IMG/VR virus record: IMGVR_UViG_2534681773_000022
Direction: 5' to 3' (one strand)
Length of the DNA stretch: 50,514 nt
Source: a virus
Taxonomy: Duplodnaviria > Heunggongvirae > Uroviricota > Caudoviricetes
The notes under the pieces are model-generated. The model was not told the DNA's origin. It worked only from the letters and a program-made list of their open reading frames with translations, and did no database searches. The translations under genes were made by a program, and so were the position numbers. Positions within the stretch are counted from its first letter, which is position 1, and the number at the start of each line of letters is the position of its first letter. Of this stretch, positions 1 to 50,514 are shown piece after piece.

Positions 1-1131
1 TCAAATGACCAGTTTTTTCCATTCCTTACCGCGTGCGTCGTTGTAAATATCGGTCATTTTTTGATTCGAATGGCCCAGCAAAATTTTGGTATCAACCCCC
101 TGCTCTCTGAACAATCGCTCTGATAAAGATCTCTGCTCATGGAAAGAGGGTGGGGTGCCATTAGCACGCCAGTTGTAATCCACAGAATCCCGGGCTTTTT
201 TAAATGCAACGGTTAATGTTGCTGGCTTAACCATCCCGCCGCGCTTAGCTGTCCCTTTCGCGTGATGGTGGTGCAATAGCCACGGACTAAGAACGCAATC
301 GCGGCAGGATGACACCACATCATCTAGGGTGAGATTTAATTTATCGCAACGCAGAGCCAGAGGGATGGCAATCCGGGTTCCTGTTTTTTGCTGTTCGACA
401 TGAAGATAACCATCCCGGATATCCGAAAATTGCATTTTGCAAATATCTGAAAGGCGCTGGCCTGTCATCAGTGCCAGCAGCATACCGCGCTGTAAAAAGT
501 AACCATCCTTTTCCGCTGCGTTATAAATCATCATCCACTCATCAAAAGTCAGTCGCTGTCTTGATATCCGCACCTGCGGTTTTTTTGCCGATTCTGCAGG
601 GTTAAAGCCTGGCGGGACATCGCCCGTTTGCTGAGCTTCCCGGAAAACATCGATCAGTACCTTCCTGAAAATTTGTCCCATTCTGTTATGTCCTCTGGCC
701 TTGTACTCTTCCAGTACTGATACCACATCTTTTACGGTTATGGCATCTAACGGTCTGGTGCCAAAACGTTCATCAAATACCCTGAGAGGGGCCGCTTTCT
801 GTTTCAGCGTGTTGAGTTTGATCTCGCCGTTTTCATATCTTTCCTGTTGAATTTTTCTGTAATTATTCAGAAAAATGGTAACGGTTGATGAACCGCCGGT
901 ATCACTAATAATTTTCTCCTGCAGACTGAGCATTTGTTCCATTTGCTGCCGGGCAAGACGGCTGTTCGCTTCTGCTGCAATAGTTTCTGCCAGTTTCTGG
1001 TCAATACTGCCGAGACCGTGATTTTTGCCTGTTATGGGATGCCTGTAACGCCAGTAAACTTTGTTATTTCTTTTGTCAAAATACGGAGATAATCCCGGAA
1101 CATTGGTTTTATATTTTCGCGGGCGCGCCAT
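1..1131 (-). CDS. int: Phage integrase (tyrosine recombinase), lambdoid Int-like
   Basis: 376-aa ORF at the prophage end, immediately followed by an overlapping excisionase-like ORF as in lambda int/xis; its stop codon lies at window positions 1-3. Family assigned from the translation and context. Confidence 0.85.
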   Translation of the reverse strand: MARPRKYKTNVPGLSPYFDKRNNKVYWRYRHPITGKNHGLGSIDQKLAETIAAEANSRLARQQMEQMLSLQEKIISDTGGSSTVTIFLNNYRKIQQERYENGEIKLNTLKQKAAPLRVFDERFGTRPLDAITVKDVVSVLEEYKARGHNRMGQIFRKVLIDVFREAQQTGDVPPGFNPAESAKKPQVRISRQRLTFDEWMMIYNAAEKDGYFLQRGMLLALMTGQRLSDICKMQFSDIRDGYLHVEQQKTGTRIAIPLALRCDKLNLTLDDVVSSCRDCVLSPWLLHHHHAKGTAKRGGMVKPATLTVAFKKARDSVDYNWRANGTPPSFHEQRSLSERLFREQGVDTKILLGHSNQKMTDIYNDARGKEWKKLVI

Positions 1132-1357
1132 CTTCCAGTATCCTCTTCAAAGCAGGGTGATCTGTGGCGATCACCTCCGGCTTGTTTACCATTCCGACAA
1201 AGCGAGCTTGCGGATCCACTCGCCAGCGTCTTCCAACTTTTTTGGGGAGAGGAAATATCATTCCGGCTTTAGCGTATTTACTTAACGTACTCGGAGTTGG
1301 GACCGGTTCACTGAATTCCTCTTTTGCCCACTCAGTGAGCAGAATAAGTCTTGCCAT
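1109..1357 (-). CDS. xis: Excisionase-like small DNA-binding protein
   Basis: 82-aa basic ORF directly upstream of int on the same strand, overlapping its start by 23 bp, as lambda xis does. Confidence 0.55.
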   Translation of the reverse strand: MARLILLTEWAKEEFSEPVPTPSTLSKYAKAGMIFPLPKKVGRRWRVDPQARFVGMVNKPEVIATDHPALKRILEDGAPAKI

Positions 1358-1421
1358 GAGCGTCGTTCGCTAATCATGGTCGCCGCCACTATAGCTGGTG
1401 GGCAACGACCGGGGTTGAACA

Positions 1422-3893
1422 TTAAAAATCAGCCTGATTCGGGATCAGTTTTTGCCAGATAACTGAAACGTATTTTGCCTGGTAACGGGCGTCATCAAGT
1501 GCATTATGGCGCTCACCTTCGAATGGAATAGCCGTTCTGGCATCGAAGTCTATGGCTTTCCCCAGCTCAACGATTGTGCGTACATCGCGATCGTTGTAGT
1601 AACGCCACGGGCAGGGGATCCCCTGCCGTTCGTATGAACGGCGCAAAATCGTGTTGTCGAAGTTGGCTCCATTTCCCCAGACCTGAACAAAAAATTCACC
1701 GGAGTTTTCGTCGATAAATTCCCGCAATTGTAACAGTGCATCATCTAACGGGATTTCATCGGTCATAATGGCAGACTGCGCTTCACGTGATTGCTTCAGC
1801 CACCTTTTAATGACGTCACGATCAATGACTCCGCCAGCAGTTTCCAGATCGATAGTCTTACTAAATTCCGGTCCCATATCTCCGGTTTGCGGATCGAAAA
1901 ATATTGCACCTATTGAGATAATCGGGGCATCAGGATTTTTTCCCATGGTTTCAAGGTCGATCATTAGATGGTCACACGTCCTGCTGGTGGATGTGATAAC
2001 GTGATGACCGTTCATCGTAATTAAGGGATCTGCCGTCTCGCCAGTTTCACTATCGCTGGCGTGATCCTGAGCGCTACCAGCATTCTCCTTGTGTGGATGT
2101 TCAGCGCCTTCCATTTCCTTCGGATCATTTTCCTGAACTTCAACCTGATTCTCTTCATCGAATGTTTCCTGGTATGTTGCGTCACCCATCACCGCGCCAC
2201 AATCAGGGCAGTTGCCGCCACCGCTTTGACCGCAGGCGGTGCAGACTTTTTCCGGTTCCTGTTGCGCTACTGGCTCAGGTTGTTTCGTTTCTGGCTCGTT
2301 TTGTTGCGTATTTGGGCTGTTTTGTTCCGCTTTCTGGTCGTTCTGTTCCGATTCTTGCTGGTTCTGGTTTACAGAATCGCGGGTTTCAATCCCCTTTACC
2401 CATTTCGGATCATTCGGGTCGCTAATCCCTGCAACAAATTCTCCGCGAGAGGCAGCAAGCAACTTATCGGCGTCAGGCTGGCTGATATTGGCTGCCTGCA
2501 TAATTTTGTTTACTTCGTCAGCGGTAACTTTTACCGGCTCTGGTTGTGCGGTCGTGTCAGATGCACCAGTATTTTGTTGTGAACCTGAGTACGTGCCGTT
2601 TTTACGTGCGAAGTATTCCTCTTTTGTGATTTCCGTAGCTCCCAAGGCTAGTGCTTTTTCCAGACCAGAAAGTTTGTTTGCGCGACCGTATTTTTCGCCA
2701 TCCTTGTCGGTGAAGAGGAAGTAGAACGGCCCCTCACGCTCTACAGATGGTTCGACTTCCACTTTGCATTCGGTTTTTTCGTTGCCCGGAATTGCCGTTT
2801 CCACTGCATCAGTTTCTGGTACTGGCGACGAGAGAGTATCAGTTGCGCTCTGATTTCTTCCTTCATCTTCAAACACGCCCTTTGTAGTCAGGTATTCAGT
2901 AATGTATTTGTTCAGTGTCACAGGGTCTTTGTGAATGTCGATCGGACGTTCACGGACAAGGCCAAAAATAGTCTGGCGGTCGTAGCGAAGGGCATCAGGC
3001 TGTTTGCGCATTGATGCCGAGATACGCTTCCAGTCTTCGCGGTCGTTGTCGATAACTTCATTTTTTGCCCAGCGATGGATGCTGCCGTCAATGTTTCCGG
3101 CATCCACATCACCAGGCCAGAGAGCGTAGGCCAGTTCGTCATCCAGTGTTTTCCATGTCTGCTTGTATTCGCGATGAATGGCAGCAATGACCGGGCTGAT
3201 TTTTCCTGTTGAATTTTCACTGTGCTGTTGATTGGTTCTGGCGCGGGCGAGATCAACAACAGACGTGTATTTTCCGGTTTCCTTGCGTTCACCTTCGCGA
3301 CGTTTTTTCCAGATGCGCATCTCTGCCTGAATTTCGGGCCATTTGGCACCAGGCTTACATTTATGCTTAACCCACCCGATGGCATGCAGCTTAAGCTCCG
3401 GATACATGGCGTTAACTTCTGGCATTTTCATCAACGCTTCAACGATATGTCCGTCGAATGTTGCCATGTCTTCCTGCAACAATTCCTGTGCGTTAATAAC
3501 CATATCAACGGTGATGTTTTCACATGTGTCGAACTTAACCATGACAGCGTTCTGTACTTCAGGGGCCAGCTTGTCAAAAGTGACGTTCATCGGATCGGAT
3601 TCAGTCTCAACCGGGACAAAGGAAGCAGACTCCTCATCCCAGCGGTTTTCCTGCATATATTCAGCATCCCAGGAATCGAGGGCAGGGCGGGGTATACCGG
3701 GTTTATCCTCGCAGACAAGAAATTTATAAGCGCAGTCCTGAGCAGCCGGATAATGCTCCAGGAATTGCCAGTGAAATTTTGCGCGGGCGCGACGTTCATC
3801 ACCGGCTTCAATGGCAGTGGCTACAGCGACGGCACCTTCTTCCTTTATTGCCTGTTCGTCCGGAATGGCGGCGCAAATAAAGACTTTACTCAT
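1422..3893 (-). CDS. Large exonuclease with C-terminal DEDDh (DnaQ-like) 3'-5' exonuclease domain
   Basis: 823-aa ORF. The C-terminal domain carries the three DEDDh motifs (IDLETMG; WGNGANFDN; HNALDDARY); a Cys cluster CTACGQSGGGNCPDCG suggests a zinc ribbon; acidic low-complexity middle region. Sits where lambda exo/bet or recET would be. Confidence 0.75.
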   Translation of the reverse strand: MSKVFICAAIPDEQAIKEEGAVAVATAIEAGDERRARAKFHWQFLEHYPAAQDCAYKFLVCEDKPGIPRPALDSWDAEYMQENRWDEESASFVPVETESDPMNVTFDKLAPEVQNAVMVKFDTCENITVDMVINAQELLQEDMATFDGHIVEALMKMPEVNAMYPELKLHAIGWVKHKCKPGAKWPEIQAEMRIWKKRREGERKETGKYTSVVDLARARTNQQHSENSTGKISPVIAAIHREYKQTWKTLDDELAYALWPGDVDAGNIDGSIHRWAKNEVIDNDREDWKRISASMRKQPDALRYDRQTIFGLVRERPIDIHKDPVTLNKYITEYLTTKGVFEDEGRNQSATDTLSSPVPETDAVETAIPGNEKTECKVEVEPSVEREGPFYFLFTDKDGEKYGRANKLSGLEKALALGATEITKEEYFARKNGTYSGSQQNTGASDTTAQPEPVKVTADEVNKIMQAANISQPDADKLLAASRGEFVAGISDPNDPKWVKGIETRDSVNQNQQESEQNDQKAEQNSPNTQQNEPETKQPEPVAQQEPEKVCTACGQSGGGNCPDCGAVMGDATYQETFDEENQVEVQENDPKEMEGAEHPHKENAGSAQDHASDSETGETADPLITMNGHHVITSTSRTCDHLMIDLETMGKNPDAPIISIGAIFFDPQTGDMGPEFSKTIDLETAGGVIDRDVIKRWLKQSREAQSAIMTDEIPLDDALLQLREFIDENSGEFFVQVWGNGANFDNTILRRSYERQGIPCPWRYYNDRDVRTIVELGKAIDFDARTAIPFEGERHNALDDARYQAKYVSVIWQKLIPNQADF

Positions 3894-3985
3894 TTTGTTT
3901 TACCTCATTACAGATTTAAGGGTGAACAAATCCCTGCCATTGCTGGCATATAAGAATGAAACCGGATATTTATTACGGAACTGTT

Positions 3986-4177
3986 TTAAAGACCTGCCGG
4001 GATTTCGTTATTATCCTGGTGAATAACTTTATCGACCGGGTAACAGTTACCGGGAATTTTCTGTTCGGTTGCTGCAGTCACACACTCCTGCATTGTCCTG
4101 TGAACACTGACTGCAATATCAACTGGCTCTCCGGAAACAAGAAAAACTGTCAGAACAAGTGCAAATGCTGTATTCAT
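3986..4177 (-). CDS. Hypothetical small secreted protein (N-terminal signal-peptide-like segment)
   Basis: ORF starting MNTAFALVLTVFLVSG with AAGGA 8 nt upstream; AT-rich; start overlaps the stop of the upstream gene. Confidence 0.4.
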   Translation of the reverse strand: MNTAFALVLTVFLVSGEPVDIAVSVHRTMQECVTAATEQKIPGNCYPVDKVIHQDNNEIPAGL

Positions 4178-4362
4178 TGCCAGCATCCTTTTTGTATCGG
4201 ACGTAAACGGGCCAGCATTGAAAGAATGCATATTTTATTTAATAGCTCCCGTTCGTGTTTTCTCTTGTTAATGGCTTCTTCAGTAAATACAGGGTTACTG
4301 ATAGTGACACCAATTTCAAAACAACCTTCAGACGTATTAACGTTTGGTAATAACGTTTCCAT
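4174..4362 (-). CDS. Hypothetical small protein
   Basis: 62-aa ORF (METLLPNV...) with GAGGA 8 nt upstream of ATG; translationally coupled to the next gene. Confidence 0.4.
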   Translation of the reverse strand: METLLPNVNTSEGCFEIGVTISNPVFTEEAINKRKHERELLNKICILSMLARLRPIQKGCWQ

Positions 4363-4924
4363 TATCGCGTCCTCAACAATGAATTTTGTGATGCGGTGCC
4401 TGGTGCCTCCAGGTGACGTTAACCAGTTAACAATTAACGCCGGATACAGAGAATCCACCCATAACACTGTTTTTGGTTTTAACTGTTCCGCGTGCGCTCA
4501 GCCGCATTCACCACATCACAAAATTCACTTTAAAAAGGGCGGCAGAGCAGTCACGGAGTAAAACTGATACCGCCAAACGTCACCAGAAAATTGATAACAG
4601 AGGGCGTTGCAGCGGGGTTGTCACTTAAGCGTATGGTCAACCTGACAACCCGGTGTCCTCAACGGGGGAAGGAATAACCCCGCCATACTTACCGCCGCGC
4701 CATTTCGCGGATTGCCACAACCGGAAACGCACGGTCGACGAAAATTTAACGACAGGCTATCTATGAACCAGCTACCTCGCCGGGCGCTTTCGCGTTATGG
4801 TCTGACTTTTCAGGGAAATATCCTTTCAGTAAACTGTCAGTGCCGGATGCTCACCCGTGTCCGGCGCACGCACTCCACCTCACCCGTGGAGAACTCCTTA
4901 ATCACCAACCCTCAGGAGGGTGAA

Positions 4925-5200
4925 ATGTCGACTGAAAATGATGAAATCATTAACTCCCTGATACGCCAGATTAATAATTTTGATAAAGCATTGCAACATG
5001 CTGCGGCGCGTAGTGATATAACTCTTTTAGCAATTTCATTTCTTGCATCTGTTATGGATAAAAATGAAGTCGTACGACAGAGTCTTGTTGATTATATCGA
5101 CTCGCTTCAACCCGGCACTTTCAATCATGAGAGCTTCAATCATGAGAAAGAGCATGTTAAGTCTGTAATTAATTCTCTTATTTTGAATCAAAAGAATTAA
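4925..5200 (+). CDS. Hypothetical protein (AT-rich moron-like ORF)
   Basis: ATG preceded by AGGAGGG at 5-nt spacing; 91 aa; opposite strand to the surrounding early-left genes. Confidence 0.4.
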   Translation: MSTENDEIINSLIRQINNFDKALQHAAARSDITLLAISFLASVMDKNEVVRQSLVDYIDSLQPGTFNHESFNHEKEHVKSVINSLILNQKN

Positions 5201-5498
5201 TGCTTTTTGTTGCAAAGTAATTTTCAAGGGGTTCTATTCGAATCCCTTTCTTTTTCATTAACAAGCCAAACCCCTTATCAATGATGTCCATTAGATCCAG
5301 GAAGTATTTTTCATGTAAATCCTGGTTATCAGAGAGCTGCTTCTCTTCGTACAGCCCGATAAAGGCTCGGCGTACGTTACCGGATATATTGTCGATGGTT
5401 TCTTTTTCTACGGTACTCAGGTCAAGAGTCGCCAGTTGAGAGCGAACCACATTCGATGCCATTTCCTGGAATGGTACTGGTAAATCTTTAAATTCCAT
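5178..5498 (-). CDS. Hypothetical early-left protein
   Basis: 106-aa ORF (MEFKDLPVPF...) with GAGG 6 nt upstream; second gene of the leftward operon. Confidence 0.45.
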   Translation of the reverse strand: MEFKDLPVPFQEMASNVVRSQLATLDLSTVEKETIDNISGNVRRAFIGLYEEKQLSDNQDLHEKYFLDLMDIIDKGFGLLMKKKGIRIEPLENYFATKSINSFDSK

Positions 5499-5509
5499 CG
5501 TCAACCTCA

Positions 5510-5743
5510 TCAGTCAGTGTTTCTGGTTAACCAGCGACGCGCGCCAGCTTCAGTTTTAAACGTTTTGCTTCTGGTATATGTCATCGCGGTAAACGTGCCG
5601 TCCTGGTTGGGAAACACGCCGCATACCAGAGATTCGTTGTTGCCAAGATTGAGCATATCCATGTTGACCTCATTTCCCCTTAACGCCGGGGTAGCGGAAC
5701 AAAAACCTGCTGCATAGTTATTAAAGTTGAACCCTGCCGTCAT
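5510..5743 (-). CDS. Hypothetical early-left protein (first gene downstream of pL)
   Basis: 77-aa ORF on the leftward strand directly downstream of the predicted pL; no recognisable N-antiterminator features. Confidence 0.4.
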   Translation of the reverse strand: MTAGFNFNNYAAGFCSATPALRGNEVNMDMLNLGNNESLVCGVFPNQDGTFTAMTYTRSKTFKTEAGARRWLTRNTD

Positions 5744-5843
5744 GTTCTTACGCCTCGGGCTGGCTACTTAACCCCTGACCACTGCCTGGTAACTCGAGGT
5801 ATTGCCCTGTATTGTGTGGGACGGGATGGGTTGGTATGGGAAA

Positions 5844-5872
5844 ACTATAGGAAATGCCTAATTACTTGTCAA
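5844..5872 (-). promoter_or_regulatory. pL-like early leftward promoter (-35 TTGACA, 17-bp spacer, -10 TATAGT)
   Basis: On the minus strand: TTGACA at 5867-5872, TATAGT at 5844-5849, exactly 17 bp apart, overlapping GCCTAAT operator half-sites. Confidence 0.6.
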
Positions 5873-5887
5873 TAGGCTATGCCTAAT
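5871..5887. promoter_or_regulatory. OL operator (AATAGGC-TAT-GCCTAAT inverted repeat), with extra half-sites at 5856-5862 and 5898-5909
   Basis: 17-bp near-palindrome sharing the GCCTAAT half-site with the OR operators; overlaps the -35 of pL. Confidence 0.55.
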
Positions 5888-5980
5888 AATTTGGGCGCAA
5901 CCTAATAGGTGATGGTTTGTGGGAGAGGTAGTAGGAGTTAACTAACGGGAACTAGGAATTTCCCGTCGGACCATATAAGT

Positions 5981-6457
5981 TTAAGTTCCTGTCTTGGTGA
6001 TGTTCTGGCTTTTCCGTTTTGATTCTTGATTTTTCAGATAGTTAGCTACCTTCATTTCCATTGCGGCAATGTAGGCGCGAACGTCATGATCAACCCAACT
6101 AGGCTCCGTAGCATTTCCAGATAAGATGAAAGCCACAATTGCTCTTTTTTCATCAGAGGCGGCTTGATAAAGGCTGTTTATGTCTAAAAGTTCACTTTTT
6201 GTATCTGAAGTGGATGGGGTTGGTATGGGGTATTCGTTAAGCCCCCAATGCTCTGGACCAACCACATCAGAAAAGAAACGCCATAGTTCTGGAAGTTTGT
6301 CTTTACTTATCGAACCTTTCTTAATCCAGTCATGGATTGATGGTGGTTGGACTTTGAAATGACGTGCGATTTCCGCCTTTGATTTGACGGCTCCTGATGC
6401 AATTTTTTTGTTAATGGCCTGCTCTATCGCTCGGCCTAAGTCTTTACCACTAAGCAT
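5981..6457 (-). CDS. CI-like prophage repressor (HTH DNA-binding protein)
   Basis: 158-aa ORF divergent from the cro-like gene and flanked by palindromic operators on both sides; HTH-like segment AEIARHFKVQPPSIHDWIKKG. Confidence 0.75.
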   Translation of the reverse strand: MLSGKDLGRAIEQAINKKIASGAVKSKAEIARHFKVQPPSIHDWIKKGSISKDKLPELWRFFSDVVGPEHWGLNEYPIPTPSTSDTKSELLDINSLYQAASDEKRAIVAFILSGNATEPSWVDHDVRAYIAAMEMKVANYLKNQESKRKSQNITKTGT

Positions 6458-6509
6458 TGCTTAATAGTCTCCTATGCGCATCGCGTTAGGCAATCCCTAC
6501 TCTCGATGT

Positions 6510-6552
6510 ATTAGGCATAGCCTATTGACAATTTCATTAGGCTAAGCCTAAT
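6510..6552. promoter_or_regulatory. OR operators: ATTAGGC-ATA-GCCTATT (6510-6526) and perfect palindrome ATTAGGC-TAA-GCCTAAT (6536-6552)
   Basis: Two 17-bp inverted repeats in the repressor/cro intergenic region, bracketing and overlapping the pR -35 and -10. Confidence 0.65.
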
Positions 6553-6554
6553 AT
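6525..6554 (+). promoter_or_regulatory. pR-like early rightward promoter (-35 TTGACA, -10 CTAATA/TAATAT)
   Basis: TTGACA at 6525-6530 with a -10-like hexamer 17-18 bp downstream, about 30 bp upstream of the cro-like start. Confidence 0.55.
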
Positions 6555-6581
6555 TGTTGCGTGTTTTTTGGAGTTCATTCG

Positions 6582-6905
6582 ATGAAAAAAGATAACTATT
6601 CATTCAAACGAGCTTGTGCTGTTGTCGGTGGGCAATCAGCAATGGCTAGGCTTTTAGGTGTATCTCCTCCAAGCGTAAATCAATGGATCAAAGGTGTACG
6701 TCAGTTACCTGCTGAGAGATGTCCTGCGATTGAACGAGCAACAAAAGGTGGTGTCCTGTGTGAAGAACTTCGTCCTGATGTTGATTGGACATACTTACGA
6801 CGCTCGTCATGTTATTCGCAGAATATGTCGATGAAGCAACCAAATGACGAAAACGATCATACCCGAAGCATCAAGAGGCAAATGATTCATGAAAATCAAA
6901 CATGA
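6582..6905 (+). CDS. ydaS: Cro/CI-type HTH regulator, YdaS-like
   Basis: Translation (MKKDNYSFKRACAVVGGQSAMARLLGVSPPSVNQWIKG...) matches the remembered Rac-prophage YdaS; GGAG RBS; first rightward gene. Confidence 0.75.
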   Translation: MKKDNYSFKRACAVVGGQSAMARLLGVSPPSVNQWIKGVRQLPAERCPAIERATKGGVLCEELRPDVDWTYLRRSSCYSQNMSMKQPNDENDHTRSIKRQMIHENQT

Positions 6906-7314
6906 GCACATCCGCATGGCGATGAATGCCTGGGCATACCCTGATGGTGAGAAAGTTCCTGCAGCTGAAATAGCCCGGACTTATTTCGAACTGGGGATGA
7001 CGTTCCCTGAACTGTACGACGACAGCCATCCGGAAGCCCTGGCCCGTAATACCCAGAAAATTTTCCGTTGGCTGGATAAAGACACCCCTGATGCTGTTGA
7101 AAAAATGCAGGCTCTGTTACCGGCGATCGAAAAGGCGATGCCGCCTTTGCTGGTGGCCCGTATGCGCAGCCACAGTTCTGAATATTACCGTGAGATCGTC
7201 GAACGGAGGGATCGGCTGGTGAAGGATGTCGATGATTTTGTTGCGTCAGCGGTTGTTTTGTATGACCAGATGAATCGCGGCGGCCCGGCAGGGAATGCTG
7301 TGGTGATGCACTAA
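6889..7314 (+). CDS. ydaT: YdaT-like protein (CII-like regulator / putative toxin partner of YdaS)
   Basis: 141-aa ORF beginning MKIKHEHI, overlapping the end of ydaS; matches the remembered Rac YdaT N-terminus and length. Confidence 0.7.
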   Translation: MKIKHEHIRMAMNAWAYPDGEKVPAAEIARTYFELGMTFPELYDDSHPEALARNTQKIFRWLDKDTPDAVEKMQALLPAIEKAMPPLLVARMRSHSSEYYREIVERRDRLVKDVDDFVASAVVLYDQMNRGGPAGNAVVMH

Positions 7315-7336
7315 AAGCACGGTGTTCGGGGGTTTT

Positions 7337-8299
7337 ATGAGCAGCAAGCTTCATGGTCTTGTCTGGGAAGGGTGCGCCTTCACCGGCATGATCTTATCCA
7401 GGGTGGCGGTTATGGCCCGTCTTGCAGACTACAGCAATGACGAGGGCGTGTCATGGCCTGCCATTGAAACTATCCGGCGTCAGATCGGTGCAAGAAGTGA
7501 ATCCACAGTGAAATCGGCTATTGCAGAACTGGCGAAAGAGGGCTGGCTGACGAAGGAAGAGCGTAAGGTCGGTGGGCGTAATGTAAGCAATATCTATCGG
7601 CTTAATGTGGAAAAACTCGAAGCAGCTGCGGCGGCGGCGCGTGAGTCATATAAACCGAAAAGAAAAATTAGCCCGGCAAAAAATGACCCGTTAACAGTTG
7701 ACCCGTCAAATATTGACCCCTCAACGGTTGACCCGTCAAATTTTGATGGATCAACTGTTGATAAAAAACTGCCGATTAGGGGGCCGATGATTGACCCCGA
7801 TCCGTCAGTATTAAAACCTGATCCGTCAGATAAAAGATCTTCTTGTCCGGACGCTTCGCAACCGGACCCGCAGACGGCTGAACAGGATTTTTTAACCCGA
7901 CACCCTGACGCGGTTGTGTTCAGTGCGAAAAAACGCCAGTGGGGAAGTCAGGAAGATTTGGTGTGCGCACAGTGGATCTGGGGACGAATCGTGAGTCTTT
8001 ACGAGCAGGCGGCCAGCGATGATGGCGAGATCACTAGACCGAAAGAACCCAACTGGACAGCATGGGCCAATGACGTTCGCACAATGCGGATGCTGGATGG
8101 CAGAACTCACAGACAAATTTGTGAAATGTTTGGGCGTCTCCAGCGGGATTCGTTCTGGGTAAAAAACATCATGAGTCCGGCAAAACTCCGGGAAAAATGG
8201 GATGAACTGGTTATCCGCCTGGGGCGTTCGCCAGCGCAGCGTTGCGTGAATCACATTTCTGAACCGGACACTGAAATTCCGCCGGGCTTCAGGGGGTAA
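7337..8299 (+). CDS. Replication initiator, O-like (N-terminal winged-helix domain; iterons inside the gene)
   Basis: 320 aa; GGGGG RBS; the linker (DPLTVDPSNIDPSTVDPSNFD) is encoded by an array of 12-bp palindromes, as the lambda origin lies within O. Confidence 0.65.
   Translation: MSSKLHGLVWEGCAFTGMILSRVAVMARLADYSNDEGVSWPAIETIRRQIGARSESTVKSAIAELAKEGWLTKEERKVGGRNVSNIYRLNVEKLEAAAAAARESYKPKRKISPAKNDPLTVDPSNIDPSTVDPSNFDGSTVDKKLPIRGPMIDPDPSVLKPDPSDKRSSCPDASQPDPQTAEQDFLTRHPDAVVFSAKKRQWGSQEDLVCAQWIWGRIVSLYEQAASDDGEITRPKEPNWTAWANDVRTMRMLDGRTHRQICEMFGRLQRDSFWVKNIMSPAKLREKWDELVIRLGRSPAQRCVNHISEPDTEIPPGFRG
7683..7754. repeat. Iteron array / candidate replication origin: five 12-bp palindromic sites (TTGACCCGTCAA type) at exact 15-bp phasing
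   Basis: Sites at 7683, 7698, 7713, 7728 and 7743; the last is a TTGATGGATCAA variant; inside the initiator gene. Confidence 0.65.
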
Positions 8300-8339
8300 G
8301 TGTTAATTTCTGGTCATGAGGTAATTTTCAGGAGGGCTT

Positions 8340-8762
8340 GTGGCAAAAGTTTTTACACAAGAAGAGCGGGAAAAAATTAAAGGGCAGGTTGTTGAACTCG
8401 TACGCCAGAGTGGGCGCGAGACGTTACGACAACTGGAAACTAAAACTGGGGCAACAAGATATCTGATGAGCGTTCTGGCCAGAGAGCTGGTTGCCAGTGG
8501 CGATGTATACAACTCTGGTTACGGGTTATTCCCGTCTGAACAGGCGCGTAAGGACTGGCAAAATGCCCGTAAAAAGCTCTCAAGGGCAAAGCTGAAGAAA
8601 CCATCTGCGGTTGATCCGGACCTTATCTGGTCATTACCTGACGGAGAAATACGTCGCTACGACAGGCGCCTAAACATAATCTGTCGCGAGTGCCGGAAGA
8701 GTGAAGCTATGCAGCGTGTACTGGCGTTTTATCAGGGGAATTTTGAGGAGGTGGTGCGGTGA
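8340..8762 (+). CDS. Hypothetical protein (GTG start, strong RBS)
   Basis: 140-aa ORF with AGGAGG 5 nt upstream of GTG; occupies the position of a helicase loader but is too small and has no ATPase motifs. Confidence 0.5.
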   Translation: MAKVFTQEEREKIKGQVVELVRQSGRETLRQLETKTGATRYLMSVLARELVASGDVYNSGYGLFPSEQARKDWQNARKKLSRAKLKKPSAVDPDLIWSLPDGEIRRYDRRLNIICRECRKSEAMQRVLAFYQGNFEEVVR

Positions 8763-9013
8763 GTGAATCAAAATGCCAGGTTAATGGCAACAAGATAGAA
8801 CCATGTGCAGCACTGGCAAAGTCCCTTGAGCGTGATGCTGAATACACGATGCGAAAAGGTCTGCTGATATACAAAATCTGGAATGAGAGTTTAACTCGCG
8901 GTCCTGATTTTGTGATGTTTCGTTCCGGTGAATTTTCTAAATTACCAGTTCTGGTTTCATTTTGTCCGTTCTGTGGTGAAAGTCTGAAAACGTGGGAGAA
9001 CAGAAATGAATGA
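8759..9013 (+). CDS. Hypothetical protein (four Cys, possible zinc-binding)
   Basis: 84-aa ORF, GAGGAGG RBS, start overlaps the upstream stop (GTGA); paired Cys motifs CxxxC and CPFCG. Confidence 0.45.
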   Translation: MSESKCQVNGNKIEPCAALAKSLERDAEYTMRKGLLIYKIWNESLTRGPDFVMFRSGEFSKLPVLVSFCPFCGESLKTWENRNE

Positions 9014-9317
9014 AATTAAAGAAATACCAGTAGTACGTGATGAATATGGCTACTGGACGCATCCTGAATATGAAAAATTCTGTGACGGTCGGGAATATAT
9101 TTCAACGGAAGAGTTTAACGCCTGGATGGAGGAAAATAATCTTCAATACGTCCTCTGCTTCAGAGATGAAGGATGTGCTGACCTTGATGCGTGTGATGCT
9201 GATATTTCTGCATGGGAACCGGAACGACCAGAGGGCAATGGATGGTTTATTGGTTCAATACATGACACCGAAGATGGCCCGGTTTGTGTATGGCTGAGAA
9301 ATAAGGCCGAAGCATAA
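9006..9317 (+). CDS. Hypothetical protein
   Basis: 103-aa ORF in the tightly packed nin-like operon. Confidence 0.45.
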   Translation: MNEIKEIPVVRDEYGYWTHPEYEKFCDGREYISTEEFNAWMEENNLQYVLCFRDEGCADLDACDADISAWEPERPEGNGWFIGSIHDTEDGPVCVWLRNKAEA

Positions 9318-9445
9318 AGGCTATAAACCGACTAACAACTAAATACTGAAGATTTAAATCAGAAACGATTTTTATTAAATCCTTAACCGGAGGGATTCCT
9401 GCACCCTCAGAACATCAGGAGGCCGTCCGAAAGGGCGGTAGTGAA

Positions 9446-9628
9446 ATGCGAAAATTCAAAATAATTATTGAAACGGGAATAGCCGGTGGAGATTTCGAGG
9501 ATGAATTCGAAGTGGATGATGATGCAACACCAGATGAAATACAGGATGAAGCTAAAGATATTTTCTTTAACTACTGCAATTACTCATACCACGAAATAAA
9601 AGACGAAGAGGAAGAACAAAATGGCTGA
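9446..9628 (+). CDS. Hypothetical small acidic protein
   Basis: 60-aa ORF; highly acidic C-terminus. Confidence 0.35.
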   Translation: MRKFKIIIETGIAGGDFEDEFEVDDDATPDEIQDEAKDIFFNYCNYSYHEIKDEEEEQNG

Positions 9629-9797
9629 TTTTGGTTCAACTAAATATAACGCCAGTTTTGAAGAATGGCATGAACTGTTAATGGATTATGCAGAGTTACG
9701 CGGTGGAAGTGCCGCTGATGCTGAAGCATGGCGTGATGATTATGAAGCAGGGAAAACACCGGTCGAAGCATATTGTGATGAGTGGGGCGATGAATGA
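9621..9797 (+). CDS. Hypothetical small protein (below the 60-aa ORF-track cutoff)
   Basis: 58-aa ORF (MADFGSTKYN...) overlapping the upstream stop and the downstream start (ATGA); fills a gap that would otherwise be non-coding. Confidence 0.35.
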   Translation: MADFGSTKYNASFEEWHELLMDYAELRGGSAADAEAWRDDYEAGKTPVEAYCDEWGDE

Positions 9798-10153
9798 GCG
9801 AGATTAATTATCAGGAAGGGCATGAAAAGGCAGGGCAGGCAAAACCAGTGGCATGGCGATATCGCTACGTGAAAAAAGGCGTTACAGACTTTCAGGGGAA
9901 GCAGTGGGTTGGTGACTGGAAATATGTACCGACAAAAGAGGATTGCAACGACGGACCGAACTATGAAATTCAGGTGTTATTCACTGCCCCGCCTGTGCCA
10001 CTGACACCAGAAGGATTGATTAAAGCAGTGCGTTTCTATGAACAGGTAAAGCGTGAGAATCCGCCAGTCGAAACCGGAGCATGGAAAGACGCTGTTGACT
10101 GGGTGCTCAAAGAGGCTTGCCAGTCTGTAAACATTGGCATCAAAGGAGAGTGA
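9794..10153 (+). CDS. Hypothetical protein
   Basis: 119-aa ORF; its 3' end lies in a 22-bp repeat that also ends the next gene. Confidence 0.45.
   Translation: MSEINYQEGHEKAGQAKPVAWRYRYVKKGVTDFQGKQWVGDWKYVPTKEDCNDGPNYEIQVLFTAPPVPLTPEGLIKAVRFYEQVKRENPPVETGAWKDAVDWVLKEACQSVNIGIKGE
10132..10153. repeat. 22-bp direct repeat CATTsGCATCAAAGGAGAGTGA, copy 1 (gene-cassette boundary)
   Basis: Near-identical copy at 10626-10647; each supplies the last codons, the stop and the RBS for the next gene. Confidence 0.6.
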
Positions 10154-10155
10154 GA

Positions 10156-10647
10156 ATGCAAATTTCACCGGTTACTCTTCGTGTTGCGAAGGCGTTTATA
10201 TCCAGACATCACCGACACAATAAACCCCCGGTGGGGCATAAATTCAGCATTGGTCTGAGAAATGATGCCGGAGAATTGATAGGTGTGGCGACAGCCGGTA
10301 GACCTGTTGCACGACATTTGGACGATGGATTAACGCTTGAAGTAAATCGCACATGTACCACAGGAGAACGCAACGCTAACAGCGCGCTTTATGGTGCTGT
10401 CTGGCGGGCAGCAAAGGCTATGGGTTATCAACGTTGTATTACGTACACCCAGGCAGATGAATCAGGAGCATCTCTCCGCGCAGCTGGTTTTGTTCGTGTG
10501 AAAGAGCTTCCTCCAAGAAAAAGCTGGGCGGAATCAAGCGTCGCCCTGCGGAGTAAACGCGATCCGGTCGGAAACGGTGGTGTTCCTCGTGTGCTCTGGG
10601 AAATCAGGAGAATGAGTACCACTGGCATTCGCATCAAAGGAGAGTGA
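10156..10647 (+). CDS. Hypothetical protein (cassette bracketed by 22-bp direct repeats)
   Basis: 163-aa ORF with AAGGAGAG RBS; family not recognised from sequence. Confidence 0.5.
   Translation: MQISPVTLRVAKAFISRHHRHNKPPVGHKFSIGLRNDAGELIGVATAGRPVARHLDDGLTLEVNRTCTTGERNANSALYGAVWRAAKAMGYQRCITYTQADESGASLRAAGFVRVKELPPRKSWAESSVALRSKRDPVGNGGVPRVLWEIRRMSTTGIRIKGE
10626..10647. repeat. 22-bp direct repeat, copy 2
   Basis: 21 of 22 positions identical to 10132-10153. Confidence 0.6.
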
Positions 10648-10648
10648 T

Positions 10649-10912
10649 ATGGCAACTTTGACAAAAAAAGAACAAGCATGGTTGAGCGAATTACAGGACG
10701 TTCTTGATCGCTGTCCATCACCGAAAAAAATTGGTTTTTACACCATTGGCGATAAAAGCATTTACCTGTATGACCTGCGCCGCATGGATGAAATCATGGA
10801 GGCTCTTGATAATCGTTCGTCGATGGATTGGTGTGTTGCTGTTCATGATATGAATGCAGGGTTTGATGAAAAGATTTTGTTCCCCTCATCAGTTGAAAGC
10901 ACTGCGGGTTAA
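10649..10912 (+). CDS. Hypothetical protein
   Basis: 87-aa ORF immediately after the repeat. Confidence 0.45.
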   Translation: MATLTKKEQAWLSELQDVLDRCPSPKKIGFYTIGDKSIYLYDLRRMDEIMEALDNRSSMDWCVAVHDMNAGFDEKILFPSSVESTAG

Positions 10913-10922
10913 GGAGTAACAC

Positions 10923-11792
10923 ATGACCACTATTACCAAAGAACGTATTGAATTGTTCATTAAAAATCCGCTTGAAAACGGGCTTACCCGTGGTGAACAA
11001 ATGGAACTGGCACGGATTGCGCTGGCATCGCTGGAAGCAGAGCCGGTGGCAAAGATTATAGCTCATTACCCATTAGGGGTTGACGTAGGCAAACAAAAAT
11101 TTGTACAGGCCATTAGAGAGCTTCCTGACTTTGGCGGATATCTATTTGCCGCCCCTCCAGCGCCGATAGTGCCGGAAGAAATGTATTGGCAGGATGCGCC
11201 AGTTGAAGGCAGCAGCAAAGCGGCTGCATACGCTACAGGCTGGAACGATTGCCGCGAAGCCATGTTTCAGTCCGGAAACTTTCGGGAAAGCAAGAATTCG
11301 TCAACCAATAATTTTCGGGAAATCCCGGAAGCGTCAACCAGCTCTCCGGTAACTCCGGCTCTTCTGCCTGGTGGTTTCACCATTGAGGAGGCGAAGGAAT
11401 TACATGAAGACCTGGTACGCAGCCACATAAGCAAGGCCTTAAGTGGCGAAAAGATGAAAAAGAAAGATCGCGATGCTGATTTGCGCTGGATTCATGGCGT
11501 TATAGTTCAGGCAGCGTGGTTTGTAAAAGCATCACTGGAGCAGAATGCACTATCGGGCAACTCTCCGGCAACTCCGGATGGTTGGATAAGCTGTAGTGAG
11601 CGAATGCCGAATACCAAAACAGCCGTTCTTGTTGCCGTGGAGTTTGACAGGAAAGGTGACTGGCGAATGAAATGGGCTACTTACATCCCCGGGCATCCTG
11701 ACGCTAATGATGGGTGGATAATTCCTGGTGCGTCGTGGAAACCGTCACACTGGATGCCGCTACCAGAACCGCCGCAGGAGGTGAATCAATGA
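10923..11792 (+). CDS. Hypothetical phage protein, C-terminal DUF551-like domain
   Basis: 289-aa ORF; the C-terminal Trp-rich segment (...WIIPGASWKPSHWMPLPEPP) resembles DUF551 as remembered. Confidence 0.5.
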   Translation: MTTITKERIELFIKNPLENGLTRGEQMELARIALASLEAEPVAKIIAHYPLGVDVGKQKFVQAIRELPDFGGYLFAAPPAPIVPEEMYWQDAPVEGSSKAAAYATGWNDCREAMFQSGNFRESKNSSTNNFREIPEASTSSPVTPALLPGGFTIEEAKELHEDLVRSHISKALSGEKMKKKDRDADLRWIHGVIVQAAWFVKASLEQNALSGNSPATPDGWISCSERMPNTKTAVLVAVEFDRKGDWRMKWATYIPGHPDANDGWIIPGASWKPSHWMPLPEPPQEVNQ

Positions 11793-11872
11793 GCTGGCCT
11801 GAAGCATTAACAACGGTAGGAATTGCGATGGCGGTGGCGCTGGTGGTGTATTCGATTTGCCGCTGGGGATAA
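11789..11872 (+). CDS. Possible small hydrophobic peptide (27 aa)
   Basis: ATG overlapping the upstream stop; MSWPEALTTVGIAMAVALVVYSICRWG is a single transmembrane-like helix. Too short to be sure. Confidence 0.25.
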   Translation: MSWPEALTTVGIAMAVALVVYSICRWG

Positions 11873-11879
11873 AAACGGT

Positions 11880-11907
11880 TTGCGGGAAAAGGAGAGTTAA
11901 GTAGAAT
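11880..11907 (+). promoter_or_regulatory. Candidate hok/mok promoter (-35 TTGCGG, 16-bp spacer, -10 TAGAAT)
   Basis: Hexamers at 11880-11885 and 11902-11907; the predicted 5' end (GCAGCGGGTGCTTGAGG) is complementary to the mRNA 3' end. Confidence 0.45.
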
Positions 11908-11989
11908 TGCAGCGGGTGCTTGAGGCTATCTGTCTCAGGCATGAACACCAAAAGGCAGATAGAGAAAAGCCCCAGTTAACATTACGCGT

Positions 11990-12060
11990 CCGGCAAGACG
12001 CTTAACATTAATCTGAGGCCATATCTATGCTCTACACACGTAGGTTAGCCTCTTACGTGC
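11990..12060 (-). ncRNA. sok: Predicted Sok-like antisense RNA region (position inferred only)
   Basis: Type I hok/sok loci encode a short antisense RNA over the mok start and leader; no promoter was located with confidence. Confidence 0.25.
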
Positions 12061-12239
12061 CGAAAGGCAAGGAGAAGCAGGCTATGAAGCAGCAAAAGGC
12101 GATGCTAATCGCCCTGATCGTCATCTGTTTAACCGTCATTGTGACGGCACTGGTAACGAGGAAAGACCTCTGCGAGGTACGAATCCGAACCGGCCAGACG
12201 GAGGTCGCTGTCTTCACAGCTTACGAACCTGAGGAGTAA
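12027..12239 (+). CDS. mok: Mok: in-frame N-terminally extended reading frame that enables hok translation
   Basis: 70-aa ORF ending at the hok stop, mirroring the mokC/hokC arrangement. Confidence 0.55.
   Translation: MLYTRRLASYVPKGKEKQAMKQQKAMLIALIVICLTVIVTALVTRKDLCEVRIRTGQTEVAVFTAYEPEE
12084..12239 (+). CDS. hok: Hok/Gef-family type I toxin (51-aa membrane peptide)
   Basis: MKQQKAMLIALIVICLTVIVTALVTRKDLCEVRIRTGQTEVAVFTAYEPEE has the Hok-family hallmarks (N-terminal TM helix, conserved Cys, C-terminal AxFxAYE); AAGGAGAAG RBS. Confidence 0.85.
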   Translation: MKQQKAMLIALIVICLTVIVTALVTRKDLCEVRIRTGQTEVAVFTAYEPEE

Positions 12240-12307
12240 GAGACCTGGCGGGGGAGAAATCCCTCGCCACCTCTGATGTGTCAGGCATCCTCAACGCACC
12301 CGCACTT

Positions 12308-12336
12308 AACCCGCTTCGGCGGGTTTTGTTCTTTTT
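12308..12336 (+). terminator. Intrinsic terminator of the hok mRNA (CCCGC-TTCG-GCGGG hairpin + T-tract)
   Basis: GC stem with a UUCG loop followed by TTTTGTTCTTTTT; the preceding bases pair with the mRNA 5' end. Confidence 0.7.
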
Positions 12337-12379
12337 GTGAAAAAAATTCCCTTAAAGGAGATTTTTTTAACTAAAAAGG

Positions 12380-12407
12380 TTTACTTTGCTTTCGTATATG
12401 GTAAATT
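12380..12407 (+). promoter_or_regulatory. Candidate promoter of the XRE/ImmA operon (-35 TTTACT, extended -10 TGgTAAATT)
   Basis: Extended -10 TG-n-TAAATT at 12399-12407 with a -35-like hexamer 16 bp upstream; the same GGTAAAT motif recurs at the PR'-like promoter. Confidence 0.4.
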
Positions 12408-12483
12408 TTAGGAATTAGAATTTAAGCGCCCATCAGGCTTGCGTTAGGCAAGTCTGCTAAATCAACAAATTGAGGATAAAATC

Positions 12484-12843
12484 ATGGCACTCACTGAATT
12501 CGGTAAGGCCGTTAGAAAAGCGAGGATCGATACTGACAGTACTCTTCTGACTATGTCTCAAGAACTGGGCACTACGCCAGCGTTTCTTAGCGGTTTAGAA
12601 ACTGGTAGCAAAAAAATACCTCTGAAGTGGGTTAAGAAGATTGATTCTTACTTCAAGGCCAAAGGTGTAGAAATTGAAGGGTTACAGGAGTTAGCGGCAG
12701 TTGCGAATGACTCAGTTCCAGTAAACGGTTTGTCTCAGCAACAGAAAATGCTTGTAGCGGGATTCGCTAAGTCGCAGTTTACGCCGGAACAGCTAAAGAG
12801 TTTTGCAGATTTATTGCAAAAGATTAATAACAATGAGGGGTAA
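12484..12843 (+). CDS. XRE-family helix-turn-helix transcriptional regulator
   Basis: 119-aa ORF with an N-terminal HTH (LTMSQELGTTPAFLSGLETG); followed 2 bp later by a metallopeptidase gene. Confidence 0.7.
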   Translation: MALTEFGKAVRKARIDTDSTLLTMSQELGTTPAFLSGLETGSKKIPLKWVKKIDSYFKAKGVEIEGLQELAAVANDSVPVNGLSQQQKMLVAGFAKSQFTPEQLKSFADLLQKINNNEG

Positions 12844-12845
12844 TT

Positions 12846-13322
12846 ATGTATCAAATGAGAGGTAACAGGGTGTCACCGATGCAAGAAGAAGAAATAGCCT
12901 ACAGAGCTATAAACTTCTGTAATGCTATTGGTCTTACAGCCTCAAAGCGCAAAAGAAAGCGTTATGATATGTTCTTTGAAAGCCTGTCAATTTATGGGGT
13001 TACTCTTGACGTCAGGACCGACAAAGAGTGGGAGGCTCTGACGTATGATCTAACTATCGGACATTGTGACCCCGCTTCTCTAACAATTACGGTTCCCAAT
13101 AAAATATATGTGAATGCTTGCCTTGGGGAAGAGCATGCACTTGCTGTTATCTTCCACGAGCTAGGTCATTTGCTTCTTGGACACAAAGCAGTTTTACACT
13201 TTTCAGTTAAAGAACCTACTCGTATTGAGGATGCAGAATGGCAGGCAGATACATTTGCGGATATCGTACTGGAAACAATTGGCGTGAGAACACAACAGAT
13301 GTCGTTCGATTTTTATATGTAA
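12846..13322 (+). CDS. ImmA/IrrE-type zinc metallopeptidase (HEXXH motif)
   Basis: 158-aa ORF with HELGHLLLGH, the size and motif context of COG2856 peptidases that pair with XRE regulators. Confidence 0.65.
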   Translation: MYQMRGNRVSPMQEEEIAYRAINFCNAIGLTASKRKRKRYDMFFESLSIYGVTLDVRTDKEWEALTYDLTIGHCDPASLTITVPNKIYVNACLGEEHALAVIFHELGHLLLGHKAVLHFSVKEPTRIEDAEWQADTFADIVLETIGVRTQQMSFDFYM

Positions 13323-13346
13323 AAGCCCTGCGCTAACAGGGCTTTT
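13321..13346 (+). terminator. Intrinsic terminator after the peptidase gene
   Basis: AGCCCTG-cgctaa-CAGGGCT hairpin followed by TTTT. Confidence 0.6.
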
Positions 13347-13489
13347 AGGGACGGAAAGTGCGCTAACACATTCCGTAGTGTATGGAGATAATCCAATCAC
13401 AACACTTTTTGTAGACAAGCGAAGTGTAGTGGTTCTCCCAACAAAGTGCAACCTGTGTGGATTCACAGGTGAGCAGGGAAAACGAAATC

Positions 13490-13639
13490 ATGGCAATGGG
13501 TACCTGTCGCAAATGTGGCTGTCCATGTGAGATCATTTTTCGCTACTCTGTGTGTGTAGATGGTGTAATGCGCCACGCGAAAAAAGGGAAGCCTTTCCCG
13601 ATCCCACTTTGCAGTTGTAGTGGCAAGCACGCAGCTTGA
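13490..13639 (+). CDS. Hypothetical small cysteine-rich protein (49 aa; CxxC...CxC, probably metal-binding)
   Basis: ORF with seven Cys in 49 residues, followed by a terminator identical in hairpin to the hok terminator; RBS is weak. Confidence 0.3.
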   Translation: MAMGTCRKCGCPCEIIFRYSVCVDGVMRHAKKGKPFPIPLCSCSGKHAA

Positions 13640-13655
13640 TATTCAGTACTGACAA

Positions 13656-13682
13656 AACCCGCTTCGGCGGGTTTTGTTTTTC
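13656..13682 (+). terminator. Intrinsic terminator (CCCGC-TTCG-GCGGG + T-tract), second copy of the hok-terminator hairpin
   Basis: AACCCGCTTCGGCGGGTTTTGTT is identical to 12308-12330. Confidence 0.65.
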
Positions 13683-13753
13683 TTGGCATTCAGGTTTACA
13701 ATTCGCACGTCAGCCTGAACAACTGGCACCTGCTGCGCCAGCAGAGAAAGACG

Positions 13754-14032
13754 ATGGCGCACAATACCAAATCACACAATTCTGATAATTCAGCTGTCTT
13801 TGCCAGCAGGCACGGGCGGCGTTCCCGCACATTCAAATCTGATTGGTACCAGCATCCCCCATGTACTGAAGAACAAGCTGAATGGCTAATTCAGTGCTAC
13901 CGCAGACACGGATACGAGATTAAGAAAGCCCTCAGCCTCGATTATCGTCACTGGATAATCTCCGTCAGGCTTCCTTACTCTGAACGCCCACCGCGTCCGT
14001 CCCGCACATTCCAGCAACGCATCTGGAGGTAA
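13754..14032 (+). CDS. Hypothetical protein
   Basis: 92-aa basic ORF upstream of the DUF968 gene. Confidence 0.45.
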   Translation: MAHNTKSHNSDNSAVFASRHGRRSRTFKSDWYQHPPCTEEQAEWLIQCYRRHGYEIKKALSLDYRHWIISVRLPYSERPPRPSRTFQQRIWR

Positions 14033-14033
14033 C

Positions 14034-15080
14034 GTGCGGGTATTACTTCGACCTGTTCTGGTACCGGAACTCGGGCTGGTGATCGTTAAGCCGGGCCGTG
14101 AATCCATGCCGGTATTCCACAATACCCGGGTACTGGTGGAGCCGGAACCGAAAAGCATGCGTAATCTGTCGTCCGGGGTCGTTCCTGCCGTTCGCCAGCC
14201 GCTGGCGGAGGATAAATCATTACTGCCATTTTTCAGCGACGAACGAGTGATTCGTGCTGCTGGTGGCGCTGGCGCATTGTCTGACTGGTTACTGCGCCAT
14301 GTTAAATCCTGCCAGTGGCCACACGGCGATTATCACCACAGTGAAACCGTCATTCACCGTTATGGTACCGGCGCAATGGTGTTGTGCTGGCACTGCGACA
14401 ACCAGCTGCGCGACCAGACCTCCGAATCACTCGGGCAACTTGCTCACCAAAACCTGTCTGCATGGATGATTGACGTCATACGCCATGCAATGAATGGCTC
14501 GCAGGAACGGGAATTATCGCTGGCTGAATTATCCTGGTGGGCGGTCCGCAATCAGGTGGCGGACGCGCTACCGGAAGCGGTATTACGTCGTTCGCTGGGG
14601 TTGCGTGCGGAAAAAATCCGCTCAATGTACCGTGAAAGCGACATCGTACCGGGAGAGCAGACCGCCACCAGCATACTGAAGCAGCGCACAAAAAATCTTG
14701 CGCCGCTGCCTCACGCCCACCAGCAAAACCCGCCACAGGAAGAGACGGTGGTCAGCATTGCCGTTGATCCTGAGTCTCCGGAATCTTTCATGAAACGACC
14801 TAAACGTCGCCGCTGGGTTAACGAGAAATACACACGCTGGGTGAAGACACAGCCGTGTGCGTGTTGTGGTAAGCCAGCCGACGATCCCCATCACCTGATT
14901 GGTCATGGTCAGGGCGGAATGGGGACAAAATCTCACGATATTTTCACGCTACCGCTGTGTCGGGAGCATCACAACGAGCTTCATGCGGATCCTCTGGCGT
15001 TCGAAGAAAAGCATGGTTCTCAGGTTGATTTAATTTTTCGTTTTCTTGATCACGCCTTTGCAACTGGCGTGCTTGGGTAA
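14034..15080 (+). CDS. DUF968-family phage protein (YdfU-like)
   Basis: 348-aa ORF, GTG start after GGAGGT; C-terminal Cys/His cluster (CACCGKPADDPHHLIGHG...CREHHNELH); sits upstream of rusA and Q as in Qin-type prophages. Confidence 0.6.
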   Translation: MRVLLRPVLVPELGLVIVKPGRESMPVFHNTRVLVEPEPKSMRNLSSGVVPAVRQPLAEDKSLLPFFSDERVIRAAGGAGALSDWLLRHVKSCQWPHGDYHHSETVIHRYGTGAMVLCWHCDNQLRDQTSESLGQLAHQNLSAWMIDVIRHAMNGSQERELSLAELSWWAVRNQVADALPEAVLRRSLGLRAEKIRSMYRESDIVPGEQTATSILKQRTKNLAPLPHAHQQNPPQEETVVSIAVDPESPESFMKRPKRRRWVNEKYTRWVKTQPCACCGKPADDPHHLIGHGQGGMGTKSHDIFTLPLCREHHNELHADPLAFEEKHGSQVDLIFRFLDHAFATGVLG

Positions 15081-15092
15081 AAGAGGTGACTG

Positions 15093-15467
15093 ATGCTCAT
15101 AGATTTGGTTTTACCTTACCCGCCGACGGTGAACACTTACTGGCGACGCCGTGGCAGCACATATTTTATCTCGGAGGAGGGAAAGCGTTATCGCCGGGCT
15201 GTGGCGCTTATTGTTCGCCAGCAGCGGCTGAAATTAAGCCTGTCCGGAAGGCTGGCGATAAAGGTGATTGCAGAGCCACCGGATAAGCGTCGTCGCGACC
15301 TGGACAATATTCTGAAAGCACCACTGGATGCGCTGACGCATGCCGGACTTCTCATAGACGACGAGCAGTTTGATGAAATCAATATTGTGCGCGGTCAGCG
15401 CGTTCCTGGGGGGCGGCTGGGCGTGAAGATTTACCCCATAATGCTTGAAGGGCAGGTCAAAAAATGA
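15093..15467 (+). CDS. rusA: Holliday-junction resolvase RusA
   Basis: 124-aa ORF with the RusA catalytic core (...RRRDLDNILKAPLDALTHAGLLIDDEQ...); nin-region position just before Q. Confidence 0.85.
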   Translation: MLIDLVLPYPPTVNTYWRRRGSTYFISEEGKRYRRAVALIVRQQRLKLSLSGRLAIKVIAEPPDKRRRDLDNILKAPLDALTHAGLLIDDEQFDEINIVRGQRVPGGRLGVKIYPIMLEGQVKK

Positions 15468-16285
15468 AACTGGAAGATTTACCGAAATACTACTCCCCAA
15501 AATCCCCCGGCCTGACTGATGCATCGGCCTCAACGTCGAAAGATGCGCTGAGTATCACTGATGTGATGGCCGCGCAGGGCATGACACAGAATCGGGCTGA
15601 GATGGGGTTTTCTGCGTTCCTTGGGAAAATGGGCATTAGTATGAATGACAGAGAGCGGGCAACAGAATTGCTGACAGAATATGCACTCAGTCGGTGTGAT
15701 CGCGTGGCGGCGTTAAGAAAACTCCCGGCAGAAATAAAACCGGCAGTGATGCGTATTATGGCTTCGTATGCGTTTGAAGATTATGCCCGCAGCGCGGCGA
15801 GCAAAAAACAGTGCTCCTGCTGTCACGGAAAAAAATTTATTGAAAGCGAGGTTTTTACAAACAAGATCCAGTATCCGGATGGTAAGCCGCCGGTATGGGC
15901 AAAGTGTACGAAAGGTGTGTATCCGTCTTACTGGGAAGAATGGAAAAAAGTCAGGGAGGTGGTAAAAGTTGCCTGTCCGGAGTGTGGCGGAAAGGGTGAG
16001 GTTTCCACCGCCTGTAAGGATTGCCGTGGGCGTGGTGTCGCCATTCATCGTGAAGAGTCGGTAAAACGTGGTATGCCTGTTATCAGAGACTGCCAGCGTT
16101 GTGGTGGTCGTGGCTGTGAAAGACTACCATCAACGGAGGCATTTAATGCCATATGCAAAGTGACGAGTGCTATCACGCTTGATACGTGGAAAAAATCAGT
16201 GAAACGCTTTTACGATACGTTGGTGGTTCGGTTTGACATTGAAGAGGCATGGGCGGAGCGGCAGTTAAAGAGGGTAACGCGATAG
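15464..16285 (+). CDS. Late-gene antitermination protein Q (long, zinc-finger-rich type)
   Basis: 273-aa ORF translationally coupled to rusA (ATGA); three CxxC-GG(K/R)G motifs; immediately upstream of a PR'-like promoter and terminator. Confidence 0.75.
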   Translation: MKLEDLPKYYSPKSPGLTDASASTSKDALSITDVMAAQGMTQNRAEMGFSAFLGKMGISMNDRERATELLTEYALSRCDRVAALRKLPAEIKPAVMRIMASYAFEDYARSAASKKQCSCCHGKKFIESEVFTNKIQYPDGKPPVWAKCTKGVYPSYWEEWKKVREVVKVACPECGGKGEVSTACKDCRGRGVAIHREESVKRGMPVIRDCQRCGGRGCERLPSTEAFNAICKVTSAITLDTWKKSVKRFYDTLVVRFDIEEAWAERQLKRVTR

Positions 16286-16289
16286 TGTT

Positions 16290-16318
16290 GTTGATTTTTC
16301 CCGAATCTGTGGTAAATT
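16290..16318 (+). promoter_or_regulatory. PR'-like late promoter (-35 GTTGAT/TTGATT, extended -10 TGgTAAATT)
   Basis: Directly downstream of Q; the -10 TAAATT with upstream TG matches the lambda PR' -10 as I recall it; followed by tR' 50 bp downstream. Confidence 0.5.
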
Positions 16319-16367
16319 TGCTCTAACGATGGGCGTTTTATGCCTGACGTTAGAAGATTTTTTACAC

Positions 16368-16390
16368 CCCGCCGCCTGGCGGGTTTTTTA
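16368..16390 (+). terminator. tR'-like intrinsic terminator (CCCGCC-gcct-GGCGGG + TTTTTT)
   Basis: Perfect 6-bp GC stem followed by six T; about 55 nt downstream of the late promoter -10. Confidence 0.7.
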
Positions 16391-16511
16391 TGACTGAAAT
16401 CGCGTCAGTATAGTAAACGCGCTGGTGGCGGTGAATACCTGTCTTTCAGCTTGCTGGCTTTTTCGACAAGAGTTATTGGTGTGTCACGTTAACCGGAAAA
16501 GGGAAAAAGAC

Positions 16512-16709
16512 ATGCTAAAACAGCAGGATATGACAGAAACCGCCAGAGTGGTGTTTAATGAATTAAGCGTTACCGAACCGGCGACAGTCGGGGAGATAGC
16601 GCAGAATACTTACCTTTCACGCGAACGCTGCCAGTTAATACTGACCCAGCTGGTTATGGCGGATCTGGCAGACTATCAGTTCGGTTGTTACAGACGCCTT
16701 CCGCAGTGA
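16512..16709 (+). CDS. Hypothetical small protein
   Basis: 65-aa ORF between tR' and the methyltransferase gene. Confidence 0.35.
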   Translation: MLKQQDMTETARVVFNELSVTEPATVGEIAQNTYLSRERCQLILTQLVMADLADYQFGCYRRLPQ

Positions 16710-16737
16710 AGGCTTTTTTATTTGTGGTAAATGGGCG

Positions 16738-16766
16738 GCTGGTGGGTGTTAGGGGCACCCACCAGC
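16738..16766 (+). other. Stable RNA/DNA hairpin (11-bp stem GCTGGTGGGTG / CACCCACCAGC, 7-nt loop) without a T-tract
   Basis: Perfect inverted repeat upstream of the methyltransferase gene, preceded by a second TGTGGTAAAT motif at 16722-16731. Confidence 0.5.
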
Positions 16767-25519: not shown

Positions 25520-25531
25520 GGGCGGCGACCT
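25520..25531. other. cosN cohesive-end site (GGGCGGCGACCT), with cosB between it and Nu1
   Basis: Exact match to the lambda 12-nt cohesive end in the lambda context (...GATCGTTACG|GGGCGGCGACCTCGCGG...), about 186 bp upstream of Nu1. Confidence 0.75.
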
Positions 25532-25705
25532 CGCGGTTTTTCACTATTTATGAAAATTTTTCAGGGAAAATCGTGTCGGTACTTCTCGAATATAACTTTT
25601 TGTTTTTTTAATATTGCATTCATAAATGTCCGACATGAAAGTGTCCGAAAATGCCTTTTTCTGGCGTTTTCATGTCGGGCCTTGTATTTGATAATGGGTT
25701 GTTCT

Positions 25706-26254
25706 ATGAAGGTTAATAAAAAGAGGCTTGCCGAAATTTTTAACGTGGACCCGCGGACGATTGAACGCTGGCAGTCTCAGGGGCTCCCTTGCGTCTCCAA
25801 AGGCAGTAAGGGCATTGAATCTGTATTTGATACTGCCATGGCAATTCAGTGGTATGCGCAGAGGGAAACTGATATCGAAAACGAAAAGCTCCGCAAAGAA
25901 CTGGCCGATTTGCGTGCGGCAGCGGAGTCAGATTTACAACCCGGCACCATTGACTATGAACGCTACCGGCTCACAAAAGCGCAGGCAGATGCGCAGGAAC
26001 TGAAAAATGCCCGTGAAGACGGAGTGGTGCTGGAAACTGAACTGTTTACCTTCATTCTGCAACGTGTGGCACAGGAGATTTCGGGGATACTTGTGCGTGT
26101 GCCGTTGACATTACAGCGTAAATATCCGGACATTTCACCATCACACCTTGATGTGGTGAAAACTGAAATCGCGAAAGCCTCCAATGTTGCAGCTAAGGCC
26201 GGTGAAAACGTGGGCGGGTGGATCGATGATTTCAGACGCACAGAAGGCAGCTAA
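25706..26254 (+). CDS. nu1: Terminase small subunit Nu1
   Basis: [28 protein letters not shown]... closely resembles lambda Nu1 (winged HTH N-terminus); follows cos. Confidence 0.9.
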
Positions 26255-28154
26255 TGCAGCCGGTGCGATAGCTACAGGGCTTTTATCTCTCATTATTCCT
26301 GTTCCACTGACGACAGTTCAGTGGGCCAATAAACATTATTACCTTCCTAAAGAGTCGTCTTATACCCCGGGGCGGTGGGAAACACTGCCGTTTCAGGTTG
26401 GCATCATGAACTGTATGGGCAACGATTTGATTCGCACTGTTAACCTGATTAAATCTGCCCGTGTTGGTTATACAAAGATGTTGCTGGGAGTGGAGGCTTA
26501 TTTTATTGAGCATAAATCACGCAACAGCCTTCTTTTTCAGCCCACGGACTCAGCTGCTGAAGATTTTATGAAATCTCATGTTGAGCCAACGATAAGGGAT
26601 GTTCCTGCATTGCTGGAGCTGGCTCCATGGTTCGGAAGAAAACACCGCGATAATACGCTCACCCTGAAGCGTTTTTCCTCCGGTGTGGGTTTCTGGTGTC
26701 TGGGGGGAGCGGCAGCAAAAAACTACCGTGAAAAATCCGTGGATGTGGTTTGTTATGACGAGCTTTCCTCGTTCGAACCGGATGTTGAAAAAGAGGGTTC
26801 GCCAACCCTGCTGGGGGATAAACGTATTGAGGGCTCTGTATGGCCAAAATCCATTCGCGGCTCGACGCCTAAAATCAAAGGCTCCTGCCAGATCGAAAAA
26901 GCCGCTAACGAGTCGGCACATTTCATGCGTTTTTATGTGCCCTGTCCGCACTGTGGGGAGGAGCAGTATCTGAAATTTGGCGATGATGCCTCGCCTTTCG
27001 GTCTTAAGTGGGAGAAGAATAAGCCAGAAAGTGTTTTCTACCTTTGTGAGCATCATGGCTGTGTGATCCATCAGTCTGAGCTTGACCAGAGTAACGGGCG
27101 GTGGATCTGTGAAAACACGGGCATGTGGACTCGTGACGGTCTGACATTTTTCAGCGCCGCGGATAATGAAATTCCGCCGCCGCGCTCCATCACATTCCAT
27201 ATCTGGACGGCGTACAGTCCGTTCACCACCTGGGTACAGATTGTCTATGACTGGCTGGATGCACTGAAAGATCCCAACGGCCTGAAAACCTTTGTGAACA
27301 CCACGCTGGGCGAGACCTGGGAAGAGGCCGTGGGCGAAAAACTCGATCACCAGGTGCTGATGGATAAGGTTGTGCGTTACACGGCTGCGGTGCCTTCCCG
27401 GGTGGTTTATCTGACGGCGGGCATTGACTCGCAGCGAAACCGTTTTGAGATGTATGTCTGGGGATGGGCTCCGGGAGAGGAAGCCTTTCTGGTGGATAAA
27501 ATCATCATTATGGGGCGTCCCGATGAGGAAGAGACGCTGTTACGTGTGGATGTGGCGATCAACAAAAAATACCGCCATGCAGACGGAACCGAAATGACCA
27601 TTTCCCGTGTCTGCTGGGACACCGGGGGGATCGATGGCGAAATTGTCTATCAGAGGTCAAAAAAACACGGTGTTTTCCGGGTGCTGCCGGTAAAAGGTGC
27701 ATCTGTTTATGGCAAGCCGGTGATCACCATGCCAAAAACCCGCAATCAGCGGGGCGTGTATCTGTGCGAAGTGGGGACGGACACCGCAAAAGAAATTCTC
27801 TATGCCCGTATGAAAGCCGATCCCACGCCTGCGGATGAAGCCACGTCGTATGCCATCCGTTTTCCTGATGATCCGGAGATTTTTTCGCAGACAGAGGCGC
27901 AGCAACTGGTGGCGGAAGAGCTTGTGGAGAAGTGGGAAAAAGGAAAGATGCGTCTGCTGTGGGATAACAAAAAGCGGCGTAACGAAGCGCTGGACTGCCT
28001 GGTGTATGCCTACGCGGCATTACGTGTGTCCGTGCAACGCTGGCAGCTTGATCTGGCTGTACTGGCAAAATCCCGGGAAGAAGAGACGACCCGGCCAACC
28101 CTTAAAGAACTGGCAGCGAAGCTGTCCGGAGGAGTGAATGGTTACAGTCGCTGA
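26226..28154 (+). CDS. A: Terminase large subunit gpA
   Basis: 643-aa ORF closely resembling lambda gpA throughout; start overlaps the end of Nu1. Confidence 0.9.
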
Positions 28155-28344
28155 ACTGCAGGCGCTGCGTCAGGCGCGCCTTGATTTATTAACCGGTAAA
28201 CGGGTGGTGTCTGTCCAGAAAGATGGTCGCAGAATTGAATATACGGCAGCTTCTCTGGATGAGCTTAACCGGGCGATCAATGATGCGGAGTCGGTACTGG
28301 GGACAACCCGCCGTCGCCGTCGTCCGCTGGGAGTGAGGTTATGA
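28138..28344 (+). CDS. W: Head-tail joining protein gpW
   Basis: 68-aa ORF resembling lambda W (…LTGKRVVSVQKDGRRIEYTAAS…). Confidence 0.85.
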   Translation: MVTVAELQALRQARLDLLTGKRVVSVQKDGRRIEYTAASLDELNRAINDAESVLGTTRRRRRPLGVRL

Positions 28345-29933
28345 AACGAACGCCTGTCCTGATTGATGTGAACGGCGTTCCGCTTCGGGAGAGCCTCAGC
28401 TACACCGGTGGCGGTGCAGGATTTGGCGGGCAAATGGCAGAGTGGTTGCCACCCTCGCAGAGTGCCGATGCGGCCCTGCTGCCCGCGTTGCGTCTGGGGA
28501 ATGCCCGTGCAGATGATCTGGTGCGCAATAACGGAATAGCGGCCAATGCGGTGGCCCTGCATAAGGATCACATTGTCGGGCATATGTTTCTGATTAGCTA
28601 CCGTCCGAACTGGCGCTGGCTGGGGATGCGGGAGACCGCGGCAAAAAGTTTTGTCGATGAGGTGGAGGCGGCCTGGTCAGAATACGCAGAAGGGATGTTT
28701 GGTGAGATCGACGTGGAAGGGAAACGCACGTTTACGGAATTTATCCGTGAAGGTGTGGGCGTTCATGCGTTTAACGGCGAAATCTTTGTGCAGCCGGTCT
28801 GGGATACGGAGAGTACGCAACTGTTTCGTACGCGTTTTAAAGCCGTGAGTCCGAAACGGGTGGACACGCCAGGACACGGTATCGGGAACCGTTTTCTGCG
28901 GGCCGGTGTGGAGGTTGATCGATATGGCCGTGCCGTTGCGTACCATATCTGTGAGGATGATTTTCCTCGCTCCGGGAGTGGACGATGGGAACGGATCCCG
29001 CGTGAACTACCCACCGGGCGTCCGGCCATGCTGCATATTTTCGAGCCGGTGGAGGACGGGCAGACCCGTGGAGCCAATCAGTTTTACAGCGTTATGGAAC
29101 GGCTGAAGATGCTGGATTCCCTGCAGGCAACACAGCTTCAGTCGGCCATAGTGAAGGCGATGTATGCAGCGACGATTGAAAGTGACCTTGATACCGAAAA
29201 GGCCTTTGAATATATCGCCGGTGCGCCGCAGGAGCAGAAGGATAATCCGCTTATTAATATTCTGGATAAGTTCTCCACCTGGTATGACACGAATAGCGTG
29301 ACGCTGGGCGGTGTCAAAATTCCGCACCTTTTCCCCGGTGATGATCTGAAACTTCAGACCGCGCAGGATTCAGACAATGGATTTTCGGCGCTTGAACAGG
29401 CGCTGCTGCGGTATATCGCCGCCGGTCTTGGCGTTTCCTACGAACAGTTGTCCCGTGATTACTCGAAGGTCAGTTACTCAAGTGCCCGCGCATCCGCCAA
29501 TGAGTCGTGGCGCTATTTTATGGGGCGGCGAAAATTTATTGCGTCCCGGCTGGCCACGCAGATGTTTTCCTGCTGGCTGGAAGAGGCACTTCTTCGGGGG
29601 ATTATTCGTCCGCCACGGGCACGGTTTGATTTTTATCAGGCGCGATCAGCCTGGTCACGGGCTGAGTGGATTGGAGCCGGAAGAATGGCCATTGACGGGC
29701 TCAAGGAGGTTCAGGAATCAGTGATGCGCATTGAGGCCGGACTGAGCACGTATGAGAAAGAGCTGGCGCTGATGGGCGAGGATTATCAGGACATTTTCCG
29801 CCAGCAGGTCAGGGAATCTGCAGAGCGGGAAAAAGCCGGACTCTCACGTCCGGTGTGGATAGCGCAGGCGTATCAGCAGCAGATAGCGGAGAGTCGCAGG
29901 CCGGAAGAGGAGACAACACCACGTGAGACGTAA
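28341..29933 (+). CDS. B: Portal protein gpB
   Basis: 530-aa ORF in the lambda portal position and of lambda-portal size. Confidence 0.9.
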   Translation: MKRTPVLIDVNGVPLRESLSYTGGGAGFGGQMAEWLPPSQSADAALLPALRLGNARADDLVRNNGIAANAVALHKDHIVGHMFLISYRPNWRWLGMRETAAKSFVDEVEAAWSEYAEGMFGEIDVEGKRTFTEFIREGVGVHAFNGEIFVQPVWDTESTQLFRTRFKAVSPKRVDTPGHGIGNRFLRAGVEVDRYGRAVAYHICEDDFPRSGSGRWERIPRELPTGRPAMLHIFEPVEDGQTRGANQFYSVMERLKMLDSLQATQLQSAIVKAMYAATIESDLDTEKAFEYIAGAPQEQKDNPLINILDKFSTWYDTNSVTLGGVKIPHLFPGDDLKLQTAQDSDNGFSALEQALLRYIAAGLGVSYEQLSRDYSKVSYSSARASANESWRYFMGRRKFIASRLATQMFSCWLEEALLRGIIRPPRARFDFYQARSAWSRAEWIGAGRMAIDGLKEVQESVMRIEAGLSTYEKELALMGEDYQDIFRQQVRESAEREKAGLSRPVWIAQAYQQQIAESRRPEEETTPRET

Positions 29934-31428
29934 TCTTTCACACATTATTGCAGCAGCATTCAATGAACCGCTGCTTCTGGAGCCCGCCTATGCGCGGGTT
30001 TTCTTTTGCGCGCTGGGGCGCGAGATGGGGGCAGCAAGTCTTTCGGTACCGCAACAGCAGGTACAGCTTGATGCTCCCGGGATGCTGGCTGAAACGGACG
30101 AGTACATGGCCGGAGGTAAACGACCGGCCCGTGTTTACCGGGTGGTGAACGGTATTGCGGTACTGCCGGTGACCGGCACGCTGGTGCACCGGCTGGGGGG
30201 GATGCGGCCATTTTCCGGAATGACTGGCTATGACGGCATTGTCGCCTGTCTTCAGCAGGCAATGGCAGATAGCCAGGTGCGGGGCATACTGCTGGACATT
30301 GACAGTCCGGGCGGGCAGGCCGCCGGCGCGTTTGACTGCGCTGACATGATTTACCGCCTCCGGCAGCAGAAGCCGGTCTGGGCACTGTGTAATGACACGG
30401 CCTGTTCTGCGGCCATGCTGCTGGCGTCGGCCTGCTCCCGACGGCTGGTTACCCAGACATCCCGTATCGGTTCCATTGGCGTGATGATGAGCCATGTCAG
30501 CTATGCCGGTCATCTGGCGCAGGCCGGTGTGGATATCACGCTGATTTACTCAGGGGCGCACAAGGTGGATGGCAATCAGTTTGAAGCGTTGCCGGCAGAG
30601 GTTCGCCAGGACATGCAGCAGCGGATTGATGCGGCGCGCCGGATGTTTGCCGAAAAAGTGGCGATGTTTACCGGTCTGTCTGTTGATGCAGTCACGGGAA
30701 CAGAGGCCGCTGTTTTTGAAGGTCAGTCCGGCATTGAGGCCGGGCTGGCGGATGAATTAATCAATGCGTCGGATGCCATCAGTGTGATGGCCACGGCGCT
30801 GAACAGTAATGTCAGAGGAGGCACTATGCCGCAATTAACTGCAACGGAAGCCGCCGTGCAGGAGAACCAGCGAGTGATGGGGATCCTGACATGCCAGGAA
30901 GCGAAAGGACGTGAACAGCTTGCCACGATGCTGGCAGGGCAACAGGGCATGAGCGTTGAACAGGCCCGGGCGATTCTGGCCGCGGCGGCACCGCAGCAGC
31001 CGGTGGCATCCGCGCAGAGTGAAGCCGATCGCATTATGGCGTGTGAAGAAGCGAACGGTCGTGAACAACTGGCGGCAACGCTGGCGGCGATGCCGGAGAT
31101 GACGGTGGAAAAAGCCCGCCCGATCCTGGCGGCTGCACCACTGGCGGATGCCGGGCCCTCGCTTCGTGATCAGATCATGGCCCTGGATGAGGCAAAAGGG
31201 GCAGAAGCGCAGGCTGAAAAACTGGCGGCCTGCCCGGGAATGACCGTGGAGAACGCCCGGGCTGTGCTGGCTGCGGGATCAGGTAAGGCCGAACCGGTCT
31301 CTGCATCCACAACCGCCCTGTTTGAACATTTCATGGCGAATCATTCACCGGCAGCGGTGCGGGGTGGCGTGTCACAGACGTCAGCAGACGGTGATGCGGA
31401 CGTGAAAATGCTCATGGCCATGCCATGA
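29923..31428 (+). CDS. C: Head maturation protease gpC (S49/ClpP-like) with C-terminal Nu3-like scaffolding region
   Basis: N-terminal peptidase domain followed by three tandem ~36-aa Ala-rich repeats (…EAKGREQLA…). Confidence 0.85.
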   Translation: MRRNLSHIIAAAFNEPLLLEPAYARVFFCALGREMGAASLSVPQQQVQLDAPGMLAETDEYMAGGKRPARVYRVVNGIAVLPVTGTLVHRLGGMRPFSGMTGYDGIVACLQQAMADSQVRGILLDIDSPGGQAAGAFDCADMIYRLRQQKPVWALCNDTACSAAMLLASACSRRLVTQTSRIGSIGVMMSHVSYAGHLAQAGVDITLIYSGAHKVDGNQFEALPAEVRQDMQQRIDAARRMFAEKVAMFTGLSVDAVTGTEAAVFEGQSGIEAGLADELINASDAISVMATALNSNVRGGTMPQLTATEAAVQENQRVMGILTCQEAKGREQLATMLAGQQGMSVEQARAILAAAAPQQPVASAQSEADRIMACEEANGREQLAATLAAMPEMTVEKARPILAAAPLADAGPSLRDQIMALDEAKGAEAQAEKLAACPGMTVENARAVLAAGSGKAEPVSASTTALFEHFMANHSPAAVRGGVSQTSADGDADVKMLMAMP

Positions 31429-31464
31429 AGTCAGTGCTGACCATCAATATGAGGTTTTAACAAA

Positions 31465-31812
31465 ATGGTGACGAAAACCATCACTGAACAGCGTGCGGAA
31501 GTACGTATTTTTGCCGGTAATGATCCGGCTCATACCGCCACAGGCAGCAGCGGGATTTCTTCTGCAACACCGGCTCTGACGCCCCTGATGCTGGATGAAG
31601 CCACCGGGAAACTGGTGGTCTGGGATGGACAGAAAGCCGGTAGTGCGGTTGGCATACTGGTACTGCCGCTTGAAGGCACAGAGACGGTGCTGACCTATTA
31701 CAAGTCGGGGACCTTTGCGACGGAGGCAATCCGCTGGCCTGACAGTGTGGATGAACACAAAAAGGCAAATGCCTTTGCCGGCACAGCCCTGAGTCACGCG
31801 GCTCTGCCGTAA
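31465..31812 (+). CDS. D: Head decoration protein gpD
   Basis: 115-aa ORF resembling lambda D (…DPAHTAT…PLMLD…YKSGTF…AFAGTA…). Confidence 0.85.
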   Translation: MVTKTITEQRAEVRIFAGNDPAHTATGSSGISSATPALTPLMLDEATGKLVVWDGQKAGSAVGILVLPLEGTETVLTYYKSGTFATEAIRWPDSVDEHKKANAFAGTALSHAALP

Positions 31813-31869
31813 CACGTTATCAGGCCACCATGGTGACCTGACTGATTTCTGAATGAAAGGAACTGATTT

Positions 31870-32898
31870 ATGGGATTGTTTACGACCCGCCAGTTACTCG
31901 GTTATACCGAACAAAAAGTGAAATTCCGTGCGCTGTTTCTGGAGCTGTTTTTCCGCCGTACGGTGAATTTCCACACCGAAGAGGTGATGCTGGACAAAAT
32001 TACCGGAAAAACGCCGGTGGCGGCCTATGTCTCCCCGATCGTTGAAGGAAAAGTGCTTCGCCATCGCGGTGGTGAAACCCGCGTGTTACGTCCGGGCTAC
32101 GTCAAGCCGAAACACGAATTTAATTACCAGCAGGCGGTTGAGCGCCTTCCTGGTGAAGATCCGGCTCAGCTGAACGACCCGGCCTACCGTCGTCTGCGTA
32201 TCATTACCGATAACCTCAAACAGGAAGAGCACGCCATTGTCCAGGTGGAAGAAATGCAGGCGGTGAATGCCGTGCTGTATGGCAAATACACCATGGAAGG
32301 GGATCAGTTTGATACTGTCGAGGTGGATTTCGGGCGCTCTGAAGGAAATAACATTGAGCAGGCTGACGGTAAAAAATGGTCTGAGCAGGACCGTGATACG
32401 TTTGATCCGACGCATGATATTGACCTCTACTGCGATCAGGCCAGCGGCCTTGTGAATATCGCCATTATGGACGGTACGGTCTGGCGTCTGCTGAATGGCT
32501 TTAAGCTGTTCCGCGAAAAACTGGATACCCGTCGCGGCTCAAATTCACAACTCGAAACGGCAGTGAAAGATCTGGGCGCAGTGGTGTCCTTCAAGGGGTA
32601 TTACGGCGATCTGGCCATTGTGGTGGCGAAAACGTCTTATGTGGCAGAGGACGGTACCGAAAAACGTTATCTGCCGGAGGGCATGCTGGTGTTGGGGAAT
32701 ACGGCGGCAGAGGGGATTCGTTGCTATGGTGCCATTAAGGATGCACAGGCGTTGTCTGAAGGAGTGGTGGCTTCTTCCCGTTACCCGAAACACTGGCTGA
32801 CCGTGGGCGATCCGTCCTGTGAATTCACCATGACGCAGTCCGCTCCGCTGATGGTGCTGCCGGATCCGGATGAGTTTGTGGTGGTACAGGTGAAATAA
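31870..32898 (+). CDS. E: Major capsid protein gpE
   Basis: 342-aa ORF closely resembling lambda E; AAAGGA RBS. Confidence 0.9.
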   Translation: MGLFTTRQLLGYTEQKVKFRALFLELFFRRTVNFHTEEVMLDKITGKTPVAAYVSPIVEGKVLRHRGGETRVLRPGYVKPKHEFNYQQAVERLPGEDPAQLNDPAYRRLRIITDNLKQEEHAIVQVEEMQAVNAVLYGKYTMEGDQFDTVEVDFGRSEGNNIEQADGKKWSEQDRDTFDPTHDIDLYCDQASGLVNIAIMDGTVWRLLNGFKLFREKLDTRRGSNSQLETAVKDLGAVVSFKGYYGDLAIVVAKTSYVAEDGTEKRYLPEGMLVLGNTAAEGIRCYGAIKDAQALSEGVVASSRYPKHWLTVGDPSCEFTMTQSAPLMVLPDPDEFVVVQVK

Positions 32899-32906
32899 TC
32901 CGTGAG

Positions 32907-32936
32907 CGGGGGCGAAATGCCCCCGTGTCTTTTTTC
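32907..32936 (+). terminator. Hairpin + T-tract immediately after the major capsid gene
   Basis: CGGGGG-cgaaatg-CCCCCG followed by TGTCTTTTTTC. Confidence 0.45.
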
Positions 32937-32949
32937 ACAGGAGGCTGAG

Positions 32950-33333
32950 ATGGCAACAAAAGAAGAAAATCTGAATCGTCTTCGTCAACTGGCTGACCTG
33001 CTGGGGCGCGAGGCGGATATGTCGGGGAGTGCTGCGGATATTGCTCAACGTGTGTCTGAGTGGGAAGAGGAGCTTGCTGTTTCCCCGGAGGGCATTATGC
33101 ACTCTGATGAGAGCGGGGCTGATCAAAATCACACAGACGATGGTGAGCAGTTGAACAACACGGATGCTCCGGATGATGTTAAAGCCGTCCGGGTACGGAA
33201 GTGCCTGCAAGTAATGGGGTATTGCCCGGAGACAGGTCGTCCCGTTGAGCTGGCGTTACGGGGTATGCGTGTTCTGGTGCCATCATCACTGGCAACGGCC
33301 ATGATACAGCACGGAACGGCTGAATATGCGTGA
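32950..33333 (+). CDS. FI: DNA-packaging protein gpFI
   Basis: 127-aa acidic ORF with AGGAGG RBS at the lambda FI position. Confidence 0.65.
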   Translation: MATKEENLNRLRQLADLLGREADMSGSAADIAQRVSEWEEELAVSPEGIMHSDESGADQNHTDDGEQLNNTDAPDDVKAVRVRKCLQVMGYCPETGRPVELALRGMRVLVPSSLATAMIQHGTAEYA

Positions 33334-33679
33334 TTTTCAGAATGCCTTTGATGCTGCCCTCGCCGGGGTAGACAGTACGATCGTTGAAGTGATGGGGCTC
33401 TGTGCGCAGTTCACCTCGGGGGCACAGTGTGGCAGCGAAGTTCAGGGGGTTTTTGATGATCCGGAGTCGCTGGGGTTTGCCGGTGGCGGGGTCCGTATTG
33501 AAGGAAGCAGCCCGTCATTATTTGTGCGGACGGATACGGTTCGTGCCGTGCGGCGTGGTGACACGCTGACCATTAATGGTGAGATATTCTGGGTGGATCG
33601 TGTTTCTCCGGATGACGGGGGCAGCTGTTATCTCTGGCTCAACCGTGGTCAACCACCCGCAGTTAACCGGCGACGATAA
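33326..33679 (+). CDS. FII: Head-tail connector protein gpFII
   Basis: 117-aa ORF closely resembling lambda FII (…FWVDRVSPDDGGSC…PPAVNRRR). Confidence 0.85.
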   Translation: MRDFQNAFDAALAGVDSTIVEVMGLCAQFTSGAQCGSEVQGVFDDPESLGFAGGGVRIEGSSPSLFVRTDTVRAVRRGDTLTINGEIFWVDRVSPDDGGSCYLWLNRGQPPAVNRRR

Positions 33680-33694
33680 ACGCAGGGTGAAATT

Positions 33695-34228
33695 ATGGCG
33701 ATAAAAGGGCTTGATCAGGCGATTGACAATCTGAGCCGGGTTCGTAAAAACGCCATTCCGGCGGCTTCAGCAATGGCCATTAACCGCGTGGCCACAACGG
33801 CGATTAATCAGTCTTCATCACAGGTTGCCCGGGAGACAAAGGTTCGCCGGAAACTGGTTAAGGAACGGTCCAGACTGAAACGGGCGACGGTCAGAAATCC
33901 GAATGCCAGAATTATCGTTAACCGCGGTGATCTCCCTGTGATTAAGCTGGGGATCAGGATGCTGGGGCGTCGCCCGAACAGCATACTTAAAGCCGGTCAG
34001 CATCGGTATCAGCGGGCATTTATTCAGCGATTAAAAAATGGTCGCTGGCATGTCATGCAGCGTGTGGCCGGGAAAAACCGTTACCCCATTGATGTGGTGA
34101 AAATCCCGATGGCGGCCCCACTGAAACAGGCATTTGATGAGAATGTTGACCGTATCCGGCGTGAACGCCTGCCTAAAGAACTGGCATACGCGCTGAAACA
34201 ACAACTGAGGATTGCAATAAAACGATGA
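33695..34228 (+). CDS. Z: Tail completion protein gpZ
   Basis: 177-aa ORF resembling lambda Z (MAIKGL…KNGRWHVMQRVAGKNRYPIDVVKIPMA…). Confidence 0.85.
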   Translation: MAIKGLDQAIDNLSRVRKNAIPAASAMAINRVATTAINQSSSQVARETKVRRKLVKERSRLKRATVRNPNARIIVNRGDLPVIKLGIRMLGRRPNSILKAGQHRYQRAFIQRLKNGRWHVMQRVAGKNRYPIDVVKIPMAAPLKQAFDENVDRIRRERLPKELAYALKQQLRIAIKR

Positions 34229-34620
34229 AACACACTGACATTCGTGCCGCAGTGCTGGATGCACTCGAGCAGCATGAACACGGGGCGACGCTGTTTGATG
34301 GTCGCCCCGTTGTTTTTGACGAAGAGGATTTTCCTGCGATCGCGGTTTATCTGACGGATGCAGAGTATACCGGTGAAGAGCTGGATGCAGATACCTGGCG
34401 GGCCACGCTGCATATTGAGGTGTTTTTACCGGCACAGGTACCGGATTCAGAGCTTGATCAGTGGATGGAAAGCCGGATTTACCCGGCGATGACCGCGATC
34501 CCGGCACTGGCAGGACTGATTACCACGATGGTTACGCAGGGCTATGAGTATCGTCGTGATGACGATATGGCGTTATGGAGTTCTGCAGATCTGACTTATT
34601 CCATTACATACGAGATGTGA
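34225..34620 (+). CDS. U: Tail terminator protein gpU
   Basis: 131-aa ORF closely resembling lambda U. Confidence 0.85.
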
Positions 34621-34627
34621 GGACGAT

Positions 34628-35380
34628 ATGGCAACACCAAATCCCCTTGAGCCGGTAAAAGGTGCCGGTACCACTCTGTGGGTTTACAACGGCAAGGGTG
34701 ATGCTTATGCAAACCCGTTGTCAGACGATGACTGGCAGCGACTGGCTAAGGTGAAGGATCTGACGCCGGGCGAGATGACGGCAGAATCCTACGATGATAA
34801 CTACCTGGATGATGAAGACGCGGACTGGACCGCGACCGGGCAGGGGCAGAAATCTGCAGGTGATACCAGTTTTACGCTGGCCTGGAAACCGGGAGAGGAA
34901 GGCCAGAAAGGGCTTATAGGCTGGTTTGAAAGCGGCGATGTCCGGGCCTATAAAATCCGTTTTCCGAATGGCACGGTGGATGTGTTTCGTGGCTGGGTCA
35001 GCAGTATCGGTAAGGCCGTGACGGCGAAAGAAGTGATCACCCGCACGGTGAAAGTCACTAACGTGGGTAAACCTTCTGTAGCGGAAGAACGCAGCAAAAT
35101 TACGCCGGTCAGTGCGATTAAGGTGACGCCGACATCCGGTACGGTGGCAAAAGGGAAAACAACCACCCTGACGGTTTCTTTTGAGCCGGAAAGTGCAACC
35201 GACAAGACGTTCAGAGCGGTTTCCGCCGATCCGTCGAAAGCCACCATTAGTGTGAAAGATATGACAATTACGGTAAATGGCGTGGCGACAGGTAAGGTGC
35301 AGATCCCTGTGGTGAGCGGAAATGGTCAGTTCGCCGCAGTGGCTGAAGTCACCGTTACTGAAGCGGGCGCTGCAGGGTAA
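34628..35380 (+). CDS. V: Major tail tube protein gpV (with C-terminal Ig-like domain)
   Basis: 250-aa ORF closely resembling lambda V. Confidence 0.9.
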
Positions 35381-35393
35381 ACGGAGGTAATAC

Positions 35394-35825
35394 ATGTTTC
35401 TGAAAACAGAACAATTTGAATATAACGGTGTGTCTGTCACGCTTTCCGAATTGTCTGCGCTGCAGCGTATCGAGCATCTTGCCCTCCTGAAACGGCGTGC
35501 AGAACAGGCAGAATCCTGCGGCAACCTGCAGGTAAGCGTGGAAGATCTCGTCAGAACCGGCGCGTTTCTGGTGGCGATGTCCCTGTGGCATAACCATCCA
35601 CAGAAAACGCAGTCACCGTCAATGAATGAGGCCGTGATGAAGATAGAGCAGGAAGTGCTCACCACCTGGCCTGCCGATGCCATTGCCCGGGCGGAAGACG
35701 TGGTGTTGTGCCTGTCTGGGATGATCGAAGCTGTTCGTCCGGATACTGATATTACTGAAGTGGCGAAAAATAACACGCTGACTGATGATGATTTTTCTGC
35801 GGGAAAGTCTTCGACGGCGAGCTGA
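35394..35825 (+). CDS. G: Tail assembly chaperone gpG
   Basis: 143-aa ORF resembling lambda G; slippery heptamer near its 3' end. Confidence 0.85.
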   Translation: MFLKTEQFEYNGVSVTLSELSALQRIEHLALLKRRAEQAESCGNLQVSVEDLVRTGAFLVAMSLWHNHPQKTQSPSMNEAVMKIEQEVLTTWPADAIARAEDVVLCLSGMIEAVRPDTDITEVAKNNTLTDDDFSAGKSSTAS

Positions 35826-36265
35826 ACTTTGCCCTCAGACTGGCGCGTGAGATGGGGAGACCCGACTGGCGCGCCATGCTTGCCGGGATGACATCCACCG
35901 AATATGCCGACTGGCACCGTTTTTACCGCACGCATTATTTTCAGGATACCCAGCTGGATATGCATTTTTCCGGGCTGACGTACGCTGTACTCAGCCTGTT
36001 TTTTTGCGATCCGGATATGCATCCCTCTGATTTCAGTCTGCTTGTCCCCCGGCATGAGGAAGAGCAGGTGGAGAGGCCGGATGAGGACAAAATGCTGATG
36101 CAGAAAGCGGCAGGACTTGCCGGAGGCGTCCGGTTCGGTGGGGACGGAGGGCGCGATATTTTATCGTCTGCGGATGTGGCGGATGTCATGGTGGATGATG
36201 CCGCATTAATGATGGCTTCAGCGGGGATTCCGGGAGGTGTGAGATATGTCCCAGCCGGTTGGTGA
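35394..36265 (+). CDS. GT: Tail assembly chaperone G-T fusion (product of the -1 frameshift)
   Basis: G ORF joined at the slippery site to the 137-aa T-frame ORF that ends at 36265. Confidence 0.7.
35801..35807 (+). promoter_or_regulatory. Programmed -1 ribosomal frameshift site (G GGA AAG) generating the G-T fusion
   Basis: GGGAAAG in the zero frame of G, 6 codons before its stop; the -1 frame continues into the T reading frame. Confidence 0.75.
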
Positions 36266-38819
36266 TCTTGTTATTGACCTGAGTCTGGATGCTGTCCGTT
36301 TCGATGAGCAGATGAGCCGGGTAAGGCGTCATTTTTCAGGTCTGGATACCGACGCCAGAAAAACCGCCAGTGCTGTTGAACAGGGCCTGAGCCGCCAGGC
36401 GCTGGCTGCACAAAAAGCCGGGATTTCCGTCGGGCAGTATAAAGCGGCCATGCGAACCCTGCCCGCACAGTTTACGGATATCGCCACGCAGCTTGCCGGT
36501 GGTCAGAATCCCTGGTTGATCCTGCTGCAACAGGGCGGTCAGGTGAAGGACTCCTTCGGCGGGATGATCCCCATGTTCAGGGGGCTTGCCGGTGCGATCA
36601 CCCTGCCGATGGTCGGGGTCACCTCGCTGGCGGTGGCGACAGGTGCGCTGGCGTACGCCTGGTACCAGGGCGACGCCACGCTTTCAGAATTTAATAAAAC
36701 GCTGGTCCTTTCCGGCAATCAGGCCGGACTGACTGCCGATCGTATGCTGACGCTCTCAAGAGCCGGGCAGGCAGCAGGGCTGACGTTTAACCAGGCGAGA
36801 GAGTCACTGGCAGCCCTGGTGAATGCCGGTGTGCGTGGTGGTGAACAGTTTGATGCCATCAACCAGAGTGTTGCGCGTTTTGCGTCTGCATCCGGTGTGG
36901 AGGTGGATAAAGTCGCTGAAGCCTTCGGGAAGCTGACCACTGACCCGACGTCGGGACTGATGGCGATGGCGCGCCAGTTCCGTAACGTGACGGCAGAGCA
37001 GATTGCGTATGTTGCACAGCTGCAGCGTTCCGGAGACGAGGCCGGGGCATTGCAGGCGGCGAACGATATCGCCACGAAAGGCTTTGATGAGCAGACCCGT
37101 CGCCTGAAAGAAAACATGGGAACACTGGAGACCTGGGCGGATAAAACAGGGAAGGCATTCAAATCGATGTGGGATGCCATTCTGGATATCGGTCGTCCGG
37201 AATCCTCAGCGGATATGCTCGCCAGTGCGCAGAAGGCATTTGATGAGGCGGATAAAAAATGGCAGTGGTACCAGAGCCGGAGCCAGCGCCGGGGAAAGAC
37301 CTCCTCTTTTCGTGCGAACCTTCAGGGGGCATGGGATGACCGGGAAAATGCCCGTCTGGGTCTGGCAGCGGCCACGCTGCAGTCGGATATGGAAAAAGCC
37401 GGTGAACTGGCGGCAAGGGACAGGGCTGAGCGTGAGTCGTCACAGCTGAAGTATACCGGAGAGGCGCAGAAGGCGTATGAGCGCCTGCAGACGCCGCTGG
37501 ATAAATATACCGCCCGTCAGAAAGAGCTGAATAAGGCCCTGAAAGACGGAAAAATCCTGCAGGCGGATTACAACACGCTGATGGCGTCGGCAAAAAAGGA
37601 TTATGAATCGACGCTGAAAAAGCCGTCAGGTGTGAAGGTGTCTGCCGGTGAGCGCCAGGAAGACCGGGCGCATGCAGCCCTGCTGGCGCTTGAAACCGAG
37701 CTCAGGACGCTGGAAAAACACAGCGGTGTGAATGAGAAAATCAGCCAGCAGCGCCGGGATTTATGGGAAGCGGAAAGTCAGTATGTGGTCCTGAAAGAGG
37801 CCGCCACGAAACGGCAGTTATCTGAGCAGGAAAAATCCCTGCTGGCTCATGAGAAAGAGACGCTGGAGTACAAACGCCAGCTGGCTGAGCTGGGAGACAA
37901 GATTGAACACCAGAAGCGGCTGAATGAGCTGGCACAGCAGGCGGCGCGGTTTGAACAGCAGCAAAGCGCGAAGCAGGCGGCAATCAGCGCAAAAGCCCGC
38001 GGCCTCACCGACCGTCAGGCGCAGCGGGAGTCGGAAGAGCAGCGCCTTCGTGAGGTGTACGGTGATAATCCGGCTGCGCTGGCGAAGGCCACATCGGCAC
38101 TGAAGAACACCTGGTCTGCGGAGGAGCAGCTTCGTGGAAGCTGGATGGCCGGGATGAAGTCCGGCTGGGGAGAGTGGGCGGAAAGTGCGACGGACAGTTT
38201 TTCGCAGGTTAAAAGTGTGGCCACGCAGACCTTTGACGGTATTGCACAGAATATGGCGGCGATGCTGACCGGCAGCGAACAGAACTGGCGGGGATTCACC
38301 CGTTCCGTGCTGTCCATGATGACAGAAATTCTGCTTAAGCAGGCAATGGTGGGGATTGTCGGGAGTATCGGCAGCGCCATTGGCGGGGCTGTTGGTGGCG
38401 GCGCATCCGCGTCAGGCGGTACAGCCATTCAGGCCGCTGCGGCGAAATTCCATTTTGCAACCGGAGGATTTACGGGAACCGGCGGCAAATATGAGCCAGC
38501 GGGGATTGTTCACCGTGGTGAATTTGTCTTCACAAAGGAGGCAACCAGCCGGATTGGCGTGGGGAATCTCTACCGGCTGATGCGCGGCTATGCCACCGGT
38601 GGTTATGTCGGTACACCGGGCAGTCTGGCTGACAGCCGGTCGCAGGCGTCCGGGACGTTTGAGCAGAATAACCATGTGGTGATTAACAACGACGGCACGA
38701 ACGGGCAGATAGGTCCGGCTGCTCTGAAGGCGGTGTATGACATGGCCCGCAAGGGTGCCCGTGATGAAATTCAGACACAGATGCGTGATGGTGGACTGTT
38801 CTCCGGAGGTGGACGATGA
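36246..38819 (+). CDS. H: Tail tape-measure protein gpH
   Basis: 857-aa ORF in lambda H position and of lambda H size; Ala/Gln-rich coiled-coil regions. Confidence 0.9.
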   Translation: MSQPVGDLVIDLSLDAVRFDEQMSRVRRHFSGLDTDARKTASAVEQGLSRQALAAQKAGISVGQYKAAMRTLPAQFTDIATQLAGGQNPWLILLQQGGQVKDSFGGMIPMFRGLAGAITLPMVGVTSLAVATGALAYAWYQGDATLSEFNKTLVLSGNQAGLTADRMLTLSRAGQAAGLTFNQARESLAALVNAGVRGGEQFDAINQSVARFASASGVEVDKVAEAFGKLTTDPTSGLMAMARQFRNVTAEQIAYVAQLQRSGDEAGALQAANDIATKGFDEQTRRLKENMGTLETWADKTGKAFKSMWDAILDIGRPESSADMLASAQKAFDEADKKWQWYQSRSQRRGKTSSFRANLQGAWDDRENARLGLAAATLQSDMEKAGELAARDRAERESSQLKYTGEAQKAYERLQTPLDKYTARQKELNKALKDGKILQADYNTLMASAKKDYESTLKKPSGVKVSAGERQEDRAHAALLALETELRTLEKHSGVNEKISQQRRDLWEAESQYVVLKEAATKRQLSEQEKSLLAHEKETLEYKRQLAELGDKIEHQKRLNELAQQAARFEQQQSAKQAAISAKARGLTDRQAQRESEEQRLREVYGDNPAALAKATSALKNTWSAEEQLRGSWMAGMKSGWGEWAESATDSFSQVKSVATQTFDGIAQNMAAMLTGSEQNWRGFTRSVLSMMTEILLKQAMVGIVGSIGSAIGGAVGGGASASGGTAIQAAAAKFHFATGGFTGTGGKYEPAGIVHRGEFVFTKEATSRIGVGNLYRLMRGYATGGYVGTPGSLADSRSQASGTFEQNNHVVINNDGTNGQIGPAALKAVYDMARKGARDEIQTQMRDGGLFSGGGR

Positions 38820-39145
38820 AAACCTTCCGCTGGAAAGTGAAACCCGGGATGGATGTGACATCGGCTCCTTCCGTCAGGGAGGTGCGCTTTGGTGATGGCT
38901 ATTCCCAGCGTGCGCCTGCCGGGCTGAACGCTGACCTGAAAACGTACAGCGTGACGCTGTCTGTCTCCCGTGAGGAGGCCACGGCGCTGGAGTCGTTTCT
39001 GGCTGAGCACGGGGGCTGGAAGGCCTTTCTGTGGACGCCGCCTTATGGTTACAGGCAGATAAAGGTGACCTGCGCAAAATGGTCGTCGCAGGTCAGTATG
39101 TTGCGTGTTGGGTTCAGCGCAGAGTTTAAACAGGTGGTGAACTGA
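38816..39145 (+). CDS. M: Minor tail protein gpM
   Basis: 109-aa ORF nearly identical in memory to lambda M. Confidence 0.9.
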   Translation: MKTFRWKVKPGMDVTSAPSVREVRFGDGYSQRAPAGLNADLKTYSVTLSVSREEATALESFLAEHGGWKAFLWTPPYGYRQIKVTCAKWSSQVSMLRVGFSAEFKQVVN

Positions 39146-39843
39146 TGCAGGATATCCGGCAGGAAACACTGAATGAATGCACCCGTGCGGAGCAGTCGGC
39201 CAGCGTGGTGCTCTGGGAAATCGATCTGACAGAGGTCGGTGGAGAACGTTATTTTTTCTGTAATGAGCAGAACGAAAAAGGTGAGCCGGTCACCTGGCAG
39301 GGGAGGCAGTATCAGGCGTATCCCATTCAGGGGAGCGGTTTTGAACTGAATGGCAAAGGCACCAGTACGCGGCCCACGCTGGCAGTCTCTAACCTGTACG
39401 GCATGGTCACCGGTATGGTGGAAGATATGCAGAGTCTGGTCGGCGGAACGGTGGTCCGGCGTAAGGTTTACGCCCGTTTTCTGGATGCGGTGAACTTCGT
39501 CAACGGAAACAGAGACGCCGATCCGGAGCAGGAGGTGATCAGCCGCTGGCGCATCGAGCAGTGCAGCGAACTGAGCGCGGTGAGTGCCTCCTTTGTACTG
39601 TCCACGCCGACGGAAACGGATGGCGCTGTTTTTCCGGGGCGTATCATGCTGGCCAACACCTGCACCTGGACCTATCGCGGTGATGAGTGCGGTTATCACG
39701 GTCCGGCAGTCGCGGATGAATATGACCAGCCGACGTCCGATATCACGAAGGATAAATGCAGCAAATGCCTGAGCGGCTGTAAGTTTCGCAATAACGTCGG
39801 CAACTTTGGCGGCTTCCTTTCCATTAACAAACTTTCGCAGTAA
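39145..39843 (+). CDS. L: Minor tail protein gpL
   Basis: 232-aa ORF closely resembling lambda L, including the C-terminal Cys cluster. Confidence 0.9.
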   Translation: MQDIRQETLNECTRAEQSASVVLWEIDLTEVGGERYFFCNEQNEKGEPVTWQGRQYQAYPIQGSGFELNGKGTSTRPTLAVSNLYGMVTGMVEDMQSLVGGTVVRRKVYARFLDAVNFVNGNRDADPEQEVISRWRIEQCSELSAVSASFVLSTPTETDGAVFPGRIMLANTCTWTYRGDECGYHGPAVADEYDQPTSDITKDKCSKCLSGCKFRNNVGNFGGFLSINKLSQ

Positions 39844-39847
39844 TCCC

Positions 39848-40591
39848 ATGACAGAGACAGAATCAGCGATTCTGGCGCACGCCCGGCGATGTGCGCCAGC
39901 GGAGTCGTGCGGCTTCGTGGTAAGCACGCCGGAGGGGGAAAGATATTTCCCCTGCGTGAATATCTCCGGTGAGCCGGAGGCGTATTTCCGGATGGCTCCG
40001 GAGGACTGGCTGCAGGCAGAGATGCAGGGTGAGATTGTGGCGCTGGTCCACAGCCACCCCGGTGGTCTGCCCTGGCTGAGTGAGGCTGACCGGCGGCTGC
40101 AGGTGCAGAGCGATTTGCCGTGGTGGCTGGTCTGCCGGGGGGCGATTCACAAGTTCCGCTGTGTGCCGCATCTCACCGGGCGGCGCTTTGAGTACGGGGT
40201 GACGGACTGTTACACACTGTTCCGGGATGCTTACCATCTGGCGGGGATTGAGATGCCGGATTTTCATCGCGGGGATGACTGGTGGCGTCACGGTCAGAAT
40301 CTCTATCTTGACAATATGGAGGCTACTGGTTTTTACCGTGTCGCACTGACAGAGGCGCAGCCGGGCGATGTGCTGCTGTGCTGTTTTGGTTCATCGGTGC
40401 CGAATCACGCCGCCATTTACTGCGGCGACGGTGAGCTGCTGCACCATATTCCTGAACAACTGAGTAAACGAGAGAGGTATACCGACAAATGGCAGCGACG
40501 CACACACTCCCTCTGGCGTCACCGGGAATGGCACGCATCTGCCTTTACGGGGATTTGCAACGATTTGGCCGCCGCATCGACCTTCGTGTGA
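39848..40591 (+). CDS. K: Tail assembly protein gpK (JAMM/MPN + NlpC/P60-like)
   Basis: ORF with HSHPGG metal-binding motif and a C-terminal Cys/His peptidase-like domain; 3' end overlaps I. Confidence 0.8.
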   Translation: MTETESAILAHARRCAPAESCGFVVSTPEGERYFPCVNISGEPEAYFRMAPEDWLQAEMQGEIVALVHSHPGGLPWLSEADRRLQVQSDLPWWLVCRGAIHKFRCVPHLTGRRFEYGVTDCYTLFRDAYHLAGIEMPDFHRGDDWWRHGQNLYLDNMEATGFYRVALTEAQPGDVLLCCFGSSVPNHAAIYCGDGELLHHIPEQLSKRERYTDKWQRRTHSLWRHREWHASAFTGICNDLAAASTFV

Positions 40592-41130
40592 AAACGGGGG
40601 CTGAAGCCATCCGGGCACTGGCCACACAGCTCCCGGCGTTTCGTCAGAAACTGAGCGATGGCTGGTATCAGGTACGGATTGCCGGGCGGGATGCAGGAGA
40701 AACCGAATTATCATCCCGTCTTAATGAGCCGCTGGCAAATGGTGCCGTGATCCACATCGTGCCGCGTCTTGCGGGAGCAAAAAGTGGCGGTGTGTTTCAG
40801 GCGGTGCTGGGTGCGGCGTTGATTGCTACGGCAATCTGGATGCCGGGGATCAGTATCGCTTTCAGTGACATTCTCTTTTCAATGGGTGCGGCGATGACGC
40901 TTGGTGGTGTGGCGCAGATGCTGGCACCGAAAGCCAGAACTCCCCGTACACAGACAACGGATAACGGCAAACAGAACACCTATTTCTCCTCACTGGATAA
41001 CATGGTTGCCCAGGGCAATGTCCTGCCTGTTCTGTACGGTGAAATGCGCGTGGGGTCACGTGTGGCATCTCAGGAGATCAGCACGGCAGATGAAGGGGAT
41101 GGTGGTCAGGTTGTGGTAATTGGGCGGTAA
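40489..41130 (+). CDS. I: Tail assembly protein gpI
   Basis: 213-aa ORF in the lambda I position; ubiquitin-like N-terminus. Confidence 0.85.
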   Translation: MAATHTLPLASPGMARICLYGDLQRFGRRIDLRVKTGAEAIRALATQLPAFRQKLSDGWYQVRIAGRDAGETELSSRLNEPLANGAVIHIVPRLAGAKSGGVFQAVLGAALIATAIWMPGISIAFSDILFSMGAAMTLGGVAQMLAPKARTPRTQTTDNGKQNTYFSSLDNMVAQGNVLPVLYGEMRVGSRVASQEISTADEGDGGQVVVIGR

Positions 41131-41203
41131 TATTATTTTACTCATGTTCTAACTAATTTAATATTTATATCGAACACTGATAATTATTCTATTGGTTAGC
41201 TAT

Positions 41204-41542
41204 ATGAACAAAACGATTTTATTCTGCACGATTATTGCCTTAACAGGATGTAAATCTTTGGATTACGTAAAATCCGGAAAACCTGTAATGGAAGGTAATT
41301 CATTAAAAAATATTGATGAATTGTCAGGCTGCATATCCAGACAATGGGCTGGTAATGGAACACCTATAACATCCCTTCCTATTGAGAATGGGGTAAGCCT
41401 TTTAGTTCCACAGGCTATGGGGGGATATGATGTTGTGCTTGATATCAAAAAAGCAGGAAATGGCAGTAGTTTTACTCTTTATGAACGTGTACCAGCATTA
41501 ACGCCAAAAATTTTTGCTGATAGTGTTAATGCATGTAAATAA
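41204..41542 (+). CDS. Lipoprotein moron between I and J (candidate superinfection-exclusion or surface lipoprotein)
   Basis: 112-aa ORF with signal peptide and lipobox (MNKTILFCTIIALTGCKS); AT-rich island with its own terminator; lambda has no gene here. Confidence 0.55.
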   Translation: MNKTILFCTIIALTGCKSLDYVKSGKPVMEGNSLKNIDELSGCISRQWAGNGTPITSLPIENGVSLLVPQAMGGYDVVLDIKKAGNGSSFTLYERVPALTPKIFADSVNACK

Positions 41543-41566
41543 TAGTTAATCCTGTCGTAACTCATG

Positions 41567-41593
41567 AGCCGCCTTTTGGGCGGCTTTGTTGTT
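41567..41593 (+). terminator. Intrinsic terminator after the lipoprotein moron
   Basis: AGCCGCC-ttttg-GGCGGCT hairpin followed by a T-rich tract. Confidence 0.6.
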
Positions 41594-41608
41594 TATGGAG
41601 TGTGAGGA

Positions 41609-44600
41609 ATGGGTAAAGGAAGCAGTAAGGGGCATACCCCGCGCGAAGCGAGGGACAACCTGAAGTCCACGCAGCTGCTGAGTGTGATCGATGCCATCAG
41701 CGAAGGGCCGGTTGAAGGTCCGGTGGACGGATTAAAAAGCGTGCTGCTGAACAGTACGCCGGTGCTGGACAGTGAGGGGAATACCAATATATCCGGTGTC
41801 ACGGTGGTGTTCCGGGCAGGTGAGCAGGAGCAGACACCGCCGGAGGGATTTGAATCCTCCGGCTCCGAGACGGTGCTGGGTACGGAAGTGAAATATGACA
41901 CGCCGATCACCCGGACCATCACGTCGGCAAACATCGACCGTCTGCGCTTTACCTTCGGTGTGCAGGCACTGGTGGAAACCACCTCAAAGGGGGACAGGAA
42001 TCCGTCGGAAGTCCGCCTGCTGGTTCAGATCCAGCGTAACGGTGGCTGGGTGACGGAAAAAGACATCACCATTAAGGGCAAAACCACCTCGCAGTATCTG
42101 GCCTCGGTGGTGGTGGATAACCTGCCGCCGCGCCCGTTTAATATCCGGATGCGCAGAATGACGCCGGACAGCACCACAGACCAGCTGCAGAACAAAACGC
42201 TCTGGTCGTCATACACCGAAATCATCGATGTGAAACAGTGCTACCCGAACACGGCACTGGTCGGCGTGCAGGTGGACTCGGAACAGTTCGGCAGCCAGCA
42301 GGTGAGCCGTAATTATCATCTTCGCGGGCGCATTCTGCAGGTGCCGTCGAACTATAACCCGCAGACGCGGCAATACAGCGGTATCTGGGACGGAACGTTT
42401 AAGCCAGCATACAGCAACAACATGGCCTGGTGTCTGTGGGATATGCTGACCCATCCGCGCTACGGCATGGGGAAGCGTCTCGGTGCGGCGGATGTGGACA
42501 AATGGGCGCTGTATGTCATCGGCCAGAATTGCGACCAGTCGGTGCCGGACGGCTCTGGTGGCACGGAGCCGCGCATCACCTGTAATGCGTGGCTGACCAC
42601 ACAGCGCAAGGCGTGGGATGTTCTCAGTGATTTCTGCTCGGCGATGCGCTGTATGCCGGTATGGAACGGGCAGACGCTGACGTTCGTGCAGGACCGACCG
42701 TCGGATAAGGTGTGGACCTATAACCGCAGTAATGTGGTGATGCCGGATGATGGCGCGCCGTTCCGCTACAGCTTCAGTGCCCTGAAGGACCGTCATAATG
42801 CCGTTGAGGTGAACTGGATTGACCCGGATAACGGCTGGGAGACGGCGACAGAGCTTGTTGAAGATACGCAGGCCATTGCCCGTTACGGTCGTAACGTCAC
42901 GAAGATGGATGCCTTTGGCTGTACCAGCCGGGGGCAGGCGCACCGCGCCGGGCTGTGGCTGATTAAAACGGAACTGCTGGAAACGCAGACCGTGGACTTC
43001 AGCGTGGGTGCGGAAGGGCTTCGCCATGTACCGGGGGATGTCATTGAAATCTGCGATGATGACTATGCGGGTATCAGCACCGGCGGGCGCGTGCTGGCGG
43101 TGAACAGCCAGACCCGGACGCTGACGCTCGACCGTGAAATCACGCTGCCATCCTCCGGTACCACGCTGATAAGCCTGGTTGACGGTCAGGGTAATCCGGT
43201 CAGCGTGGAGGTCCAGTCCGTCACCGACGGCGTGAAGGTGAAAGTGAGCCGTGTTCCTGACGGTGTTGCAGAATACAGCGTGTGGGGGCTGAAGCTGCCG
43301 ACGCTGCGCCAGCGCCTGTTCCGCTGCGTGAGTATCCGTGAGAACGATGACGGCACGTATGCCATCACCGCCGTGCAGCATGTACCGGAGAAAGAAGCCA
43401 TCGTGGATAACGGGGCGCACTTTGACGGTGACCAGAGCGGCACGGTGAATGGTGTCACGCCGCCAGCAGTGCAGCACCTGACCGCCGAAGTCACTGCAGA
43501 CAGCGGGGAATATCAGGTGCTGGCGCGATGGGACACACCGAAGGTGGTGAAGGGCGTGAGCTTCCTGCTCCGTCTGACCGTAACAGCGGACGACGGCAGT
43601 GAGCGGCTGGTCAGCACGGCCCGGACGACGGAAACCACATACCGCTTCACGCAACTGGCGCTGGGAAACTACAGGCTGACAGTCCGGGCGGTAAATGCCC
43701 GGGGGCAGCAGGGCGATCCGGCGTCGGTATCGTTCCGGATTGCCGCACCGGCAGCACCGTCGAGGATTGAGCTGACGCCGGGCTATTTTCAGATAACCGC
43801 CACGCCGCATCTTGCTGTTTATGACCCGACGGTACAGTTTGAGTTCTGGTTCTCGGAAAAGCGGATTACCGATATCAGGCAGGTTGAAACCACAGCCCGC
43901 TATCTTGGTACGGCGCTGTACTGGATAGCCGCCAGTATCAATATCAAACCGGGCCATGATTATTATTTTTACGTTCGCAGTGTGAACACCGTTGGCAAAT
44001 CGGCATTCGTGGAGGCTGTCGGTCGGGCGAGCGATGATGCGGAAGGTTACCTGGATTTTTTCAAAGGAGAAATCGGGAAAACACATCTGGCCCAGGAGTT
44101 GTGGACGCAGATTGATAACGGTCAGCTTGCGCCGGACCTGGCTGAAATCAGGACGTCCATTACGAATGTCAGCAATGAAATCACGCAGACCGTCAATAAA
44201 AAACTGGAAGACCAGAGTGCGGCAATCCAGCAGATACAGAAAGTTCAGGTTGATACAAATAATAACCTGAACAGCATGTGGGCCGTGAAACTGCAGCAGA
44301 TGAAGGACGGACGCCTTTATATTGCGGGTATCGGAGCCGGTATTGAGAATACGCCAGCAGGTATGCAGAGTCAGGTGCTTCTGGCTGCTGACCGGATTGC
44401 GATGATTAATCCTGCGAATGGCAACACAAAGCCGATGTTTGTTGGTCAGGGCGATCAGATATTCATGAACGACGTGTTCCTGAAACGCCTGACGGCTCCG
44501 ACCATTACCAGCGGCGGTAATCCTCCGGCATTTTCCCTGACACCGGACGGGCGGCTGACGGCGAAAAATGCCGATATCAGCGGTAACGTGAATGCGAACT

Positions 44601-45088
44601 CCGGGACGCTCAACAACGTCACGATTAACGAGAACTGTCGGGTTCTGGGAAAATTGTCCGCCAACCAGATTGAAGGCGATCTCGTTAAAACAGTGGGCAA
44701 AGCTTTCCCCCGGGACTCCCGTGCACCGGAACGGTGGCCATCAGGGACCATCACCGTCAGGGTTTATGACGATCAGCCGTTTGACCGGCAGATTGTTATT
44801 CCGGCGGTGGCATTCAGCGGCGCTAAACATGAGCGGGAGAATAACGATATTTATTCGTCATGCCGCCTGATAGTACGGAAAAACGGTGCTGAAATTTATA
44901 ACCGTACCGCGCTGGATAATACGCTGATTTACAGTGGTGTTATTGATATGCCAGCTGGTCGCGGCCACATGACGCTGGAGTTTTCGGTGTCAGCATGGCT
45001 GGTGAATAACTGGTATCCCACAGCAAGTATCAGCGATTTGCTGGTTGTGGTGATGAAGAAAGCCACCGCAGGCATCAGTATCAGCTGA
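41609..45088 (+). CDS. J: Central tail fibre / host-specificity protein gpJ
   Basis: 1159-aa ORF matching my recollection of lambda J along its whole length, including the C-terminal receptor-binding region. Confidence 0.9.
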
Positions 45089-45107
45089 ATTTTATAACCC
45101 ATATACG

Positions 45108-45132
45108 GGCGCCAGAAATGGCGCCTTTTTTA
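45108..45132 (+). terminator. Intrinsic terminator after J
   Basis: GGCGCC-agaaat-GGCGCC hairpin followed by TTTTTT. Confidence 0.65.
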
Positions 45133-45155
45133 TTGCAGAAAAGCGAGAGGTAATT

Positions 45156-45755
45156 ATGCGTAAAGTTTGTGCAGTCATTTTGTCCGCAGCCATCTGTCTG
45201 TCCGTATCCGGTGCGCCTGCATGGGCGTCTGAACATCAGTCCACACTGAGCGCGGGGTATCTTCATGCCCGTACGAACGCTCCCGGCAGCGATAATCTGA
45301 ACGGGATTAACGTGAAATACCGTTATGAGTTTACGGACGCGCTGGGGCTGATTACGTCCTTCAGTTATGCCAATGCTGAGGATGAGCAAAAAACGCACTA
45401 CAGCGATACCCGCTGGCATGAAGATTCCGTGCGTAACCGCTGGTTCAGCGTGATGGCGGGGCCGTCTGTACGCGTGAATGAATGGTTCAGCGCGTATTCG
45501 ATGGCGGGTGTGGCTTACAGCCGTGTGTCGACTTTCTCCGGGGATTATCTCCGCGTAACTGACAACAAGGGGAAAACGCACGATGTGCTGACCGGAAGTG
45601 ATGACGGTCGCCACAGCAACACGTCTCTGGCGTGGGGGGCTGGCGTGCAGTTTAACCCGACCGAATCCGTGACCATTGACCTTGCTTATGAAGGTTCCGG
45701 TAGTGGCGACTGGCGAACGGATGCATTTATTGTTGGTATCGGATACCGTTTCTGA
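45156..45755 (+). CDS. lom: Outer-membrane beta-barrel protein Lom (Ail/Lom/PagC family)
   Basis: 199-aa ORF with signal peptide; C-terminus (…AYEGSGSGDWRTDAFIVGIGYRF) matches lambda Lom. Confidence 0.85.
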   Translation: MRKVCAVILSAAICLSVSGAPAWASEHQSTLSAGYLHARTNAPGSDNLNGINVKYRYEFTDALGLITSFSYANAEDEQKTHYSDTRWHEDSVRNRWFSVMAGPSVRVNEWFSAYSMAGVAYSRVSTFSGDYLRVTDNKGKTHDVLTGSDDGRHSNTSLAWGAGVQFNPTESVTIDLAYEGSGSGDWRTDAFIVGIGYRF

Positions 45756-45860
45756 CAACAGACGCCGATTTATCTTCTGTAAATATTGTTATGATACGCA
45801 GGTTCATCCACTTTATGGGGTGAACTGCGTTTGAGGAAACGTAAAGTTACACTGTCCTGA

Positions 45861-45893
45861 AGCCCGTGACGTCACTGCTGCGGGCTTTTTTTA
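45861..45893 (+). terminator. Intrinsic terminator after lom
   Basis: AGCCCG…CGGGCT stem followed by TTTTTTT. Confidence 0.55.
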
Positions 45894-45906
45894 TTGGTGG
45901 AAAAGT

Positions 45907-50514: not shown

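Follow-up and report, generated by a model that had tools for sequence, protein, structure and literature searches.

The probable immunity switch of a Rac-like Escherichia coli prophage, with RacR-type dyads on both sides of the repressor gene

The analysed stretch of DNA (hereafter the window) comprises all 50,514 nucleotides of the Caudoviricetes record IMGVR_UViG_2534681773_000022, and the features of its repressor region are collected in Table 1. The gene racR, which encodes an analogue of the CI repressor, lies between two clusters of 17-bp dyads. To its right, on the opposite strand, the Cro-like gene ydaS and the CII-like gene ydaT are the first and second genes of the pR operon, while the first open reading frame downstream of the predicted promoter pL encodes a YdaF-like DUF1391 protein, to which RefSeq gives a shorter form of 50 aa in the near-identical strain EC21Z-078. 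The YdaT-box is an exact copy of the sequence footprinted by YdaT in E. coli K-12 (PMC11879457). The YdaT protein itself is only about 31% identical to its K-12 counterpart, and the region is therefore mosaic at ydaT.

Table 1. Genes, promoters and dyads of the repressor region (positions in the window; mismatches are counted against ATTAGGC-N3-GCCTAAT).
Feature	Position	Strand	Evidence and remarks
DUF1391 (YdaF-like) ORF, first downstream of pL	5510-5743	-	Pfam PF07151, E 4.7e-28
pL (predicted)	5844-5872	-	-35 TTGACA 5872-5867, 17-nt spacer, -10 TATAGT 5849-5844
OL1 (putative)	5846-5862		weak dyad TATAGGAAATGCCTAAT, 3 mismatches; over pL spacer and 4 bp of the -10
OL2 (putative)	5871-5887		dyad AATAGGCTATGCCTAAT, 1 mismatch; 2-bp overlap with pL -35
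Candidate OL3	5890-5906		TTTGGGCGCAACCTAAT, 3 mismatches; 19 bp centre-to-centre from OL2
racR, prophage repressor, 158 aa	5981-6457	-	NCBIfam; identity to K-12
OR4 (O3 of PMC9638921)	6449-6465		ACTAAGCATTGCTTAAT, 3 mismatches; over racR ATG (6457-6455)
OR3	6485-6501		GTTAGGCAATCCCTACT, 3 mismatches; in the racR promoter region, clear of pR
OR2	6510-6526		ATTAGGCATAGCCTATT, 1 mismatch; 2-bp overlap with pR -35
pR (PydaST)	6525-6554	+	-35 TTGACA 6525-6530, 18-nt spacer, -10 TAATAT 6549-6554
OR1 (O1 of PMC9638921)	6536-6552		perfect dyad ATTAGGCTAAGCCTAAT; over pR spacer and 4 bp of the -10
ydaS, Cro-like helix-turn-helix, first pR-operon gene	6582-6905	+	YdaS_toxin PF15943, E 3.8e-30; P22_Cro PF14549, E 1e-8
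YdaT-box	6882-6899		ATGATTCATGAAAATCAA; overlaps ydaT start codon; sole match in window
ydaT, CII-like regulator, second pR-operon gene	6889-7314	+	YdaT_toxin PF06254, E 2.8e-10

The initial annotation had placed the gene of a 158-aa repressor between the two site clusters. The frame is present on the minus strand and, judging from its sequence, its product is a RacR orthologue and a prophage repressor: it scores 246.3 bits against the NCBIfam RacR equivalog NF049929 (cut-off 200, residues 1-145 covered) and shares 144 of its 158 residues (91%) with RacR of K-12. No Pfam family was matched at E ≤ 0.01, so that neither an S24 peptidase nor a DNA-binding domain was detected in this search. The AlphaFold2 model (mean pLDDT 80) suggests that residues 1-73 or so form a helix-turn-helix domain at the N-terminus, with five helices at a pLDDT of about 85, and that a C-terminal domain of helices follows after a disordered linker. 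The top matches of the model in a Foldseek search of the PDB were XRE proteins, lambda cI, Cro, restriction-modification controllers and HipB, none of them at E ≤ 0.001 (best 0.077), and the sequence search of the PDB gave no relevant match.

The S24 domain (PF00717) was found in eight of the ten homologues tested from other bacteria and also in P0101, P0102 and P0114. As RacR itself has no LexA-type self-cleavage domain, induction by RecA-stimulated cleavage is not expected. The repressors of the Gifsy and SPC32H type are likewise short helix-turn-helix proteins without S24, and they are inactivated by antirepressors (PMC3121763; PDB 5d4z, 5d50). The structure 5d4z was among the fold matches of the RacR model at a non-significant E of 0.21, and the RefSeq annotation of the near-identical EC21Z-078 stretch contains no antirepressor gene. 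The likeness is a lead to the route of induction and not an established kinship.

The whole 50.5-kb window was scanned with the dyad model ATTAGGC-N3-GCCTAAT (17 bp, up to three mismatches allowed). The scan returned eight dyads, seven of them inside 5846-6552, whereas 100 dinucleotide-preserving shuffles of the window held 1.81 dyads on average and six at most, and none reached eight. The bare heptamer GCCTAAT is not enriched window-wide (7 observed against 5.2 expected); the signal above chance is the arrangement into dyads and their clustering, not the heptamer count. The eighth dyad, at 24333-24349 with three mismatches, was taken as a chance occurrence, since 1.8 such dyads are expected per window.

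The three dyads on which the initial annotation was built are those listed here as OL2, OR2 and OR1, with one, one and no mismatches, and OR1 is indeed a perfect palindrome, self-complementary save for the unavoidable central base. The number of sites has to be revised on both sides. The two sites described on the right stand, but they belong to a set of four dyads on that side, one of which covers the racR ATG. On the left, where one site plus partial sites had been noted, the site retained is OL2, and we favour a reading with two sites, namely OL1 across the -10 and OL2 at the -35, besides a doubtful third. The centres of the half-sites lie 10 bp apart within a dyad, which places both on one face of the helix. 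Measured from centre to centre, neighbouring dyads are spaced by 26, 25 and 36 bp in the right-hand cluster, and OL1 and OL2 by 25 bp; OL2 and OR2 are 639 bp apart. The weaker dyads OL1, OR3, OR4 and candidate OL3, with three mismatches each, are not callable in isolation.

The promoter scan of 5400-7000 gave exactly two sigma-70-like sites, pL and pR, which match the consensus at 11 and 10 of 12 positions, respectively. Each is overlapped by two dyads, as expected from the earlier statement that the dyads cover divergent -35 and -10 hexamers, and the two promoters are built alike: one dyad extends 2 bp into the -35, and the second lies across the spacer and 4 bp into the -10.

The hexamers of pR and their 18-nt spacing are the same as those of the K-12 ydaS promoter, whose start site with TTGACA/TAATAT was mapped by primer extension (PMC9638921) and which loses its activity upon substitution of the -10 (PMC9638921, PMC11879457). 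The right-hand operator system is already known from K-12 Rac, for which the ATTAGGC half-site, the right-hand operators and the ydaS promoter hexamers were obtained from EMSA, DNase I footprinting and primer extension (PMC5700373, PMC9638921, PMC11879457). The EMSA revealed three RacR complexes with the racR-ydaS intergenic DNA (PMC5700373), the DNase I footprint yielded the ATTAGGC logo, and intergenic inverted repeats of the form (T/A)TAGGC-N3-GCCTA(T/A) were described, one of them over the racR ATG (PMC9638921); another paper speaks of "four operators" in this region (PMC11879457). At the lowest RacR concentration, protection appears earliest at the position of OR1; the position of OR2 lies within the protected region, and a footprint was also published for the counterpart of OR4 (PMC9638921). 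The binding and promoter checks proposed in the initial annotation have therefore largely been published already, for the right-hand side of the K-12 allele.

The K-12 counterparts of OR2 and OR3 are ATTAGGCACAGCCTATT and ATTAGGCAATCCCTACC, and OR3 corresponds in the alignment to the dyad overlapping the -35 of pR in other genera. The 17-mer of OR4 is identical in K-12. Its spacer and one half-site form the first racR codons (ATG CTT A..), and in 23 loci the columns ATGCTTA do not vary. OR4 also contains CTAAG-N5-CTTAA, and its 17-mer coincides with the off-target box to which C.Csp231I, a restriction-modification regulator, binds in K-12 (PMC9638921). As OR4 sits at the start of racR, it counts as a site of cross-talk and not as a C-box locus (CTAAG-N5-CTTAG upstream of a C-protein gene).

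On the left side, pL would be the leftward early promoter, to judge from its hexamers and their conservation. A 23-bp perfect inverted repeat joins 5866-5888 with 6509-6531; pL and pR thus share one -35/operator module in mirror image. The sequence of OL2 is unchanged in K-12 and in phage vB_EcoS-683R6. The K-12 counterpart of OL1 is TATAGGTAATGCCTAAT, and in other genera the site homologous to OL1 comes close to a perfect dyad, again at a spacing of 25 bp. Candidate OL3 is confined to the Escherichia lineage, has four mismatches in K-12 and is absent from other genera; its role as an operator is doubtful. The gene racR and the promoter pL have the same orientation.

Between the window and K-12 Rac, the half-sites differ at 5 of 98 positions, compared with 50 of 223 in the other non-coding sequence (one-sided Fisher p = 4.4e-5). 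The proportions were 2/42 against 35/147 on the left side alone and 3/56 against 15/76 on the right. This pattern of substitutions indicates selection on the half-sites. We also compared 28 loci (species representatives) that encode repressors with a RacR-type N-terminal domain. The dyads occur at fixed offsets of -8, -43 and -68 from the repressor ATG, and most loci that have any downstream dyads have a pair of them 25 bp apart. In an alignment built blind to the motif, the invariant columns fall exactly on the half-site cores and the linkers are variable. The right-hand operators number four in Escherichia and three in other genera. Downstream of the repressor, the cassette ATTAGGCnnnGCCTATTGACA-n4-ATTAGGCnnnGCCTAATAT is present in 14 loci including the window, from Escherichia to Achromobacter and Burkholderia; counted from K-12, this pL-type cassette is found there and in 13 further loci of Gamma- and Betaproteobacteria. 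A position-frequency logo from 97 sites was dropped as evidence, because these sites had been selected by the motif and the logo is hence circular; the statements on conservation rest on the motif-blind alignment and the substitution test. As the half-site is common to the whole RacR family, it marks Rac-type immunity. The claim that the dyads define the immunity of the prophage holds in this sense, but not in the sense of a specificity private to this prophage.

These data also bear on the reading of the repeats as chance palindromes or recombination scars without a regulatory role. The absence of heptamer enrichment would agree with it. However, the dyad is strongly clustered, with no shuffle at the observed count, its offsets from the repressor start are fixed in distantly related bacteria, the half-site substitutions point to selection, and footprints are published for K-12 (PMC9638921). 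The conservation analysis and the footprints refute this reading, to which we give practically no credence.

For Rac, there is also evidence that the early-left genes respond to RacR. When RacR was lowered, ydaF, ydaG, kilR, ydaE and racC rose 40- to 70-fold (PMC6765115, PMC11014345), and silencing of racR derepressed kilR, ydaE, ydaG, racC, recE, recT, ralR, xisR and intR (bioRxiv 10.64898/2026.09.06.749655). The rise upon RacR depletion could be indirect, for example through YdaS/YdaT or read-through from racR. In a rival reading, which we consider improbable, the right-hand sites alone work, the left dyads with pL are a relic of a duplication without function, and the early-left genes are under indirect control by routes such as these. 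Consistent with such a relic, OL1 has three mismatches, and no convincing terminator separates racR from the co-oriented pL: the scan gave none, and a hairpin at about 5946-5967 is no better than shuffles (z = -0.39). Furthermore, our literature search, in which the older sbcA/recE work was thinly covered, found no left-side binding or start-site data, no published left promoter-operator cassette of Rac, no genome-wide RacR binding study and no sbcA operator mutations, and one group called the RacR regulon not characterised in detail (PMC11014345). Against a relic speaks the retention of the promoter with its two dyads in 14 loci of two proteobacterial classes, even where other genes separate the cassette from the repressor, as do the low rate of change in the left half-sites and the near-consensus hexamers of pL. 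Moreover, the analogous PL of CP-933P, with operators like those of PR, is active and regulated (PMC8630535). Binding of RacR to OL1 and OL2 is what we infer from the sequence.

A possible, though not the favoured, alternative is that the dyads are chiefly targets of YdaS, or are shared by RacR and YdaS as the lambda operators are by CI and Cro, with YdaS decisive at some of them. A YdaS-type gene stands divergently opposite the repressor in 25 of the 28 dyad-carrying loci. The N-terminal domain of the repressor is faintly YdaS-like, as seen in a sub-threshold match to Pfam YdaS_toxin at one locus (L022), and a tblastn search with YdaS gave matches inside two repressor genes. In the CP-933P switch, the footprints of PaaR2 and YdaS overlap (PMC8630535), and YdaS of K-12 represses its own promoter (PMC9638921, PMC11879457). 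However, these sequences are protected by purified RacR on its own, and the logo with ATTAGGC stems from DNA that RacR protects; in K-12 ydaS is repressed more strongly by RacR than by YdaS, and racR is not repressed by YdaS (PMC9638921). Sharing of the dyads between the two proteins would be an addition to the explanation by RacR and not a substitute for it.

The preferred explanation remains that the region is the RacR-controlled immunity switch of a Rac-like lambdoid E. coli prophage integrated next to ompW, and as a whole we hold it to be very probably correct. RacR would bind as a dimer to the 17-bp ATTAGGC-N3-GCCTAAT dyads. Bound at OR1 and OR2, across the -10 and -35 of pR, it would exclude RNA polymerase, which would keep ydaS, ydaT and the replication genes silent. 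For RacR of K-12 (91% identical), binding to the right-hand sites, the start of pR and the repression of ydaS-ydaT are established (PMC5700373, PMC9638921, PMC11879457). OR3 and the dyad over the ATG, in the region of the racR promoter and leaderless start, would serve autoregulation of racR. In mirror image, RacR at OL2 and OL1, across the -35 and -10 of pL, would silence the early-left operon with the ydaF-like gene, DicF, DicB, the exonuclease, xis and int. The activity of pL, the binding of RacR as a dimer and any cooperativity or looping that would link the left and right sites are parts of the model that we infer; the left operators, about 640 bp from the right ones, may act jointly with them by looping.

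Three possible extensions go beyond the literature that we found: a left operator and promoter bound by RacR, a fourth right operator gained with a mirror-copy module, and a single operator code with swappable C-terminal domains. Taken jointly, we see the chances of this reading as evenly balanced. In Escherichia, the fourth right operator, set against three elsewhere, may have come with the gain of a 26-bp module of operator and -35 that is a mirror image of the pL module; this gain may have moved pR outward and left one dyad for autoregulation only. The N-terminal domain, the dyads and the YdaS-type Cro may have been kept from Enterobacterales to Betaproteobacteria while the C-terminus is either S24 or the helical RacR type. 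If so, different induction signals would act through one and the same operator code. The extensions are modest and concern a well-understood type of switch.

The layout of CI, Cro, OL and OR in lambda serves as the standard of comparison. The likeness is one of architecture only: a leftward repressor gene lies between multi-site 17-bp operators over divergent pL and pR, a Cro-like and then a CII-like gene are divergent from it, and the repressor start is suited to a leaderless transcript. RacR shows no sequence similarity to CI and, by Pfam, no S24 self-cleavage domain, and its C-terminal domain is all-helical in the model. The right side has four sites instead of three, including one within the coding start, and the sites are spaced by 25-26 bp. 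There are no rex genes, so that only about 640 bp separate the left from the right sites, unlike in lambda. YdaS of K-12 also differs from the lambda scheme in that it did not repress racR (PMC9638921). The comparison with lambda has already been drawn for the Rac switch (PMC5700373, PMC9638921).

The PaaR2/YdaS/YdaT switch of CP-933P from E. coli O157:H7 shares the gene order, the logic and the presence of several intergenic palindromes, and its PL has a -35 and -10 identical to those of PR together with matching operators, which parallels the 23-bp mirror copy of the window (PMC8630535). It differs in having another repressor and 18-bp palindromes with the consensus half GTTTAGTAA (PMC8630535), and its repressor operon includes a toxin-antitoxin pair that is missing here.

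The closest system is K-12 Rac, with which the window shares an orthologous RacR, the 17-bp dyad with its 3-bp spacer and half-site, four right sites including the one overlapping the ATG, the ydaS promoter hexamers at 18-bp spacing, the YdaT-box and also the left-hand sites. However, K-12 Rac is cryptic, whereas the prophage of the window is a different and much more complete one, located at ompW. In its early-left operon, DicF/DicB and another exonuclease stand where K-12 Rac has kilR and recET. The bases of the spacers and linkers are unlike, and the -10 boxes of two K-12 racR promoters (AGTAAG and GAGAAT) are altered in the window. At the reverse promoter inside K-12 ydaS (PracR4), the window has hexamers about 21 nt apart, as judged by eye, one of which is altered.

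The main value of these results lies in annotation. The prophage is assigned to the Rac immunity group, and as a member it would be expected to show cross-repression with any resident Rac element in both directions. The genes probably silenced by RacR are ydaS-ydaT on the right and DicF, DicB, the exonuclease, xis and int on the left. Additions to the literature searched are the putative left operator and promoter, the difference between four right operators in Escherichia and three in other genera, and one operator code occurring with different C-terminal domains. The region has matches in 3754 of 5426 complete E. coli genomes, and the same sites are present in deposited phage genomes.

The dyad search (ATTAGGC-N3-GCCTAAT, up to three mismatches, entire window) returned eight matches, seven of them within 5846-6552, whereas dinucleotide-preserving shuffles gave a mean of 1.8 matches and none of 100 reached eight. 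Chance is excluded as the origin of the dyads. The bare 7-mer was not enriched in the window, so what stands out is the dyad arrangement and the way the dyads cluster. The two half-site centres of a dyad are separated by 10 bp, which matches the expectation for a helix-turn-helix dimer. Scanning 5400-7000 for promoters yielded exactly two sites, leftward pL and rightward pR. At each of them the -35 hexamer overlaps one dyad by 2 bp, while a second dyad occupies the spacer and 4 bp of the -10 hexamer, and the two -35/operator modules form a 23-bp perfect inverted repeat (5866-5888 and 6509-6531). All three sites named by the initial annotation (OL2, OR2 and OR1) were recovered at the positions it gave, and its interpretation as a repressor-gene immunity region with operators over pL and pR was supported, with corrections. 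The right side holds four sites instead of two and the left side two credible ones; the immunity specificity that it assigned to the prophage is common to the whole Rac family.

Features of the racR region and neighbouring elements in the window
Feature	Coordinates	Strand or direction	Sequence or evidence
DicF small RNA gene	4537-4588	minus	Rfam RF00039, 76.7 bits (gathering score 48)
Direct repeat, copy 1	5828-5840		GGGTTGGTATGGG
Direct repeat, copy 2	6217-6229		GGGTTGGTATGGG
OL1, weak dyad	5846-5862		dyad search
pL	5872-5844	leftward	TTGACA-17-TATAGT, promoter scan
OL2 dyad	5871-5887		AATAGGCTATGCCTAAT, dyad search
Weak dyad	5890-5906		dyad search
racR, 158-aa ORF	5981-6457	minus	NCBIfam RacR equivalog, 246 bits (cut-off 200)
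ATG dyad, weak	6449-6465		dyad search
OR3, weak dyad	6485-6501		dyad search
OR2 dyad	6510-6526		ATTAGGCATAGCCTATT, dyad search
pR	6525-6554	rightward	TTGACA-18-TAATAT, promoter scan
OR1 dyad	6536-6552		ATTAGGCTAAGCCTAAT, self-complementary except central base
ydaS-type gene	6582-6905	divergent from racR	Pfam YdaS_toxin and P22_Cro
YdaT-box, 18-mer	6882-6899		ATGATTCATGAAAATCAA
ydaT-type gene, next after ydaS	6889-7314		Pfam YdaT_toxin

The window RacR is 91% identical to that of E. coli K-12. The 1.25-kb region showed 100% identity with several E. coli chromosomes, annotated there as racR, HTH protein and YdaT family, and 3754 of 5426 complete genomes contained some match to it. The window starts at the end of a prophage integrase gene adjoining ompW; its first 8.8 kb are collinear with, and 99.6% identical to, E. 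coli strain EC21Z-078, and further segments are 89-99.6% identical. A further stretch of phage DNA, about 21 kb long (22143-43070), had no match in the ompW-integrated prophage of that strain, in which the annotated tail and terminase genes are fragmentary, and the window prophage appears much more complete. Together, the gene identities, the integrase and this comparison identify the window as a fairly complete Rac-like lambdoid prophage.

The family scan, with one genome per species and a repressor carrying the RacR N-terminal domain required, gave 28 loci ranging from Escherichia, Mixta, Morganella, Proteus, Klebsiella and Erwinia to Achromobacter, Burkholderia, Pigmentiphaga, Nitrosomonas and Hydrogenophaga. 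The dyad offsets from the repressor ATG are fixed at -8, -43 and -68 in nearly all of them, and in most loci with downstream dyads these come as a pair spaced 25 bp. When the upstream regions were aligned blind to the motif, the invariant columns coincided exactly with the half-site cores (AGGC, GCCT, ATTGCC, ATGCTTA), and the linkers were unconserved. Between the window and K-12, substitutions affected 5 of 98 half-site positions versus 50 of 223 other non-coding ones (one-sided Fisher p = 4.4e-5). All seven sites of the window recur in Escherichia phage vB_EcoS-683R6, and Klebsiella phage KpF5 has three upstream sites and a downstream pair.

The racR-ydaS intergenic region of K-12 Rac was described by Krishnamurthi et al. 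as having three variant GCCTAA/TTAGGC repeats; EMSA resolved three RacR-DNA complexes, and ChIP-qPCR showed enrichment (PMC5700373). The DNase I footprint of Wisniewska et al. defined the monomer site 5'-ATTAGGC-3' and the inverted repeat (T/A)TAGGC-N3-GCCTA(T/A), the sites being named O1 (over the ydaS promoter), O2 and O3 (over the racR ATG); the single mapped ydaS start has -35 TTGACA and -10 TAATAT and is abolished by -10 substitution (PMC9638921). Wons et al. count four operators between racR and ydaS (PMC11879457). As the K-12 sites are arranged on both sides of racR as in the window, the right half of our finding re-discovers an element already characterised, and most of what the initial annotation proposed as experiments has been carried out on the 91%-identical K-12 allele. 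The left cassette and the family-wide pattern add modestly to this.

Our literature search found no paper describing operators or a promoter downstream of racR, and according to one group the RacR regulon still lacks a detailed characterisation (PMC11014345). Reduced RacR raises the early-left genes ydaF, ydaG, kilR, ydaE and racC 40- to 70-fold (PMC6765115, PMC11014345), and racR silencing derepresses kilR, ydaE, ydaG, racC, recE, recT, ralR, xisR and intR (bioRxiv 10.64898/2026.09.06.749655). These transcriptomes are compatible with a RacR-controlled leftward promoter, but do not demonstrate direct control. The downstream dyad pairs form a conserved cassette, ATTAGGCnnnGCCTATTGACA-n4-ATTAGGCnnnGCCTAATAT, in 14 loci including the window; in this cassette one dyad overlaps a consensus -35 and the other a -10-like hexamer. 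A non-functional left side is unlikely: this conservation and the low rate of half-site change (2 of 42 positions versus 35 of 147 other non-coding ones, left side alone) argue against it. We take the cassette to be a real pL/OL, and we infer that RacR binds it.

A lambda-like switch is the best-supported reading. RacR dimers at OR1 and OR2 would exclude RNA polymerase from pR and keep ydaS, ydaT and the replication genes silent; RacR at OL2 and OL1 would block pL, silencing the DUF1391 (ydaF-like) gene, DicF, DicB, exonuclease, xis and int; and RacR at OR3 and the ATG dyad would limit its own synthesis. Cro shares the lambda operators, and the dyads may likewise be common to YdaS and RacR, a YdaS-type gene being found alongside them in 25 of the 28 loci. 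In CP-933P, the PaaR2 and YdaS footprints overlap (PMC8630535). Binding by YdaS would, however, supplement the RacR switch and not displace it.

Most family members have three right-hand dyads, over the ATG, the pR -35 and the pR -10. Comparison of 6485-6560 with the upstream regions of the scan loci L006-L029 revealed that the Escherichia lineage (the window, K-12-type strains and E. ruysiae) carries an additional operator-plus--35 module of 26 bp towards ydaS, giving four sites versus three elsewhere and, as a result, placing pR one operator further out. OR3, the homologue of the -35 dyad of other genera, has lost TTGACA and lies clear of pR. The added module reproduces that of pL in mirror image, pointing to an origin by duplication or conversion from the left side. 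In the start-codon dyad, ATG CTT A.. supplies part of the spacer and one half-site; the ATG CTT A bases do not vary among 23 loci, and nearly all the repressors share the Met-Leu, in agreement with the report of a leaderless racR transcript in K-12 (PMC9638921).

The start-codon dyad also contains CTAAG-N5-CTTAA, the box bound in K-12 by the restriction-modification regulator C.Csp231I (PMC9638921); the off-target site of that regulator in K-12 is an identical 17-mer. We read this as cross-talk and not as a member of the C-box family. With this 17-mer at its racR start, the prophage should be open to the same lethal cross-talk.

In the AlphaFold2 model of RacR (mean pLDDT 80), five helices make up the N-terminal domain, residues 80-90 form a disordered linker and the C-terminal domain is helical; the fold matches, none of them significant, were XRE-type repressors, lambda cI, Cro and restriction-modification controller proteins. 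The Pfam search found no S24 peptidase domain in RacR, versus 8 of 10 homologues tested from other bacteria, and RecA-stimulated self-cleavage is therefore not expected here. In Betaproteobacteria and some Gammaproteobacteria, the RacR-type N-terminal domain and operators occur with a fused S24 (LexA-like) peptidase domain (repressor genes of loci L012, L017, L020, L021, L022, L024, L025 and L029; proteins P0101, P0102 and P0114). The Enterobacterales RacR proteins tested have an unrelated helical C-terminal domain instead, which looks like a domain swap with the operator code retained.

Locus L004 lies on a 5.2-kb contig (JARKOR010000130.1) assigned by its label to a Candidatus Nanosynbacter genome bin. 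Its racR region is of the E. coli type and has the same dyad layout; its repressor, like those of E. coli loci L002 and L003, is 91% identical to that of the window. The contig is most likely a binning contaminant.

The full-length DicF gene belongs to the early-left operon and precedes a dicB homologue, which is annotated in the near-identical EC21Z-078. DicF and DicB of the Qin prophage are controlled by DicA, whereas here they would be under pL/RacR. The 13-nt exact direct repeat, just downstream of the pL -10 hexamer and within racR, may be a chance occurrence. The YdaT-box overlaps the ydaT start codon and is kept exactly although the window YdaT is only ~31% identical to that of K-12, where Wons et al. 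footprinted YdaT on the same 18-mer at the ydaT start (PMC11879457).

Follow-up and report, generated by a model that had tools for sequence, protein, structure and literature searches.

Mosaic joint at the YdaT-box in the RacR-type immunity region of a lambdoid Escherichia coli prophage

The CII activator of phage lambda binds direct TTGC repeats. Lambda's immunity region runs from pL and OL through the repressor gene to OR, with its divergent promoters, and on to cro, cII, and O, with operators that are multiple dyads. CII itself is a tetramer whose gene comes second on the pR transcript, and it drives a leftward promoter from which transcription proceeds antisense through cro into the repressor gene.

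Two Escherichia coli prophages carry regulators in the same arrangement under other names. In the Rac prophage of K-12, the repressor RacR leaves footprints on three inverted repeats (PMC9638921), and four operators are stated in another account (PMC11879457). The promoter PydaST, very strong both in vitro and in reporter assays, produces a bicistronic ydaS-ydaT mRNA (PMC11879457). K-12 YdaS is reported to bind the OR operators and repress pR, and with it its own expression. Since reporter assays showed no repression of racR by YdaS, in contrast to lambda Cro, the analogy between YdaS and Cro is incomplete (PMC9638921). The site bound by Rac YdaT, the YdaT-box, has been defined by footprinting, and leftward transcription that depends on this box rises 29-fold, with increased racR expression (PMC11879457). 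In the cryptic prophage CP-933P (Sp12) of E. coli O157:H7, which has the order paaR2-ydaS-ydaT, YdaS is reported to bind OR-type operators and repress pR, while YdaT activates the promoter PRE933P and is non-toxic (PMC8630535). The crystal structure of CP-933P YdaT (PDB 8bt1) revealed a DNA-binding tetramer with a POU-like helix-turn-helix (HTH) fold, and the protein leaves a footprint on an operator, OM, with the sequence TTGATT-N6-AATCAA (PMC9986795). Lambda CII and YdaT are reported to have no detectable sequence similarity except for an Arg-Trp pair in the recognition helix (PMC9986795, PMC11879457), and the YdaT site is an inverted repeat whereas that of CII consists of direct repeats. 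Publications from 2018 to 2025 regard the two proteins as counterparts of Cro and CII and not as a toxin-antitoxin pair (PMC5917428, PMC8630535, PMC9986795, PMC11879457).

Comparison with Rac, CP-933P, and lambda

We analyzed a 50.5-kb stretch of viral DNA (the window, by which we mean the whole of it) containing a locus that very probably makes up the rightward half of a lysis-lysogeny (immunity) switch, that of a full-length lambdoid prophage of E. coli, with ydaS and ydaT as the Cro and CII analogues. The original prediction had placed two overlapping plus-strand ORFs at 6582-7314, with the motifs SPPSVNQWIKG and MKIKHEHI, and had assigned them to the YdaS and YdaT families; the ORFs and both motifs are present, and each product matches its Pfam family above the cut-off. 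It had also described the two as the first rightward genes downstream of a clear pR and had put the palindromic OR operators at 6510-6552. The promoter is indeed there, and two perfect RacR dyads lie in that interval, opposite racR (Table 1). Alignment to Rac upheld the further designation of the pair as "Rac-type" for YdaS, which is 85% identical to the K-12 protein, but not for YdaT, which shares 31% identity with Rac YdaT and 96% with that of CP-933P. With identities so far apart the allele is clearly that of CP-933P, and we rejected "Rac-type YdaT" even as a distant-level description.

The architecture of the window matches that of K-12 Rac between OL and codon 8 of ydaT. The two share gene order, the hexamers and spacing of pR, the operator consensus, and an 18-bp YdaT-box, with 91% identity between the RacR proteins and 94% in the racR-ydaS intergenic DNA. 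They differ in the ydaT allele and in what follows it, since the replication genes of K-12 Rac are the DUF1376 gene ydaU and ydaV, whereas the window encodes an O-like HTH protein. In K-12, a gap of 22 nt separates ydaS from ydaT. In the window the genes overlap by 17 nt because the K-12 ydaS stop codon, TGA, has changed to CGA, so that the ORF continues for 13 more codons, through the YdaT-box; comparable overlaps occur in other modules. K-12 Rac is also a 23-kb remnant, whereas the prophage in the window has its full length and late genes resembling those of lambda. Of the components of RacR immunity, the window has a RacR orthologue and the operators, and its YdaT is not the Rac allele.

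The resemblance to CP-933P begins where that to Rac ends. YdaT of the window is identical at 135 of 141 residues to the CP-933P-type protein of O157:H7, and the O-like proteins are 99% identical. In the O157:H7 locus used as a reference, a RelB/ParE pair comes after a paaR2-type gene, in agreement with the gene content reported for CP-933P. As in the window, a YdaT operator lies at the ydaS/ydaT junction of CP-933P, where the role of YdaT, as predicted for the window, is CII-like activation of a leftward promoter (PMC8630535). The upstream halves differ. The CP-933P repressor is PaaR2, followed by the paaA2-parE2 toxin-antitoxin genes, whereas the window has RacR without such a pair, and the two YdaS proteins share 40% identity over 58 residues only.

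With lambda, the window shares the layout of the region, the multiple dyad operators, and the position of a predicted tetrameric activator as the second gene on the pR transcript. Since the 50.5 kb contain a single YdaT-box, there are no evident counterparts of the lambda promoters pI and paQ, and a search for further boxes that might mark such promoters found none in the window at up to one mismatch. Allowing two mismatches added one site (5183-5200), which is at chance level, with 2.95 expected by shuffling.

Table 1. Positions of the genes and regulatory sites of the immunity locus in the window.
Feature	Position	Strand	Basis
OL operator cluster, three RacR-type dyads	5847-5905	.	RacR consensus
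OL dyad, degenerate	5847-5861		RacR consensus
OL dyad, perfect	5872-5886		RacR consensus
OL dyad, degenerate	5891-5905		RacR consensus
pL-like leftward promoter, TTGACA, 17-nt spacer, TATAGT; just past the racR 3' end	5844-5872	-	consensus scan, 11/12 matches
racR, probable CI-analogue repressor, 158 aa	5981-6457	-	NCBIfam NF049929 equivalog
OR operator cluster, four dyads	6450-6551	.	RacR consensus
OR dyad, degenerate, overlaps racR start codon (cf. K-12 operator 3)	6450-6464		RacR consensus
OR dyad, degenerate	6486-6500		RacR consensus
OR dyad, perfect	6511-6525		RacR consensus
OR dyad, perfect, overlaps pR -10	6537-6551		RacR consensus
pR (PydaST), TTGACA (6525-6530), 18-nt spacer, TAATAT (6549-6554)	6525-6554	+	consensus scan; near-consensus
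ydaS ribosome-binding site, GGAG	6570-6573	+	
ydaS, probable Cro-analogue HTH regulator, 107 aa (MKKDNYSF...SPPSVNQWIKG...)	6582-6905	+	PF15943, PHROG 35, K-12 alignment
PracR4 counterpart, -35 CTGACG (6704-6699), -10 TACGCT (6677-6672)	6672-6704	-	K-12 alignment
Candidate -10 TATGAT of a box-adjacent pRE-like promoter, predicted start ~6849	6856-6861	-	positional conservation
Mosaic joint	6880-6912	.	blastn and alignment
YdaT-box, ATGATT-CATGAA-AATCAA, with the ydaT ATG in the spacer	6882-6899	.	identity to K-12 footprinted site
ydaT, probable CII-analogue POU-like HTH tetrameric regulator, 141 aa (MKIKHEHI...)	6889-7314	+	PF06254, PHROG 163, PDB 8bt1
O-like replication initiator, same imported cassette as ydaT	7337-8299	+	PHROG 391, E=4e-115

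The repressor module and its two rightward regulators

The repressor gene is assigned by an equivalog model, NF049929 ("TransRepsrRacR"), which RacR of the window matches with E=1.2e-73 and 246 bits against a cut-off of 200. The protein had no Pfam match, and thus no LexA-type peptidase domain was detected. A consensus scan of 5700-7400 returned just two promoter-like sites, pR and the pL-like promoter, both of them strong. The region of the pL-like promoter is 81% identical to the K-12 Rac DNA downstream of racR. The same kind of scan found no terminator in 5700-7400, so that no oop-like element is evident after ydaT.

Operators were sought with the consensus WTAGGC-n3-GCCTAW, which was published with DNase footprints of RacR (PMC9638921). 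All three perfect matches in the window fall in OR or OL, where we estimate that about 0.02 would be expected in the window by chance. In addition, 6509-6531 in OR is a perfect inverted copy, 23 nt long, of 5866-5888 in OL. The hexamer TTAGGC is not enriched across the window (13 found, 19 expected); what carries information is the complete dyad, together with its clustering, and not the hexamer alone. The complete picture is that of a lambda-like OR/OL pair.

YdaS shows the features of a Cro-type HTH protein in both position and sequence. Its gene is the first on the pR transcript, divergent from racR across a region with multiple operators. The product matches the Pfam model YdaS_toxin (PF15943) over residues 9-71 with E=3.8e-30 and 103.9 bits (cut-off 30), and it is also above the cut-off for P22_Cro (PF14549; 35.3 bits against 30.2), with HTH_3 among its other Pfam matches. 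It belongs with PHROG 35, "transcriptional repressor" (E=6e-34), and aligns with solved Cro structures (PDB 3bd1, E=2.8e-10; 5w8y, E=3.8e-08). Given 85% identity to K-12 YdaS and operator DNA that is 94% identical, YdaS of the window would be expected to bind the OR operators and repress pR.

YdaT matches one Pfam family, YdaT_toxin (PF06254), with E=2.8e-10 and 40.9 bits (cut-off 21), and none beyond it; its PHROG match is 163, "CII-like transcriptional activator" (E=2e-47). No NCBIfam model was matched above threshold by YdaS or YdaT, the sole match being a sub-threshold "carph-isopro" domain. The alignment of YdaT with the solved YdaT structures is free of gaps from end to end (8bt1, E=3.3e-89; 3c4r, E=2.4e-79), and the Arg-Trp pair of the recognition helix is retained as R60 and W61. 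The protein is accordingly predicted to fold as a POU-like HTH domain followed by a long C-terminal tetramerization helix. As this is the CP-933P allele, we would not expect it to be toxic.

The YdaT-box, the mosaic joint, and the leftward promoter

The YdaT-box of the window is identical to the K-12 Rac site at all 18 positions, and it differs from the CP-933P operator OM at one base, the first, which is A in place of T. To place it among related loci, we compared the window with 15 others: 12 chromosomal loci of E. coli, K-12 Rac among them, and three phage records. The inverted repeat (T/A)TGATT-N6-AATCAA is kept at the ydaS/ydaT junction in all 16. The peptide MKIKHEHI is a stretch common to all YdaT alleles, encoded inside the conserved box or just 3' of it.

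This box is also where the two ancestries meet. By blastn, the match to K-12 Rac DNA covers 5675-6912 and ends eight codons into ydaT, while homology to the CP-933P-type ydaT cassette begins at about 6880-6884. When positions 6860-7330 were searched against 5426 complete E. coli genomes, 3487 of them gave a match, and the ydaT allele family was present in 2972 at a query cover of at least 80%. Matches from other prophages nearly all begin at query positions 21-25 (6880-6884), and those of K-12 type end at position 53 (6912). Across the 16 loci compared, one ydaT family stands behind at least five unrelated repressor/cro pairs, with DNA identity beginning at the box each time; the repressors are RacR, PaaR2 (with paaA2-parE2), a LexA-family CI, a 139-aa HTH protein, and a DicA-type repressor. 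The locus is a recombinant in which a Rac-type racR-operator-ydaS module has been joined at the YdaT-box to a CP-933P-type cassette of ydaT and the O-like gene. Box-anchored swaps of this sort are classical lambdoid module exchange. The CP-933P box is a target of Rac YdaT in vitro, and in vivo the Rac box responds equally to either allele (PMC11879457). Because the two proteins cross-react on each other's boxes, such chimeras can stay functional. The O-like gene that arrived with ydaT contains iterons with a 15-bp period at about 7678-7737.

Experiments on the two parental modules, whose proteins are 85-96% identical to those of the window and whose sites are identical or nearly so, allow a probable account of how the switch would operate. 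In a lysogen, RacR bound to the OR and OL dyads would shut off pR and pL. Where RacR is absent, upon infection or induction, the strong pR would give a single transcript of ydaS, ydaT, and the O-like gene, and YdaS would damp pR from the same operator region. The YdaT tetramer, bound to the inverted repeat over its own start codon, would in turn switch on a leftward promoter inside ydaS. The leftward transcript, antisense to ydaS and continuing into racR, would provide more repressor and favor lysogeny, much as lambda CII does at pRE. Binding, activation, and repression in the window are carried over from those parental experiments, and we likewise infer which leftward promoter is used.

Two candidates may be considered for this promoter. 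The K-12 model assigns YdaT-dependent transcription to PracR4, within ydaS and approximately 190 bp from the box, with -35 TTGACG and -10 TACGCT (PMC11879457). In the window, the -35 of PracR4 has undergone a T-to-C change (CTGACG), and by our count its hexamers are 21 nt apart in both the window and K-12, an unusually wide spacing. Much closer, 20 nt leftward of the box edge in the window and K-12 alike, is the hexamer TATGAT. We defined a -10-like hexamer as one that has A as its second base, T as its sixth, and at least four of six matches overall; its background is 0.020 per position. Five of nine distinct, unrelated upstream modules have such a hexamer 20-21 nt leftward of the box: TATGAT in the Rac-type module (window and K-12), TACAAT in the CP-933P type, TATCCT, a second TATGAT in a different module, and TAGCAT in a Klebsiella phage. 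For a fixed 2-nt window, the probability of this conservation is about 1.2e-5, and correction for all 119 windows raises it to about 1.4e-3; these figures come from nine modules in coding sequence whose composition may bias them.

The pattern suggests that a promoter similar to lambda pRE adjoins the box, either instead of the K-12-proposed promoter about 190 bp away or in addition to it. The candidate -10 would put the box at approximately -33 to -50, centered near -41.5, a class-II-like geometry that would suit an activator substituting for an absent -35. The placement of PRE933P "between ydaS and ydaT" (PMC8630535) fits a box-adjacent promoter. Results in K-12 are compatible with it as well, given that, in the available part of their description, the constructs contained the candidate -10 stretch and were mutated in the box alone (PMC11879457). 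If the conserved -10 beside the box is real, it could correct where the Rac model of K-12 places the YdaT-dependent promoter. We offer, as a possibility that we think somewhat more likely to be wrong than right, the combined proposal that the box plus the first eight ydaT codons serves as a conserved linker for swapping immunity modules (those of RacR, PaaR2, LexA-type CI, DicA-type repressors, and others) against a shared ydaT-O cassette and that the true target of YdaT is a pRE-type promoter next to the box.

Competing readings and distribution

A different role for the pair might lie with the host. YdaT could chiefly regulate host operons, for instance rcsA and the Rcs regulon, with the phage switch now vestigial. 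Rac YdaT of K-12 does bind the rcsA promoter and alter motility, capsule, and cell division, and its expression is gated by the host regulator OxyR (PMC11879457). The presence of the ydaT allele family in more than half of the complete E. coli genomes searched would also fit a host function. However, the rcsA site is described as variable and recognized by the Rac allele (PMC11879457), to which YdaT of the window is 31% identical, and the rcsA promoter is outside the window. The genes lie in a prophage whose early, replication, and lambda-like late regions are all complete, so that a phage function is the simplest view of them, and any effects on the host would supplement the role in the switch, not supplant it. 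We regard replacement of the switch by host regulation as improbable, and a regulatory side role of YdaT in the host as possible.

The chimera may alternatively be a non-functional scar of recombination, in which a CP-933P-type YdaT fails to cooperate with a Rac-type module and the CII function is missing. The weakened -35 of the PracR4 counterpart would agree with this, as would the finding that CP-933P YdaT, unlike its Rac counterpart, failed to bind the intergenic DNA between repressor and cro in its own prophage (PMC11879457). In the closest genome with an identical immunity region, moreover, the prophage has its head and tail genes deleted. Against loss of function, all ORFs of the locus are intact, the box is the Rac box base for base, and the two YdaT alleles activate it equally in vivo (PMC11879457). 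Among many prophages, exchange at the box is the norm, and hundreds of genomes retain this particular combination at no less than 95% identity (529 of the 5426 have at least 80% of 5900-7400). A scar is thus very unlikely. The late region in the window is complete and similar to those of lambda and phage 21, with terminase, portal, tape measure, and J, and a sequenced induced phage (ON470595.1) has RacR-type immunity at 87% identity; a live prophage switch is therefore plausible.

The reading of YdaS and YdaT as a type II toxin-antitoxin or "toxin-repressor" module, which would kill or arrest the host upon loss of RacR, is reflected in names, such as the Pfam labels YdaS_toxin and YdaT_toxin and the RefSeq product "toxin YdaT family protein". 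The compact two-gene operon with overlapping ORFs could be taken to agree with it. Two K-12 studies describe silencing of racR as lethal and ectopic YdaS or YdaT as harmful to growth (PMC5700377, PMC5700373), and a 2026 bioRxiv abstract indicates that some groups still term ydaS and ydaT toxin genes. Nevertheless, according to Jobling's letter (PMC5917428), the label came from a prediction algorithm, and toxin-antitoxin behavior found no support in a study of 2010; the literature reports no evidence for an antitoxin that acts by direct binding or for autoregulation by a complex (PMC5917428, PMC8630535). [quoted passage not shown] With a YdaT that is 96% identical to the solved DNA-binding tetramer (PMC9986795) and has neither the activity nor the fold of a type II toxin, and with both genes standing where a lambdoid genome, here a complete one, has cro and cII, a toxin-antitoxin module is hardly credible here, and that reading had already been largely refuted. 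A growth defect on forced expression would instead be a by-product of excess regulator.

The original prediction had seen in this locus a clean context for separating toxin-antitoxin from Cro/CII roles. That hope is outdated, as experiments on each of the parental modules have already taken up the question (PMC5917428, PMC8630535, PMC9986795, PMC11879457). The finding is real and correctly placed but ordinary and essentially already known, since genetics, biochemistry, and structural work have already covered both modules in detail; new here are only the exact position of the mosaic joint and the suggestion that a promoter adjoins the box. The locus is a tidy natural case of module swapping at a regulatory site. 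Its practical consequence concerns annotation, in which the two genes should appear as Cro-like and CII-like switch regulators in place of the Pfam and RefSeq "toxins", and it has little importance beyond this. Many RefSeq genomes of E. coli match the interval 5900-7400 at 100% identity and annotate its products as RacR, an HTH protein, and a member of the YdaT family, and the RefSeq CDS coordinates of ydaS and ydaT in a genome identical throughout this interval agree with ours.

The ydaS-ydaT junction and a candidate leftward promoter

Among nine unrelated repressor/cro modules lying upstream of the YdaT-box, the 18-bp inverted repeat at the ydaS/ydaT junction (6882-6899), five (loci L001, L004, L005, L013 and L015) carry a -10-like hexamer 20-21 nt leftward of the box, and the window's copy keeps this spacing (see the table). 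The recurrence of this spacing across modules suggests, at the level of sequence, a candidate leftward promoter resembling lambda pRE that adjoins the box. A promoter of this kind is absent from published discussion of the K-12 Rac prophage.

The Cro-analogue gene ydaS also reaches into this junction. Because the TGA that stops K-12 ydaS is CGA in the window (region 6865-6905), the reading frame is 13 codons longer, runs through the YdaT-box and overlaps the CII-analogue gene ydaT by 17 nt. Such an ending within the box, or shortly past it, is also seen in several other cro-type genes.

We also found a perfect 13-nt direct repeat, GGGTTGGTATGGG, with one copy just beyond the -10 of the leftward promoter pL (5828-5840) and the other within the coding sequence of the repressor gene racR (6217-6229), which may be a chance occurrence.

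Features located in the window
Feature	Position	Strand	Details
DicF antisense sRNA	4537-4588	minus	Rfam RF00039, 76.7 bits; in the pL operon
-10-like hexamer	6856-6861	minus	spacing to YdaT-box common to 5/9 modules
15-bp-period repeats, TTGACCCGTC-like	7678-7737		within the O-like gene
ORF directly after the O-like gene	8340-8762		DUF977 family protein by annotation in a near-identical genome
sok antitoxin RNA	11914-12089		RF01794, 117 bits
tRNA-Met and tRNA-Arg genes, then two copies of the sRNA STnc100	17959-18120 and 18386-19043		RF02076 (STnc100)
IS009 RNA family match	49225-49422		RF02111, 217 bits; close to the prophage's tail-fibre end

The O-like gene and its downstream neighbour

The repeats that the O-like gene contains probably represent origin iterons like those in lambda O. 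No P/DnaC-like helicase-loader gene follows in the window (8300-8762), as is also the case at the O104:H4 locus. The CP-933P-type locus of O157:H7 encodes an O-like protein 99% identical to the window's but has an ATP-binding protein where the window has the DUF977 ORF.

RNA genes and the late region

With its sok RNA the window has a type I toxin-antitoxin locus (hok/sok), and the annotation of a related genome includes hokD. As for DicF, a near-identical genome has an annotated dicB gene. The tRNA and STnc100 stretch corresponds to the region past the antiterminator genes of a related genome.

Between 22000 and 46000, the late region is similar to those of lambda and phage 21 and its complement of head and tail genes is complete, which gives the window the look of a full-length prophage. 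NZ_CP101257.1, whose immunity region is identical to the window's, has lost most of its late head and tail genes.

Follow-up and report, generated by a model that had tools for sequence, protein, structure and literature searches.

The window, that is, the whole stretch of 50,514 nucleotides of viral DNA that was analysed, contains at 7337-8299 (plus strand) the gene of a 320-residue replication initiator, identified with Pfam, PHROG, AF2, Foldseek and BLASTP. RefSeq labels this gene only as a "helix-turn-helix domain-containing protein", and matches over at least 80% of its length are found in 1514 of 5426 complete genomes. The protein is composed of a winged-helix N-domain (residues 1-105), a disordered linker (residues 108-172), a lambda-O-type C-domain (residues ~178-297) and a DnaT-like tail. 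It belongs to PHROG 391, "replication initiation O-like", with an E value of 4e-115. The N-domain matches Pfam HTH_36 (PF13730) over residues 25-71, with 27.9 bits for a cut-off of 25, and gives an additional weak match to DnaD_N; no Phage_rep_O match was returned by the Pfam search of the initiator. In the AF2 model, built on a 54-sequence alignment, the linker has pLDDT values below 50 (about 30) and is predicted to be disordered. Foldseek searches with this model retrieved MarR/PadR-type winged-helix proteins, all of them generic regulators, and no solved initiator. The region coding for the C-domain, 7880-8236 (plus strand), was delineated by a tblastn search using lambda O as the query (38.7% identical over 119 residues, E 2e-23). 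In BLASTP comparisons with lambda O and phi80 gp15, the C-domain alone aligns (35-39% identity, E 2e-23 to 5e-26). On the basis of these alignments, the initiator is a chimera, in which an HTH_36 N-domain unrelated to lambda O is joined to a true lambda-O/phi80-gp15 C-domain.

Ahead of a cro-like gene, a consensus scan found a pR-like sigma-70 promoter candidate, TTGACA-18-TAATAT, at 6525-6554 (plus strand); the number of such promoter sites in the region is no higher than chance. The gene next downstream of the initiator is of the DUF977/Ren-like type (PHROG 142). The immunity genes, of the YdaS and YdaT types, are Rac-like, but assignment to the Rac oriJ/YdaU module was rejected: K-12 YdaU is a different, DUF1376 protein, and only its last 19 residues match the initiator. 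Assignment to the iteron-plasmid Rep proteins was also discarded, as Pfam gave no Rep_3 family match and the repeats described below are intragenic and dyad-symmetric.

An array of five 15-bp units is located at 7683-7757 (plus strand), each unit consisting of a 12-mer and a 3-bp spacer. Unit 1, ATGACCCGTTAA at 7683, is a degenerate copy. Units 2 and 4, at 7698 and 7728, both read TTGACCCGTCAA and unit 3, at 7713, reads TTGACCCCTCAA. Units 1-4 are in the forward orientation, with the consensus TTGACCC[G/C]TCAA. Unit 5, TTGATGGATCAA at 7743, is the same motif reversed and appears as a minus-strand match in the motif scan. The distance from start to start is exactly 15 bp. Repeat search and TRF returned a period of 15, and also a period of 30 (84% matches). 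With 12-bp dyads repeated every 15 bp, neighbouring sites lie about 150 degrees apart around the helix, in mixed orientation. A degenerate sixth unit, TTGATAAAAAAC, follows at 7758-7769 (plus strand); it has the left arm TTGAT, followed by A6. The 12-mers are imperfect palindromes, with 5-bp inverted arms TTGAC/GTCAA on either side of an asymmetric CC(C/G) centre; the family logo is likewise symmetric about unit positions 7/8, with an asymmetric centre. A sequence-only reading of this DNA had described five 12-bp palindromes every 15 bp from 7683. The starts and the spacing are correct, but the palindromes are not perfect, their centre being asymmetric. Moreover, copy 1 is degenerate and copy 5 is reversed.

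No occurrence of the motif outside the array was found on either strand of the 50.5-kb window, allowing up to two mismatches. When the window was simulated 500 times with a first-order Markov model, 75-bp spans contained at most 2 motif sites, as compared with the 5 observed. A known RNA at this position was considered and rejected: Rfam gave only a sub-threshold match to mir-250, explained by the dyad symmetry of the array itself. The units lie inside ORF 7337-8299, between the parts coding for the DNA-binding domain and the C-domain, and encode NDPLTVDPSNIDPSTVDPSNFDGSTVDKK, in agreement with the earlier claim that the array lies in the initiator gene and encodes a repetitive linker.

The same reading had placed the array at 7683-7754. 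The array itself is there, but its end coordinate has to be revised, since conserved origin-like sequence runs on to about 7880. In this right flank, a direct repeat at 7791-7829 (plus strand) consists of the iteron-like elements TTGACCCC joined to GATCCGTCAG (7791-7808) and CCTGATCCGTCAG (7817-7829). The elements are 21 bp apart, flank TATTAAAAC and are conserved in the SfIV, 733R5, Erwinia, Edwardsiella and Klebsiella relatives. A nearest-neighbour free-energy scan points to a candidate unwinding segment at 7805-7844 (no strand assigned), which starts 50 bp past the last full site. This segment, with 67.5% A+T, has the lowest stability of all 40-mers in the initiator gene, although that stability is not extreme within the window and the corresponding lambda segment reaches 78.6% A+T; no strong A+T-rich DUE comparable to that of lambda was found. 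GATC sites are present within the segment at 7820 and 7836, and others at 7749 and 7799. Counted over 15 loci, GATC reaches 22.8 sites per kb within 120 bp on the right-hand side of the arrays, as compared with 4.3 sites per kb elsewhere in these genes. The segment ends in AAAAGATCTTCTTGTC, which DNA alignment shows to be common to the lambda and phi80 origins, and the motif AAAAGAT(C/T).T.CGTC is common to the candidate origin, lambda and phi80. An inverted repeat, GTCCGG-N11-CCGGAC, at 7845-7867 (no strand assigned), marks the right edge of a zone of high synonymous conservation, with a synonymous identity of 0.91-0.95. DnaA boxes were also searched for and dismissed: one-mismatch sites occur at 7606 and 7756, and counts over the window are no higher than chance. 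The second of these, TTATCAACA at 7756-7764 (minus strand), overlaps the sixth unit and is not conserved in relatives.

Unit statistics were derived from 74 units of 15 loci in at least 8 genera; these are non-independent samples, related by duplication and common descent. Unit positions 3 (T in 71/74) and 12 (A in 71/74) are third codon positions and dyad partners. They have the highest information content, 1.76 bits, the remaining third positions having 0.17-0.52 bits. The residue preceding Asp/Glu is variable (V, I, F, S, N, Y, P, R) and T is almost invariably the last base of its codon. Of the 74 Ser codons within arrays, 53 are TCA, versus 93 of 401 outside (Fisher p = 2e-15). Both orientations of the unit occur within arrays, TTGACCCCTCAA encoding DPS and TTGAGGGGTCAA encoding EGS; thus, inverted units alter the peptide (DPS to EGS or DGS) and keep the DNA motif. 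Among relatives, the number of units ranges from 2 to 9, and protein lengths shift in 5-residue steps. In divergent lineages, the identity of synonymous codons at identical residues is 0.76-0.95 over 7676-7880 and 0.35-0.57 (about 0.45) across most of both folded domains. Because the dyad-partner third positions are conserved, both orientations are used, copy number is variable and synonymous identity is raised, these codon comparisons show that selection acts on the DNA of the array rather than on the peptide.

A scan of IMG/VR kept 80 loci; these were near-identical and contributed little apart from one 4-unit allele and point variants. The initiators of the Shigella phages SfII and SfIV and of the e14/CPS-53 type have an HTH_36 N-domain (52% identity), a 15-bp phased array in the same place and frame, TCTGACCCGTCAAAA, and the same GATCCGTCAG pair, and no loader gene follows. 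They differ by the outer bases of the arms (TCTGA... instead of TTGAC...), the repeat peptide D(P/A)SKS and the immunity region. Remoter N-domains (49-61% identity) are accompanied by different repeats, CCTCCAGAATCTGGAGG. P0019 has the same N-domain and array, but an SfIV-type C-domain. The opposite combination is seen in mEp460, whose initiator is named "Primosomal protein I". Together with sister E. coli prophages, it shares the C-domain and the DnaT-like tail (86-92% DNA identity from 7832; 86% for the mEp460 C-domain) as well as the downstream DUF977 gene, but its N-domain is unrelated and its linker contains different repeats, GGTCAAAAYG, spaced by 48, 21 and 24 bp. Comparison of these mosaic relatives shows that the array travels with the initiator N-domain. 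A 16-kb circular record carrying the same module, NZ_CP148542.1, was rejected as evidence for autonomous replication, its initiator and ydaT being frameshifted at homopolymers. These frameshifts look like long-read errors.

The sequence-only reading had proposed that the locus mirrors lambda, where the origin iterons lie within O. This is borne out by the position of the array between the two domains at matching gene coordinates (nucleotides 347-418 here, annotated iterons at 349-433 in lambda) and by the homology of the C-domain to that of lambda O. As in lambda and the Stx phages 933W and P27, the candidate origin is inside the initiator gene, between the segments coding for the N- and C-domains. 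Tandem dyad-symmetric initiator sites are followed on their right by the least stable segment; in both the initiator gene and lambda O, the least stable 40-mer is found immediately beyond the right end of the repeats. The match to lambda O in BLASTP starts at window position 7793, corresponding to the first base after lambda iteron 4, and a ren-like gene is present downstream in both cases. The number of sites also varies between relatives, with a change in protein length, as for the 4 iterons of lambda and the 6 of Stx phages (PMC7466680). The iterons of P27 were recoded by synonymous changes in that study. Differences from lambda concern the HTH_36 N-domain, without detectable similarity to that of lambda O, and the sites, which are 12 bp long and strictly phased at 15 bp, those of lambda being 18 bp long and placed at 20, 24 and 23 bp. 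In addition, the units occur here in both orientations, the A+T segment is weaker (67.5% versus 78.6%) and GATC-rich, the P gene is absent and the protein ends in an additional DnaT-like tail.

In phi80, four annotated gp15-binding palindromes are located inside gene 15 (gene nucleotides 365-441), gp15 has a homologous C-domain (36%, E 5e-26) and a motif to the right of the sites, ...GTATTAAAAGATCTTCGTCCG, is close to window 7808-7850. However, the phi80 sites are 15-16 bp long (three of the four read TTCCCGAAA[A/T]C[A/G]GGAA) with a 20-21 bp spacing, the N-domain is unrelated by sequence, BLASTP aligning the C-domains only, and the P-like gene 14 follows. Plasmid iterons are usually 17-22 bp long with a spacing of about 22 bp, are direct rather than dyad-symmetric and are located outside the rep gene. 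Iteron plasmids (RepA, pi, TrfA) nevertheless resemble the present locus in having tandem initiator sites beside an unwinding element, winged-helix initiators and a variable copy number (PMC4980987).

Taken together, region 7683-7880 is very likely the replication origin of a lambdoid E. coli prophage with Rac-like immunity, located within its own initiator gene, in the part that codes for the linker. The suggestion that the array marks the likely prophage origin thus gains support from the identity of the gene, the position of the array, selection on the DNA and linkage to the N-domain. By its layout, which is that of phage lambda, this is almost certainly a lambdoid origin of known kind, well supported but ordinary. 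A 2006 review by Weigel and Seitz is said to predict origins within initiator genes. In the literature on oriJ, SfII/SfIV, iterons and phage replication modules, we found no account of the origin, binding or origin activity of this family. The present analysis annotates, at the level of sequence, the origin that goes with a prophage initiator very common in E. coli, and the combined codon-position and dyad test could be reused to detect origins concealed within genes of initiators. The DNA-binding domain and its iterons behave as a single unit of exchange, fused to C-domains of the lambda-O type or of other types, and this extends the classic lambda/phi80/82 picture to a second family of DNA-binding folds. 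The array would also predict replication specificity and incompatibility between co-resident prophages, and offers a defined fragment for lambda-dv-style vectors.

Other explanations have to be weighed against an origin. The array could be a feature of the protein only, a tandem pentapeptide (x-D-P-S-x) linker grown by slippage and devoid of DNA function. All arrays of the family share a reading frame, in which they code for a D/E-x-S pentapeptide, so that shared protein ancestry explains part of their similarity; low-complexity repeats are frequent in disordered linkers and tandem duplication alone can yield phased repeats. We nevertheless consider this highly improbable, because conservation peaks at synonymous third positions pairing across the dyad, in codons whose amino acids vary, because inverted units change the peptide yet preserve the DNA motif, and because the excess of TCA and the raised synonymous identity are hard to reconcile with a disordered linker, which has little cause to fix codons. 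In the right flank, part of the high synonymous identity between 7784 and 7880 may be due to recombination that took place recently at a mosaic junction and not to purifying selection. Similarity in blastn to phages with other N-domains starts at 7799 and 7832, and the segment occurs in combination with no fewer than three types of C-domain and two of N-domain. It is, however, very doubtful that this conservation is that of a recombination linker for swapping N- and C-terminal initiator modules instead of reflecting origin function. Such a linker would leave the array itself unexplained, its units differing between lineages yet keeping the dyad positions, and the equivalent lambda segment belongs to ori (PMC7466680). 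Moreover, the two roles are compatible and both can hold. Finally, the repeats may be sites bound by the initiator, or by another protein, that serve control instead of initiation (autoregulation or roadblock of initiator expression, handcuffing or incompatibility, exclusion of related phages), the true origin being elsewhere. Plasmid iteron arrays also act in copy control, and inhibition of related phages by cloned lambda ori iterons is described in PMC3349717 and PMC4488673; the weak A+T-rich element and the lack of an encoded loader point in the same direction. We consider this improbable, since the position and flanks of the array match those of the proven lambda and phi80 origins, the absence of a second motif copy in the 50.5 kb leaves no alternative iteron cluster visible, and the DNA-level constraint extends over the adjacent unstable GATC-rich segment.

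Binding by the initiator, the site of unwinding, the route of helicase recruitment and any present firing of this prophage are inferred. The N-terminal winged-helix domain, probably as a dimer, would bind each dyad-symmetric 12-mer TTGAC-CC-GTCAA. Five to six sites at 15-bp intervals, the right-most being inverted, would build up a tightly packed nucleoprotein array, the counterpart of the lambda O-some. This array would stress the adjacent, least stable GATC-rich segment (~7805-7845) and cause its opening, probably aided by transcription that starts at the candidate pR-like promoter and runs rightward across the initiator gene with its array. The lambda-O-type C-domain and the DnaT-like tail would then recruit the host DnaB helicase, via host DnaC or the primosome in this prophage and via a phage DnaC-like loader in most sister prophages. 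In lambda, the O C-domain contacts the P-DnaB complex.

The sequence-only reading had noted the lack of a recognisable helicase loader beside the initiator. Indeed, no homologue of DnaC-like proteins, YdaV, lambda P or P-like proteins is encoded anywhere in the window. Among 80 near-identical relatives with an identical N-domain, a DnaC-like gene is found beside the same initiator in 53, and the loader-less layout is common to 25. The origin may therefore be silent even if its sequence is intact, as the prophage encodes no helicase loader. One could go further and view the array as the relic of an origin that died in this prophage when the loader gene was lost. The contrast with the 53 loader-carrying relatives is in favour of such a loss, as is the comparison with one of them, RM10410, in which homology ends at the stop codon of the initiator and restarts at the DUF977 gene. 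On the other hand, the same arrangement of C-domain and DUF977 gene is present in phage mEp460, whose complete genome record of 45.9 kb contains no loader homologue, and the records of SfIV, LLS, 733R5 and YeP1 show no loader gene beside the initiator. As the initiator ORF is also intact and 25 of the 80 relatives are loader-less too, we regard a dead origin as unlikely.

The C-terminal peptide of the initiator, ...VNHISEPDTEIPPGFRG, coded by 8237-8296 (plus strand), matches the extreme C-terminus of the host primosomal protein DnaT. The match involves the last ~20 residues, SEPDxxIPPGFRG-COOH, and was found by phmmer with PDB chains 2ru8, 6aep and 9zbt (E 0.01-0.03). With NCBIfam NF002770, it covers profile positions 159-179 of 179 and scores 16.8 bits, the family cut-off being 201. 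The initiator is not itself DnaT (primosomal protein I), as only the tail matches and the N- and C-domains of DnaT are absent. PMC13377028 and PMC4132743 do not state a role for the DnaT tail. One tentative reading, which we consider rather unlikely, is that of an "initiator-only" lambdoid replicon, where the HTH_36 initiator would coat the tight array and load the host helicase without a phage loader, by means of a peptide copied from DnaT. The peptide may then dock on the host primosome or on the DnaB-DnaC complex. If true, a layout without a loader, combined with a tail like that of DnaT, would be relevant to the way in which the host helicase is captured by phages. The same tail peptide ends several unrelated families of phage initiators, of the YdaU/DUF1376, mEp460, SfIV and L014 types, which suggests a portable, uncharacterised host-hijacking module.

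The window is a lambdoid prophage of E. coli. Its initiator gene (ORF 7337-8299, + strand) encodes a 320-residue protein that matches Pfam HTH_36 over aa 25-71 (27.9 bits, cut-off 25) and PHROG 391 'replication initiation O-like' (E 4e-115). Full-length matches to this gene occur in 1514/5426 complete genomes, where the annotation is only 'helix-turn-helix domain-containing protein'. Upstream are a divergent ORF in the repressor position (5984-6457), with no family match in domain and PHROG profile searches, a YdaS/Cro-type gene (6582-6905) and a YdaT/CII-like gene (6889-7314). The cro-like gene is preceded by a candidate sigma-70 promoter close to consensus, TTGACA-18-TAATAT (6525-6554, + strand), in a position comparable to that of lambda pR; transcription from it would cross the array. 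A DUF977 or 'Ren-like' gene (8340-8762) lies downstream. The Rac oriJ module was ruled out, since YdaU of K-12 Rac is a different protein (DUF1376). Further along, ORF 10156-10647 (+) matches PHROG 1384 'Mom-like DNA modification protein'; its equivalent in a sister prophage is a RefSeq 'XF1762 family protein'.

An AF2 model of the initiator, built from a 54-sequence alignment, contains a winged-helix domain (aa 1-105, pLDDT 72-87) with helix 55-67 in the recognition-helix position and a beta-hairpin wing at 71-89, a disordered linker (aa 108-172, pLDDT about 30), a helical C-domain (aa 178-297, pLDDT 77-92) and a disordered tail (aa 298-313, pLDDT below 50). The C-domain is related to lambda O (tblastn, 38.7% over 119 aa, E 2e-23; BLASTP, aa 153-300 with lambda O 145-277, E 5e-26) and to phi80 gp15 (BLASTP, 36%, E 5e-26). 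tblastn and BLASTP detected no similarity of the N-domain to either protein, and Foldseek matches were limited to generic MarR/PadR-type winged-helix regulators. As judged by homology, the initiator is thus a chimera, with a C-domain homologous to lambda O and phi80 gp15 and an N-domain that is not. The disordered linker corresponds to 7658-7852, that is, the array and the segment to its right.

The array, at 7683-7769, reads ATGACCCGTTAA cag TTGACCCGTCAA ata TTGACCCCTCAA cgg TTGACCCGTCAA att TTGATGGATCAA ctg TTGATAAAAAAC. The sequence-only reading described five 12-bp palindromes spaced by 15 bp. Their positions (7683, 7698, 7713, 7728 and 7743) and the exact 15-bp register stand, and a half-degenerate sixth unit starts at 7758. 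The palindromes are however imperfect: 5-bp inverted arms, TTGAC/GTCAA, flank an asymmetric CC(C/G) centre, and the 7743 copy matches the motif on the minus strand and is therefore an inverted unit. Repeat search and TRF returned a period of 15; since the spacers alternate, they also returned one of 30, with 84% matches. The motif is absent elsewhere in the 50.5-kb window (both strands, up to 2 mismatches), and Markov simulations (n=500) gave at most 2 sites per 75-bp span versus 5 observed. The units lie inside ORF 7337-8299 and translate to NDPLTVDPSNIDPSTVDPSNFDGSTVDKK, in agreement with the earlier proposal that they encode the repetitive linker of the initiator, a region disordered in the AF2 model. 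Region 7693-7759 also forms a single large palindrome, imperfect, with 33-nt arms that are 79% complementary. As single strand it can fold into one long hairpin (-16.9 kcal/mol, z = -5.6), probably as a side effect of the last unit being inverted. This palindrome accounts for a sub-threshold Rfam mir-250 match, which is spurious.

The relatives compared came from phage records (SfIV, 689R6, 733R5, YeP1, LLS, Kp4866-6, Stx2_KH16-043), E. coli RM10410 and ten further genomes (Erwinia, Mixta, Edwardsiella, Symbiopectobacterium, Citrobacter and a soil MAG). A 15-bp phased array occupies the matching place of the gene in 15/18 analysed loci; the three most distant loci (L013-L015) have other palindromic repeats there and were left out of the unit analysis. 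Among the 74 units (53 distinct) of the 15 loci, which share ancestry and all lie in one frame, the most conserved positions spell T-G-A ... T-C-A-A. Position 3 is T and position 12 is A, each in 71/74 units. These two positions are dyad partners and third codon positions, and share the unit's maximum of 1.76 bits; the remaining third codon positions hold 0.17-0.52 bits. The residue before Asp/Glu varies (V, I, F, S, N, Y, P, R) and its codon nearly always ends in T. Ser is encoded by TCA in 53/74 cases within arrays versus 93/401 outside (Fisher p = 2e-15). Units occur in both orientations, TTGACCCCTCAA and its reverse complement TTGAGGGGTCAA; inversion turns DPS into EGS or DGS in the peptide and leaves the DNA motif unchanged. 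The inverted unit is the right-most one in 7/9 arrays of the window's class. Copy number ranges from 2 (locus P0015) to 9 (Edwardsiella anguillarum), with protein length changing in steps of 5 aa. This parallels lambda and Stx phages, which have 4 and 6 iterons, respectively, with O longer by 13 aa in the latter (PMC7466680).

For synonymous conservation, a codon alignment of nine genes, drawn from six lineages, was used to measure how often residues that agree also have identical codons. This fraction is 0.35-0.57 over most of both folded domains, with a local rise to 0.69 near the wing. Over 7676-7880 it reaches 0.76-0.95, values that recombination may have inflated in the right part of the zone, because a mosaic junction coincides with it. 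The conserved zone includes the array and continues about 125 bp beyond the end that the sequence-only reading had assigned; it is closed by the inverted repeat GTCCGG-N11-CCGGAC (7845-7867). Dyad conservation, the two orientations, copy number and synonymous sites show constraint on the DNA itself.

The likeness to lambda drawn from the sequence, with sites inside an O-like gene, is borne out by the homologous C-domains and by position. The five 12-mers (spacing 15 bp; plus the degenerate unit) occupy gene nt 347-418; in the proven origins of lambda and phi80, by record annotation, the four 18-bp iterons of lambda (spacing 20, 24, 23 bp) occupy nt 349-433 and the four 15-16-bp gp15 sites of phi80 (spacing 20-21 bp) nt 365-441. 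The BLASTP alignment with lambda O starts at 7793 in the window and at 39118, the last base of iteron 4, in lambda, with weak similarity over its first ~35 residues. In lambda and the window alike, the least stable 40-mer of the gene is just right of the repeats: at 39122 in lambda, within a 42-bp A+T-rich segment (39119-39160, 78.6% A+T), and at 7805-7844 in the window (67.5% A+T), whose element is therefore weaker. The motif AAAAGAT(C/T).T.CGTC, located where the A+T-rich part ends on its right side, is common to lambda, phi80 and the window. Two iteron-like GATCCGTCAG repeats, 21 bp apart, are also found right of the array. The densest GATC cluster of the window (100 bp) has four sites at 7749-7839 (7749, 7799, 7820, 7836), and across the 15 loci GATC density is 22.8 per kb in the 120 bp right of the arrays versus 4.3 elsewhere in the genes. 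In 689R6, 733R5, LLS and YeP1, the first or second gene after the initiator is annotated as a DNA (adenine) methylase or methyltransferase. The cluster and the methylase genes hint at control of the origin by methylation or SeqA.

The array moves with the DNA-binding domain, in line with the rule, of the lambda/phi80 style, that the initiator's N-terminal half determines origin specificity. Phage mEp460 and sister prophages share the window's C-domain and tail (86-92% DNA identity from 7832), with an N-domain unrelated to the window's and GGTCAAAAYG repeats spaced by 48, 21 and 24 bp. In mEp460 (L103 1840-1960) and in L104 the linker contains four repeats of this type and a 12-bp tandem, ACAGAGAATACA, in 2.8 copies, which probably make up an origin of their own. 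Locus P0019 combines a window-type N-domain and array with an SfIV-type C-domain, and L011 and L012 join a window-class array to a third C-domain type. SfIV-group N-domains (about 52% identity) go with TCTGAC..GTCAAAA arrays, and N-domains at 49-61% identity (L013-L015 and Stx2_KH16-043; also L100) with TCTGAACCTTCAAAA or CCTCCAGAATCTGGAGG, the latter a perfect 17-bp palindrome; in L014 and L015 the repeats lie at about 2840-2960. This co-occurrence is supportive and not decisive, because physical linkage alone gives the same pattern. After the linker repeats of L013-L015 and L100 comes a GATCCACAAG pair, in which TGATCCACA differs from a DnaA box at one position. In Pseudomonas phage phi2 (L101 1750-1850), a distant HTH_36 O-like initiator also has repeated linker DNA, with units of about 20 bp, two copies each, encoding PPQEMHP and TPADAAP; an annotated P-like helicase loader gene follows it.

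An origin inside the initiator gene is textbook knowledge for lambdoid phages. Weigel and Seitz reportedly predicted in 2006, generically, origins within initiator genes. A description of this initiator family's origin was not found in the literature searched. The comparisons made here show tandem dyad sites that are constrained at the DNA level and linked to the winged-helix domain, in the place where lambda has its ori. The new element is an origin definition at the sequence level for a second DNA-binding-domain family, a very common one whose sites are unusually short and tightly phased. Initiator dimers would occupy the 12-mers. With a register of about 1.4 helical turns, neighbours would lie on nearly opposite faces, so that a compact spiral is expected, in contrast with the in-phase O-some of lambda. 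Strain and rightward transcription could then open 7805-7845, an opening that GATC methylation state may modulate. The O-type C-domain and a DnaT-like tail would recruit DnaB, through the phage DnaC-like loader where present and through host factors in the window prophage.

The absence of a recognisable helicase loader beside the initiator, pointed out from the sequence alone, extends to the whole window: tblastn with RM10410 DnaC-like, K-12 YdaV, lambda P and Pseudomonas P-like queries was negative. The neighbours of the initiator are the DUF977/Ren-like gene and small unknowns. Among 80 IMG/VR loci with an identical N-domain, a DnaC-like gene follows the initiator in 53, and 25 have the DUF977 layout. 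In the 87%-identical RM10410 (L003 3470-5424), DnaC-like ATPase and DUF1627 genes separate the initiator from DUF977. In the window (8300-8762), DUF977 follows directly, with 57% aa identity to the RM10410 copy. Homology with RM10410 ends precisely at the stop codon of the initiator and returns at DUF977, so the layout is an alternative mosaic and not just a deletion. The mEp460 genome (complete, 45.9 kb), with the same C-domain and DUF977, has no loader homologue, and no loader gene adjoins the initiator in SfIV, 733R5, LLS or YeP1. The module without a loader thus recurs among deposited phage genomes.

The last 20 residues of the initiator (...SEPDTEIPPGFRG) match the extreme C-terminus of host DnaT; the peptide ...VNHISEPDTEIPPGFRG, encoded at 8237-8296, matches DnaT in PDB 2ru8, 6aep and 9zbt. 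The same tail ends K-12 Rac YdaU (DUF1376), the mEp460 initiator, Kp4866-6 and LLS, with variants IPAGFRG in SfIV and IPPGFKG in L014/L015. It looks like a portable peptide common to unrelated phage initiator families. Possible docking to the host primosome is a lead, nothing more; the DnaT literature consulted gave no function for its tail. A loader-less replicon that uses its DnaT-mimic tail to capture the host helicase, the reading that could be of more interest, is conceivable, if rather unlikely. Finally, the early-right region of a sister prophage makes up the whole of a 15,977-bp circular 'plasmid' (L107, NZ_CP148542.1), which carries repressor, cro, the same initiator with its array, DnaC-like, DUF977, Q and lysis genes and no further replicon. 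Since its initiator and ydaT are frameshifted at homopolymers, the record may represent either a lambda-dv-like element or an artefact of assembly.

Follow-up and report, generated by a model that had tools for sequence, protein, structure and literature searches.

Among lambdoid phages, the boundary-sequence model holds that homologous recombination within short conserved junctions swaps the genes on either side (Susskind & Botstein 1978; Clark et al. 2001, as cited in PMC3029335 and PMC3233612). Two further kinds of cassette bear comparison: the PeSL cassettes of T4-type phages, which have promoter and terminator stem-loops and for which excised mini-circles are predicted (Arbiol et al. 2010, PMC2839356), and morons, which carry a promoter and a terminator (Juhala et al. 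2000, as cited in PMC3029335). Here we describe two short direct repeats that flank a single gene in a prophage window (the whole stretch of DNA analyzed, 50,514 nt). Judging from how the repeats, their neighbors and the surrounding breakpoints are distributed among sequenced phages, the two repeats probably represent a boundary sequence that is conserved among enterobacterial temperate phages and serves the exchange of cassettes by homologous recombination. The boundary itself would be an island of about 30 nt, comprising the last 7–8 codons of an ea22-like gene (...A-G-I-R-I-K-G-E), a strong Shine-Dalgarno sequence within those codons, the stop and the start of the following gene.

The window is a complete lambdoid prophage, syntenic with the PCN033 prophage at ompW, and the repeat region lies between replication genes (HTH_36, DUF977) and hok/sok, DUF968, RusA and Q. 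The initial annotation had called this region nin-like, a label that suits its position, from replication genes to Q, but not its gene content, which is of the ead/Ea22 type. The left 22-mer, CATTGGCATCAAAGGAGAGTGA, and the right 22-mer, CATTCGCATCAAAGGAGAGTGA, are spaced 494 nt start to start and differ by a single base (G/C at position 5); the longest exact run common to both is 17 nt, and their ungapped likeness extends further, at 84% over 37 nt. Both copies share a reading frame—the left closing with ...N-I-G-I-K-G-E-stop, the right with ...G-I-R-I-K-G-E-stop—and each holds AAAGGAGAG 6–7 nt ahead of the next ATG (10156 and 10649). The ORF list and the repeat scan bear out every descriptive detail of the earlier account of 22-mers bracketing a 163-aa ORF exactly (Table 1), and both copies do supply, as that account had it, the last codons (IKGE), the stop and the Shine-Dalgarno sequence for the following gene.

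The 119-aa protein encoded upstream begins MSEINYQ..., resembling the VSEINSQ... of lambda Ea22, and the next gene past the 87-aa gene downstream encodes a DUF551 protein. In base composition, the cassette has a GC content of 0.513 against 0.42–0.49 in its neighbors; GC3 is not distinctive. PADLOC gave no defense-system matches for the four genes around the repeats, and on that ground membership of the cassette or its neighbors in a defense system was dropped from consideration. The sole Rfam match, sok RNA, lies at 11914–12089. No RNA structure is predicted at either junction, and the fold z-scores (0.11 and 0.18), together with an Rfam match to sok RNA only, led us to reject a reading of the repeats as an RNA element.

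Table 1. Features of the repeat-flanked cassette and its neighbors in the 50,514-nt window
Feature	Position	Strand	Description and basis
Upstream 119-aa ea22-like gene	9794..10153	+	ORF list; PHROG 660/26213/250 matches; tail ...SVNIGIKGE-stop
Left boundary repeat, NIGIKGE variant	10132..10153	+	Last 7 codons, TGA, Shine-Dalgarno for XF1762 gene
XF1762-family gene, 163-aa ORF	10156..10647	+	Ends ...TTGIRIKGE-stop
XF1762 core, residues 1-152, ending ...LWEIRR	10156..10611	+	NCBIfam NF045478; PHROG 1384; predicted fold
Apparent grafted tail, 11 codons MSTTGIRIKGE + stop	10612..10647	+	Family C-termini; low pLDDT; lambda Ea22 identity
Right boundary island, canonical lambda-ea22 form CTGGCATTCGCATCAAAGGAGAGTGA-T-ATG	10622..10651	+	Encloses 22-mer 10626-10647
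Downstream 87-aa gene, PHROG 1714	10649..10912	+	Translationally coupled to cassette; commonest right neighbor of island

The gene between the repeats encodes an XF1762-family protein. Its product matches NCBIfam NF045478 (XF1762) over residues 3–136 at 5e-61, scoring 204.7 bits against a cut-off of 50, and its PHROG match is 1384, 'Mom-like DNA modification protein'. The Pfam Mom model (PF25680) scores 22.4 bits, below the gathering cut-off of 27.1, and a precomputed match to PF25680 is present in some close homologues. At E<=1, the sequence matches no solved structure. An AlphaFold model, for which 55 homologues were used, has a pLDDT of 84.6, with low confidence in the loop at 121–140 and over roughly the last 12 residues. 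When this model was searched with Foldseek, the top PDB match was phage Mu Mom (8bv8; E 2.4e-8, TM 0.74), followed by GNAT acetyltransferases. The protein is a full-length XF1762 member that, for all the nearness of its predicted fold to Mu Mom, is shorter than Mom and has only ~10% sequence identity to it. The cargo is, by family match and modeled structure, an XF1762 protein with a Mom-like GNAT fold, and a role in DNA modification is only putative. Our literature search found no papers that mention XF1762.

The final 11 residues of this protein, judged by family-wide comparison, are foreign to XF1762 and appear to be a copy of the tail of ea22-type genes. The closest homologue outside E. 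coli, gp36 of Pectobacterium phage ZF40 (72% identity), ends ...LWEVRR-stop; homology halts at residue 152, the site of the gp36 stop, beyond which the E. coli protein adds MSTTGIRIKGE-stop. Homologues from mycobacterial prophages likewise end ...LWEAV-stop. Across 120 XF1762 cluster representatives, the conserved core ends LWEI(R/K)(R/A) and is followed by hypervariable C-termini, mostly of 0–2 residues; a KGE ending occurs in 4 of the 120 clusters, all in the E. coli-type group, and the MSTTGIRIKGE tail or near variants are confined to E. coli-type clusters. One homologue (P0032) bears MSTTGIRIKGE but runs on past it. Lambda Ea22, for its part, ends ...MMSDAGIRIKGE-stop, coded by GGCATTCGCATCAAAGGAGAGTGA, the same 24 nt as window 10624–10647. 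Because the lambda Ea22 tail is identical and the relatives of XF1762 outside E. coli end at the LWE core, the XF1762 gene has apparently lost its own stop and become fused to an ea22-type tail. The initial annotation's reading of the shared IKGE as junctional, not functional, gains support from three directions: the absence of the tail in XF1762 proteins outside E. coli, the near-invariance of synonymous sites, and the confinement of conservation to an island of ~30 nt.

That island recurs widely. With up to three mismatches allowed, the two 22-mer copies are the only matches within the 50.5-kb window, and two or more matches arose in 0 of 100 dinucleotide-preserving shuffles of it. Beyond the window, the 17-mer core has at least 127 instances in IMG/VR, in more than 120 contigs, and lambda itself has the junction too, as do hundreds of E. 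coli genomes; the host range is taken from the IMG/VR, phage and E. coli collections, matches in genome contigs being dominated by lambda contamination. A repeat of merely 22 nt with one mismatch might be put down to chance, or to a recent local tandem duplication without wider meaning, but both the shuffles and this recurrence speak against such an origin, to which we attach next to no probability.

What makes the island stand out is how abruptly it ends. A conservation profile built from 58 non-redundant phage contexts, 150 nt each, gave a mean pairwise identity of 0.96 at −26..0, 0.72 at +1..+5 ((T/G)ATG) and 0.32–0.37 beyond, on both sides. The island in these contexts is thus ~30 nt, sharply bounded and conserved between otherwise unrelated flanking genes, and in running from the last codons through the stop to the next start codon it marks a gene border. 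Among the IMG/VR matches listed, the proteins upstream of it fall into at least four clusters (109 ea22-like, 8 XF1762, 1 HNH-like and 1 other), and those downstream into at least 16 unrelated clusters. A degenerate search at the protein level for GIRIKGE-stop found a single nucleotide version in 107 of 122 instances, all others but one differing by 1 nt; synonymous sites are therefore nearly fixed.

These observations bear directly on whether the repeat needs any role in recombination at all. It could be that selection acts on the C-terminal peptide (AGI+I/V..GE) and on the Shine-Dalgarno sequence within it, the repeat being a by-product, an idea we regard as distinctly improbable. We think just as little of the related proposal that module borders match gene borders only since other joins are lethal, that is, illegitimate recombination combined with selection. 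There is substance to both: AAAGGAGAG is a near-consensus ribosome-binding site at a fitting distance from each start, the loose motif A-G-I-(K/R/Q)-(I/V/L)...E is kept across genus pools despite differing nucleotides, some exchanges in the slot use only Shine-Dalgarno–stop–start microhomology, and illegitimate recombination is treated as a serious alternative for phage mosaicism generally in PMC3233612 and PMC3029335. Selection on the peptide or the ribosome-binding site is nevertheless hard to square with synonymous positions upstream of the Shine-Dalgarno sequence (GGC ATT CGC ATC) that are also nearly invariant, with a tail that is missing from most XF1762 members and modeled at low confidence in this one, or with junctions for which no RNA structure is predicted. 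Nor would random illegitimate joins between unrelated genes recreate borders at which identity falls, on either side and over only a few bases, from 0.96 to ~0.35.

Local BLAST comparison of the window with other loci places breakpoints of homology at the repeats. Homology to phage 689R5 runs up to 10153 and picks up at 10636, the interval in that phage holding a different ea22-like gene of 441 nt; homology to pPE4 stops at 10148. The Stx1 phage AU5Stx1 shares only 10622–10653, a stretch of 32 nt at 100% identity between otherwise unrelated genes. Homology to Kapi1 covers 10135–10651, several phages begin matching at 10622–10636, and Kapi1/TL-2011a stop at 10651. The XF1762 cassette itself is seen with left junctions of two types and with any of three different genes as its right neighbor. 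What fills the slot varies in turn: XF1762 (494 nt), the ea22-like 441-nt gene (689R5 and locus L193), two small genes, among them a DUF4014 gene (L190), or nothing (L004–L006). Some alternative cassettes share only AAAGGAGAGTGATATG, or just TGATATG, at the right border, and exchange at the slot therefore does not always draw on the full island.

Recombination between the two window repeats is predicted to leave the junction CATT(G/C)GCATCAAAGGAGAGTGATATGGC. A 102-nt synthetic deletion junction, compared with complete E. coli genomes, returned three types of match: two-piece matches 596 nt apart, in which XF1762 is present; one-piece matches at 100% coverage, which are empty sites; and numerous half matches, which either begin with the repeat's first base or break off shortly after the repeat. 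The three empty sites inspected (O104:H4 FDAARGOS_349, 2013C-3342 and MS8345) belong to P2-like prophages, with gpA/ParM on one side and the portal gene on the other. In them, an ea22-like gene of 143 aa, homologous to window 10006–10153 at 89% identity, is followed directly by an 87-aa gene (97% identical, window 10626–10915), and the junction reads CATTGGCATCAAAGGAGAGTGA followed immediately by TATGGCAAC, exactly the predicted deletion product. A longer, 986-nt synthetic deletion query was run against 5,426 complete E. coli genomes, and among the best 40 and the even-step matches listed none was a near-isogenic lambdoid prophage that had cleanly lost the unit; the high-coverage matches there were all two-piece, with XF1762 or another insert. 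The initial annotation had proposed that recombination between the repeats would remove the gene cleanly. This reading is supported and in the main right: the predicted junction does occur in E. coli genomes, and near-isogenic prophages carry alternative inserts, although the empty sites inspected are all in P2-like prophages. The same annotation had proposed to compare related prophages for presence or absence of the 494-nt unit; the slot is indeed polymorphic, its empty form being that of P2-like prophages, where the 143-aa gene has no more in common with the upstream 119-aa gene than the final ~125 nt.

The arrangement is not peculiar to E. coli phages. The XF1762 homologue of Klebsiella (P0034) has the tail ...AAGIKVEVK, that of Salmonella (P0033) ...AAGIQVIEGEDGE, and that of an Enterobacter-type metagenomic contig (P0006) ...ATTAGIKLQIEGE. 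At each of these loci (L195, L197 and L200, respectively), the gene directly upstream of XF1762 ends in the same local tail, so XF1762 is flanked by exact direct repeats of 23 nt in Klebsiella, 26 nt in Salmonella and 31 nt in the Enterobacter-type contig. Because three other pools show their own local-tail repeats, the repeat-flanked XF1762 architecture is reproducible with pool-specific alleles. These tails, too, occur amid varied surroundings. For the 31-mer there are 7 contexts, differing on the left as well as on the right, and for the 26-mer at least 9; the Klebsiella-type tail has 101 non-redundant contexts, with conservation limited to ~33 nt ending GAGTGATG. That XF1762 carries, in every genus pool, the tail allele local to that pool was counted against the boundary-sequence reading.

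An explanation built on that kind of pairing is that a mobile XF1762 cassette inserts at ea22-like 3' tails and duplicates 22–31 nt of its target, by staggered breaks or template switching at each insertion, such that the repeats are independent scars and not sites of exchange. In four lineages, XF1762 does copy the tail of the adjoining upstream gene, though the tails differ between lineages; in each local island its start codon occupies the canonical start position; and most phages have a single tail-bearing gene, so arrays do not explain the adjacency. Yet the sole product of the unit is a GNAT-fold protein; no gene for a transposase, recombinase or endonuclease was found in it, nor any inverted repeat at the ends of the 494 nt. 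The supposed duplication is not constant in length, varying from 22 to 31 nt, and the left and right junctions of Kapi1-type phages are of different tail types. The same islands bracket other genes at spacings of 843–1401 nt, and an HNH gene has the tail without a matching left copy. On balance, we consider serial insertion unlikely. Counting against the boundary-sequence reading in its turn, a single tail copy is present in 128 of 141 sampled loci, and the island is for this reason not a general array-wide linker; where two copies occur, the 494-nt XF1762 unit accounts for 6 of 12 spacings. A transposon with target-site duplication was rejected as a class, since direct repeats are present but a transposase or recombinase gene and terminal inverted repeats were not found, and the locus is not an attC-like site.

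How, then, might a boundary sequence have come to bracket this gene? We infer the mechanism, the identity of the recombinases and the order of events as follows. An illegitimate join at ...LWEIRR may first have fused XF1762 to an ea22 tail, at the cost of its own stop. Bracketed from then on by homology, XF1762 could be moved, replaced or deleted as an in-frame, translationally coupled cassette. Likely agents would be phage single-strand-annealing recombinases of the Red-beta/RecT type, acting on ~23–27 nt of identity. The reassortment of left and right neighbors points, indirectly, to recombination at the island. The minimal efficient pairing segment is reported to be 23–27 bp for Red-beta and 31–34 bp for RecA (PMC3945230), and the canonical island of 26–32 nt is at or above the Red-beta minimum and near that of RecA. 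In this window, by contrast with these minima, the exact run of 17 nt falls short, and intramolecular deletion should for that reason be rare; the absence of near-isogenic deletions is consistent with this expected rarity.

A bolder possibility, one we would call doubtful although not far-fetched, is that ea22-type tail islands form a dedicated, selected system of cassette exchange that works without an integrase. Each phage pool would have its own ~30-nt 'address', made up of coding tail, stop, Shine-Dalgarno and start and homogeneous even at synonymous sites, and genes such as XF1762 or HNH would become exchangeable by fusion to that address. In a stronger version, XF1762 may itself target the junction and duplicate it on insertion, which would explain the copying of tails in four lineages.

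Whichever of these is closest to the truth, the locus offers an unusually clean and quantifiable case for the boundary-homology model: a 30-nt island between near-random flanks, in dozens of contexts, with pool-specific alleles and with two unrelated genes whose products now bear the captured island as a peptide tail. The locus would also illustrate both mechanisms one after the other, illegitimate fusion making the cassette and homology then spreading it. For annotation, the island accounts for the ...IKGE C-terminus common to unrelated small phage proteins. As an example of single-gene swapping by temperate phages, it is a small system as well—a 494-nt unit with defined islands of 22–32 nt—and hence open to direct testing.

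Set beside the described systems, the cassette is no classical moron, and the worked example nearest to it from another phage group is the PeSL unit. In common with a moron, it is an extra gene, present or absent among related phages, between genes that are adjacent elsewhere. It differs in that its promoter-like and terminator-like signals do not exceed chance and in being translationally coupled within an operon: a consensus-only scan found no plus-strand promoter-like site before 10156, and the terminator-like matches it gave are at shuffle expectation and inside the gene. The classical moron label was accordingly rejected on these signals, and of the 'modular moron junction' in the initial annotation what survives is presence or absence at the same position, not a cassette with its own promoter and terminator. 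The likeness to PeSL cassettes is one of layout: there, too, dispensable genes of a variable region sit between copies of a short motif, and recombination between neighboring copies adds, removes or replaces single genes with expression signals kept. The island here is without promoter or stem-loop (none was found in the repeats by the consensus-only scan), and it is translational coupling that is preserved instead. With respect to lambda ea22, the tail there ends a genuine Ea22 protein, the first ATG lying 32 nt downstream without a tightly coupled start, whereas in the window the protein it closes is an unrelated one with a GNAT fold, and a second copy lies 494 nt upstream.

The closest counterpart is the lambdoid boundary sequence. 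A literature search on ea22 and boundary sequences found nothing specific, and PMC9836094 mentions neither breakpoints nor ea22. Like the boundary sequences portrayed in the sources cited above, the island is short, conserved between unrelated neighbors, located at gene borders and coincident with mosaic breakpoints, in this case at 10148/10153 and 10622/10636/10651. It departs from that portrayal in being largely coding, with a tail of 7–8 codons, stop, Shine-Dalgarno and start, and has therefore been grafted as a peptide onto unrelated proteins (GNAT-fold, HNH-like); and it departs again in its alleles, which differ between the E. coli/lambda, Klebsiella, Salmonella and Enterobacter-type pools. 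In essence, boundary-sequence exchange is a known concept and this locus a new, well-documented instance of it, clear but not unprecedented, and what it adds is a boundary that is itself a coding tail grafted onto unrelated proteins, with distinct alleles in different enterobacterial phage pools.

The tail of the lambda ea22 gene is not confined to a single partner. On L119, an IMG/VR contig, an HNH-endonuclease-like gene (1075-1608, minus-oriented strand) terminates in ...GVAGIRIKGE and a stop codon, and is a second unrelated gene to have captured the ea22 tail. Certain E. coli genomes (H318 and H319) likewise have an HNH endonuclease next to the junction, and the junction itself extends to plasmids, where it is found at 152 places. 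Exchange reaches across phage families as well. In the empty-site loci of three E. coli strains (L004-L006; O104:H4 FDAARGOS_349, 2013C-3342, and MS8345), lambdoid-type ea22-like genes of 143 aa and 87 aa lie inside P2-like prophages, with gpA/ParM-type genes on one side and the portal gene on the other, which shows that small genes of this kind have been exchanged between families.

Within the window, similarity continues beyond the two 22-nt repeats that bracket the XF1762 gene. The first 15 nt past each stop (10154-10168 versus 10648-10662), which lie outside the 22-mer, match at 10 of 15 positions, yet the start codons that follow the two repeats differ in position by one base, and the encoded proteins are unrelated. 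The match could be a homologous remnant of the recombination through which the locus arose, or it could be chance.

A separate gene junction, ...CGCAAAGGAGGCAA(C/A)CAGTGA followed by GC, with the protein tail ...RKGGN/KQ and stop, also recurs. It separates differing genes in several phages (L074:6669, L119:1023, and L002:~964), and may represent a further boundary sequence of the same region. The last of these, L002, is deposited as 'Actinobacillus phage vB_Apl-pPE4' (PP818812.1), carries hok and ead/Ea22-like genes, and shares 94% identity with the E. coli prophage region over 749 nt. Actinobacillus as its host, as given in the record, seems doubtful.

Among the 38 species-representative assemblies in which a genome contig scan located the exact 24-mer (window 10624-10647; L152-L189), the identical phage-lambda ea22 3' end is present in at least 29, spanning unrelated taxa such as Streptococcus, Streptomyces, Bacillus, Shewanella, and Pseudomonas, among others. 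Many of the contigs concerned are either ~1 kb and of low coverage or else 48.4-48.5 kb in length. This looks like contamination of public assemblies by lambda control DNA.

Features downstream of the repeats in the window
Feature	Position (nt)	Detail
sok RNA (RF01794)	11914-12089	117 bits
Hok-like ORF	12027-12239	ORF list
XRE-type HTH gene and Peptidase_M78 / ImmA-IrrE gene	12484-13322	119 aa and 158 aa

In Klebsiella contigs (L194-L196), the XF1762 cassette is adjoined by a pair of Kiwa defence genes, KwaA/KwaB, that run in the other direction. In the window, nt 11914-12239 constitute a hok/sok type I toxin-antitoxin module, which, together with a DUF968 gene, flanks the HTH/Peptidase_M78 pair. 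The pair is missing from the PCN033 prophage, which is otherwise syntenic with the window, and gives weak CapH/CapP-like matches in PADLOC.

Follow-up and report, generated by a model that had tools for sequence, protein, structure and literature searches.

Evidence for an intact hok/mok/sok type I cassette in the nin-equivalent region of a lambdoid Escherichia coli prophage

Background

The hokW/sokW locus of Sakai prophage 5 (Sp5), an Stx2 phage, was studied experimentally by Takada et al. 2021 (PMC8621323). HokW proved to be toxic. The sokW RNA produced from its own promoter neutralises the toxin, partly by way of RNase III and Hfq; when that promoter is mutated, protection is lost. Upon induction of the prophage with mitomycin C the sokW RNA is lost in a RecA-dependent manner, after which HokW is found in the inner membrane. 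Deletion of hokW/sokW from Sp5 has no effect on growth and gives a phenotype after induction only: growth arrest sets in about 40 min later and phage release is halved. For the hok mRNA of plasmid R1 a folding model is available, which is summarised in PMC9841398. On a larger scale, a 2026 preprint (bioRxiv 10.1101/2025.08.07.668861) has catalogued 44,248 Hok homologues and reports hok genes to be enriched about four-fold in prophages.

Here we analyse a related locus at positions 11880-12336 of the virus record IMGVR_UViG_2534681773_000022 (Caudoviricetes), a stretch of 50,514 nucleotides that is referred to as the window. The locus is very probably an intact and self-contained hok/mok/sok type I cassette that belongs to the hokD/hokW lineage and forms a moron in the nin-equivalent region of a lambdoid E. 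coli prophage. A complete hok/mok locus inside a nin-like region had been proposed for these coordinates from the letters of the sequence (the original prediction). All elements of such a locus are indeed present, and the proposed setting is borne out by the synteny from the replication genes to rusA/Q. What had not been recognised is that the element was already annotated and studied: the cassette is known, and a close homologue has been the subject of experiments.

Results

The window is a lambdoid (Rac/Qin-like) prophage of E. coli. Upstream of the cassette the plus strand encodes Cro/YdaS (6561-6905), YdaT, an HTH_36 replication protein and a DUF977 protein, and downstream follow DUF968 (14034-15080), RusA (15093-15467), the antiterminator Q (15464-16285), a DNA methylase and tRNAs. 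Close relatives are annotated with the same gene arrangement around the cassette. Since the cassette lies between the replication genes and rusA/Q, it occupies the nin-equivalent position of lambda. It is located inside the early-right operon and has the same orientation as the operon.

At least 17 complete E. coli chromosomes contain the 457 bp of the cassette without a single change. Related copies were found in 4939 of the 5426 genomes and in 102 phage records, and the exact Hok and the exact 70-aa Mok sequences are each present on at least 1000 contigs. In other phages the matching stretch starts at query position 1-18 and extends to 432-457. The genes flanking the cassette vary among prophages; the upstream genes in two E. 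coli genomes (L002 and L065), for instance, differ from those of the window. A site in the nin-equivalent region, a (predicted) promoter and a terminator of its own and variable flanks are thus combined in one element, as in a moron, and the cassette behaves as an independent unit. Automated annotation of identical copies is restricted to 'hokD' and omits mok, Sok and the RNA elements; the coordinates of these features given in Table 1 complete that annotation.

Near-identical hok loci (96-100% peptide identity, and 97% DNA identity for the phage hit H1) were also encountered under labels other than E. coli, with L007, L011, L039, L045 and L052 involved. The labels are Actinobacillus phage, Veillonella, Xanthomonas, Acinetobacter, Haemophilus and Candidatus Scatousia. 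The genome records concerned are for the most part metagenome bins or contigs shorter than 3 kb, and the off-label loci (H1 and the five L loci just named) probably represent E. coli contamination or mis-binning.

Several other features of the window deserve mention. Directly upstream of the cassette, at 11789-11872 (+), lies an ORF for a hydrophobic peptide of 27 aa (MSWPEALTTVGIAMAVALVVYSICRWG), with AGGAGG 8 nt upstream and an ATG that overlaps the stop of the DUF551 gene. Its relatives (73-96% aa identity) are found 5' of hok in other prophages, behind different genes. The ORF carries no annotation in the 933W record and in the two automatically annotated genomes L002 and L065; the exact peptide is listed as 'putative prophage protein' in E. 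coli 042 and PCN033. Directly 3' of the hok terminator are genes for an HTH protein (12484-12843, +) and an ImmA/IrrE (Peptidase_M78) metalloprotease (12846-13322, +). The G+C content of this stretch is 0.37-0.45 against 0.50-0.56 around it, and the pair gives weak PADLOC matches to HTH_VI, CapH and CapP, the regulator pair of CBASS systems. Further RNA genes in the window are DicF (4537-4588, -), two copies of STnc100 (18386-18579 and 18855-19043, +), IS009 (49225-49422, +) and two tRNAs (17959-18117, +) located 3' of the methylase gene.

Table 1. Features of the hok/mok/sok cassette, in coordinates of the window
Feature	Position	Strand	Basis and remarks
hok promoter -35, TTGCGG	11880-11885	+	Likely; read from the sequence, 16 nt 5' of TAGAAT
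hok promoter -10, TAGAAT	11902-11907	+	Likely; followed by 6 nt to G11914
Full-length hok mRNA	11914-12335	+	About 420 nt; ends predicted (Rfam position 1; terminator and T-run)
tac element, GGGUGCUUGAGG	11914-11925	+	5' end; pairs with 12289-12301 in the minimum-energy fold, covaries with fbi
ucb (anti-Shine-Dalgarno) box, AAAGCCCCAG	11966-11975	+	CCCC at 11970-11973 pairs with mok GAGG
mok Shine-Dalgarno, GAGG	12015-12018	+	8 nt 5' of the mok ATG; inside the Sok-complementary stretch
mok ORF	12027-12239	+	70 aa, in frame with hok
hok Shine-Dalgarno, AAGGAG	12069-12074	+	Read from the sequence; paired with 12052-12056 in the full-length fold
hok CDS	12084-12239	+	51 aa plus stop; Pfam HOK_GEF, PHROG 251, identity to K-12 HokD
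UACG motif at Tyr47 codon	12222-12225	+	Possible TadA A-to-I editing site (Tyr to Cys), putative
G+C-rich 3' UTR stem-loop	12247-12268	+	Likely 3' end protector of the processed mRNA
fbi element, CCUCAACGCACCC	12289-12301	+	Minimum-energy fold, covariation, duplex energy
Intrinsic terminator	12308-12335	+	Hairpin 12308-12325, then T-run
Sok RNA	12035 to 11965	-	71 nt, predicted; transferred from the 933W sokW misc_RNA
Sok promoter -35, TTGCCT	12070-12065	-	Homology; 17-nt spacer to -10
Sok promoter -10, TAACCT	12047-12042	-	Homology; 6 nt to the Sok start

The 51-aa peptide, which the original prediction had assigned to the Hok family, matches Pfam HOK_GEF (PF01848) with E=1.2e-23 and 82.9 bits (gathering cut-off 22 bits) over all 42 profile positions, and matches PHROG 251 'MokW-like host killing' with E=2.8e-33. 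No residue distinguishes it from HokD/RelF of E. coli K-12. Around the Tyr47 codon the 40 homologues share the sequence T-A-C-G-A-A, whose positions are either invariant or conserved in at least 90%. A UACG motif, in the account of the 2026 preprint, allows TadA A-to-I editing to Cys and so a disulfide that full toxicity requires; by analogy the Tyr47 codon of the window hok is a possible editing site.

For comparative purposes we collected a homologue set of 61 loci (one genome per species), to which the 933W locus and an R1-type IncF plasmid locus were added. The 40 distinct transcripts from this set form the alignment A1. An in-frame Mok of 70 aa, as in mokC/hokC, had been proposed and is present. 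The aligned mok ATG opens an ORF in 38 of the 40 homologues, and both frame and length of this ORF differ. In most homologues mok is an in-frame extension of Hok; it runs in another frame in L016-L018, L034, L038 and L049, and comprises 19 codons only in L024, L025, L047 and L058. Such a variable frame is in keeping with a function of the translation of mok and not of its protein product.

Upstream of mok, the start of the reported locus at 11880 coincides with the -35 hexamer of the likely hok promoter. In the aligned homologues a TAnAAT-like hexamer is found 6-7 nt ahead of the GGG at the 5' end, and the spacing in the R1-type locus is the same (TATGAT-6 nt-GGCGC). A scan of 11700-12500 with the sigma-70 consensus reported neither the hok nor the Sok promoter and gave on the plus strand only 12002-12031. 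As this generic scan missed both promoters, homology was used to position them, and like the two RNA ends of this copy they are putative.

The 5' end of the mRNA was set with the help of Rfam. Model RF01794 matches 11914-12089 (+) with 117.1 bits (gathering score 59 bits) over model positions 1-157 of 157; its position 1 falls on 11914 and its last positions on the hok AUG. RF01794 carries the name 'sok antitoxin' and yet is sense to the hok mRNA, so that automatic annotation would place a 'Sok' on the wrong strand and make it too long. We considered the match as a Sok gene and rejected this reading: with its span from the 5' end of the hok mRNA to the hok AUG, the model describes the hok leader and not Sok.

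On the other side of the gene, the G+C-rich stem-loop in the 3' UTR corresponds to the last stem-loop of truncated R1 hok mRNA (PMC9841398). Its two helices (17 and 18) are 78-97% paired in the 40-sequence alignment and show compensatory changes. A second Rfam hit in this region, isrK at 12248-12329, reaches 27 bits against a gathering score of 50 and was judged to be a generic hairpin-plus-terminator resemblance.

A Sok antisense RNA had been expected on the other strand over the mok start. It can now be placed, together with its promoter, as a prediction from the 933W annotation and the R1-type locus. In the 933W record sokW is a 71-nt RNA that begins 8 nt inside mokW, and the same length is stated in PMC8621323. 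933W shows the very same -35 and -10 hexamers at the same 17-nt distance, and in the R1-type locus the promoter reads TTGCGC-17-TATCCT. All 40 aligned loci show TTGNNN at the -35 position (TTGCCT in 22, TTGACC in 16, TTGCTT and TTGCGC in one each) with a spacer of 17-18 nt. At the -10 position TAnnCT is found in 29 of them; the other 11 read ACTCTA (9) or TACCTT (2), which is partly due to a 1-nt alignment gap. The generic scan missed the Sok promoter because its -10 hexamer matches only 3 of the 6 consensus positions. The predicted RNA spans the mok Shine-Dalgarno and start codon, and folds into a long hairpin that is preceded by a single-stranded 5' tail and followed by a U-run (-29.7 kcal/mol, z=-4.7). 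All sequence features of a putative cis-encoded Sok over the mok ribosome site and start, with its promoter in the 5' region of mok, are present and conserved in position; for the Sp5 homologue transcription of the antisense RNA has been demonstrated (PMC8621323).

The two ends of the hok mRNA can pair with each other. The original prediction had pointed to this complementarity between GCAGCGGGTGCTTGAGG and CCTCAACGCACCCGC: the pairing stands, but the motifs are located at 11909-11925 and 12289-12303 instead of about 11912-11928 and 12288-12302. The tac and fbi elements within them form 12 pairs with one bulged C. Folding of the full transcript, which had been named as a check, retains this helix in the minimum-free-energy structure of 11914-12333, at -173.2 kcal/mol (z=-6.4) and with none of 100 shuffles as good. 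The duplex between the first 13 nt and the 68-nt 3' UTR has an energy of -21.5 kcal/mol, compared to -14.1 +/- 2.3 for dinucleotide shuffles of the UTR; the observed energy was reached by 7 of 2000 such shuffles.

Disruption of the pairing in homologous loci had been named as a finding that would refute the proposal. Among the 40 homologues, standard pairs are formed in 89% of the tac-fbi cells, a count that is lowered because the distal half of the helix is shifted by one column in sequences without the bulged C, against 40-54% if the 3' partner is slid by 1-3 columns. At pair 6-434 of A1, for example, U-A occurs in 24 sequences and U-G in 3, while 12 carry a compensatory change to C-G. The column shift was resolved by duplex folding of each sequence separately. 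A duplex of 11-13 pairs with -16 kcal/mol or better is then kept in 38 of 40 loci, with compensatory changes such as GAGA/UCUC in Photorhabdus and GAAG/CUUC in Citrobacter, and is lost only in L020 and L051. For the predicted mRNA structure as a whole 85.7% is paired (38-46% when slid), and 42 pairs have changed on both sides. A conserved fold-back pairing for the hok family was reportedly published by Gultyaev, Franch and Gerdes in 1997.

In the fold of the full-length mRNA both Shine-Dalgarno sequences are paired, that of mok with the CCCC of the ucb box, and the mok and hok ribosome sites are accordingly predicted to be buried. The ucb of R1 is found at the same position as the box in the window (PMC9841398). 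When the 3' end is truncated the fold of the 5' end changes: unconstrained folding gives a local 5' hairpin, unlike the tac/ucb stem of the R1 model. This hairpin is similar to the metastable one that has been described in nascent hok mRNA.

Discussion

The following mechanism would fit the anatomy of the cassette if it works according to the R1 paradigm. The promoter at 11880-11907 would give rise to a stable hok mRNA of about 420 nt, in which the 5' tac pairs with the 3' fbi. In this closed form the ribosome sites of mok and hok would be buried, permitting neither translation nor binding of Sok. Slow trimming of the 3' end up to the stem-loop at 12247-12268 would remove fbi and cause the 5' end to refold, thereby exposing the mok ribosome site and the Sok target. 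As long as the short-lived Sok RNA of 71 nt is synthesised it would pair across the mok ribosome site and start codon, block translation of mok and hence of the coupled hok, and mark the duplex for RNase III. Once Sok synthesis stops, Hok would be made and inserted into the inner membrane, and the cell depolarised or killed. The arrangement of the elements, the conserved pairing and the buried ribosome sites of the fold belong to the observations on this locus. We infer the RNA ends, the 3' processing and the half-life of Sok from close homologues, and by the same analogy the window Hok would be toxic and neutralised by Sok.

Decay is common in the hok family, as the two homologues with a broken tac-fbi helix and the leaderless hokD of K-12 illustrate, and according to work cited in the 2026 preprint the chromosomal hokA, hokB and hokC gave no post-segregational killing and were suggested to be inactive. 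One could therefore ask whether the window copy is likewise a non-functional relic, as several chromosomal hok loci are. We consider this highly improbable and rejected it, as every element is intact: the promoter-like hexamers, tac, ucb, the mok ribosome site and ATG, the hok ORF, the 3' stem-loop, fbi and the terminator. The perfect identity of the 457 bp in at least 17 genomes and the collinearity with the 933W copy of hokW/sokW, a locus that is active in Sp5, point in the same direction.

More difficult is the question of what the cassette does for its prophage. The original prediction asserted an addiction or abortive-infection role, which is unsupported. The trigger that releases Hok is probably prophage induction, or else loss of the element. 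[quoted passage not shown] Of all parts of our interpretation this one is the least certain, and it is put forward tentatively; the locus for which that role was demonstrated has another position and belongs to another phage. A prophage addiction module, in which loss of the prophage leaves the stable hok mRNA behind while the unstable Sok disappears, so that the cell dies and the lysogen is stabilised, seems rather unlikely to us. It would agree with an anatomy that equals the plasmid-stabilisation system of R1 element for element and with the enrichment of hok genes in prophages. Against it count the failure in post-segregational killing of hokA, hokB and hokC, as relayed by the preprint, and the Sp5 deletion, with its phenotype confined to the period after induction.

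Exclusion of other phages is, in our judgement, a doubtful explanation too, and somewhat less probable again. Here an infecting phage would shut off host transcription, deplete Sok and so release Hok. In the summary given by PMC8621323, R1 hok/sok on a high-copy plasmid lowered the plating of T4 by 42% and the size of its plaques by about 85%, and prophage morons often carry defence genes. That effect of R1 is modest, however, and depends on high copy number. Moreover, hok is not enriched near defence systems (2026 preprint), and a search of PADLOC-DB with Hok (E<=0.01) gave no match, although that library may simply not include Hok.

Returning to the lysis role, the position of the cassette suggests a more specific version of it, which is speculative and which we regard as quite improbable. 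After induction, antiterminated read-through from the early promoter would collide head-on with the convergent Sok promoter and silence Sok; hok in the nin region would then be an induction-coupled lysis helper and not an addiction or defence module. If true, such silencing would explain the RecA-dependent loss of Sok RNA seen for hokW/sokW. Beyond correct annotation the significance of the locus is small. Still, a copy in the early-right operon makes a convenient test case for the role of prophage hok genes, be it as lysis helper, in addiction or in phage exclusion.

Comparison with known hok systems

The counterpart in 933W and Sp5 (VT2-Sakai) is annotated as mokW/hokW/sokW and shares 93.5% DNA identity with the window copy over 95% of the 457 bp. 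The order of the elements is the same and the Hok peptides are 92% identical. The setting differs: the 933W locus is situated close to the right-hand end of its genome, is read from the opposite strand of the record and falls outside the nin-equivalent region, whereas the window copy lies inside it. In addition, the homology ends just after fbi (L001 1925-1960 against window 12304-12335), and 933W lacks the terminator hairpin that is present in the window and in K-12. Three base differences are observed around the Sok start, at 12032, 12033 and 12039.

The hokD (relF) locus in Qin of K-12 is nearly identical to the window locus at the DNA level from the hok Shine-Dalgarno (approximately 12069) through fbi and the terminator. 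It is a 5'-truncated copy (L066 1520-1960 against window 12069-12335) in which relE sequence (relB-relE) replaces the leader. With relB-relE in place of the leader, it has no tac, Sok target, mok start or Sok promoter. Judged by its sequence, the window locus is the complete form of the locus that survives in K-12 as the hokD remnant; it shows K-12 hokD as it would have been before relBE replaced the leader.

Hok/mok/sok (parB) of R1/IncF has in common with the window cassette the 5' end GG(G)YGCUUGAGG, an in-frame mok, the position of the Sok promoter, the G+C-rich 3' stem-loop, and fbi followed by a terminator. Differences are found in the leader, whose alignment is gap-rich outside the conserved boxes, and in the coding region, which differs at many positions; HokW, the 92% identical relative of the window peptide, has 44% identity to R1 Hok (PMC8621323). 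In R1 the 5' hairpin insert is longer and the hairpin of the Sok target shorter. Its replicon is a plasmid and its role plasmid stabilisation, whereas the window copy is prophage-borne.

Finally, in the chromosomal hokC/mokC (gef) Mok is an N-terminal in-frame extension of Hok, as it is in the window. The tac-fbi pairing is kept in these loci (L024-L032), with G-U wobbles. Peptide identity to the window Hok is about 80%, the Sok-target hairpin is shorter, and the locus is chromosomal instead of being carried by a prophage.

Follow-up and report, generated by a model that had tools for sequence, protein, structure and literature searches.

Few two-gene modules are as common in phages and islands as the pair of an XRE-family regulator and an M78 peptidase. 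One such pair lies in an E. coli prophage, in a 50.5-kb stretch of DNA analysed here as a whole and referred to as the window, and the question that it raises is which gene it controls. A sequence-only reading of the window had described the pair as a regulatory circuit of its own and had named two candidate targets, the hok locus and an adjacent 49-aa Cys-rich open reading frame (ORF). The analysis below points to the latter, which is preceded by a conserved RNA leader.

Results

A three-gene cassette inserted behind the hokD terminator

The pair belongs to a mobile cassette of ~1.35 kb (12331-13678; Table 1), which is a single indel whose three genes move jointly and whose flanks are copies of a 23-bp repeat, the hokD terminator. 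The left copy of the repeat is terminator-like in a terminator scan, and the right copy (13656-13678) lies inside the terminator of the cassette. Among 5426 E. coli genomes the site was filled in 48 and empty in 2633, the empty site being contiguous and carrying a single copy of the repeat. Carriers include E. coli O55:H7 RM12579, in which the cassette lies near 1,738,400, and FDAARGOS_536. The neighbours are hokD, a 92-aa phrog_1212 ORF, DUF968 and RusA, and the placement of the pair between hok and DUF968 was confirmed by Pfam matches on both flanks (hok PF01848, 81.6 bits; DUF968, 256.7 bits). The immunity region of the prophage is separate and lies ~5 kb upstream, in agreement with the earlier view of a self-contained unit apart from that region. 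Because the insert is downstream of the hokD terminator, and because the 2633 genomes with an empty site have hokD there without the cassette, hok had to be dropped as the target.

The cassette is patchily distributed, in prophage accessory regions and in satellite regions adjoining integrases. Neighbours counted by targeted tblastn for umuC, dinI and yedK placed umuDC, yedK and dinI within 6 kb of 7, 5 and 11 loci, respectively, one Pseudomonas locus included.

Table 1. Features of the cassette and its left edge (positions in the window)
Feature	Position	Strand	Description
Direct repeat, left copy	12308-12330	+	AACCCGCTTCGGCGGGTTTTGTT, 23 bp; hokD terminator; left edge of insert
Operator-like palindrome	12368-12381	.	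TAACTAAAAAGGTT, consensus TTAACCAAAWWGGTTRAA; overlaps -35; presumed XRE binding site
Promoter-like element	12380-12407	+	-35 TTTACT 12380-12385, 16-nt spacer, -10 TAAATT 12402-12407
XRE-family HTH protein gene	12484-12843	+	119 aa; N-terminal HTH and conserved C-terminal region
M78 (ImmA/IrrE-type) zinc metallopeptidase gene	12846-13322	+	158 aa; peptidase domain only
Leader hairpin H1	13321-13346	+	AAAAGCCCTG / loop CGCTAA 13331-13336 / CAGGGCTTTT; overlaps peptidase stop codon
Leader hairpin H2	13351-13376	+	ACGGAAAGTG / loop CGCTAA 13361-13366 / CACATTCCGT
Leader hairpin H3	13384-13438	+	Long, imperfect; closed by invariant GGAG(A/G)...UCUCC; (C)UUGACA-like apex conserved
Leader hairpin H4	13451-13470	+	ACCTGTG / TGGATT / CACAGGT; loop UGGRUU conserved
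Micro-protein gene	13490-13639	+	49 aa, MAMGTCRKCGCPCEIIFRYSVCVDGVMRHAKKGKPFPIPLCSCSGKHAA; CxxC...CxC zinc-ribbon-like, Cys-rich
Intrinsic terminator of cassette	13651-13684	+	12-bp stem and T-run

The putative repressor-peptidase pair and its promoter-like element

The HTH ORF ends in TAA and is followed, after a gap of 2 nt, by the co-directional peptidase ORF with its HELGHLLLGH motif, all at the coordinates noted earlier. The predicted zinc site (HExxH plus a downstream Glu) is intact: H104, E105, H108, E128 and E131 are invariant in 23 peptidase homologues, down to 37% identity, and the E128/E131-W-Q-A-D motif, which reads EDAEWQAD here, is invariant alongside H104-E105-x-x-H108. The protein matched Pfam Peptidase_M78 (PF06114, 24.6 bits vs a cut-off of 22) and PHROG 87 'metallo-protease' (E 7e-17). 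Its AF2 model (pLDDT 86, pTM 0.83) shows the peptidase domain alone, with no recognisable sensor domain, and its fold appears IrrE-like at modest scores, Foldseek returning selecase (E 0.005), PprI (8sln, TMq 0.49), an M. tuberculosis XRE-peptidase regulator (6cyy, TMq 0.48) and IrrE (3dti, TMq 0.44). CapP was the best PDB sequence match (7t5t, E 0.025) and was also matched by PADLOC (capP, E 0.0035). The 158-aa start is preferable to the 147-aa call of RefSeq, since homologues out to Neisseria share the additional N-terminal sequence, YQMRGNRV. One database labels a Providencia homologue 'toxin'.

The HTH protein, with a mean column identity of 68% over 10 orthologues, carries the conserved C-terminal stretch GLSxQQQMLVAGFAKSPFTPEELKxFA. 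Pfam gave a weak match below the cut-off (HTH_31, E 0.017), and a profile of the 10 orthologues matched solved XRE-type regulators (E 5e-5 to 8e-4), ClgR and the 129-aa regulator 9sf2 among them; PADLOC returned HTH_VI (E 1e-6) and capH (E 0.0097). By analogy with related pairs, the HTH protein is presumed to be both repressor and peptidase substrate. The family matches and the intact catalytic motif uphold the assignment to the XRE and COG2856/M78 pairs of the ImmR/ImmA, DdrO/IrrE and CapH/CapP kind. As a module the pair is unremarkable and already has a name in RefSeq.

The promoter-like element that had been attributed to the pair is present and conserved in position across 17 loci (equivalents TTGAAT/TTGATT ... 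TAAAAT/TAATAT/TAAATT), though it matches only 8 of 12 consensus positions and was not called by a scan with a cut-off of 9 of 12. The palindrome overlapping it keeps its position in 17 loci, which represent at least 8 genera, and its pattern, TWACYWWWWWRGTW, has a single match in the 50.5-kb window vs 0.04 expected. The XRE protein is presumed to bind this putative operator over its own -35 sequence. Since the palindrome is unique in the window, it does not recur in 13350-13490, for which a second XRE site had been suggested earlier; the operator-like sequence lies only at the cassette's own promoter.

These features bear on whether the pair acts as a classical immunity switch governing induction or excision of the carrier prophage, as its protein families, which are those of ICEBs1 ImmR/ImmA, and its location in a prophage might suggest. 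We consider such a role highly improbable, given the separate immunity region, the prophage backbone that occurs without the cassette in 2633 genomes, the position of the cassette among late-region accessory genes (hokD on one side, DUF968/rusA/Q on the other), and a window with neither a divergent promoter nor a second operator.

A conserved micro-protein gene downstream of the peptidase

In a set of 38 species-representative loci spanning gamma- and beta-proteobacteria, a micro-ORF was found on the same strand and within 1 kb downstream of a short M78 relative in 37, and 11 of these micro-ORF-bearing loci lay outside profile building; in 33 of the 38 the orthologue is 130-250 nt 3' of the peptidase gene. 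Its dN/dS is about 0.01-0.1, and between the window and locus L017, 21 of 23 nucleotide differences fall at third codon positions (dN 0.017, dS 1.68). By its substitution pattern the micro-ORF is a real gene under purifying selection and, together with its recurrence after the peptidase, this makes the Cys-rich ORF the likely controlled gene, as had been suggested. Of the 61 E. coli genomes with this ORF, most have no RefSeq annotation for it.

The encoded protein has the core motif IFRxxxxxxGxxIxxxxGKPFxIP and is Lys/Arg-rich, basic and soluble-looking, without a hydrophobic stretch; its AF2 model is all-beta (pLDDT 79). It matched no Pfam, NCBIfam or PHROG family, and a whole-database search for the family returned only 16 members. 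Homology between this type and the phrog_21154-type micro-ORF was undetected (probability 0.2%). From its size and charge, our guess is that the micro-protein binds nucleic acid. The sequence-only reading had also credited the pair with its own terminator; a strong terminator is present after the micro-ORF, and we regard it as ending all three genes together and not the pair, because the hairpin that directly follows the peptidase gene is predicted to terminate poorly in the rightward direction.

A structured leader RNA between the peptidase and the micro-ORF

The ~170 nt between the two genes form a structured plus-strand RNA with four hairpins (H1-H4) supported by covariation. Across H1-H4, 88.7% of cells are paired, vs 31-50% in slid controls, with 15 covarying pairs, and none of 500 shuffles gave an equally good structure. 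The ratio of G-U to A-C cells was 104 to 5 in the RNAalifold consensus and 63 to 32 in the manual H1-H4 structure, counts that favour the plus strand and led us to reject a functional leader RNA on the minus strand. Rfam 15 gave no match on 13321-13492 at E up to 10, and no Rfam gathering score was reached in 11 related loci.

In H1, 90% of cells are paired. Averaged over 41 elements, the 8 nt that precede it include 4.9 A and the 8 nt that follow it 2.6 T; five T are reached in 4 of the 41 elements on the plus strand vs 30 of the 41 on the minus strand, so that it is probably a weak rightward but a good leftward terminator. In H2, compensatory changes occur in 7 of 9 pairs, and 18 G-U vs 6 A-C cells again favour the plus strand. 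H3 is illustrated by its pair 81/115 (GC 12, AU 7, GU 3); its UCUCC arm can alternatively pair with the Shine-Dalgarno region of the micro-ORF, and the minimum free energy fold of the window sequence takes the alternative UUCUCCC:GGGAAAA pairing. Four of the seven pairs of H4 covary, with 17 G-U vs 1 A-C cells.

In enterobacteria H4 also reads CTGT-N8-ACAG and so resembles a LexA box. With a matrix built from 21 sites, it scored 12.3, the third-highest value in the window, against a minimum of 12.9 and a median of 20.6 among the training sites, and the Stx-type leader has a second, better LexA-like box over the ribosome binding site (16.7); no clear promoter accompanies these boxes. Promoter-like matches in the leader numbered 2 vs 2.3 expected. 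A sigma-70 promoter within it was rejected, the only 9-of-12 matches being specific to the window and unconserved, and neither the promoter scan nor inspection of the alignment by eye revealed a conserved promoter on either strand.

Matched loops in H1 and H2

Within any one element the loop of H1 matches that of H2, and the matched sequence varies from element to element. This rule applies to 36 of 41 elements, vs 5 of 611 controls; in the window both loops read CGCTAA. Ten matched loop types were obtained by count in these 36 elements and six more by eye, giving at least 16. Most twin loops are 6 nt long, both orientations occur, and the arms of H1 and H2 differ. To our knowledge, no bacterial RNA element with an identical, co-varying pair of loops has been described.

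Several candidate partners of the loops were considered and rejected. A search for a partner complementary to the loops within 2.5 kb on either side found no consistent position in 27 loci. Kissing between the twin loops (CUAAC) and the loop of a hairpin in the XRE 5' untranslated region (GUUAG, 12438-12452) fits the window and fails in loci L003 and L017. Near-identical micro-proteins accompany different loops, and the same loop accompanies unrelated upstream genes, which disfavours the micro-protein, the peptidase, the XRE protein or an upstream gene as a loop-specific partner. Nor are the loops boxB sites for a resident N protein, the P22-like nutL boxB of the Stx1 phage (GCGCUGACAAAGCGC) being unrelated to them. 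Judged from the sequences alone, tyrosine-recombinase core sites, integron attC sites, CRISPR repeats and anticodon-loop or T-box mimicry all fit poorly in view of the differing arms, the prevailing loop length of 6 nt and the presence of both orientations.

The leader and micro-ORF as a separable unit

In several other settings the leader and micro-ORF lack the pair. They follow cI-DUF3024-phrog_2602 in Stx1 phages, a three-gene HTH operon, or hicAB and a 146-aa gene, and they also stand alone. They occur, too, as two tandem H1-to-ORF units. The unit is therefore expressible in other regimes, and it may have control of its own.

This modularity is the starting point of a rival explanation, in which the leader and micro-ORF would be an autonomous mini-cassette lodged at the 3' ends of other operons, insulated by H1 from upstream transcription and expressed from a weak promoter inside the unit. 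Control would be exerted by LexA at H4 and/or by a leftward antisense RNA that crosses the leader and stops at H1, and the XRE-peptidase pair would regulate itself only. The matched loops would then be the recognition code of the antisense RNA, like plasmid incompatibility loops. The four unrelated upstream gene sets and the solitary and tandem copies agree with this arrangement, as do the use of the same leader before two unrelated micro-protein families, the much better performance predicted for H1 as a minus-strand terminator, the LexA-like boxes of H4 and the Stx type, a 9-of-12 promoter-like site in the window (13462-13491) whose -35 lies inside H4, and a loop diversity among near-identical elements that resembles diversifying selection. 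However, the leader has no conserved promoter on either strand; Rheinheimera and more distant members keep the H4 loop and not its CTGT/ACAG arms, and the G-rich centre is atypical for LexA; the G-U wobble favours a sense-strand fold; and lodging by itself would hardly account for a micro-ORF that accompanies the short M78 gene at 37 of 38 loci. On balance we consider the mini-cassette fairly unlikely.

Discussion

Comparison with known systems

The cassette resembles ICEBs1 ImmR/ImmA of B. subtilis in its adjacent, co-directional genes with the HTH gene first, its residence on a mobile element, its presumed autorepression and its short, single-domain HExxH peptidase, ImmA-type peptidases being ~160-170 aa long. 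It differs in lacking a link to int/xis or to the immunity region of the element, in its single operator, in its conserved third gene and structured leader, and in being proteobacterial and only distantly related in sequence (24.6 bits in Pfam). In DdrO/IrrE of Deinococcus and in CapH/CapP of CBASS-type immune operons, an XRE repressor is cleaved by an M78 peptidase after DNA damage; CapP is the best PDB sequence match of our peptidase, PprI/IrrE are among its best fold matches, and DNA-damage genes are frequent near cassette loci. Unlike those systems, the cassette has neither a repair-gene regulon nor an adjacent immune operon, and its output would be a 49-aa protein. CapP combines the peptidase with an HTH and a C-terminal GAF domain and has an ssDNA-binding inter-domain groove (bioRxiv 10.64898/2026.05.16.725639). 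IrrE likewise carries HTH and GAF domains, by which both proteins sense ssDNA, and the cassette peptidase has neither, so the CapH/CapP likeness that had been drawn holds for the kind of pair and stops short of domain architecture and of an adjoining immune operon.

A further possibility is a three-component toxin-antitoxin or abortive-infection module with a prophage defence or addiction function, in which the micro-protein or the peptidase would be toxic, the XRE protein would act both as antitoxin and as repressor, and phage infection would lead to its proteolysis and so free the toxin. Small-toxin mRNAs typically have a tightly structured 5' leader with the capacity to sequester the Shine-Dalgarno sequence, and the leader described here is structured and can do the same. 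Xre-COG2856 pairs have been predicted as toxin-antitoxin systems, with a three-component version proposed (PMC2701414), and the E. coli defence system PD-lambda-2 includes a toxic Xre-peptidase fusion (PMC9519451). Like these, the cassette is mobile and patchy, in accessory and integrase-adjoining satellite regions, and joins a protease, an HTH protein and a third component; its architecture would be compatible with a type II system. The name given to the Providencia homologue, and the position of the Stx1-phage unit after the PADLOC defence candidate PDC-S43, point the same way. In the known systems, however, a RelE, PIN or HigB toxin fills the third place, and HTH-peptidase fusions are frequent; the cassette encodes the two proteins separately and has, in third place, a micro-protein from an unmodelled family, preceded by an RNA leader. 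The PADLOC matches are only weak (E 0.001-0.01), and the nearby umuDC, dinI and yedK genes indicate a DNA-damage context and not a defence island. Type I toxins are small hydrophobic membrane proteins, and the micro-protein, basic and soluble-looking with an all-beta model, is unlike them. A toxin-antitoxin module is, in our judgement, distinctly unlikely.

With type I systems such as hok the cassette shares a long folded leader, the potential to sequester the Shine-Dalgarno sequence and a gene of ~50 codons, and with CopA/CopT and RNAI/RNAII, where loop sequences set antisense specificity, it shares hairpin loops that vary between close relatives. It differs from both in its non-hydrophobic protein and in that no antisense promoter was found; H1 would serve an antisense gene over the leader as a good terminator, and no conserved minus-strand promoter was seen. 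Two identical loops on one strand are, as far as we know, not a feature of hok-type, CopA/CopT or RNAI/RNAII systems.

A proposed peptidase-released operon

The explanation that we prefer, and to which we give about an even chance, is an operon that represses itself and is released by the peptidase. Its output would be the micro-protein, whose gene RNA polymerase would reach by reading through a weak hairpin. Promoter and operator, XRE repressor, M78 peptidase, structured leader, micro-protein gene and terminator would form a single transcription unit. In a resting lysogen, an XRE dimer on the palindrome over its own -35 would hold the operon low. A stress signal, for which ImmR/ImmA, DdrO/IrrE and CapH/CapP make DNA damage or infection the likeliest candidates, would let the peptidase cleave the repressor in its conserved C-terminal region, as homology suggests. 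Transcription would rise, and RNA polymerase would pass H1, which has a good stem followed by only 2-4 U. The leader would then decide whether the micro-ORF is translated, since the UCUCC arm of H3 has two possible partners, GGAG(G/A) on its 5' side and the Shine-Dalgarno region, and the effector would be a basic, beta-rich zinc-ribbon micro-protein.

Gene order and spacing, the intact HExxH and Glu, and the M78 family and fold speak for this operon, as do the one-indel cassette, the downstream micro-ORF in 37 of 38 loci with its low dN/dS, and the umuDC, yedK and dinI genes near the loci. The single operator-like palindrome, conserved over the -35 in 17 loci, the shortage of T behind H1 (fewer than five in 37 of 41 elements), the lack of any promoter excess in the leader and its conserved plus-strand structure are consistent with it. 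On the other side, the strong H1 hairpin might terminate more than its U-tract suggests, H4 resembles a LexA box, the leader and micro-ORF are also found apart from the pair, and the peptidase has no recognisable sensor domain.

The leader structure, the twin-loop rule and the modular spread of leader and micro-ORF go beyond the sequence-only reading and are new here. Tentatively, and as a possibility short of probable, the leader may represent a novel kind of cis-acting RNA device. Matched, freely evolvable H1/H2 loops of 6-9 nt would be read by a self-templated or dimeric partner and would gate a new family of ~35-50-aa effectors, the family-specific output of short ImmA-like switches in proteobacterial mobile elements. 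Candidates for the partner include an antisense RNA that stops at H1 and an RNA-binding factor with a symmetric structure.

For a widespread kind of switch, the output of one pair appears to be defined, as a micro-protein overlooked by gene callers. With three genes and one operator in 1.35 kb, the cassette offers a concrete and very small system in which to follow signal, cleavage and effect. If the twin loops are a specificity code, they would give mobile elements a novel means of insulating or addressing small genes.

Insertion of the cassette at the hokD terminator

Both genes of the XRE-peptidase pair travel with the intergenic region and the micro-ORF as a single unit. Of 5426 complete E. 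coli genomes, just 48 have the whole 1.45-kb region, whereas 2633 match without a break a synthetic query for the empty site, in which the hokD terminator runs straight on into the bases past 13680; empty alleles outnumber filled ones about 55 to 1. The inserted segment (approximately 12331-13678) is flanked by a 23-bp direct repeat, AACCCGCTTCGGCGGGTTTTGTT (12308-12330 and 13656-13678), which is the hokD terminator and which suggests that the cassette is gained or lost through recombination at terminator hairpins. Because of the empty site and this repeat, hok, which the sequence-only reading had named as a possible target, is a pre-existing neighbour outside the circuit. A sub-threshold match to Rfam isrK directly downstream of hokD (12248-12329; 27 bits against a gathering score of 50, E 0.002) is probably due to the 3′ region of hok together with its terminator. 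The separation of the circuit from the prophage's own repressor, proposed in the same reading, agrees with the annotated twin locus, in which the prophage immunity region lies ~5 kb upstream of the cassette; that the cassette is itself a true immunity switch is highly improbable.

Features of the cassette and its control regions (window coordinates)
Feature	Position	Strand	Remarks
Operator-like palindrome	12368-12381		matches 17-locus palindrome
-35-like hexamer	12380-12385		conserved placement
-10-like hexamer	12402-12407		conserved placement
XRE-type HTH gene	12484-12843	+	119 aa
Peptidase gene	12846-13322	+	158 aa, HELGHLLLGH; 2 bases past XRE TAA stop
H1	13321-13346	+	23-sequence alignment
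H2	13351-13376	+	23-sequence alignment
H3	13384-13438	+	23-sequence alignment
H4	13451-13470	+	23-sequence alignment
Cys-rich micro-ORF	13490-13639	+	49 aa

The proteins and the putative promoter of the XRE gene

All three ORFs lie exactly where they had been placed from sequence, and the pairing of an XRE regulator with an M78 (ImmA-like) peptidase holds. The peptidase matches Pfam Peptidase_M78 at 24.6 bits (cut-off 22) and PHROG 87 ('metallo-protease') at E 7e-17, and its zinc-site residues H104, E105 and H108, with the E128-D-A-E131-W-Q-A-D block, are invariant among 23 homologues, down to 37% identity. A profile of ten XRE orthologues matches solved XRE-type regulators, the window protein alone giving a weak Pfam match. 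The best solved matches of the AlphaFold peptidase model (pLDDT 86) are selecase, PprI/IrrE and a mycobacterial XRE-peptidase regulator, at TMq 0.44-0.49 and modest E-values. IrrE and CapP bind ssDNA via HTH and GAF domains (bioRxiv 10.64898/2026.05.16.725639), both of which the window peptidase lacks. RefSeq already holds the pair as 'helix-turn-helix domain-containing protein' and 'ImmA/IrrE family metallo-endopeptidase', with a RefSeq/PGAP peptidase start at 12879 (147 aa); the 158-aa product originally proposed is the better reading, because the later start cuts off an N-terminal YQMRGxRV motif (YQMRGNRV in the window) that is kept as far as Neisseria, and because a GAGGGG Shine-Dalgarno precedes 12846.

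Upstream of the XRE gene, 17 loci from Escherichia, Klebsiella, Providencia, Erwinia, Haemophilus, Rheinheimera, Orbaceae, Alteromonas, Vibrio, Pseudoalteromonas and Moraxella have in common a palindrome, TTAACCAAAWWGGTTRAA, which overlaps a -35-like hexamer, with a -10-like hexamer 16-17 nt further on. From this arrangement we infer that the XRE protein represses its own operon. The pattern TWACYWWWWWRGTW has one match in the 50.5-kb window, at the cassette promoter, against 0.04 expected; the repressor would accordingly lack a second site of the same kind near hok or in 13350-13490, where one had been anticipated.

The same trio occurs in two Klebsiella phages. Among 38 species-representative loci encoding a relative of the short peptidase, 37 have a micro-ORF at most 1 kb downstream on the same strand, 11 of the detections being independent of the sequences behind the profiles. 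One micro-protein family is present in 33 of the 37 (two of which carry both families) and a second, PHROG 21154, stands alone in four. Between the window and a Lelliottia locus the micro-ORF has 23 differences, 21 of them third-position (dN 0.017, dS 1.68), and other pairs give dN/dS of ~0.04-0.27: it is a real, widespread gene under strong purifying selection. The gamma-proteobacterial protein carries CxxC...CxC, whereas cysteines are absent from the form in beta-proteobacteria and Pseudomonas, which is nevertheless homologous (HHalign probability 96.3%, E 2e-9) and has the same core, h-I-F-R-x7-G-x2-I-x4-G-K-P-F-x-I, so that what seems essential is the conserved beta-hairpin core, to which the cysteines would add a zinc staple. 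In two Pseudomonas loci (L036 and L037, ~6700-7100) two unlike micro-ORFs lie in tandem past the peptidase, the Cys-free IFR/GKPF type first and a phrog_21154-type CxxC ORF ~250 nt later. A three-component toxin or defence module is an improbable account of the trio.

A structured leader with matched loops

The 167-nt leader that separates the peptidase gene from the micro-ORF is conserved above what the flanking proteins predict, and an alignment of 23 sequences supports four hairpins, H1-H4. In this alignment 88.7% of cells are paired, versus 31-50% with partners slid by 1-3 columns; compensatory changes occur at 15 pairs, 0 of 500 column shuffles equalled the structure, and the window sequence folds with z = -4.2. 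Because G-U pairs outnumber A-C pairs in the RNAalifold consensus (104 vs 5) and per helix in the manual structure (H2, 18 vs 6; H3, 28 vs 15; H4, 17 vs 1), we assign the fold to the plus strand, that of the genes. No Rfam 15 family matched the leader in the window (E up to 10) or, at gathering scores, in eleven related loci. R1, a covariance model built from the leader, scores 175 bits at its single hit in the window and recovers enterobacterial and Rheinheimera members, remoter loci being alike by eye only.

The perfect, G+C-rich stem of H1 starts within the peptidase stop codon. The U-run that follows is short (mean 2.6 T per 8 nt, with at least 5 T in just 4 of 41 elements) and the A-run before the stem long (mean 4.9, reaching 5 in 30 of 41), from which H1 is predicted to terminate transcription poorly in the rightward direction but well in the leftward one. 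Since, in addition, neither alignment nor promoter scan found the leader to contain a conserved promoter, micro-ORF mRNA would arise most simply by read-through from the XRE promoter. Such transcripts would pass H1 and meet H3, whose invariant 3′-side UCUCC can pair with the invariant 5′-side GGAG(G/A) or with the Shine-Dalgarno region, the latter being chosen in the window MFE. This choice of partners looks like a translational gate, although CUCC complementarity is common to any Shine-Dalgarno and beyond the reach of covariation.

H1 and H2 of one element share an identical loop sequence, which differs between elements: CGCUAA in the window and UUGACG, CGUCAA, UUGGCA, CUAGGA(A), CUUCGAA, CUGAGAA, CUCUAA, CUGGAA or UUUGCAG elsewhere. 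The H1 loop is repeated 28-32 nt downstream in 36 of 41 non-redundant elements, against 5 of 611 trials with a loop type borrowed from another element. By eye, the rule extends to Orbaceae (UUUGCGG, UUUACGG), Moraxella (GCUACCAAC), a Neisseria (CUUCCAA), a Pseudomonas (CCGCAAA) and Aquitalea (CGCCAA); a minority of loci, L006, L084 and L153 among them, break it. Gene conversion is an unlikely source, because the H1 and H2 stems are unrelated. Reverse-complement loops occur between lineages (CGUCAA/UUGACG, CGCUAA/UUAGCG, CCGCAAA/UUUGCGG). Loop type tracks none of the micro-protein, the peptidase and the upstream gene, boxB of the resident N protein is ruled out by its unrelated sequence, and no complementary sequence lies at a consistent place within 2.5 kb. 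The candidate partner left is self-templated or symmetric, either an antisense RNA ending at H1, to which the terminator asymmetry alone points, or a dimeric factor encoded elsewhere.

The XRE 5′-UTR contains a hairpin (12438-12452, CTTGC-GTTAG-GCAAG) whose loop is complementary to the twin-loop core CUAAC, a complementarity not kept in other loci; a nearly identical hairpin is found at 6480-6494.

Regulatory settings and a possible signal

In a DNA-pattern scan of viral contigs, leader and micro-ORF lay mostly 3′ of the peptidase gene. In Stx1 phages they follow cI-DUF3024 (PADLOC candidate PDC-S43)-phrog_2602, between cI and N, with a micro-ORF of the PHROG 21154 type, unrelated to that of the window; elsewhere they follow a three-gene operon with an HTH protein, or hicA-hicB and a 146-aa gene adjoining a P4-type integrase, or nothing recognisable. 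Two complete H1-to-ORF units stand in tandem past one peptidase gene in Providencia rustigianii (L004, 6485-7140), their H1 stems differing by compensatory changes and all four loops reading CGCUAA. Given the tandem units and the varied upstream genes, the unit is H1-to-ORF, and it can function under other kinds of control. Autonomous control of leader and micro-ORF, a reading we consider rather unlikely, draws its main argument from this; to the cassette as a single-operon switch we give an even chance. What we say of cleavage, binding, transcription and phenotype we infer.

In Escherichia phage SH2026Stx1 (L084), DUF3024, the phrog_2602 protein, the leader RNA and a 44-aa phrog_21154 ORF occupy 1938-3310 between cI and N, the position of rexAB in lambda; nutL, with boxA GCTCTTTAAC and a P22-like boxB, lies at ~3606-3640. 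In Aquitalea palustris (L034) the trio is preceded, ~2.4 kb upstream, by a type II hammerhead ribozyme (3531-3595; 76 bits against a gathering score of 37).

Within 6 kb of the trio, umuC is found in seven loci, yedK in five and dinI in 11. umuDC, often with yedK (SRAP), adjoins it in enterobacterial elements and Pseudomonas fragariae (L003, L012, L016, L037, L121, L124, L147), the 11 loci with adjacent dinI being others than these; the yedK/trio/umuDC order of a Klebsiella phage recurs in a Pseudomonas locus. Enterobacterial H4 reads CTGT-N8-ACAG and scores 12.3 on a LexA matrix built from 21 sites (training minimum 12.9); a higher-scoring LexA-like box (16.7) covers the ribosome binding site in the Stx type, and distant members conserve the H4 loop, not the arms. 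From these neighbours, the LexA-like boxes and the known behaviour of ImmA, IrrE and CapP, DNA damage would be the most likely trigger. The best LexA-box match in the window, TACTGTAAAAATATCCAGTT (16868-16887; 23.7, above the training median), falls where the DNA-methyltransferase gene of the prophage begins, as placed by offset from the annotated twin locus, and a weaker one, TGCTGTATTCATTGCCAGCA (14.7), lies at 4166-4185.

The XRE and M78 pair adds a member to a type already known; what is new is the combination of three parts in one cassette, whose output appears to be an unmodelled micro-protein family, and the leader RNA in front of the micro-ORF, whose loops match.

Follow-up and report, generated by a model that had tools for sequence, protein, structure and literature searches.

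What kind of gene occupies the junction of tail genes I and J in a lambdoid prophage, where lambda-type phages pass directly from I to J across a spacer of ≈60 nt, and what might its product do? The window, by which we mean the whole 50,514-nt stretch of DNA analysed here, is a lambdoid prophage, and a near-identical prophage lies between ompW and yciE in UTI89 with an integrase gene at its left end, the two being offset by ≈4.3 kb at their left ends. An earlier note on this DNA had read the I-J junction as carrying a lipoprotein moron with its own terminator, possibly an exclusion factor of the Cor or Llp type.

Insertion of an AT-rich block between I and J

The junction is flanked on the left by the tail assembly gene I (40489–41130, + strand; Pfam Lambda_tail_I, E = 4e-24; RefSeq 'tail assembly protein') and on the right by J, the tail tip and host-specificity gene (41609–45088, + strand). 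Alignment with three insert-free I-J junctions that were inspected directly, those of lambda and mEp460 among them, delimits a 435-nt AT-rich block on the + strand (41131–41565, GC 0.32–0.40) that begins where homology with insert-free phages ends, at the stop codon of gene I, and that replaces ≈17–20 nt of the ancestral spacer. GC content is 0.315–0.395 over 41100–41599 versus 0.55–0.62 on either side, and that of the lipoprotein gene itself is 0.363 versus 0.573 and 0.589 in the 1.5-kb flanks; its enterobacterial homologues also stand below their neighbours (0.41–0.43 versus 0.48–0.55). Neither lambda nor mEp460 has the block in its I-J spacer, and thousands of E. coli prophages lack it too: the I-J flanks match 8800 junctions in 4355 of 5426 complete E. 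coli genomes, with the block present in only 334 genomes, and the insert-free matches are 412–418 nt shorter than the query. None of the 110 phage records that match the I-J query covers 80% of it, and among the matches listed the phage I-J spans measure ≈1075–1113 nt versus the 1501-nt query. The AT-rich block is therefore an insertion in the moron slot between I and J, with a horizontally acquired gene.

Morons in the sense of Hendrix and Juhala are extra DNA of distinct composition, with their own promoter and terminator and with expression from the prophage (PMC3594210). The block is extra DNA that is missing in close relatives, and its composition is unlike that of the neighbouring genes. 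The AT-rich island at 41131–41608, the intergenic character of the site in lambda and the insertion itself all hold up as described earlier; the insertion is absent from most close relatives, and its slot is that of gp22 and gp23 of HK97, which are annotated 'moron product' and 'reverse moron product'. The HK97 morons are likewise extra DNA of foreign composition followed by a hairpin, located between T and H, K and I, and I and J, and homologues of the window gene occur in all three of these slots. The HK97 moron between T and H is gp15, a small inner-membrane protein that is expressed from the prophage and acts in superinfection exclusion (PMC3594210), unlike the window product, which is a predicted outer-membrane lipoprotein. 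Homology to HK97 gp22, from the same slot as the window gene, was considered and rejected (hhalign probability 0.5%). Between K and I, HK97 also holds an unannotated 32-aa ORF with one hydrophobic segment (L097:5061–5159; MYTVGFGWIFVGIFIGLILWFFINRASVRANR) and an annotated putative terminator at 5300–5325; this ORF is a candidate small membrane-protein moron.

A 521-nt region is found in 340 of the 5426 complete E. coli genomes (≈6%) and is 100% identical in UTI89, S88, APEC O1, IHE3034, NU14, ATCC 11775 and others. Among the carriers, it is ExPEC and APEC strains that match best at the DNA level, which could reflect a role in virulence or fitness or merely a shared lineage.

Immediately before J lies a terminator-like hairpin, GAGCCGCCT-TTT-GGGCGGCTT, with an interrupted T-run (41566–41596, + strand), that ends 12 nt from the J start codon; its 9-bp GC-rich stem (41566–41586) is followed by TGTTGTTTAT, with a folding energy of −21.5 kcal/mol and z = −2.2. 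The alignment places the resumption of homology with insert-free junctions exactly at this hairpin, with GAGCCGCC-TTTT-GGGCGGCTTTGTTGTTTATGGAG in the window where lambda and mEp460 show GAAACCGCC-TCCG-GGCGGTTTTGTCGTTTATGGAG. N15 has AGCCACC-TCCG-GGTGGCTTTTTTT before its J homologue, annotated as a putative terminator (L091:1308–1331), and HK97 has AGCCACC-TTTG-GGTGGCTTTTTT before J (L097:6608–6630), so that a hairpin with a T-run stands directly before J in lambda (lambda_ev203, L083), mEp460 (L082), N15, HK97 and the window, with or without cargo. Between these hairpins, changes in one arm of the stem are matched by compensating changes in the other (AAACCGCC/GGCGGTTT, GAGCCGCC/GGCGGCTT and AGCCACC/GGTGGCT), which argues that a structural element close before J is conserved, and suggests an RNA element within the late operon that may serve as terminator, attenuator or stabiliser. 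The hairpin appears to be a resident feature that was not imported by the insertion; with the same site occupied at insert-free junctions and in N15 and HK97, the idea that the moron brought its own terminator was rejected, and this part of the earlier description is not borne out. The Klebsiella copies (between K and I) and Enterobacter copies (between T and H) do carry T-run hairpins of their own.

The prophage holds other cargo as well. Downstream of tRNA genes and the Q region, a 623-aa ORF (19650–21521, + strand) with DUF1737, SASA (sialate O-acetylesterase) and DUF6645 domains is a NanS-p-like esterase of the kind found in Stx-type prophages, and between the lysis and terminase genes a 355-aa ORF (24229–25296, − strand; Pfam Beta_protein PF14350, E = 8e-56) is likely a further moron. 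Accessory cargo at the right end includes an Ail/Lom outer-membrane protein gene that directly follows J (45156–45755, + strand) and, past the tail-fibre assembly gene, a class I SAM methyltransferase gene in the reverse orientation (49520–50188, − strand). ARAGORN calls two tRNA genes at 17959–18120 (+ strand), one with anticodon CAU (called Met) and one Arg-UCG; in the corresponding region of the UTI89 prophage, the annotation lists tRNA-Ile, Arg and Arg.

A conserved family of predicted lipoproteins

The gene within the block (41204–41542, + strand) encodes a 112-aa prolipoprotein and follows a 73-nt spacer (41131–41203, + strand) that contains weak promoter-like and Shine-Dalgarno-like sequence only. 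The reading frame extends over 41192–41542 from a TTG codon, and the ATG at 41204 gives the 112-aa product, with homologues beginning at this same methionine. The N-terminus reads MNKTILFCTIIALTGC followed by KSLDYV, in which residues 1–15 form a signal peptide composed of an n-region (MNK), a 10-residue hydrophobic core and the lipobox LTGC; the arrangement MNK-TILFCTIIA-LTGC fits the lipobox pattern [LVI][ASTVI][GAS]C. The lipobox cysteine is Cys16 (codon 41249–41251), residue +2 is lysine, and the mature protein of 97 aa retains two conserved cysteines, Cys43 and Cys111. The 112-aa ORF with its signal peptide and LTGC lipobox is thus confirmed where it had been placed. The predicted protein would be lipidated at Cys16 and sorted to the outer membrane by the Lol pathway, since the +2 residue is Lys and not Asp, and would expose an outer-membrane-anchored domain to the periplasm. 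An AlphaFold2 model (mean pLDDT 83.6, pTM 0.75) has a β-α-β4-α layout, in which a Cys43-Cys111 disulfide probably links the two helices. A role in the virion or in tail assembly was rejected because the protein is predicted to be exported and lipidated, whereas tail assembly is cytoplasmic.

The window protein matches PHROG 914 with E = 7.3e-33, residues 1–112 aligning to positions 1–118 of the 118-position profile, and all of 52 diverse relatives match the same profile. A word-indexed search finds enterobacterial homologues at 48–62% identity in Klebsiella, Enterobacter/Citrobacter, Kluyvera and Jejubacter, and an exhaustive profile search returns 125 representatives (50% clustering) at E ≤ 1e-3, nearly all of ≈105–125 aa. 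Across the 52 members, which share 16–51% identity with the window protein, the lipobox Cys, Cys43 and Cys111 are invariant and P27, K35, W48 and G63 nearly so, and every one has xxGC, xxAC or xxSC at the lipobox position; among the 49 that could be parsed, none has Asp at +2 and 42 have exactly two further cysteines. The enterobacterial copies give dN/dS of 0.06–0.28, with dS saturated. We conclude that the ORF is no accidental reading frame, because it has full-length homologues at 48–62% identity, low dN/dS, a PHROG 914 match and a confident model, and that PHROG 914 is a real family of predicted lipoproteins under selection.

Family members are annotated 'hypothetical protein' or 'lipoprotein'; the RefSeq entry for the window protein (WP_001332187.1), found in identical form on at least 1000 contigs, is itself a 'hypothetical protein'. 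The window protein has no Pfam match at E ≤ 10, no PADLOC match and only a sub-threshold signal-peptide match in NCBIfam, and scans of the protein together with its 52 relatives against all three collections give matches at the signal-peptide level only (VirB7, Slp, RcsF and the like), with no consistent Pfam family among the relatives at E ≤ 0.01. A profile search of PDB sequences yields nothing below E = 0.5, and tblastn of the window protein against 50,697 phage records yields no match at 1e-5; a distant family member used as the query finds only Pseudomonas phage PseuP_222 among the phage records. At the level of fold, a BFVD search returns uncharacterised phage proteins only, the best being A0A1B0VMC6 of Pseudomonas phage phiAH14a. 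The nearest fold is that of Flpp3 of Francisella, a Flpp3/TBP-like β-α-β4-α unit at 6–9% identity; the likeness is one of fold alone, Pfam DUF3568, to which Flpp3 belongs, does not match, and the fold is generic, being common to DUF302, KA1 and BamC-N. Literature searches found no paper on the PHROG 914 lipoproteins. The family is best described as catalogued and uncharacterised, of a kind (tail-module moron, small outer-membrane lipoprotein) that is well known. Split tblastn alignments in some E. coli copies (L067:3279–3613, L068:8001–8335 and L069:8001–8338) are consistent with frameshifts, whether these arose by decay or through errors of assembly.

Positions and transcription on mobile elements

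PHROG 914 genes are a promiscuous cargo of mobile elements. They lie between I and J in E. coli prophages, between K and I in prophages of Klebsiella and Kluyvera, a Jejubacter-like prophage, one metagenomic contig and the isolated Pseudomonas phage PseuP_222, and between the chaperone and tape-measure genes, in the T-H slot, in HK97-like prophages of Enterobacter. Others stand outside tail modules. In two different prophages of Burkholderia gladioli (L085:7125–8342 and L095:6125–7342) a family member follows the gene of a cI-like HTH_3 repressor as its next downstream neighbour in the same orientation; a capsid-forming PICI-like element has its copy on the opposite strand, a DNA-polymerase-A phage carries one that diverges from the replication genes, and a further one lies in a genomic island adjoining alaS-csrA on one metagenomic contig. 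The repressor-adjacent, opposite-strand and island positions imply expression in the lysogen or independently of the late operon; to these can be added the T-run hairpins that the Klebsiella and Enterobacter copies have to themselves.

Several of these neighbourhoods bear description in their own right. The two Burkholderia gladioli prophages differ in their replication modules, and the place of the family member in them is rexAB-like. The metagenomic contig with the opposite-strand copy (L094, 13.7 kb) has it at the end of a module of D5-type primase, capsid, protease, portal, TerS, TerL and head-closure genes without any visible tail genes, and looks like a capsid-forming PICI-type satellite with a lipoprotein as cargo. 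In the Jejubacter-like IMG/VR prophage, ≈4.8 kb of cargo lies between K and I (L070:4063–8911). There the PHROG 914 gene is preceded directly by an XRE-type HTH gene and followed directly by the gene for a second, unrelated lipoprotein of 149 aa (8406–8855); the cargo also includes an RHH-like protein and two ORFs that are anti-repressor-like or KilA-N-like. PseuP_222 has a 268-aa 'putative lipoprotein' (L093:6178–6984) immediately upstream of its PHROG 914 homologue, again between K and I, so this slot is able to hold two tandem lipoprotein genes.

A standard scan of 40900–41800 gives no σ70 match on the + strand, and the best match in a relaxed scan, TTAATA-15 nt-GATAAT at 41158–41184, agrees at 9 of 12 positions and has a poor spacer; at neither threshold was a convincing promoter found upstream of the window gene or of the Klebsiella copy, which has an upstream gap of only 32 nt. 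The Shine-Dalgarno sequence before the window gene is weak. All copies in tail modules are oriented as the tail genes are, so late-operon transcription would, by analogy with lambda biology, include the window gene regardless, and, with no convincing promoter of its own, the gene may be read only as part of that operon.

Candidate roles at the envelope

Our best guess, which we advance tentatively and by analogy, is that the window gene encodes a candidate envelope-level exclusion factor made in the lysogen. The small outer-membrane lipoproteins Cor and Llp, whose genes adjoin tail or receptor-binding genes, and the slot moron gp15 of HK97 are exclusion factors, and the reading draws on the lipoprotein architecture, the slots shared with gp15, the repressor-adjacent positions and the recurrence of the family in tail-tip modules from Pseudomonas to E. 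coli. A single-gene moron would have entered the I-J spacer, one of three classic moron slots in tail modules of the lambda/HK97 type, in a lambdoid prophage at the ompW site; its prolipoprotein would be lipidated at Cys16 and passed by the Lol machinery to the inner leaflet of the outer membrane, there to display a 97-residue periplasmic domain of β-α-β4-α fold that is probably stapled by the Cys43-Cys111 disulfide. Incoming phages would then fail because the lysogen, or the late-infected cell, has an altered envelope. We find no link by sequence or fold to any known exclusion or defence protein in Pfam, NCBIfam, PADLOC, the fold searches or direct comparison with Cor and Llp.

The most specific form of exclusion, a Cor- or Llp-type block of the outer-membrane receptor used by the prophage's own J, has architecture in its favour: a small predicted outer-membrane lipoprotein with a conserved cysteine pair, encoded beside tail-tip genes, resembles Cor of φ80, N15, T1 and HK022 (a small phage lipoprotein that has a Cys pair and whose gene lies in the tail-fibre region) and Llp of T5 (a lipoprotein encoded beside a tail gene). 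T5 Llp, a disulfide-containing lipoprotein of the outer membrane, acts from the periplasmic face, and Cor travels with phages that use FhuA. The window protein is nevertheless longer, as had been noted, at 112 aa versus 78 aa for Cor and 77 aa for Llp, and the reported lack of direct similarity holds: hhalign against N15 Cor aligns residues 2–32 only, which is the signal peptide and a few residues beyond, a profile comparison with T5 Llp aligns the signal peptide alone, and the fold matches include no Llp structure. The window protein does not match PHROG 1119, the Cor family, to which 2 of the 52 relatives match marginally at 5e-4. Gene order differs too, since the window gene lies upstream of J and 3.4 kb from its receptor-binding end. 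In N15 the J homologue ends ≈1.1 kb before cor, which comes three genes later, and in T5 the immediate neighbour of llp is the receptor-binding gene oad, from which llp is transcribed divergently, using promoters of its own. A comparison of 61 E. coli loci, 59 of them IMG/VR prophage contigs with a full-length lipoprotein copy, finds that most copies are 99–100% identical to the window protein while the adjacent C-terminal 309 aa of J fall into at least five identity classes (96–100, 84, 78–79, 64–66 and 52–54%); J proteins beside the homologues range from ≈1160 to >3100 aa. Conversely, the C-terminal 299 aa of the window J are 97% identical to those of VT1-Sakai, PPompW prophages, PhiR55_1 and vB_EcoS-640R1, the last two of which have no insert at the I-J junction. 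That identical lipoproteins accompany at least five J domains, and that the window's J domain also occurs in phages that lack the gene, argues against masking of the phage's own receptor, which we consider distinctly unlikely; the uncoupling from J weakens this form of exclusion and not exclusion in general. The proposed kinship with Cor and Llp is weakened accordingly, by the signal-peptide-only alignments, the Flpp3/TBP-like fold and the independence from the J domain.

A role unrelated to phages, as a host fitness or virulence conversion factor that confers serum or stress resistance or mediates host interaction, strikes us as rather unlikely, although it has a precedent in Bor of lambda (Bor/Iss), a prophage-encoded outer-membrane lipoprotein moron of ≈100 aa that is dispensable for phage growth; bor sits in the lysis region. 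Flpp3, the nearest fold, is a virulence-associated lipoprotein, with which a host-fitness role would fit equally well, and the best-matching carriers are ExPEC and APEC strains; set against this, the fold match is weak and the fold generic, the ExPEC association may be clonal, and the family recurs in tail-tip modules from Pseudomonas to E. coli and beside repressors, positions typical of exclusion genes. It is less probable, and in our estimate unlikely, that the gene is a late-cycle helper, transcribed through Q antitermination with the late operon, whose product would modify the envelope of the dying cell without any expression in the lysogen, for example by sparing progeny from loss on debris or by blocking late superinfection. 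T5 Llp is credited with protecting progeny by this route, and the tail-gene orientation of every tail-module copy, the lack of a credible promoter (most acutely in Klebsiella) and the homologue in the isolated phage PseuP_222 all accord with it; yet the copies downstream of repressors, on the opposite strand in the PICI-like element and in the genomic island cannot be late-operon passengers, and most relatives that share these tail genes lack the gene. A neutral hitchhiker or decaying gene would account for the few copies with frameshift-like split alignments and for the weak Shine-Dalgarno sequence in the window, but we regard it as very improbable given the dN/dS values, the cysteines and motifs that stay invariant at roughly 25–50% identity, the confident model and the persistence of the exact protein on so many contigs.

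If envelope exclusion is the function, the uncoupling of the gene from its own J domain makes the target more likely an envelope component used by other phages, or a periplasmic step after adsorption such as penetration by the tail tip or tape measure, with own-receptor masking in the manner of Cor or Llp less likely. Extended to the family, PHROG 914 might constitute a widespread, unrecognised class of envelope exclusion proteins in Proteobacteria that halt lambda-type tail tips after adsorption without masking receptors; members would act at the inner face of the outer membrane and keep the tape measure or tail tip from penetrating the periplasm. This broader proposal is speculative and we think it unlikely; if true, it would explain both the recurrence of the genes between T and H, K and I, and I and J from Pseudomonas to E. 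coli and their independence from the J domain.

Tail-module morons are a known source of lysogenic-conversion and exclusion genes, few of which have an assigned function, and the present family moves between the classic slots T-H, K-I and I-J, the immunity regions of prophages and elements that resemble satellites. We regard the PHROG 914 lipoprotein as a well-defined candidate, easy to express, and not as a discovery. Should it exclude phages, it would represent a new envelope-level defence family of relevance to phage therapy against ExPEC, Klebsiella and Enterobacter; should it instead change the envelope or virulence of its host, it would be a new conversion factor of ExPEC prophages.
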